From the NCBI GenBank assembly GCA_964016885.1, contig OZ024751.1, forward strand, positions 23,436,001 through 23,500,000: a stretch of 64,000 nt of DNA. Direction: 5' to 3'. Both the position numbers and the translations under genes were made by a program. Positions 1-64,000 of this stretch are shown one piece after another; position 1 is the first letter of the stretch, and each line of letters begins with the position of its first letter. This DNA is from Eledone cirrhosa (lineage: Eukaryota). The notes beneath the pieces are model-generated. The model made no database searches. It saw only the letters and a program-made list of their open reading frames with translations, and was not told the DNA's origin.

Positions 1-292
1 ATTAGCTCGAGATAACTTTAGCTCGAGATAACTGTTTTCTTATACCCAATTCCCTATCCACTCAACGAAAACGTATGAGGACGTAAAAGCTTATTGTATT
101 TCAAGACATTTGTTCAAACACTTTTTCTCTCTTTAGACAGTATAAATTGCCTCACGCGAGAAAGTTTAACACTTTTAATGTCAAACCACCGAAAATTACC
201 CTTCGTTTCACGATAAAAAAAATCTTTGGTAAAATATATTCTAAACAACAGCCTGATAATAAGAAAGTTAGTTACATTGCTATGTATTTATA

Positions 293-600
293 TATGGTCC
301 CGTAACTCCTGATAGAGTCGTAGGGGCTTCGTATTGACATACGGCGTTTCTTTGAAATTTTAGGCCTTGCGGAGCCCATCACTCTCCAGACCTGAGTACA
401 GCAGATTTCTTCCAGAGAAAGATAGAAAGTGAGAGAGAGAAAATGAGAAAAAGAGATAAGAGGTAGAATCGACCCCAGTACTAGACTGGTACTTTTTTTA
501 TCGACCTCGAAAGGATGAAAGGCAAAGTTGACCTCGGCGGGATTTGAACTCTGAGAGCAGAGAACCGAAGCGAGTATCATAAAGCATTCTATCCGACGTT
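293..600 (-). mobile_element. tRNA-derived Meta-domain-type SINE with long alternative 3' tail
   Basis: Reverse strand has box B gagttcaaatcc, then gccgaggtcaactttgcctttcatcctttcgaggtcgataaaa; tail 293-430 is homologous (inverted) to 63770-63910. Confidence 0.75.
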
Positions 601-602
601 CT

Positions 603-745
603 ATAATATTACTATATACGATGATATTACTATAACGTATGTATTACTATATACCTATATATTACTATATACGATGATATTACTATAACGTATGTATTAC
701 TATATACCTATATATTACTATATACGTATATATTACTATATACGA
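603..745. repeat. ~19-bp minisatellite (tatattactatatacg/cc...)
   Basis: About 7 imperfect tandem copies visible directly. Confidence 0.85.
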
Positions 746-1341
746 TTTCCACCTATAATATTATTATACTATATACACCTCAATTCTTGATTATCTTCAA
801 AGTTATTTGAACATTATTAGCAGTGTCTTTCATTAGAAATACGACAGTGAAAGGGTTAATATACGCTGGATTCACCTCGTTAATAGATCATTGCTTTACC
901 AACATTCTCATACATTCTAGAAATGAACGCCTGTAGCATTGGAGATTCAACTAAGGAAGCCAGTCGCCCTGGATGTCAAACGTCTATTTTAGTATTTCAA
1001 CAACTCTCTTATTCTCTTAAATTCATTTACAATATTCGGCTTCTACTATTACCAAGGTGCCTTTAGGGATTTACAGATATTGTTAGTGTGCTTCTATAAA
1101 CCACTACTGTTATAATTATTCATCTTCAGCAACAATGTTATAACTTGTAATTCAAATTCTGAATGATCAATTATACAAACTATTATGAATGGTGAAACTC
1201 ATTCCTATTCTAAAACTTGTTAGAATTTATAAACAATATTGTATTAAGTGAATGGACTGAGGAATGTCCACAATGTAATTGTATTATTGAGTTAAGGTCG
1301 ATGGTACATTGGTAGGTTGGAAGTTGTGCTCCTCCAAAATG

Positions 1342-1541
<200 letters not shown>

Positions 1542-1731
1542 GATAATTTAATATATCAACTAACATAGGCGCACAGATGTACGTCCATGCCAGCAAATAC
1601 ACAGGTTATGTCATAGTACCTAGGTGGTTCAATGCAGGAGGGTGCAGAACAATAATATAAAAGACGTAAAATAAGAAAATATCTTTTAAAAAAATTTTTA
1701 AAAAATTTTTTACTTACTTACTTAAATTTTC

Positions 1732-1813
1732 ACTCCAACTAATTAGTTTCTGCAATGGGATAAAGACAGTTACATAATCCAACTGTCGAGAATTCATTGC
1801 GTCATCAGGGAGT
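1732..1813 (-). ncRNA. Type I hammerhead ribozyme (family A)
   Basis: Reverse complement of the 2779-2860 motif. Confidence 0.85.
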
Positions 1814-2778
1814 CTATTCTCAGCTGAGCCTCCAGGCAATGCGCGGACACTGGCGGCTCATATAAAAATAATAATTCGGTAGAAAGAACAGCTAGGCGAG
1901 GACTGGATTCTATGTACTGAAATTCTCACTGCTTCCAGTCAAATGGCCGATTCTAAAGAATCAATCACGTGACATAGAGGCCAGTTAGAAGGAATGGGAT
2001 GGTAAGATGACTGACGCCTACTAACACCCCAAAAAAAATTTTGAAGTGGTTTTGGCAGGTTTGCTCGACAAATCAGTGATTTGGAGATAAATATAGATAA
2101 TTTAATATATCAACTAACATAGGCGCACAGATGTACGTCCATGCCAGCAAATACACAGGTTATGTCATAGTACCTAGGTGGTTCAATGCAGGAGGGTGCA
2201 GAACAATAATATAAAAGACGTAAAATAAGAAAATATCTTTTAAAAAAATTTAAAAAAATTTTTTTACTTACTTACTTAAATTTAAAAAAAAAAAAAAAAT
2301 TTTTTTTAAAAAAAAATAAAAAAAAAAAATAATTTTTTTTAAATTTTTTTAAAAGATATTTTCTTATTTTACGTCTTTTATATTATTGTTCTGCACCCTC
2401 CTGCATTGAACCACCTAGGTACTATGACATAACCTGTGTATTTGCTGGCATGGACGTACATCTGTGCGCCTATGTTAGTTGATATATTAAATTATCTATA
2501 TTTATCTCCAAATCACTGATTTGTCGAGCAAACCTGCCAAAACCACTTCAAAATTTTTTTTGGGGTGTTAGTAGGCGTCAGTCATCTTACCATCCCATTC
2601 CTTCTAACTGGCCTCTATGTCACGTGATTGATTCTTTAGAATCGGCCATTTGACTGGAAGCAGTGAGAATTTCAGTACATAGAATCCAGTCCTCGCCTAG
2701 CTGTTCTTTCTAATGAATTATTATTTTTATATGAGCCGCCAGTGTCCGCGCATTGCCTGGAGGCTCAGCTGAGAATAG

Positions 2779-2860
2779 ACTCCCTGATGACGCAATGAAT
2801 TCTCGACAGTTGGATTATGTAACTGTCTTTATCCCATTGCAGAAACTAATTAGTTGGAGT
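2779..2860 (+). ncRNA. Type I hammerhead ribozyme (family A)
   Basis: actcc CTGATGA c gcaatg..gacagtt/aactgtc..cattgc a GAAA ctaattag TT ggagt: stem I actcc/ggagt, extended stem II, palindromic stem III, GUU cleavage after 2855. Confidence 0.88.
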
Positions 2861-3024
2861 GAAAATTTAAGTAAGTAAGTAAAAAATTTTTAAAAAATTT
2901 TTTTAAAAGATATTTTCTTATTTTACGTCTTTTATATATATATATATATGTATATATATATGCATATATATGTGTGTATATGTATATATATGTATATATA
3001 CATACACACACACAGACACACACA

Positions 3025-3087
<63 letters not shown>

Positions 3088-3551
3088 TTACGAAACCAAA
3101 TAAATGCGTAGTAAAATCGAATGTGCGAAAGATCATGTGGTTTTACGAAACAGAATTCTAAAGCCACAGAGCCATGCATGCACCTAATAGTCTTAAAAAG
3201 GAATGGGAGATTAGGAAAAATGCTTCCTACCAGATAAACATTTTCTATCAAGAAATAGGAAAATGAACTCATTTTAGTTTGTTTTTATTGTTGCTGAAAT
3301 GTATGAAAAACAAGGGTTGGCTTGCATCAAACTATTTTCTATATATCTTTCTATGAAAAGACAAGGATTTTCCCGCTGGCAACACACCATAAAATAGAAG
3401 TAAGCTGCAATGAAAGCATAATAGCAGCAACGTTTTAAAAATAACGCCAGCATCATTTCTCTCAGAATAATAGCGAATCAACCACCTAAGGATTCGAATA
3501 TAACTGCAGAATACAAAACATTTGTTTGTACCACATCGAATGGCGTTGAAG

Positions 3552-3737
3552 AATATATTGTTCATCACATTTTGCTATAAGATATCGATAGAAAACAAGA
3601 AGAATATATAAAGATATATAAATGACGAAGAAAAATTCGCTTAAATTCTGTTATACACACGCACTATCTATCTATGTACCCTCTCTCACTCTCTTTCCCT
3701 CTCTCTCTTTCACTTTCTCTCTCTCTCTCTCTATCCA

Positions 3738-3808
<71 letters not shown>

Positions 3809-3933
3809 TACATATATATAGATACATATCTGTATGAGTGTGTATACATATATACACAGAAAGAGAGAGAGAGATAAATGTATGTGGTTTAAGACTGTGT
3901 TTTTGTATCTCTGTGGTTGTCTTGTCATATCTT

Positions 3934-3980
<47 letters not shown>

Positions 3981-4170
3981 TAGATAGAGAGAGAGAGAGA
4001 GAAAGTGAGAGAGAGAGAGAGGGAAAGAGAGTGAGAGAGGGTACATAGATAGATAGTGTGTGTGTATAACAGAATTTAAGCGAATTTTTCTTCGTCATTT
4101 ATATATCTTTATATATTCTTCTTGTTTTCTATCGATATCTTATAGCAAAATGTGATGAACAATATATTAT
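3552..4170. repeat. Inverted duplication of flanking DNA (3552-3730 vs 3979-4170) around (TA)n tracts
   Basis: ttcatcacattttgctataagatatcgatag... is mirrored as ctatcgatatcttatagcaaaatgtgatgaa. Confidence 0.9.
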
Positions 4171-4227
<57 letters not shown>

Positions 4228-4230
<3 letters not shown>

Positions 4231-4303
4231 ATAATAATAAATTTGAAGACAAACCCCGTTAAGGGTGAAAGCAGCGATTCTTTGCTTTAACTTTAATCTG
4301 TTA

Positions 4304-4310
<7 letters not shown>
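4228..4310. mobile_element. Family D HHR-element, short head-to-head fragment in (TA)n
   Basis: Matches 20161-20400; retains only the HHR 3' part (cccgttaagggtGAAAgcagcgattctttgc). Confidence 0.8.
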
Positions 4311-4361
<51 letters not shown>

Positions 4362-4369
<8 letters not shown>

Positions 4370-4462
4370 GCAGAAGCGAAAACCAACCAAACAGTGAATG
4401 TGTTCTGTTATTATTTCTGGCAATAGTATTACCACAATATGACCCTCCTCAAGTATAACAAT
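4362..4462 (+). mobile_element. 3' terminal fragment of Neptune-like PLE (family F) in (TA)n
   Basis: agaagcgaaaaccaaccaaacagtg...gaccctcctcaagtataacaata matches 55860-55950. Confidence 0.85.
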
Positions 4463-4898
4463 ATATATATATATAGTGGTAAACTAAATATATATATATA
4501 TAGCTTACCACTATATATATATATATAGAGCTTACTACTATATATATAAGTAGAAAGTCAACAGGTCAAATCATATTTCATGTTGATACAGATTGGAAAG
4601 GCAAAATTAATATAAAATTAATGTAATCTATTATGGGCATGCTTGCCAAATTTAATAAAAGCGGTGTCAAGTAATATAACGATGTTTGGCAGAGAAGTTA
4701 TGAAATTTAGATATGAAATTGTTAAAATAAGTAAACAGACAAATAAATATTATCAACAGAAAAACACACGGATACGTATAGATAGATTGCTTAGGGAATT
4801 TCCTCGACTTACAGGCGCTGGTAATATTCCAATTTTAACGCAGAGAGTACGTAATTTACAAGTAATAAAATGACGGGACAACAACAATAACTACAGCA

Positions 4899-4929
<31 letters not shown>

Positions 4930-4961
4930 CAATAATAATAACAATAATAATAATAATAACA

Positions 4962-5205
4962 ATAATTGTTTCTACTTTAGGCACAAGGCCAGCAATTACC
5001 CAGTGCATTACTGGTATAACAATAATAATTGTTTCTACGTTTGGCACAAGGCCAGCAAATACCCAGTGCATTACTGGTACTTTATTTTATCGACTCTGTA
5101 AGGATGAAAGGCAAAGTTATCCTCGGCGGGATTTGAACTCAGAATGGCAAGGACCGTAACTCTATACATCAAAGCATGGCGTCCGACCCTCTACCAATAC
5201 TGCCA
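4962..5205 (-). mobile_element. Meta-domain-type tRNA SINE with duplicated 3' tail
   Basis: Reverse complement of the consensus at 63153-63342 (box A tggcagtattgg, box B gagttcaaatcc). Confidence 0.9.
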
Positions 5206-5227
5206 ATAACAATAATAATACTACAAC

Positions 5228-6262
5228 ATGTTCCACAAGAGGAGTGATGTCGATAGACTCTACTTAAGGAGATCTGAAGGTGGAAGAGGTCTTATCAGCA
5301 TAGAGGACTGTGTTCAGATGGAGAAAAACAACCTGCACAAATATGTGACTGGTAGTAGGGAGCCAATGCTTAGAATTGTACTGAAGGAGAGGACAATAGA
5401 CCAGGGGATGTCCAAGGAGGAAATAACAAGGAGAAAGAGCAACCTTCATGAAAAATTCCATCATAGTACCTTCTTCGAGAAAACTGATTCAGAGATCCAC
5501 AGACATAGAACTGGTTAAAAAGAGGAGACATTAAAAAGGCTACAGAAGGAATGCTAATGGCTGCGCAAGAGCAGGCCCTCAAAACGAAGTGGCTGAAACA
5601 CCATATTTACAAGGAGGAGGTCAGCCCACTGTGCAGGATCTGTGGAGAGAGAGAGGAAACTGTGGCTCACATTGTATCCGAGTGTAAACACCTAGCCCAG
5701 ACTCACTATAAAGGCTGGCGACATGATGTGATGGGCAGGGTGATCCACTGGCACCTATGCAAAGTAAACAATTTACCACATTCTGAGAAGTGGTATGAGC
5801 ATAAGCCAGTGTCGGTGATAGAAAACGATCAGGTGAAGGTACTGTGGGATTTTAGGATATAGACGGACAAGAAATTAGAACACAATAGACCTGACCTGGT
5901 GGTTTTGCACAAGGAAAAAAGATCGTGCCTGATTGTGGATGTGGCCTGCCCATTCGACACGAGAGTGCAAGAGAAGGAGAGGGAAAAAATTAACCGATAC
6001 CAGGACTTAAAGTGGGAGGTAAAAAGGATTTGGAACTGCCATGAAGTCAAAGTGGTCCCGATTGTCATAGGCGCACTAGGTACTATCTCAAAAAGTTTCC
6101 AGGGATGGTTAAAGAAAATTGGCCTCGCCACGCTTTTTGGAACGCTTCAAAAGGCATGCTTGCTGGGAACAGCAAGAATCCTCCGATACGTCCTGAATAT
6201 CTGAGGCTTCATTTCAACAAACTTTCCAGTTAACTAACATCATTGACTGAGACTCAAAGAAC
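5228..6262 (+). pseudogene. 5'-truncated R4/Dong-like non-LTR retrotransposon (end of RT region, CCHC knuckle, restriction-like endonuclease, 3' UTR) in (AAT)n
   Basis: DRLYLRRSEGGRGL; LMAAQEQAL; CRICGEREETVAHIVSEC; RHD; RPDLVV..IVDVACP..EKINRY..L; VPIVIGALG; frameshift and stop; ends at (AAT)n. Confidence 0.93.
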
Positions 6263-6759
6263 AATAACAATAATAATAATAATAATAATTATAATCATGA
6301 TGTGTATGATGTTGATAATGATGATGATGATAGAAATAACAATAATAATAATAACAATAATAACAAGGATGATGATGACGATGATGATGATGATTATGAA
6401 GATGATGATTAACAATGATAAGTTCACATGACAATTACATTTGTGGAACCGTTTGCAAAATTGATGGATGTGTGCCCGAAGACCTCATATAATAATAAGA
6501 AAAGAAAAGAAAAACACTCTGTTTCGTTGTTGTATATTATCAAAAACACTTGATTTCTCTGTAAATTGATTATGAAAAAAAAAACATAAAAAAAAAACCA
6601 ACCAAACGATAATTGAAATCAACATTAATTTTGGTGCTATTTCGAAAAAAAAAAAAAAATATTGGCACCGCTCAATCGAAATTCAACAGTTACTTTATTC
6701 ATTATTGAGTTAAGTTCTATATTTTATGCTTAATAGGCATAATTTTCTATACAGATAAT

Positions 6760-6912
6760 AAACACAACCACAAGGATATGGTCCGAACGTGGAAGAGCCG
6801 AACTCCCATTGTCATCACCTCCATCTCTCTCGCCCTCTCCATCTCTCTGTATGGTGAGCAAATGGGGTTCCACGTGCTGGCTTTCCCACATCACCGTCGG
6901 TCAGAATGGAGA
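6760..6912 (-). mobile_element. 3' part of a third SINE family (copy of 60020-60245)
   Basis: caaggatatggtccgaacgtggaagagccgaactcc is the reverse complement of 60195-60232. Confidence 0.8.
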
Positions 6913-7120
6913 AATACATGTAGTTCATTGAAAAACAATTCTCGAAATCATTAAAAAGACGACAAACTATCACTCTCATTTAGTCTAATGAGTAATAGTT
7001 GCCAATAGTTTTATGATTTGTTTATCACTTCGTCTTAACCAAACCTGTTTTACGTACTTTTACAGTTTAAGTTTACAACTGTTTATCATGCAAACATGTA
7101 TCTTTAACGCACCTAGAATA

Positions 7121-8332
7121 AAACAATGTTTCCATTAGTCTTTCCAAGTAAACAATGTTTCCATTAGTCTTCCCAAGGAAACAATGTTTCCATTAGTCTT
7201 CCCAAGGAAACAATGTTTCCATTAGTCTTCCCAAGGAAACAATGTTTCCATTAGTCTTCCCAAGGAAACAATGTTTCCATTAGTCTTTCCAAGTAAACAA
7301 TGTTTCCATTAGTCTTCCCAAGGAAACAATGTTTCCATTAGTCTTCCCAAGGAAACAATGTTTCCATTAGTCTTTCCAAGTAAACAATGTTTCCATTAGT
7401 CTTCTCAAGGAAACAATGTTTCCATTAGTCTTCCCAAGGAAACAATGTTTCCATTAGTCTTCCCAAGGAAACAATGTTTCCATTAGTCTTCCCAAGGAAA
7501 CAATGTTTCCATTAGTCTTTCCAAGAAAACAATGTTTCCATTAGTCTTTCCAAGGAAACAATGTTTCCATTAGTCTTCCCAAGTAAACAATGTTTCCATT
7601 AGTCTTCCCAAGGAAACAATGTTTCCATTAGTCTTTCCAAGTAAACAATGTTTCCATTAGTCTTTCCAAGAAAACAATGTTTCCATTAGTCTTTCCAAGG
7701 AAACAATGTTTCCATTAGTCTTCCCAAGTAAACAATGTTTCCATTAGTCTTCCCAAGGAAACAATGTTTCCATTAGTCTTCCCAAGGAAACAATGTTTCC
7801 ATTAGTCTTCCCAAGGAAACAATGTTTCCATTAGTCTTTCCAAGAAAACAATGTTTCCATTAGTCTTCCCAAGGAAACAATGTTTCCATTAGTCTTCCCA
7901 AGTAAACAATGTTTCCATTAGTCTTCCCAAGGAAACAATGTTTCCATTAGTCTTTCCAAGTAAACAATGTTTCCATTAGTCTTCCCAAGGAAACAATGTT
8001 TCCATTAGTCTTCCCAAGGAAACAATGTTTCCATTAGTCTTCCCAAGGAAACAATGTTTCCATTAGTCTTTCCAAGAAAACAATGTTTCCATTAGTCTTC
8101 CCAAGAAAATAATGTTTCCATTAGTCTTTCTAAGGAATCAATGCTTCCGTTGGTCTTCCCAAGGAAACAATGTTTCCATTAGTCTTCCCAAGGAAACAAT
8201 GTTTCCATTAGTCTTCCCAAGGAAACAATGTTTCCATTAGTCTTCCCAAGGAAACAATGTTTCCATTAGTCTTTCTAAGGAAACGATGTTTCCATTAGTC
8301 TTTCTAAGGAAACGATGCTTCTGTTGATCTTT
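7121..8332. repeat. 29-bp tandem satellite, ~41 copies (aaacaatgtttccattagtcttcccaagg)
   Basis: Head-to-tail units without spacers; internal palindrome ggaaaca-a-tgtttcc; the last units grade into a CORE-SINE remnant. Confidence 0.97.
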
Positions 8333-8456
8333 CCGTTGCTGATACTATCAGATGGTTCAAACTCAGGGCAAAACGATCAAGATGAAATGAAATATTTTAA
8401 CCAAGAACACAACACGCCGCCTTCCCTCCAAACTCCGGGGAATCGAACCGACGATC
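8311..8456 (-). mobile_element. Old CORE-type SINE remnant contiguous with the satellite
   Basis: gatctttccgttgctgatactatc...ggaatcgaacc aligns with 11760-11880. Confidence 0.65.
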
Positions 8457-8459
8457 TAA

Positions 8460-8648
8460 TAAATGTTTCTATTTTTTTGCACAATGCCAGCAATTATCCC
8501 AGTGCATTACTGGTACTTTATTTTATCGACCTCGTAAGGATGAAAGGCAAAGTTGATCTCAGCGGGATTCGAACTCAGATCATAAAGGGCCATAACTCTA
8601 TGCTGCAAAGCATGGCGTCCGACCCTCTCCTGATACTGACAATCCACA
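8460..8648 (-). mobile_element. Meta-domain-type tRNA SINE
   Basis: Matches the family consensus. Confidence 0.9.
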
Positions 8649-9042
8649 ATACTCATCCATCCAATACCATAACCACTAAACCACACAACTTCACTACTAT
8701 GTAGAATCATACTACAATATTGAATTGAAAGACTTAAACAGGTAAATAAATACACTCAAATCTAAATGTATTTTGCATCGAGACAAAAGGACGCAGCATG
8801 GGTTATCAGGATTCGAATTAAAGAATTAAAAAAAACATATTGACTAAATAACTGTTCGCACCAATTCATACTAAGAGTTATTGCCAACACTGTGTGAAGG
8901 TGTGTGCATATTTTTCTCTTCATTCCCTTTATCAGTACATCAATAGACAACTTGACTTCAACCTTCTGTTTCTCTATGATCTTATTAAATCATAAAAAAG
9001 TTATTCGGGCATACATATAAAGTATGTATGTTTGTGAGTGTG

Positions 9043-9471
<429 letters not shown>

Positions 9472-9473
<2 letters not shown>

Positions 9474-9666
9474 CACCTTGACCGACCAGTCTGTCGGGTG
9501 CCAATCGGCGCCGCTGGTCACAGCACGTCGTGCTGTTTTAGCCATAAGATAACGCCATCCCACTGGCTAAGCGGGCAGGCTGGTACTCATTTCTACAGCT
9601 GTGTAAACTGGAGTAACGTGAAATAAAGTGTCTTGCTCAAGGAAACAACACATCACCCGGTCAGAG

Positions 9667-9668
<2 letters not shown>
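9472..9668 (-). mobile_element. CORE-type SINE fragment
   Basis: aacgtgaaataaagtgtcttgctcaagga core segment. Confidence 0.75.
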
Positions 9669-9738
<70 letters not shown>

Positions 9739-9819
9739 TATATATTTATGAGGAAAAACACAAATACGCATACACATATAAACACACAACTATATAACTG
9801 TTAACATATAATATTTTAT

Positions 9820-9853
<34 letters not shown>

Positions 9854-9890
9854 ATGTATATATATATATATAAAATATATATATATATAC

Positions 9891-9938
<48 letters not shown>

Positions 9939-10606
9939 ATATAAAAGACTATATGTTAACGGTTATATAGTTGTGTGTATATATGTGTATGCGTATTTGT
10001 GTTTTTCCTCATAACTTAACCTTTGAAGCTAAACGTGATGCAATCTATATTTTATTTGGTTTTATCTGAAGCACTTAATAACCTGCGTTGCTAATGACGA
10101 TGAACGTCTTGAAATTTAGACGTCGTGTGTAGTTCGTGGGTGTATCGATCTGTATGCCTTTGTGTGTGTGAATTTATCTGTGTGAATGTGTGTGTGAATA
10201 TATATATATGTATGTGTGTGTGTGTGTGAATTTAGATCTGTATGTGTGTGTGTGTCTGAATATATATGTGTGTGTTTGTGTGTGTGAATTTATATCTGTA
10301 TGTGTGTGTGTGAATTTATATATGTATGTGTGTATGAACATACAAACATCTGTGTGTATGTTCATGAACCTGCATCTGTGTGTGTGTGTATGTGTGAATT
10401 TGTATCTGTATCTGTATCTGTATCTGTGTGGGTGTATGTGGATTTATATCTGTATGTGTGTTTGTATGTGCGGATGTGAATACGCCTTTGTATCTATATG
10501 TGTGTGTATGTGTGTATGTGTGTGTGTGTGAATGTATCTCTCTATGTGTGGATGTAAACATGCCTCTGTGCGCGCATGTGAATGTAGCTCTGTGTGTCTG
10601 CATGTA

Positions 10607-10654
<48 letters not shown>

Positions 10655-11516
10655 CATGCCTCTGTATTTGTGTAAGAGCATGTGAATGTATGTCTGTGTG
10701 TCTGCATGTCTATATGTATGTATGCGTGGACTTGCCTCTGTATCTGTGTGAGAGCATGTGAATGTATCTTTCGAGGTCAATAAAAAGATGTACCAGTCAA
10801 GTACTAAGCTTAATATCGATTTTTAAAACCTTCACTCACCCCCAAAATGTTTACTGCCATTGAGACTAGATTCGAAACCAGAGGGTGGAGGATTTGTAGA
10901 ACTGGTAGCGCATCAGATAAAAGGCCATTGCGGGATTTGATCTGGCTCTTCACATTTTGAATTCCCCCGAAATTGCTAGCCATGGGACTAAATTAAAAAT
11001 CAATATTCCCTTCACATTAGCAGAAACTTTAGAGAGTCGGATAAAATGCTTTGCGGTATATAGTCACGGCTTTTTTTATGTTCTGAGTTCAAATTACGCC
11101 GTGACCAGATTTAAGTATCATCCTCCCCAGGTCGATGAAATAAAGTACCTGTCAGGTTGATTTTATCAGTTTTGCCCTTCCCTCAAATTTGCTGCCCTTG
11201 AACTTAAATTTTAAATTCATATTTCTTTCATATCATACATCATGCCTCACTAACCCCCCTCCTAATACTATCAATGTCGAGATATTTATATATTTCAACA
11301 AACATATTTTGTAGAGTATGTAAAATGGAATTACTAGAAGTGACAGTCGTATATTCATGTTTTGGCATATTGTATTCTCTATAAGCATACATAGTCTTCT
11401 TTACTTATATCTAGCATCATTCCTCCGCATGGAAATCTATTTGTGAAATTTACCTTACAATATTTGACAGTATCTGACACATGTGATTTTTCTGTAACTC
11501 ATGGGATATATATATA

Positions 11517-11700
11517 TAATGAGATCTTTAATATATCTCATATAAAATAATACACCCAATTATCCACACAATACAATATAGTTAGCACTCCAAACGTTTA
11601 ATTGGGAATATACTCCGGTATTTCCTAATGTTTGTTGAGTGAGTTGGAAATTGGTCGGAGTATCGCTATTAGCTTTCTCCGTTTATGTAATTATGTATAT
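11517..11700 (+). mobile_element. (TA)n-associated repeat family fragment; inverted copy at 12292-12495 and diverged copy at 45345-45510
   Basis: gttagcactccaaacgtttaattggg...cctaatgtttgttgagtgag shared by the three copies. Confidence 0.75.
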
Positions 11701-11713
11701 ATATAGAAGAAAG

Positions 11714-11929
11714 AACGATCGACTTTCGTCAAATCGAACCGAGGGAACAATGTTTCCGTTGGTCTTTCCAATTGCTAATACTATCTATCGGTCGCAACTC
11801 CAGGTAGAAGGAGCAACGTGAAATAAAGTGTCTTGCTCAAGGACATAACGCATCACCTGGTCCAGGAATCGAACTCACAACCTTACGATTGCGAATCCAA
11901 TTCTCTAACCACTCAGCCACACGTCTTCA

Positions 11930-11930
<1 letters not shown>
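11714..11930 (-). mobile_element. Full-length CORE-type tRNA SINE
   Basis: Reverse strand: box A tggctgagtgg, box B gagttcgattcc, gtccttgagcaagacactttatttcac; matches 32406-32620. Confidence 0.9.
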
Positions 11931-11972
<42 letters not shown>

Positions 11973-12001
11973 TGTATATATATTTATATATATATATATA
12001 T

Positions 12002-12194
12002 AGTTTTAATATAGATTAGATTCTACAGGACTAGAACTGTTTCATTCTTTAGAAATCATCATGATTCCTGATGATTTCTAAAGAATGAAACAGTTCTGTA
12101 GAATCTCATCTATATTAAAACTTTTATACTCTGCAATGTATTGAGTACCTTACTTACTGTGGTTACCTCCGACTCAACCCGGAATAACGTACGT
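12002..12194. mobile_element. Head-to-head HHR insertion in (TA)n (family C); other copies at 17955-18076 and 53909-53985
   Basis: Inverted arms; shared tail ...gagtaccttacttactgtggttacctccgactcaacccggaataacgt(TA)n. Confidence 0.85.
12063..12105 (+). ncRNA. Type I hammerhead ribozyme (family C)
   Basis: gattc CTGATGA t ttct aa agaa t GAAA cag tt ctg TA gaatc; stem I gattc/gaatc, GUA cleavage. Confidence 0.82.
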
Positions 12195-12234
12195 ATATAT
12201 ATATATATATATATATGTATTTATATATATATAT

Positions 12235-12291
<57 letters not shown>

Positions 12292-12579
12292 TATAATTAC
12301 ATAAACGGAGAAAACTAATAGCGATACTCCGACCAATTTCCAACTCACTCAACAAACATTAGGAAATACCGGAGTATATTCCCAATTAAACGTTTGGAGT
12401 GCTAACTATATTGTATTGTGTGGAGAATTGGGTGTATTATTTTATATGAGATATATTAAAGATCTCATTTCCCAAACGAATCGTTTTATTGTAAGATATA
12501 TACATATACATTTATATATACATATACATTTATATATATATAAATATACATTTATATATATATATATATATATATATAC

Positions 12580-12627
<48 letters not shown>

Positions 12628-39172: not shown

Positions 39173-39418
39173 TATATATAAATATATGTATCTATACCCA
39201 TATATATAGGAAAAGAGTCAGGTCCCCGACGGCTGAGCTCCGGCCGTTTCGGCAGCCAGATCCAATCTAGTTCGGATCTAGCTGTCAGAACCGTCGGAGC
39301 TCAGCCATCGGGTTCCTGACTCTTTTCCTATTACCCAATCTACTACCCTAAGTATCGAGTACTCTGGTGCGTTATGGTCCACCTGGTTCCTTACCACACT
39401 TTCTTTGTACACACACAC

Positions 39419-39450
<32 letters not shown>

Positions 39451-40190
39451 GCATACATATGTGTATACATATATATATACACTTACACAAATACACTTAC
39501 GCACACACACACACACTTACACATACACACACACACTCACACACACACATACAAACATATATATAGATATATTATATAGAGAGGCAAATCGAAAGAAATG
39601 AGAAAGATATATATATAGAAGAAAAGCCAACGTTTGGTGTGGTATGTTATTTACCGATCTCGAATGCATGAGATGATCTCAGCGCGAATTAAACTCAGGG
39701 CACACACTCACAAAAAAACGAAACAAATACAGCTGAGCATACTATCCAACATTCTAATTATCTTACCACTTCAACACTTATTAAAATCTCTTTCATGCAG
39801 AAAAAACACATCCAAACTACCTCAGACAAGTAGGTTATGATACTTGAAAATGACTTCATGAAATGATCTAGAAAAAATATTCAACATTAGGTCAAGATCT
39901 CGAAATTATATTACTATTCGATTATAAAACGGTTAATGACAAATAAAAATTCAAATAACTGAAGCATAAAATTGTAATTATGGTAGAAATACAAACTTAG
40001 AAATTAATTTAGCACCATTCACAACCTAATTACATATCATTTTTCAAAAAAAGTTGTAATTTCGTAAACACTTCATATTTACAGAGCGTGATGTAATCGA
40101 TATCAAACTAATTTTCTATCAATTTCAATACTTCGATTAATTAATTAAACGTAGCATGATGATGATAATCATAATAATAATAATGATAAT

Positions 40191-40331
40191 TCTTCTTCTT
40201 CTTCTTCTTCTTCTTCTTCTTCTTCTTCTTCTTCTTCTTCTTCTTCTTCTTCTTCTTCTTCTTCTTCTTCTTCTTCTTCTTCTTCTTCTTCTTCTTCTTC
40301 TTCTTCTTCTTCTTCTTCTTCTTCTTCTTCT
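40191..40331. repeat. Pure (CTT/AAG)n tract of ~46 units at the Dong-like LINE tail
   Basis: Direct reading. Confidence 0.97.
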
Positions 40332-40350
40332 CCTTATTATTATTATTATT

Positions 40351-41032
40351 GTTCTTTGAGTCTCAGTCATTGATGTTGGTTAACTGGAAAGTTTGTTGAA
40401 ATGAATATCAAGCCACTACCTGCAGCCTCAGATATTCAGGACGTATCGGAGGGTTCTTGCTGTTCCCAGCAAGCATGCCTTTTGAAGCGTTCCAAAAAGC
40501 GTGAAGGGGCCAATTTTCTTTAACCATCCCTGGAAACTTTTTGAGATAGTTCCTAGTGCGCCTATGACAATCGGGATCACTTTGACTTCATGGCAGTTCC
40601 AAATCCTTTTTACTTCCCACTTTAAGTCCTGGTATCGGTTAATTTTCTCCCTCTCCTTCTCTTGCACTCTCGTGTCGAATGGGCAGGCCACATCCACAAT
40701 CAGGCACGATCTTTTTTCTTTGTCCACAACCACCAGGTCAGGTCTATTGTGTTCCAGTTTCTTGTCCGTCTGTATCCTAAAATCCCACAGCACCTTCACC
40801 CGATCGTTTCTATCACCACCTCTGGCTTATGCTCATACCACTTCTCAGAATGTGGTAAATTGTTTACTTTGCATAGGTGCCAATGGATCACCCTGCCCAT
40901 CACATCATGTCTCCAGCCCTTATAGTGAGTCTGGGCTAGGTGTTTACACTCGGATACAATGTGAGCCACAGTCTCCTCTCTCTCTCCACAGATCCTGCAC
41001 AGTGGGCTAGCCTCCTCCTTGTAAATATGGTG

Positions 41033-41035
<3 letters not shown>
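40351..41035 (-). pseudogene. Second 5'-truncated copy of the R4/Dong-like LINE, in (AAT)n
   Basis: Highly similar to 5597-6262: CRICGEREETVAHIVSEC, RPDLVVVDKEKRSCLIVDVACP. Confidence 0.93.
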
Positions 41036-41089
<54 letters not shown>

Positions 41090-41118
41090 GTTATTATTAT
41101 TATAATATATATATATAA

Positions 41119-41312
41119 GGGCGGTGGATTGGGAGTATTGGTAGAGGGTCGGACGCCATACTTTGCAGCATAGAGTTACGGCCTTTGCCATTCTGAGTTC
41201 AAATCCCGCCAAGGTTAACTTTGCCTTTCATCCTTACGAGTTCGATAAAATAAAGTGCCAGTAATGCACTGGCTAATTGCTGGTCTTGTGCCCAACGTAG
41301 AAACAATTATTG
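41119..41312 (+). mobile_element. Meta-domain-type tRNA SINE
   Basis: Near consensus. Confidence 0.92.
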
Positions 41313-41814
41313 TTATTATTATTATTACTGCGGCTAAGTTTTTGCTCAAATTACACTCTGTGTGTTTCCCCTAGTTTCCTGTGTTCAACATGGCCGACTT
41401 AATCGTTTGTTGACACCAAATGATTAACTTTCAATGAACAAATGACTAATGAGTTATGCTAAATAAATATTTTAATTGAGAATTAATTTAATTAAAAGTT
41501 CATTATGTTTGCAATTCTGAGAGACAATATAGATATTAGTTACCATAATTAATATTTGTATATCTTGCAAATAATAAATTTAGAAACTTCAATGATAATG
41601 GAGTCATGGACAAAGCCGACAGCTTGGGAGGTGGTGGTAGTGGTGGTGGGGTTGGGGATTGGGGGGTTGACAGGGGGAATTCGATTAAATCGACTCCAGT
41701 TTGTTACTGGTACTTTATTTTATAAAACAAATATAGATTACGAAACAAGGAAACAAAAATAATATTTTCGACGACAGAAGATTTCATGAGTGTTTAAACA
41801 ATACTAATAGTAAA

Positions 41815-42415
41815 TTCTGTGGGGAAGGGGAAGTCAATTAAATTGACCCCGGTGCATTACTGGTACTTTATTCTATCGACCCCGTAAGGATAAAAGGGAA
41901 AGCTAATCTCGGCGGGATTTGAACTCAGAAGGTAAAGCGACGCAACTCTATGCCACGAAGCATTTTGCCTGACACTCTACCGATACTGCCAATCCATCCC
42001 TCGTTTAATAATCGTTTCTACTTTTGGCACAAGGCCAGCAATTTCCCCAGTGCATTACTGGTACTTTATTTTATCGACCCCTGTAAGGATGAAAGGCAAA
42101 GTTAACCTCGGAGGGATTTGAACTCAGAACATAAAGGGCCATAACTCTATGTCAGTAAGCATGTTGTTCGACGCTCTATCGATTCTGCCAATCAATACTG
42201 GTTTCTGATTTAGACGCTAGGCCAACAATTTTGGGCTACGAGAAGATCGATTATATTGACACCAGTGCATTACTGGTACTTTAGTTTATCGACCGTGTAA
42301 GGATGAAAGGGAAAATTGACCTCCACGGGATTTGAACTCAGAACTTAAAGAGACATAACTACATTGCGCAAAGCATTTTGCCAGGACTCTACCAATTCTA
42401 ACAAATCCGCCACCA
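41815..42415 (-). mobile_element. Head-to-tail array of three Meta-domain-type SINEs
   Basis: Three gcattactggtacttta..gggatttgaactcagaa units. Confidence 0.88.
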
Positions 42416-42690
42416 ATATATCATATTAACAAAACAACCACTGTAATTACAGGAATAACCGTTATGGACATTATCGACCAAAACACTGCTGCTGCTGCTA
42501 TTGATGATGACGACGACGACGATGATGATGATGATGATGATGCTAGCAATAATTTAAACATTTTACACAAATATGTATAAAATAAAAGAGCTTGGAAGGG
42601 AAACCATGCCAAAATAACTGTATATATACATACACAGATAGCAACGCGCATACAAACACACATATACACAGACGCACACTCACATTCACA

Positions 42691-42728
42691 GATATATATA
42701 TATATATATATACACACTCACACACAGA

Positions 42729-42784
<56 letters not shown>

Positions 42785-43190
42785 AATTCTTCGTATAAAA
42801 CTTGGCAAATCATATCTAGACAGATTTGACTTATATGAATCGGTCAGCGAATTTCGGTCATCTGGTGTCCAGTCTCGAGAGAAATATCATACTAAATGAA
42901 CTGACGTATATTAGTAAAACTGTCAGACATCACTCGTTGGTGATTGGTGAATATTCAAACCAGAAGGATTTCGATAATATATCCCCCATGTCTTTAGAAA
43001 CTGCCAGAAACCTTTCATGTCTTCCTATATATTTCAACACAATTTTTACCATAACATAGTTGACATATGTTGGATCTACGTCAATTACGACGATGTGTTT
43101 TCCAGCTCCTGAAGTTAACACATAAGTCATATATAGAGAGAGAGACGTATACCCATCACAGATATATATATATACACACTCACACACAGA

Positions 43191-43250
<60 letters not shown>

Positions 43251-43622
43251 AATTCTTCGTATAAAACTTGGCAAATCATATCTAGACAGATTTGACTTAT
43301 ATGAATCGGTCAGCGAATTTCGGTCATCTGGTGTCCAGTCTCGAGAGAAATATCATACTAAATGAACTGACGTATATTAGTAAAACTGTCAGACATCACT
43401 CGTTGGTGATTGGTGAATATTCAAACCAGAAGGATTTCGATAATATATCCCCCATGTCTTTAGAAACTGCCAGAAACCTTTCATGTCTTCCTATATATTT
43501 CAACACAATTTTTACCATAACATAGTTGACATATGTTGGATCTACGTCAATTACGACGATGTGTTTTCCAGCTCCTGAAGTTAACACATAAGTCATATAT
43601 AGAGAGAGAGACGTATACCCAT
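42691..43622. repeat. Tandem duplication with 466-bp period including a (CA)n(TA)n block
   Basis: Identical ORFs at 42826 and 43292. Confidence 0.92.
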
Positions 43623-44263
43623 AACATACTTTAACGTAATTCTCTGGAAGATTTAACGCGGCAAAATGTGTAACAAGTCTGGTTCATTTGATTCACAGTT
43701 ACAACTCATTTTCTCAAGCTCAGAAGTGTAGAGCAACGTGAAATGGTGTCATGCTCATGGACACAATATAACACCAGGAATCAAATTCACGACTTTACGA
43801 TCACAAGACCAATGCTTTAACCATGATGCCATAGGCCTTCACACATGTCATTTTAAATTAGAATGTCTTTTCGTTGTATATTCTTTGATTTATATAAGCA
43901 TCATCTAAGTTTTTATTTGATTTTAATATTGATCTGAAATTGATATTGTGCCTTCTAAATTCTGAAAGGAAACGGGGAAAAAATGAAAAGAATTTGGCAA
44001 CTTCCCATTTCAGAGAACGTTTCGATGAATTGGCAGCGTTTTTACGGTTTGAATCTCTACCAATTTCTACCAATTTCAAAGCGCGGCGTTTTTCCAAATA
44101 AAAGGTGACAGGATTACTAGGTTATATCGAATGGCTTCTTATGATATCGGTCACGAGGTTGGCCAACTATAAATCAGAGCTAGTAGTACTGATTAACAGC
44201 TAAATAAAATTCACATATCTAGTCAAATATATTTTATATATACAGTATACACACACACACACG

Positions 44264-44387
<124 letters not shown>

Positions 44388-44394
44388 TACACAC

Positions 44395-44444
<50 letters not shown>

Positions 44445-44563
44445 ATAATATTAAATGTGAAGACTAAAATCCGAAGAGGGATCGATAAGTTTAATATATA
44501 TATATATATATATAAATATAGATAAAAACCGTTGAGCAAATATTTATTAAAATGACAGATTAA

Positions 44564-44663
44564 AGTTTAAGCAAAGACTCGCTGCTTTCACCCTTAACGG
44601 GATCTTCTGAAACTGTTTCAGAAGATCCCGTTAAGGGTGAAAGCACCGATTCTTTGCTTAAAC
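44564..44663. ncRNA. Two back-to-back family D (CAGAAGA) HHR motifs on opposite strands (44564-44614 -, 44615-44663 +); same arrangement at 47955-48061
   Basis: ...cttctgaaac t gtttcagaag... palindromic junction. Confidence 0.75.
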
Positions 44664-44875
44664 TTTAATCTGTTATTTTAATATATATATATATATATTG
44701 TGCTATTTATTTACCACGCTAAAAATTCTAATTTAGTCCAGAAATAGCCGTCGAAATGGCTTGAGCTCTGCCATCGGGGGTCATACATTTTCCTATATAT
44801 ATATATATATATAAGAAAACATATTAAAAATAAACATTATATATAAGTTGAATCTAGCTTATGTATATATATATA

Positions 44876-45200
44876 TTGTTATACTTTGGGAGGGTCATGT
44901 TGCCAATAAAAACACACGCACCTGTTAGTTTTCACTTCAATTTATTATAAATTTCCGGTTCGTTGGTTCGTTCGATAACCGGAAGGTTGTTAATATATTG
45001 TGAAAGCTCTTTCGTCACACATTCTGTGATCTCTTCAGTGACTAGGTTTTTATTTCATGTGTCTCTCCTTTGTTCTGTCCTACACCATCTTGTTTTTGTG
45101 TGTTGTCATTGGAAACATGACCCTCCCAACGTATAGCAATATCTGTTTTAACACACGTTTTCAGATAAGAAACCTCGCCAAAAAAATTCAAAAACAAATT
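44876..45200. mobile_element. Family M head-to-head PLE 3' fragments with HHR-like motif at 45000-45042 (-)
   Basis: rc: gtca CTGAAGA g atcaca gaatg tgtgac GAAA gagc TT tcac; stem I imperfect. Confidence 0.7.
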
Positions 45201-45215
45201 ATATATATATTAAAG

Positions 45216-45338
45216 GAACGATCGACTTTCGTCAAATCGGACCGAGGGAACAATGTTTCCGTTGGTCTTTCCAATTGCTAATACTATCTATCGGTCGCAA
45301 CTCCGGGTAGAAGGAGCAACGTGAATTAAAGTGTCTTG
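45216..45338 (-). mobile_element. 3' part of CORE-type SINE
   Basis: Nearly identical to 11714-11835. Confidence 0.88.
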
Positions 45339-45502
45339 CAATAATTATATCTCATAAAATAATACAACTGGTTTTTCCACATTATACATATTGTTAGCAC
45401 CCCAAACACTTAAATTGGGTTTATATTTTAATATAACCTAATGTTTGTTGAGTGAGATGGTTACCAGTCAGAGTTTAGCTTTAAACTATCTCTGTTATTG
45501 TA

Positions 45503-45533
<31 letters not shown>

Positions 45534-47889
45534 ATCACTAGACTATTTCAAAATATATTTGATATTTATAAAAGAATACATGCGAATGTTTGATAAATAA
45601 AAGGATTATTATATTATGCAGATACAAACGATATTGTTTTGTATGAAATTTATATATAATAAGAACACGTGGTAATGAGAAAATTGAATTAACTATCAGA
45701 GAAAATATACTGAAATGAATTGATGCGTCACTGATATTACTTGAGGAATTCTCTATAAATGTTATTGTCATTTAGGAGCAAACGTAATTGCGTCTTTTTA
45801 CTGATATCATTGATTTTAGTTTTATCAACGTATATCATCTTTTATTCTGCAAACATTTTTTGGGGGGAGGAAGGGGCGTAGATGAAACTGCCTTTCTCTC
45901 AAGTTTTCCCTGGTTTCTGTATTTCTCTTTCTGGCATATTGTTATTTCATAATATATATTGTCATTGTCCGCTTCGTATATTTTTGTGACAACTCTATAT
46001 ATATTGTAAATAAAACATATTAAAATTTGATAAACTTATTGTTAAAATATAGCTTCCATTCGTGCTATATATTATGTATGTAATCTCATACATACTACTT
46101 GTCATTAATGTATGTTGGAAGACTTACAAATTGAAGTTTAAATCGAAAAAGAATGATTTTAATTGCTTCTTATACATTTTTAATAAATAACCACTTGAAA
46201 TATAAGTATTGAAAGTATCACACACACACACTCACACACACACACACACATATATATATACACACACAGACACACACACAATCATAATATATATATATAT
46301 AATGCTCCTCGAAAGATTGTTTTCTTTTGTGACATTGAAAAGCAAAATTTTGCTATACAGCAAAATATAAAGAGAATGGTTTAGTCGAGTGATTTAAACT
46401 TTACTCATATTTTATCTATTTGATTTTAAATATATTTAAGTAAATAGCAGGAAATATATGATAATTGAGGAGGTTTTAAATCGAAAAGATATTCACTGAC
46501 GCAAGAGGCAAGTAACATCGGGACACATTAATGTTGTCTCCAAATCAATTTAGATTTATTTTATATATTCGAACGCAACACACTGGCTATGATTTTAACA
46601 ATACGACTATCAATTTCATCTTTAAGCTGGTGGTTTTACATTATCGGGAGAGCGTCGGACAAAAGGATTTGTGGTATTTAATTACGATTTTCTACATTCT
46701 GTGGTCAAATCCCGCGGAGATCACCTTTTCCTTTCATCCATCCGAGTTCGATAAAATATGGTACCAGTCAAATACTGAGGATTGATGTAATCGATTTGCA
46801 TTCTCTCAAAAATGTTCCAAATTTAGAAATCATTTCTTCAAGCGGATTTGAGGGTGACGGATTAGCAGTGTTGTTAGGACGTAGGACAATACGATTTGCG
46901 ATATTTGATTCGGCTTTTTAGGTTCGTATCCTGCCGAGGTCGTCTTCGGTTTTCTGCCTCCTGGGGTCGATAAAAAAATACACTCCTCGAACATTTAATC
47001 AGCTTTTCCTTCACCGAAATTACTGCCCTTGGGCCTAAATTAGAAATCATTATTAGGCTGGTGTTAGGTTAGTTACTTTTAAAAGGCCCTTACTTACTAT
47101 TATGATGGGAGGATTTTATATAAATATAACTCTTTAAAATACACAGTTTTGTACCACAGAACCAGATGCGGCATTCAAGTAGTTTTGCATGAAAAAAAAA
47201 GTTAAATATGCTTAATGTTGAGTACATATGTAAAGCAGCTAGGAATTTAGTATATAGTTTCACTACATTAATCATAATGGAGATTACAACTTTACGTTAC
47301 GTCTAGCTAGTTGGATGTTACGGCCGTGAATATCTTTTCCTTTTAAAACCTTCTCGTTTACCAAATATTTCCTGCTATTTATCTAAAAGGTTATTGTACA
47401 AGGTGCTTCCTACGTTTTTCTACACTCTGTATTGCTATGGCGCCCCAGGAAAGTCTATCACGACATTTACTTCCTTGGATTTTTCCTGTGTATCAGGTTT
47501 TAACTGAGTTGGTCAATATGAATAGTTCATTAAGTTCTTCAGGTAATTCTGGTAGAATTTCTGGTTGGAACAAGTAAATGTCAAATATCCTCTATTCAAT
47601 ACATTTCAATTTTTTTTCCTATTTTTTAAAAGAGAGCAGCGATACACTAACATTTAAATTTCTTTCTCAAATAATCACTACCCTGGATACCCTCCCCTCA
47701 TTTTCCACGGCGCAGACATAGTCACGTGTTTACGAATTCCGTTTGATAACCACGTGATTCTAAGTTCGATGCTATTTCAAAGAAATCTTTGGCAAATATC
47801 CTCTTCTAAATCTCTGATTGATCTTTGCCTACTCAGTGTAATCTGGTAGATGGAAACTGCGGGAAAGCACTACTCACACATACACACAC

Positions 47890-47943
<54 letters not shown>

Positions 47944-48180
47944 TAACAGATTAAAGTTTAAGCAAAGAATCGCTGCTTTCACCCTTAACGGGATCTTCTG
48001 AAACTAACACAGTTTCAGAAGATCCCGTTAAGGGTGAAAGCACCGATTCTTTGCTTACACTTTAATCTGTTATTTTAATAAATATTTGCTCTACGGTTCT
48101 TATATGTTTGATATATATTTATCCTTATCGAGCCCTCCTTGGATTTTAGTCTTCAAATTTATTATTACTATATATATATA

Positions 48181-48533
48181 GTTAAATCTTAGACAGGAAC
48201 AAAAACAGAGAGGCAGTACAAATAGTGGTTTGTTAGGTTCACGCTTTTGAGAGTGGGCTGGGTGGTGGGGTGGTGGTGGAGAACGACGTTTCGGGCATAA
48301 GCCCTTCATCAGGAGAAAAGTGGGTAGGAAGACAGTTTCGAGGGTGTGTGGGGGAGTGGTGGAAAGACATTTAAAACGGAGGGGAGGGGAGGAAAAGCGA
48401 TTTTTTAATAAAAATAGAAATTGGTGGAAAAGTGTGAGGCGTGTAGGGGTGGTAGCGGGTGTAGTTGGGAGAGGGAGGCGGGGGATCCGAGCGGGGAGGG
48501 CTGAAGGTGGTGTTTGTGTATGTGTGTAGGTGT

Positions 48534-48594
<61 letters not shown>

Positions 48595-48927
48595 TGAGAG
48601 TTGGGGGAAGAACGAGGTTCCATGTTCAAGTAAAGGGGAACCGGTGTGTACATGTGGTGGGGTGTAAGTCGGTGTGTGCGTGCGTGCGTGTGGATGGAGA
48701 AAGGCAGGGGGCGGGGGAGGAGGGGCGTGTGGATTCCGGAGGCTGAGTGTGTGTATGTGGGGATACGCACGTGTGTGTTCGTGTTTATACCTGGTGTGGA
48801 TGTAGGTGGCGTGCTTCGAAAAAGAAATGTGAGTGTCTGTTCGTGGGTGTGTTCCTAAAGTAGTTCCGTGGAGTGTGCGGTGAGATGTTGGATATTTCTC
48901 ATGTTAAAGAGTGGATAGCTGGAACGA

Positions 48928-48930
<3 letters not shown>
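48181..48930 (-). mobile_element. Degenerate PLE 3' end (family N) with minimal HHR core at 48284-48313
   Basis: rc: CTGATGA a gggc ttat gccc GAAA cg TC; weak upstream translation EQTLTFLF...PGINT resembles a GIY-YIG C-terminus; related tails at 30580-30680 and 53785-53868. Confidence 0.6.
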
Positions 48931-48971
<41 letters not shown>

Positions 48972-49052
48972 TCATTTATATATTTATATATATTTATATA
49001 TATACAGTATATTTATGTGGCTTTTAGTTGTATGTGCTTGTTCCATTTAATC

Positions 49053-49145
49053 TCATCTCTCGCCGAGGAAAGCTGACGGATTATCTGTTACAAACACAAT
49101 TTTCAGGGCGAAACAGATTAAATCTCTAATCTGTCCGAGAGATGA
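49053..49145 (+). ncRNA. Type I hammerhead-like ribozyme with U4C core (family O)
   Basis: tcatctctcg CCGAGGA aag ctga...tcag ggc GAAA cagatta aatctc taatctg TC cgagagatga; 10-bp stem I, 7-bp stem III. Confidence 0.78.
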
Positions 49146-49287
49146 AATAGTTATTGAGACGGTCTGTATATATATTCTACATCTTCCGTTTGCTTCAGGT
49201 TAAATTTAACAAACCAATGTGTTATTTCTACCCTCGTAATTTTAGACACACAATTTACTGTGTTTATTTCTACATAGATTATTATAT

Positions 49288-49478
49288 AGTTGTTTCTACT
49301 TTAGGCACAAGGCCAACAATTATCACAGTGTATTACTGGTACTTTATTTTATCGACCCCGTAAGGATGAAAGGCAAAGTTAACCTCGACGGGATTTGAAC
49401 TCAGACCATAAAGGGCCGTAACTCTTTGCTGCAAAGCATGGCGTCCGACCCTCTACCGATACTGTCAATACACCGCCC
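49288..49478 (-). mobile_element. Meta-domain-type tRNA SINE
   Basis: Near consensus. Confidence 0.92.
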
Positions 49479-50778
49479 TTTATTATAAAATGCTCAGTAT
49501 TTATACTTTGAGCTTGTTAATTTCAGGGTATCAATATGAGTTAGTAACTCTGTATTTTATTTGTATTTTATTTATATTTATATATATAAATAAATATATA
49601 TTCATATATGTGAATCTATGTATGTGGGTATGTGTACATAAGTTTGTGAGTGCTTATGTGTACATCTGTGTCTGTAGTATATGTTTATGTCTAACTGTAA
49701 AAACCAACCTCGTGTAAAAAACAGCGATTCGATAAAATATATATCGACAATTAACTACCAAACTAAAATAAATACTGGTGTCGCTATTGTCGAGTAAAAC
49801 TCTTGAGAGTGATGTTTAACTATGGCTACAGTCCAATTACTGAAACCAGTAAGAGAGTAAATAAACATGTAAACATATATGTATACAATACATACATAAA
49901 TATTATTGTCTTGGAATAACTCGCAAAATTTATGAGCTTGGATAAGTTTCTTTTCCATTGGGAAAAGTAGATACTGACGTTCTATGGCTGACCTTTTGTT
50001 TGAGATGTATTGTTTTTAATGTGTAAACATATATCGTATCAAAATATTACGAACTAAACTTTCTAAAATCTCTGACTTAATGATATGGCATTTGTCTTAG
50101 ACACACGATTCTAATAATAATAGTAAAATATCACGCTGTTCGTGTTTTAACTCCCTCCTCTGAACATCCATTATTTTCTAAGGTTAAAATGTCAAATGGT
50201 ACCCAGTGATATATCAATATAAAATGTACAGACATCAAACCAACCCAGAGTTTTATTTGATTTTGGTGATATTTGCCCTTAAAAGTATCATTATTGATAA
50301 CAATTTTCATTGTCAGCCATCACATTATGTTCTCTTAACAATATTTTAAAGTATTTAAAGACAGTGAATTGGTGGAATCATTAGAGTGTCGGATAAGATG
50401 CTTTCCTGTATTGTGCCGGGTCATTACGTTTTGATTTCATATTTCACCAAGGTCAAACCGTGAAATACTGGGGTCTATTTATCTGACTTACCCTTCCCTG
50501 AATTCTTGGCTTTGTGCATTAGTTAGAAACAATATTTTAAGGTAATTCTGAACTACAGGGGTCAATTAAACTGACCTCCCCTTCCCTTTGGCCTTACCCT
50601 TTAATTTAAATTATTATATTAAAATATTTCATGTACTGGGTCAACTTAACCGAATTTCTTCCCCCTGTTAAACCTTGTACCATAATTAGAAACAATATTT
50701 AAAGTAACTTTCAAGCACTGGAGTTGATTTAACTGACTTTTACACTCCCATTTGGCCTTGTGCCTAAATTAGAAGCAA

Positions 50779-50965
50779 TTGGATTGGCAGTATCGGTAGA
50801 GGGTCGGACGCCATGATTTCCAGCATAGTTACGTCCCTTTACGATCTGAGTTCAAATCCCGCCGAGGTTGACTTTGCCTTTCATCCTTACGGGGTCGATA
50901 AAATAAAGTACCAGTAATGAACTGGGTAATTGCTGGCCCTGTGCCTAAAGTATAAACAAATATTA
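50779..50965 (+). mobile_element. Meta-domain-type tRNA SINE preceded by degenerate tandem SINE tails (50360-50778)
   Basis: Near consensus; repeated ctggggtcaat..ttagaaacaat segments upstream. Confidence 0.88.
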
Positions 50966-51585
50966 TAAAGAAAAATTCAACACTGAAATTCGGAAGCTTG
51001 TTTGGTTCTATAAAAGGAAAGATTACATGATATCCGGTTGATATCTTCAACAAATGTGACAGACGATTTAATAGCTTGAGGTAATAAACTAATTTTCATC
51101 TTTTAACCAGCTTTCAATAGCATTGTCATTCTTCGTTGCATATTTGCCAACACTTTTGATCACGACAGATCACTTTAGCAACAGGCATCCACTTGGATAA
51201 CAATATATCATAGAGTAATTGATGACAAACAAAGAACAAATAATTTTCGAACAATCTATTTTGATATGTATTTTTTTTCAATCTCTCTCTAAGGTTCCCT
51301 TTGTATCTTGACGAAGGTAGGCAAGACAGATCGAACGTCTATCTTAGTTTATGATTAATTGCCTGATAAATTTGCTTCTTTTTGTTGTCGTTATTTTTTG
51401 TTCCGGAGGCATGTTTAAATATATTTTTGAATGGCTGGTAATAACAATATCGGAGGAAATTTAATAAAGAAAGCTACTTCTTAATTACCGAGAATATTTT
51501 AATTACCTCCTTGCAAAATTCTGAAGTGAACATGAATACACACACACACACGCACGCACTCACGCACGCACGCACACGCACACAC

Positions 51586-51682
<97 letters not shown>

Positions 51683-51760
51683 ACACACACCACACACACC
51701 ACACACACATAAACATAACTATTTGTGTGTAAATATATAAGAAAAAATTCAAACAAATAA

Positions 51761-51792
<32 letters not shown>

Positions 51793-51843
51793 TTACACAC
51801 ATATTTATATACATATATGCATATATACATGCATACACACACA

Positions 51844-51891
<48 letters not shown>

Positions 51892-51960
51892 CAGACACGC
51901 AAACACACACACACACACACACACGTACGCACACACAGGCACACACACACACACACACAC

Positions 51961-52002
<42 letters not shown>

Positions 52003-52283
52003 GAATAATATATCGTTAAGATCTGCCACAAAAGAAACACCTCATTACAACATTTCATATTTTCTTAATAAACAATTTATACATTATACATAATTATATT
52101 TTACTAAAAATTGTGTTCTACTGAATGAAACGAAACAAATTAATTCTTAAATCCAAATAAACTTAGATTCTTATGAGCTCTTGCACGTTTATATATCTTG
52201 GGGCTTCAAACAATGTCTTTAGAAAATATTTTGAGGAGATCTATAGAATATTTTTACCACCTGGTTATGAAGTTAATTACAAA

Positions 52284-52460
52284 ATAATTGTTTCTATTTT
52301 TAGGCACAAGGCCAGCAAATAACCAGTACATTACTGGTACTTTATTTTATCGACCCCGTAAGGATGAAAGGCAAAGTTAACCTCGGCGGGATTTGAACTC
52401 AGATCATAAAGGGACGTAACTCAAAGCATGGTGTCCGACTCTCTACCGATACTGCCAATT
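52284..52460 (-). mobile_element. Meta-domain-type tRNA SINE
   Basis: Near consensus. Confidence 0.9.
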
Positions 52461-52850
52461 ACAAAATAATGTAGGAGGAAAGAAGCTCTGTATAAACACA
52501 TCATTGACTCTTCCAATTATATCTTTCTTTATCTCTCATTTTCTCTCATTTTCACTCTCTCCGTTTTTCTCCTCTGCCCTTCTCATTATTATTTTATCCC
52601 TTCCCCCTCTCTATCTCTTAGAATTCTTTTTTGAAGTATTTTCAATGAGCCTATCTATATATACGATCATCTCAAAATTTCTTACAGCGAAACAAAAATG
52701 TCTTAATATATTTCAGGGAATGTCTTTGTTAGTGTGTTTTAAAAAAAAGTTCAATTTTAAGAATATTTGAATTCGCGTTTGAACCCATTGCATGTCATTT
52801 TGGTCAACTCTCCTCTACCTATCCCTACTCCTAAATCCACATCCTGGACA

Positions 52851-52915
52851 TAACCCTTAACCCTAACCCTAACCCTAACCCTAACCCTAACCCTAACCCT
52901 AACCTCTAACCATAA
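52851..52915. repeat. Interstitial (TAACCC)n telomere-type repeat
   Basis: About 8 near-perfect units plus degenerate flanks. Confidence 0.9.
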
Positions 52916-53557
52916 CCTTAAATATAACTCCAATCCCACATCCTCACCCTAGACATATTCTTTACCTATGACCCGAACGCTAAATCTAAAACTCCTAACT
53001 TTTCATCTAACCCCTTAAAACGATCCAAACGATAAGAGTAAAAGACTGGTAGACGGAAAATCTGTGAAAGTCCATCAAATGTCATGTCCTTGGTTTAAAT
53101 CAACACGCAGGTTCCTTTAATGAAGTTGATTCTGTTGCAAACATATAGGTCAAGTTTCCATGGGTAAGTTTTGGGCTCATTGAAAATGGCCGTGGCCCCC
53201 ACTTCTGAGAGAGGGCTAACATAATCTGTGTATGTATAAATATGTACTTGTCGAAACACTTAATTCATAGATCAACCATGTAAATTATTAAACAGTGTAT
53301 GGTATATATGTAGAAATGGGTGTCATTATATTCACACACACACATATATATATATCTTATTTCTCATTCTTTCTTCTGATGAAGGAGTAGCGTCCAAAAC
53401 GTTAAGCCCCTCTTCCTGCTATATCAAGCGTTAACCTAATATATCCCTTCCATATACTGTACCGATTGTGTTGTTATTTCAGTTTCCCTTTTACATGCAT
53501 ATATATATATATATATATATATATGGCAAGTAAGTATGTTTTGAAACAGTATATATA

Positions 53558-53638
<81 letters not shown>

Positions 53639-53863
53639 TAAAATAACAGAAACAGATGAAAGTTTAAGCAAAGAATTGCTGCTTTCACCCTTAACGGGAT
53701 CTTCTAATCCTTATCGAGCCCTCTTTGGATTTTAGTCTTCAAATTTATTATTATTATTAATATACACATATATATATATATATCTCACCGGCCCCCTCTC
53801 AAGAGCGTGAAACTAATACACCTTTGTTCGTACTGCCTCTCTGTTTTGTTCCCGTTCCATTTT

Positions 53864-53910
<47 letters not shown>

Positions 53911-54559
53911 GTTATTCCGGGTTGAATCGGAGGTAACCACAGTAAGTAAGGTACTCAATACATTGCAGAGTATAAAAGTTTTAATATATGTATATATATA
54001 TATATATAAATATATATGTATATATATATACAGTATATATATATATATAATATATAATATATGTGTGTGTAGTGAGCCAAAAGTACATCTTATAAAATAG
54101 TTCATACTTTGAGCTATAACCCAGTTTCACCCGTTCCATTTCACTCACTCTCTACATTCCATACAGACTTCTCATAAACAAATTTGCTAAAAAAACACGA
54201 GACCTTATAATGAACATTGCCCCTGTATTTATCTCACAGAAAAACCTTCGCTACTAAGACCCCCTACACAGAACTATTATAAATAAGGTGTTTTATGCAT
54301 GAATGAACTTAATTTGCGCGAGCAAACATCTCAGTGCAAACGTGTCAAATTTTTAAACATCTAAAGAGCAACACGTAGCTTACTAGATGGTGGTGGTGTT
54401 GGTCGTGATGTAGATAGTGACGTTGATTGTATTGGTGATGGTGGTGGTGGTGGTGGTGGTGGTGGTGGCGGCGGTGGTAATTGAGGTTATGGAGATAATG
54501 ATTGTGGTATAAAGGGCTGCTTCGTGAACAATTATATCGTGCCATTTTTGCTATCGGAA

Positions 54560-54907
54560 GGGGCGGTGATTTGGCAGAATCGGAAGAGGGTTGGATGTCA
54601 TGCTTTCTAGCATAGTTATGTCCCTTTACGGCCTGAGTTCAAAACCCGACTAGATTAACTTTGCCTTTCATCCTTACGGGATCGATAAAATAAAGTACCA
54701 GTAATACACTAAAGAAATTGGTGGCCTTGTGCCAAAAGTAGAAACAATTATATTTGGTATTTATAGGGTATTCTCAATGTGTAACATCGCTATCCCAATA
54801 ATTGTTTCTACTTTAGGCACAAGGCCAGCAATTACCCAGTGCATTACTGGTACTTTATTTTATCGACCCCGTAAGGATGAAAGGCAAAGTTAACCTCGGC
54901 GGGATTC
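54560..54907. mobile_element. Two Meta-domain-type SINEs tail-to-tail (54560-54750 +, 54797-54907 - partial)
   Basis: Family consensus. Confidence 0.85.
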
Positions 54908-55035
54908 AATAATGTTAATTCGAACAGTGTCGGAGAACACTCTCTGACGGACAGAATACCAAGCGCTATGTATTTCTTCTCCCCCCTCTCTCTCTCTCAC
55001 CCACACACACAGTTCACAAGTAGTTATGTATGGAG

Positions 55036-55084
<49 letters not shown>

Positions 55085-55085
<1 letters not shown>

Positions 55086-55120
55086 TAGTCGAATTACCCG
55101 CGCCTTGCTGCGTTTCACAC
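55085..55120 (-). mobile_element. Helitron-like 3' terminus
   Basis: rc: cgcagcaaggcgcgggtaattcgaCTAG followed by t: GC-rich subterminal hairpin about 11 nt before CTAG. Confidence 0.5.
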
Positions 55121-55331
55121 ATTTTTTTTGAAAATGATGATTTATTTTAAATCAGTGATATAAATTATGGTGAAAAACTCTCCATTTCAATATTACTCAA
55201 TGTAAAATGTAATGCATAAAAAATTGGAAAACATTATTTTTTGTAATATATCAAATCAAAATTACGTTATTAAATCTTATTCTTATTTTGTTTCTTGTAT
55301 ATAATTTTTTTCTTGTATATAATTTTTTTGT

Positions 55332-55943
55332 GAAATAGAAATTAGAAGACCAAAGCTAAACAGAAAGAATGAGTGGAACAACAACAACACCCAGACAAAC
55401 AACACTGACCTAAGAGAAGTATAAATAAGTAAATAAATAAAATAAAATAAAATAAGATAAATAAATACATACACAAGCACAATAACAACAAGCACATAAA
55501 CACACACTAGTCACCCAGCAGACACAACACTATACACACTAGTCACACAGCACACATAACACTATACACACACACAAACGCATGCGCAAAGAAGACAAAA
55601 TAAAATAAACAAACAAGCAAATAAATAAATAAATATATAGACAGACTGAATAAAAAATGGCGTAGACATACAACACAACAGGAGGAAAAAATATAACACC
55701 ACTGACGATGTTGCAGATGTGCAACGAAAGATTTATGTAAATTATGTAAACTATATATATGTGTTTGTGTCTATATTGTATCTGTATTATTTTTGACCGT
55801 CGGTCAGTCAATGGCAACATTGAGGACCGATTAAGTTAGATCGCAGATATAAAAGACAGCGAGAAGCGAAAACCAACCAAACAGTGAGTGTGTTCTGTTA
55901 TTAATTCTGGCAATATTACGCAAATATGACCCTCCCCAAGTAT

Positions 55944-55950
<7 letters not shown>
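55332..55950 (+). mobile_element. 5'-truncated Neptune-like PLE copy (last ORF codons, 3' UTR, HHR at ~55693-55754) ending in (TA)n
   Basis: EIEIRRPKLNRKNEWNNNNTQTNNTDLREV*; CTGACGA t gttgca gatg tgcaac GAAA. Confidence 0.9.
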
Positions 55951-56022
<72 letters not shown>

Positions 56023-56387
56023 TATGTATACGTACATACATATATGTATACAGACGTACAGTAGTATATATATACATACATGCACACATATATATATATG
56101 TACGTATGGATTTACCGAACATTTATTATAATACACGGTTTGTTTGTAAACAAACATCCCGAATTAAGTCGTACAGTGTTTAGCAACCATCGTTGCCCTT
56201 TTGTCCAACACTGACAATGAAATTTCGTTTCATTTTTTTCCATATATATATATATATACAAAACCATATGGTTTTGGAGATAGAACCCTCATAACCATAT
56301 ATATTCTGAAACTACATTGCCCAGGGTACTCGGATAAGTATATATATATAAAGCTACAACATACCCGCTCGGGCTAAGAGACGAAAG

Positions 56388-56502
56388 ACTTGCTGAAGAA
56401 GTAAATCCTATGTTCTGTCGTCAAAAACCATTATAATGCAGACTCCTGCAATAGGAATTTGTCGATCTTAGATTTGCAGAAACTTAGCGCTGATGTTGGA
56501 TG
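56388..56502 (+). ncRNA. Hammerhead-like motif with large stem II insertion (family P) in ~530-bp insert 56259-56790
   Basis: CTGAAGA a gtaaatc...gatttgc a GAAA c ttagcgctga tg TT; stem I poorly paired. Confidence 0.5.
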
Positions 56503-56787
56503 CGATGTGTGATCTATATTGTTGATATACGATGTAAATTATATATTTTGCACTCAGACTCACCGCTATGTCCGGGTCAGTATAAAATCTTTTCCTGGGT
56601 CCTGTATTTTCGTTGCACTAGTGATGCGGCTGGACTGCCGACCGCTATATCTGATTTGCTAAGCTGTCTGAACGTAATGTTATTACTCTAGGGTCTTTCC
56701 TCATCTGAGTGCTCAAGCTACAGACCGATTATGCATATACGCTAGCTTGGCCGTATTCTAAAGCTTCGTCAATGCTGTACTAAAATT

Positions 56788-56857
<70 letters not shown>

Positions 56858-57014
56858 GAAAGAAGGAGTGAAAGAACTTGAGCTTAGCGGAAAAGTCTGG
56901 ATACGGCGTGGTAGGGTCGGAAAGTGGTCTACTACGGGAATAGGAACTAGATAACGAAGGTCCAGAATTAGCCGTCGAAACGGCTTGAGCTCATCCGTCG
57001 GGGTCCTACTCGTT

Positions 57015-57067
<53 letters not shown>

Positions 57068-57097
57068 ATTTATACATATAAGTTCACAACAGTAGCA

Positions 57098-57151
57098 GCA
57101 TACGTAGATACTCGAGTTTCGTTGGGTCTACTACCAACTCATTCAGTGTGC
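57098..57151 (-). ncRNA. Hammerhead-like motif with extended core CUGAAUGA (family Q)
   Basis: rc: gcaca CTGAATGA gttgg tagtagac ccaac GAAA ctcgag TA tctacgtatgc; palindromic stem III. Confidence 0.62.
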
Positions 57152-57693
57152 CATATAAAAAAAAATATATATTTATTTATACTGAATATATTGAGTTCTT
57201 TTAAAACATTTCCTATATACTAATTGCTTCCCTTGCGTACCTTCACAAGTAGCTTACTATTCTAAATTATATTGTATTGTATATTAACAATGTTTTGTTG
57301 TGGAAGAATAAATATGTCACATATAAAACATGCGTTGAAATAACTAGAATCATTATTATAAAAGGTATGTAATATATTTAAAACATAACACAGAAAGCCA
57401 AACTGTTCCATTAAGCGACATAGCCTGCAATACTAATATATGACATTATATATGAACATAAAAATGTAAATGAATGCAAAACTGTTATTTGAAATTCGAA
57501 TGGGAATGCTTATAAAAGTACACTCTATTAGAATACAGTAACCTATTTTAAATAAACATTCGAGCATTGTTGAAAATTATACTAAAATGTATGTATGTAT
57601 GTATGTATGTATGTATGTATGTATGTATGTACGTACGTATGTATGTATGTATGTATGTATGTATGTATGTATGTATGTATGTATGTATGTATG

Positions 57694-58529
57694 TTATCTC
57701 TTTCTCTTAATTTCGAGTATATTTTTTTTTGACCGGCCACCTTCCTGGTGGCAAGGTTGTAAAAGAAAAGAAATTGTCATCCCTTGAATCACAAGAATGT
57801 TTTGCAAATTTTGAAGGTGCCAGATATCGCAGCCATTTGTAGACTATGAATTAGGGAGATGCGCTTTTTGTCTGCAAATCCAAGTTCAGTCATACTCTGG
57901 TCCAAGCGGGTTGGTATATAACCCGTAGCTCCAATAATGATGGGTATGAAGCTAAAGATCTATCTTGGATACTGGATTTGTAAACTCCTCATCAATGGTC
58001 CGTAGATGTCCTCCTTCTCCTGTATTTTTCTGACAACGTTTACATCAAGTGGGCAGCTGATCTCCACAACAGAACATGTTTTCAATGTGTGGTCCCAAAC
58101 AACAATATCAGGCCGGTTGTGCTTTAATTTGGTGGCAGTTTTTATTTTTGAGGTTCCACCAGTATTCCTTAGTGCCATCTGTCTCAATATATTCTTCCTC
58201 GTTTGTTGTTAATTTTGTTTTCCGAAGTGCGTTCCAGATGGTTCTAGCTATCCCATCGTGTCTCATGGGGAGGTAGTAGCGAGATGACATTCTTTCGCAG
58301 CTGGCAACAATGTGGCTTACATTTATTGTCAGCTGCTGGCCCTCCTCTTTTGTGCAGAAGATATTTGGTAGGGAGTTCTTGTTCCTGTATTGCATAGAGA
58401 TATCCCTCAAGGTGTGATGTCATAAACTTGTCAGAACTCCATGTCAGGTTTTTTGAGTGGTTTATCCCCTCTATGGTCTGTGTTTTACGTGTCAAGTATC
58501 CATGCACAACTTTTTCTGTAAATTGGTCA

Positions 58530-58530
<1 letters not shown>
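57694..58530 (-). pseudogene. 5'-truncated R4/Dong-like LINE of a second, divergent family, flanked by (CATA)n on both sides
   Basis: YAIQEQELPTKY; HIVASC; RHD; HNRPDIVVWD..VVEISCP..EKEDIY; IPIIIGATG; frameshifts. Confidence 0.9.
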
Positions 58531-58560
<30 letters not shown>

Positions 58561-58809
58561 TGTATGTATGTATGTATGTATGTATGTATGTATGTATGTA
58601 TGTATGTATGTATGTATGTATGTATGCATGTATGCATGTATGTATATTTTTATGTATGTATGAATGTTTCTATGTATGAATTTGTGTATGTGTATATGTA
58701 TGTATATATTTAAGTATGAAGTTATGTTTGTTTTGATGTGTGTATGTTTGTATGTATGTATGTGTATACATGAAGGTATGTATATTTGTATGAAGGTATG
58801 TATGTATTA

Positions 58810-58850
<41 letters not shown>

Positions 58851-59615
58851 CTCTTAACCTATTTTAATGGTAGCAGTAAAAGAACATTTGGTGATTGAAA
58901 TAAACAGGTATGGAAGCAAAACAACAATGCGGTGTGGAAGAACCACAACAACACCAGCAATAATAGAAAGAACAGTAATCTATATTGATGAGACGTCAAC
59001 AAGGAAAATGGCATTACTAAAACAAGATAAAAAAAAACAAAGAGACTTGAAAAAAAATACGCATAAAAATAAAATAAAAATTATTATAACAAATCGACAT
59101 TTTTGTTCTGTAATTATTTTGCAATCGAGTAAAACATAATAATAATAATAAAAAAAAATGAAACAAAAAAAGAAGAAAAATGAAACATAACAAAAGACAT
59201 AAAAAAAACTAGTATTAAGCTTTGTAACAATTGTTTTACGTTTTTACCTTTATTTTGAAAACAAGTAAAAACAATGACACATAGTTTACTTTTGTTGAAC
59301 TTTGTGAAACTATTATAGATTATTGTGTATGACTGTTTATCATTAAACTATGCTTCAGGTTGGTAGATTGTTGTTGCCAAGTACTTAGTTTTTGTTTAAA
59401 TTTTATTTCTATCTCACGTCGTCTCCTGATGGTCATTTGCATAGATTTTTATCCAAGACTCAGTGTTTTTAACACAAAGGATATATATTGTTCAACTGTT
59501 TTTTCGATCTTAGACAATCAGATAACTCTCTCTCACTCAGTGTTTATGCCGCATGACTTGGTTTTGGTATAGAAAAACAATACTAAAATAATTTTAAAAA
59601 ACACACAACCATAGG

Positions 59616-59657
59616 TAACCCTAACCCTAACCCTAACCCTAACCCTAACCTTAACCC
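59616..59657. repeat. Interstitial (TAACCC)n repeat
   Basis: About 7 units. Confidence 0.9.
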
Positions 59658-60019
59658 TTTTATTACAATAGTCTATGAATTTCAAATTATTTTGATAGAT
59701 TTCGTCGTCATAATTAACTCTTCTTATAATATAAAACTTTCGTTGGGAGCAAAACTGAGAGCTTAACATTTCTTACACAAAGTTATGATGGAAGGTTTTA
59801 AGATGTAAACAGTTTAACTCTTCCTGTAAATTTGTAAATAAAAGACGCTGCCTATAATTTTCATTTAATTTTGAAAATAATCAAGTAATTAATATAACCA
59901 ACTCTCTCATTTATAATCTTGGGTTTAGAATATAACCTAATAAAGGTTGTTACATAAAATTATAATTGTTAATGCAGTGTTTGTTATTAAGATATTAGGA
60001 AAACTATATAACTCCCTGT

Positions 60020-60245
60020 GGAGGCACCTGGCACAGTGAATCTGATATTTGGCTTACAATCGTAAAGTCCTGAGTTTGGTTCTCGGCGACTCTCCATTCT
60101 GTCAGCAGGGACTGTGGGGAGGCCAGCACGTGGGACCACATTTTCTCACCATACGGAGAGATGGGGAGGGCGAGAGAGATGGAGGTGATGACAGTAGGAG
60201 TTCGGCTCTTCCCCGTTCGGACCATATCCTTGTGATTGTGTTCAT
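60020..60245 (+). mobile_element. Third tRNA-related SINE family, full-length
   Basis: tggcacagtga box A-like and gagtttggttc box B-like; body shared with 6760-6912. Confidence 0.65.
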
Positions 60246-61012
60246 CAAGCCGTAGTGCAGTAATGAAATATATGTAAAAATAATTAACCACAAAGACATA
60301 CTATTTCGTGTTAAATGAATTGTAATTGTGATTCATATGGCTAGCAGCCTTGAATCTTCCAGAGAACTACGTTACGTTAATAGTACACGTGTCTTTAGAA
60401 TGATCAGCCATTTACATGTTAATTTCAGGAGCAGGAAACACTTTTCGAACAATTTCGAACAACTGGAACTCTTATTGTCTGAACCGATAGATATTCAACA
60501 CCACCACCACCACCAACAACAACAACAATAACAACAACAACCATATAATTGATTACATAATTCTTATGCGCATTCATTTATAAAAAAATACTTTATGACC
60601 CATTAGCAAAAATATTTTTTTCTCACAATACACACATTGTGAAATCCACATAAAAGGTTGATGCTAGCATATTGTGATCTTCATAGCGTTTTCATTACGG
60701 AATAAGTTTTGTTTCTAAAATGTTTACAATCTTGTAAATGGTAGGAAATATATTTCCATCAGTTTGGCACTTGAGACGATAAGAATCAACCGAGTTTATA
60801 CACTTGACATTATTTTTAGATAATCTGAGAGTATATCTGGCATTTTGTCATAACTTCTAGGAGGAAATTTTAATTTCTCTTCATTCACCGTTAAGGAAAA
60901 GAGGCACCCTTTTAAAAATCACACACAAACACACAAAATCTCACAGCCACACACACACATATATATAAATAAATAAATGCATACATATATATATAGGTCA
61001 CTGATGTAACTG

Positions 61013-61099
<87 letters not shown>

Positions 61100-61449
61100 T
61101 CATAAATATAAACACTAAATAGTAATTTGAAAGCTTTAAAAATGTGGTTTTAATAAAGCAAATTCATATTACGTCTTTTTCTTCTATATTTCCATTTAAG
61201 TAGATGTATGGAAATGAATAATTTCATTGTGTTCTGCTACAAAACCCTTAGTTAATAAATATTATATATAAATATTTACATTTGTCTAAATAAAAAAGAA
61301 GGAATCGAATTCATGATATTGATTCTATTTCGATTAGAAGCAACATGGTGATCATAGAATTTTAAGCGATAACATTTTTTATCATATTTTACAGATTTAT
61401 CGTAAGAATTAATAGCTTTCCACAGACTTTGAGTAGATGGTAAAATATA

Positions 61450-61662
61450 TTGGTTTCTTATATAGGCACAAGGCCAGCACTTTTGAGGGAGGGGAAAGTC
61501 GATTAAATCGACCCCAGTGCGTGACTGGTACTTTATTTTATCGACCCCGTAAGGATGAAAGGCAAAGTTAATCTCGGCGGGATTTGAATTCAGATCATAA
61601 AGGGCCGTAACTCATTGCTGTAAAGCATAGCGTTCGACACTCTACCGATACTGCCAATACAC
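61450..61662 (-). mobile_element. Meta-domain-type tRNA SINE (long-tail variant)
   Basis: Family consensus with ggggaaagtcgattaaatcgacccc segment. Confidence 0.9.
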
Positions 61663-61922
61663 CAGACGGTAAGATATATTAGTCTTTCATCTATTTTCTC
61701 TTCACCCAGAGTTTTGCTGCTCACCCGCCCTCCCACCTACCCACGTACCTACGTACATACCTAACCTACATACATACGTACGTAAAAAAACATATATACT
61801 TACGTACGTACATACATACATGCATGCATGCATTTAAACATGCATGCATGCATACATACATACGTACATACATACGTATATACATACACACACACACACA
61901 CACACACATCATACACACACAA

Positions 61923-61976
<54 letters not shown>

Positions 61977-62165
61977 CGAAGGAAATGTGGTAAGGAACCA
62001 AGTGGAGAATAACGCACCAAAGTACTCAATACTTAGGGTAGTAGAGTGGGTAATAGGAACGAGTAGGACCCCGACGGCTGAGCTCATACCTTTTCGACGG
62101 CTAATTCTGGACGCAGAATTAGCCGTCGAAACGGCCTGAGCTCAGCCGTCGGGGTCCTACTTGTT

Positions 62166-62228
<63 letters not shown>

Positions 62229-62578
62229 ATAATAATAAATGCGAAAACTAAAATCCAAAGAGGGCTCGATAAGTATAAATATATCATATCAAATATATAA
62301 GAGCATGTTAAAGGTGAAAGAAGCGATTCTTTGCTTAAACTTTAATCTGTTATTTTAATAAATATTTGCTCTACAGTTTTTATATATACTTACATATATA
62401 TAATCCTTATCGAGCCCTCTTCGGATTTTAGTCTTCACATTTATATATATATATATATAATAATTGTTTCTATTTGTTTCTATATATATAATAATAATGA
62501 TACTATTTATAGTTATGTATATACTATAAACAACTATAAACAGGAAAGTTCAGTAATTATATGTACAAACATTGTTAA

Positions 62579-62625
62579 TGCTCCGATGACTGCAAACGAA
62601 AGTTTGGAAGAAACGATTGTCAGCA
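62579..62625 (+). ncRNA. Minimal hammerhead ribozyme with U4C core (family R), about 8 nt from (TA)n
   Basis: tgct CCGATGA c tgcaaac gaaa gtttgga a GAAA cgattg TC agca. Confidence 0.8.
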
Positions 62626-62631
62626 ATAAAA

Positions 62632-62694
<63 letters not shown>

Positions 62695-63152
62695 GCTCGT
62701 GTGTGTGTATTTGTGTGTGTGATTGTGTATTTGTTGGCGGGTGAAATTATATAATTTTGACAAATTGCCAACCTTTAACTGAAACCTAAATTAAATTCAA
62801 TGATGTTCAACTTTCGTGAGTGTGTCAGAATATTTTAAACACGTACATCAGTACAATTATAGTTATAGTCTTAGTTTTGCAGCTTCCATTTTGGTTACTA
62901 AGATCTCATTGATTTATATAATATAATGTTTTGTATATAATTCAGCATGGAAGAAAATGCGATGCAAAGGGTATTGCTTGTTAGAGATGCTATTTATCAA
63001 TAAATACATAATAGAATAATTTTTCTGGTTGTTCCTACCACCCGCTCATATTTCATATTCCAATATGATAATAATGATAATAATAATAATATTAATAATA
63101 ACTACACTGACGGTCATAAGAAATATTTTAAGCTGACGTTATTCTACATGAA

Positions 63153-63342
63153 GGGGGTGGATTGGCAGTATCGGTAGAGGGTCGGACGCCATGCTTTCCA
63201 GCATAGTTACGTCCCTTTACGATCTAAGTTCAAATCCCGCCGAGGTTGACTTTGCCTTTCATCCTTACGGGGTCGATAAAATAAAGTACCAGTAATGCAC
63301 TGGGTAATTGCTGGCCTTGTGCCTAAAGTAGAAACAGTTATT
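63153..63342 (+). mobile_element. Meta-domain-type tRNA SINE, near consensus
   Basis: Box A, box B, gccgaggttgactttgcctttcatccttacggggtcgataaaat. Confidence 0.93.
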
Positions 63343-63594
63343 CTACATGAAGGTTTTAATGTCTGATATAAATGTTTATTTATCGTATATTTATTGTATA
63401 ACGTATGTTTTACTCGTCTTTACTTATTTTGGCACGAATCATGTAACGATTTTAATGTAACAGATGTTCACTTTCATTTATATAATAATATCATCGAATC
63501 CTAGGTAAAAAAAGATCAGGAATTTAATAAATAGAGGGAGAAAAAGTCAATTAAAACGACCCTAATATTCATTTAATACTATCTGTTTGTACCA

Positions 63595-63910
63595 TGCAAC
63601 GTCAGATAGAATCCGTTGCGATATTCGTTCCGGCTGTCTGCTCTCTGAGTTCAAATCTTGCCGAAGTTAACTTAGTCCTTCAACCTTTTAAGGTTGATAC
63701 AAAAGTAGCAGTCGAGCACTGGAGTCAATTTTTCCTCTATATATATATCTTTCTCACTTCCTCTCCAACTTTCTATCCTTATCTGGAAGAAATCTCCTGT
63801 GTTCCGACTGGGAGATGGTTGGGTTCCGCCAGTCTTACAAATGCCCAAGAAACGATGTCAATACGGTGCCCCTACGACTCCGCCAGGAGTTACGGGACCT
63901 TACCATATAT
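63595..63910 (+). mobile_element. Diverged Meta-domain-type SINE with long alternative tail
   Basis: gagttcaaatc box B; tail homologous to 293-430. Confidence 0.75.
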
Positions 63911-64000
63911 TATCGATTTTCGGTGGAGGAAAATGTAGAATTGATTTGAACAGGAATTGAATCAAGAACGTAGAGAGCCGTGCAAAATACCCGGCTCTCT

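Follow-up and report, generated by a model that had tools for sequence, protein, structure and literature searches.

The window (the whole 64,000-nt stretch of DNA analysed here) contains a dispersed repeat whose features support a real, young insertion of a non-LTR retrozyme. The reading we favour, at a probability of about 0.7, is that this copy is a young two-armed insertion made by the borrowed RT/GIY-YIG protein of a Penelope-like element (PLE), with one monomer RNA, circular or nicked, as the template. The retrozyme identity of the original prediction is supported by tandem units each carrying a type I hammerhead, by the lack of a coding frame, by the low GC content and by the PLEs resident in the same genome.

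Structure of the window copy

The repeat search of the window detected a 197-nt direct repeat with a spacing of 554 nt (1533-1729 / 2087-2283, 98% identity) and an inverted repeat with arms of 638 nt (1655-2292 / 2300-2937, 98% identity). The resulting features are listed in Table 1, where phases of the 554-nt unit are counted from the base directly 3' of GTT (phase 1, position 2856). The claim that a 554-nt monomer was copied for more than one full turn in each arm holds, the arms measuring 1.35 and 1.10 units (predicted ~1.3 and ~1.1). Both arms read TAGTT^GGAGTG without a scar, confirming the seamless passage through the GUU cleavage site (2855), and the longest stop-to-stop frame fully within the element has 56 aa, in agreement with the predicted absence of an ORF; the frame listing shows no RT + GIY-YIG ORF of an autonomous PLE in the element. 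The unit has a GC content of 37%, below 50%, and the outer ends correspond to internal phases of the unit, with no LTR structure. Leaving out the A/T-scrambled centre (2284-2326), the arms differ at three positions, as expected for the recent insertion that had been proposed; the family itself is old, with copies at 70-78% identity.

Table 1 Features of the two-armed retrozyme insertion in the window.
Feature	Positions	Strand	Description
Left target	1344..1541	.	(TA)n microsatellite
Left arm	1533..2283	-	751 nt, 1.35 units; phase 8 -> 554 -> 1 -> ~200 (read 2283->1533)
Left arm outer (sense 3') end, site B			...AAATTATC meets (TA)n via TATAT overlap
Tail between sites A and B	1541..1655	-	~120 nt, on the outer end of the left arm only
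Type I hammerhead, left arm	1732..1813	-	predicted cleavage between 1737 and 1736
Head-to-head junction	2284..2326	.	43 nt of A/T runs linking the 5' ends of both arms
Right arm	2327..2937	+	611 nt, 1.10 units; phase ~26 -> 554 -> 1 -> ~82
Type I hammerhead, right arm	2779..2860	+	predicted cleavage after GTT at 2855
Right arm outer end, site A			...TTTTACGTCTTT meets (TA)n via TATAT overlap
Right target	2933..3004	.	(TA)n microsatellite

An assembly artefact was considered and ruled out, because the same end rule is shared by 54 of the 55 mapped two-armed loci (window included) and a contig of run X1 (possibly the assembly's own sample) spans the arms, linking 1940 to 2714 on opposite strands. 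A transcript across the locus (1655-2937) would form a hairpin of ~600 bp (MFE -1085 kcal/mol), a possible substrate for RNA editing or silencing.

A predicted type I hammerhead ribozyme supported by covariation

A hammerhead can be read directly from positions 2779-2860. Its parts are a 5-bp stem I (ACTCC/GGAGT), CTGATGA (2784), an unpaired C and a 6-bp stem II, mismatched (C.A) at the base and with a second hairpin, of 7 bp, in loop II; the 3' part includes an extra A before GAAA, a 12-nt palindrome spanning helix III (2844-2855), and GTT at 2853-2855. Rfam, at its gathering threshold, gave no match anywhere in the window. The assignment as a predicted ribozyme is supported by covariation in an alignment of the window with 15 diverged copies (out of 22 representatives): 94.5% of the cells pair and 7 of the 21 pairs changed on both sides, while slid controls of the pairing reached at most 47.9% and none of 500 shuffles reached the pairing score. 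Stem II is 99% paired, with changes on both sides in three of its six pairs, and the hairpin of loop II likewise covaries; helix III is invariant by construction, because the rows were picked by its exact motif.

The four marks of PLE-type hammerheads described in PMC4209133 (an unpaired base 5' of stem II, a G10.1-C11.1 pair, a long helix II and a palindromic helix III) are all seen here, the G10.1-C11.1 pair in 15 of the 16 rows; the family's extra A before GAAA is without a counterpart in that description as far as it is available. In the folding models, the active fold of the monomer (-16.9 kcal/mol) is less stable than an inactive one (-21.6 kcal/mol), which, like the C.A mismatch of stem II, counts against the mechanism proposed below, and the duplex of the 12-nt palindrome contributes -9.0 kcal/mol; the palindrome duplex and the favoured inactive monomer fold would fit the predicted cleavage as a dimer (cf. 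the available part of PMC4209133). The circular fold of the unit reached -140.5 kcal/mol (z -4.3 against 40 shuffles).

Outer ends are fixed at two sites that pair strictly

The genome searched, a 3.0-Gb AT-rich animal assembly, contains 8,753 exact matches to the ribozyme motif, together with 925 A ends and 820 B ends matching exact end-plus-(TA)n patterns; reversed controls gave 0. Comparison of the unit with its own genome yielded 188 matches in 39 scored of 696 candidates. Motif-to-motif periods range between 508 and 581 nt, and arrays comprise up to ~10 units. Subfamilies reach ~70% identity with compensatory changes in the stems, and the older ones (70-90% identity) retain both end sites. 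Pieces of the repeat were also present in runs labelled as two other organisms.

We mapped 99 loci: the window, the 38 top matches, the first 40 B ends and 20 unpaired A ends on C1 (L128 was left out, having no match at the mapping threshold). Across these loci the sense 3' ends lie at phase ~82 (A) or ~200 (B), ~120 nt apart, overlapping (TA)n by TATAT, and the 5' (inner) ends spread over the entire unit. Among the 55 two-armed loci, 54 were A+B, none A+A, none B+B and one unresolved (L051); the one-armed loci comprised 23 A, 22 B and one unresolved, three of which (L083, L121 and L124) are probably A+B, because arms shorter than ~28 nt escaped the mapping. Inspection by eye of the first 100 listed places per end pattern gave 13 A+B pairs that lie head to head within 10 kb, and not one homo-pair; three close tail-to-tail pairs of A ends were observed on C1, outside the mapped loci. 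The original prediction had taken the different start phases of the arms as a sign of a circular template. The phases at which the arms end do differ, yet they are the two sites fixed throughout the family; being the known PLE tail signature, they are silent on circularity.

Of the A arms, 28 of 54 are longer than 554 nt, and of the B arms, 26 of 55; the lengths of the two arms are not correlated (Spearman 0.19, P 0.18). B arms stopping at site A (phases 68-81), considered as a collision on one molecule, were too few to call (4/55). In nine loci (L113, L114, L115, L117, L119, L120, L192, L196, L198), site B is separated from (TA)n by a (CT)n stutter that varies, which could reflect repeated copying of the start site or later microsatellite growth.

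One unit as the probable template of each insertion

Arms longer than 554 nt (about half of them, including both window arms) need a template crossing the ribozyme site, because a shorter arm cannot seed a seamless tandem. Of 254 passes through the cleavage junction, 244 were exact over 18 nt, six had substitutions, four were mapping artefacts and none contained an indel, so sloppy jumps between linear monomers are disfavoured. Several statistics, obtained from 99 of several thousand loci and with homopolymer and end columns masked in the variant, arm-difference and array analyses, are suggestive of one unit as the template per insertion: arms are about eight times closer to the other arm of their own locus (median distance 0.25%, 35 loci) than to other arms (2.05%); among variants present in at least four loci, 274 of 295 cases were fixed throughout the units; seven variants private to a locus were fixed in every unit of both arms; fixed differences between arms amounted to 3 in 3,209 columns at 14 loci, compared with 0.45% per column between young loci; and within-array changes recurred at another locus 9 times, against 8.5 expected by chance. 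The arm-specific fixed variants of two of the 14 loci, L064 and L106, speak against a single template. The power to separate the same molecule from the same source locus is limited, because 335 of 787 between-locus pairs of the young set are also free of any fixed-column difference. One monomer with a single A and a single B would explain why the two target ends never share a site. The circular template originally proposed is plausible on these single-unit bottleneck statistics, rather than on the start phases.

The same element and PLE machinery could instead have worked from a linear multimer that was left uncleaved after transcription of a homogeneous master array, with arrays homogenised and expanded locally and no circle at any stage. 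We regard this as unlikely, although seamless junctions would follow from it trivially and local block duplication is indeed seen: periodic variants in the long arrays of L031, L047, L054, L061 and L064 correspond to block duplication after or during insertion. Array length was consequently rejected as a count of RT turns, which it overstates, because long arrays also grew by local duplication. The inner ends cluster around the cleavage site: within 2 nt of it lie 6 of 156 (1.4 expected) and within 10 nt 18 (5.9 expected), and they peak at phases 7-10. A linear or nicked template would be expected to produce this; the inner ends of the window copy lie 8 and ~26 nt past the cleavage site. This clustering indicates that linear or nicked RNA was used at times, and it fits some linear RNAs under the multimer alternative too. 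What weighs against the multimer is that lineage variants must pass a bottleneck of one unit, to judge from the 274 of 295 fixed variants and the seven private ones fixed in both arms; the chance-level recurrence of within-array changes, suggestive in a sample of 99 of several thousand loci, points the same way. Monomer RNA stays our preferred template, and the DNA cannot tell a nicked from a ligated circle.

A second alternative, which we consider improbable, is that only the first arm was RNA-primed and the second is its fold-back (self-primed) copy, an origin put forward in PMC3846280 for head-to-head palindromes of PLEs. Variants common to both arms would be expected from such copying, in 45 of 54 loci one arm could be contained in the other, and mutually non-contained arms are rarer than chance (9 vs 15.1, P=0.025); still, those nine loci do not fit it. 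Four of the 55 junctions are symmetric within 1 nt and 14 within 30 nt, but the majority are asymmetric. Moreover, one-armed copies end at A in some cases and at B in others, which marks both as primary ends, and fold-back leaves the strict A+B pairing without a reason. Given the containment of arms and the symmetry of some junctions, fold-back may have acted at a minority of loci.

The insertions carry the signature of Penelope-like elements

PLEs are described in PMC8557442 and PMC3846280 as having an inverted 5'-truncated copy, a tail of 30-40 bp at one end and (TA)n targets. The corresponding marks (inverted 5'-truncated copy, partial tandem, tail at one end, microsatellite target) were found in 54 of the 55 two-armed retrozyme loci. 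According to the same sources, as far as they describe these elements, EN+ PLEs with a CX2-5CxxC linker (Neptune/Nematis type) and Naiads share with the retrozyme the partial tandems, the inverted 5'-truncated copy, the one-end tail, the (TA)n targets and the lack of a discernible TSD; in contrast to them, the retrozyme has no ORF, a tail of ~120 nt instead of 30-40 nt, a unit junction that coincides with the ribozyme site, and start sites inside the unit.

For Poseidon PAc, in vitro work showed that the PLE tail is delimited by two internal start sites of the RT (Frangieh et al. 2024, PMC11167929), and the retrozyme shares with that system, in the account available, a tail set by two such sites, a hammerhead upstream of them, and target strands both of which are cut and extended there. 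The in vitro work counts against our preferred reading in that it had uncleaved RNA as the main substrate and start sites equal on both strands, whereas strict A+B pairing is observed here; it likewise involved no homology between RNA start site and target, whereas A and B overlap (TA)n by TATAT.

Two-armed coding PLEs of the same genome follow the same rule. The RT+GIY-YIG elements L164, L168, L170 and L176 have the same A+B-type pairing with a 69-nt tail, and L161 has it with a tail of ~40 nt, making five out of five two-armed coding copies whose ends were read, all in (TA)n. The coding PLEs of the genome have a CxxC linker between RT and GIY-YIG, and the autonomous ones include RT+GIY-YIG frames of 844, 938 and 1096 aa. 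Long open RT+GIY-YIG frames of young PLE families are located at L159:4806-7622, L160:2488-5022 and L161:1775-5065, the L159 family having proteins 97% identical; these frames are candidates for the mobilising enzyme.

No homology between the unit and a coding PLE was detected in 50 GIY-YIG loci (of 10,596 candidates) by blastn, pairwise z-scores or a profile of 20 units; the best values were a pairwise z of 2.8 and an unrelated match to L166 with an E of 2.3. A short likeness of site A to the 3' end of the L176/L177 PLE family was lost in the profile search and was discarded. We infer the partner PLE by behaviour only, because no coding PLE examined shares the sequence of the unit, a point against the preferred reading. 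The original prediction held that fixed ends, as the 3' UTR of a coding PLE, would speak against a circle; the outer ends of the mapped copies are indeed fixed (at A or B, with variable inner ends), but none of the coding PLEs examined has the unit as its 3' UTR. That the repeat is the pLTR or 3' UTR of a coding PLE, and the loci its 5'-truncated copies, is largely refuted and very improbable: the ends and targets are of PLE type, the check covered 50 GIY-YIG loci out of 10,596 candidates, and at L111 a retrozyme 5' end lies directly against a coding PLE's 3' terminus, both on the same strand and without intervening (TA)n, but arms run on into further monomers (up to ~10) and never into an ORF, PLE-like coding sequence lies in the fetched flanks of 10 of the 99 loci and is never continuous with the unit, and the matches in the PLE loci L146 and L167 are separate old retrozyme copies past a (TA)n run.

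Proposed mechanism

In the preferred reading, insertion by a borrowed PLE protein from a single monomer, multimeric transcripts of longer arrays would cleave themselves, the 12-nt palindrome likely bringing them together as dimers, and the released monomer would be ligated or held shut as a nicked circle. The PLE-like RT/GIY-YIG protein would then copy the non-coding unit into a cut (TA)n run, one cDNA being primed per target end at the fixed internal sites A and B of the single monomer RNA, probably a circle. Each RT may travel a variable distance, often more than one turn, before the two cDNA 3' ends are joined head to head; priming at one end only would give a one-armed copy, and arrays could later expand as blocks are duplicated locally. 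Since its arms contain a single complete hammerhead each, the window copy would be a dead-end daughter, unable to release a monomer. In L1 twin priming, both target ends prime on one RNA, which gives an inversion; the retrozyme differs in its fixed priming sites and in arms that can each grow longer than the template unit.

A more specific version, in which two RT active sites copy a single RNA circle from two fixed positions and each uses one end of the cut (TA)n as its primer (double rolling-circle TPRT), is tentative, and we hold it to be somewhat short of probable. If true, the A+B rule would be a general explanation of the PLE tail and of the head-to-head inversion, and the first genomic fingerprint joining the retrozyme circle to the PLE machinery. 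The short template, the two mapped start sites, the simple target and the candidate proteins from the same genome make the circle question and the strand asymmetry of A and B testable in vitro.

Comparison with known retrozymes

The unit had been predicted to be a large retrozyme, and it is longer than the 150-450 bp repeats reported for coral, mussel and axolotl (Cervera and de la Pena 2020, PMC7229834), but it falls inside the 51-972 bp given for metazoan units in a preprint (Li et al. 2026, 10.64898/2026.07.22.740005). With the metazoan non-LTR retrozymes, as portrayed in these two sources, it shares non-coding tandem units with a type I hammerhead each, low GC (37%), thousands of copies, co-resident PLEs and a size within 51-972 bp. 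It differs from them in its dispersed two-armed head-to-head (TA)n insertions with two fixed RT-start-like ends, in exceeding 150-450 bp, in the extra hairpin of loop II, and in having no pLTR homologue in the 50 GIY-YIG loci; some retrozyme families are homologous to a PLE pLTR, according to the preprint.

We found no paper describing two-armed retrozyme insertions or a strict A+B rule in a search with subscription literature mostly outside it, and the supplement of PMC7229834 may list similar cases; the words "ribozyme" and "retrozyme" are absent from the text of PMC13282606 as available. The two-armed form with a 120-nt PLE tail and strict end pairing appears to be new; the class and the rolling-circle idea were already published. 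Metazoan retrozyme repeats have been said to contain no conserved motif pointing to the autonomous element that mobilises them (PMC7761336, in the part available), and the origin of the tandem and inverted structures of PLEs was called undefined in the accessible text of PMC8557442. Because thousands of young copies bear the PLE tail signature, the retrozyme is tied to PLE-type integration by mechanism and not by co-occurrence or homology.

Other elements in the window and the fetched loci

Other short or hammerhead-bearing elements were observed. Another family that targets (TA)n is represented at window 12003-12193 by a short insertion with two arms, one ~70 nt longer than the other; it contains a hammerhead-like CTGATGA...GAAAC at 12068 and has many copies in the fetched loci; at 9214-9400, a short head-to-head element lies between (TA)n runs, with one arm ~65 nt longer and copies elsewhere. 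Minimal hammerhead-like motifs (CTGATGA...CGAAAC) occur at window 25336 (+) and 48312 (-), and a different hammerhead-bearing element, ending ~150 nt past its cleavage site in (TA)n, is present at L165:433-774 and L166:8301-8760.

The window further includes a 233-nt inverted repeat (3549-3781 / 3939-4171; 94% identity, 100% over 96 unique nt) flanking simple repeats; a 29-bp minisatellite of 41 copies at 7121-8321 (matches 95%); and, at 5220-6250, the 3' part of a coding element terminating in (TAA)n-like repeats, presumably the end of a non-LTR retrotransposon. Two SINE-like copies (n=2; 474-567 and 5062-5156) have a mutual identity of 81%, and the SINE-like repeats of this genome may be similar to octopus ones.
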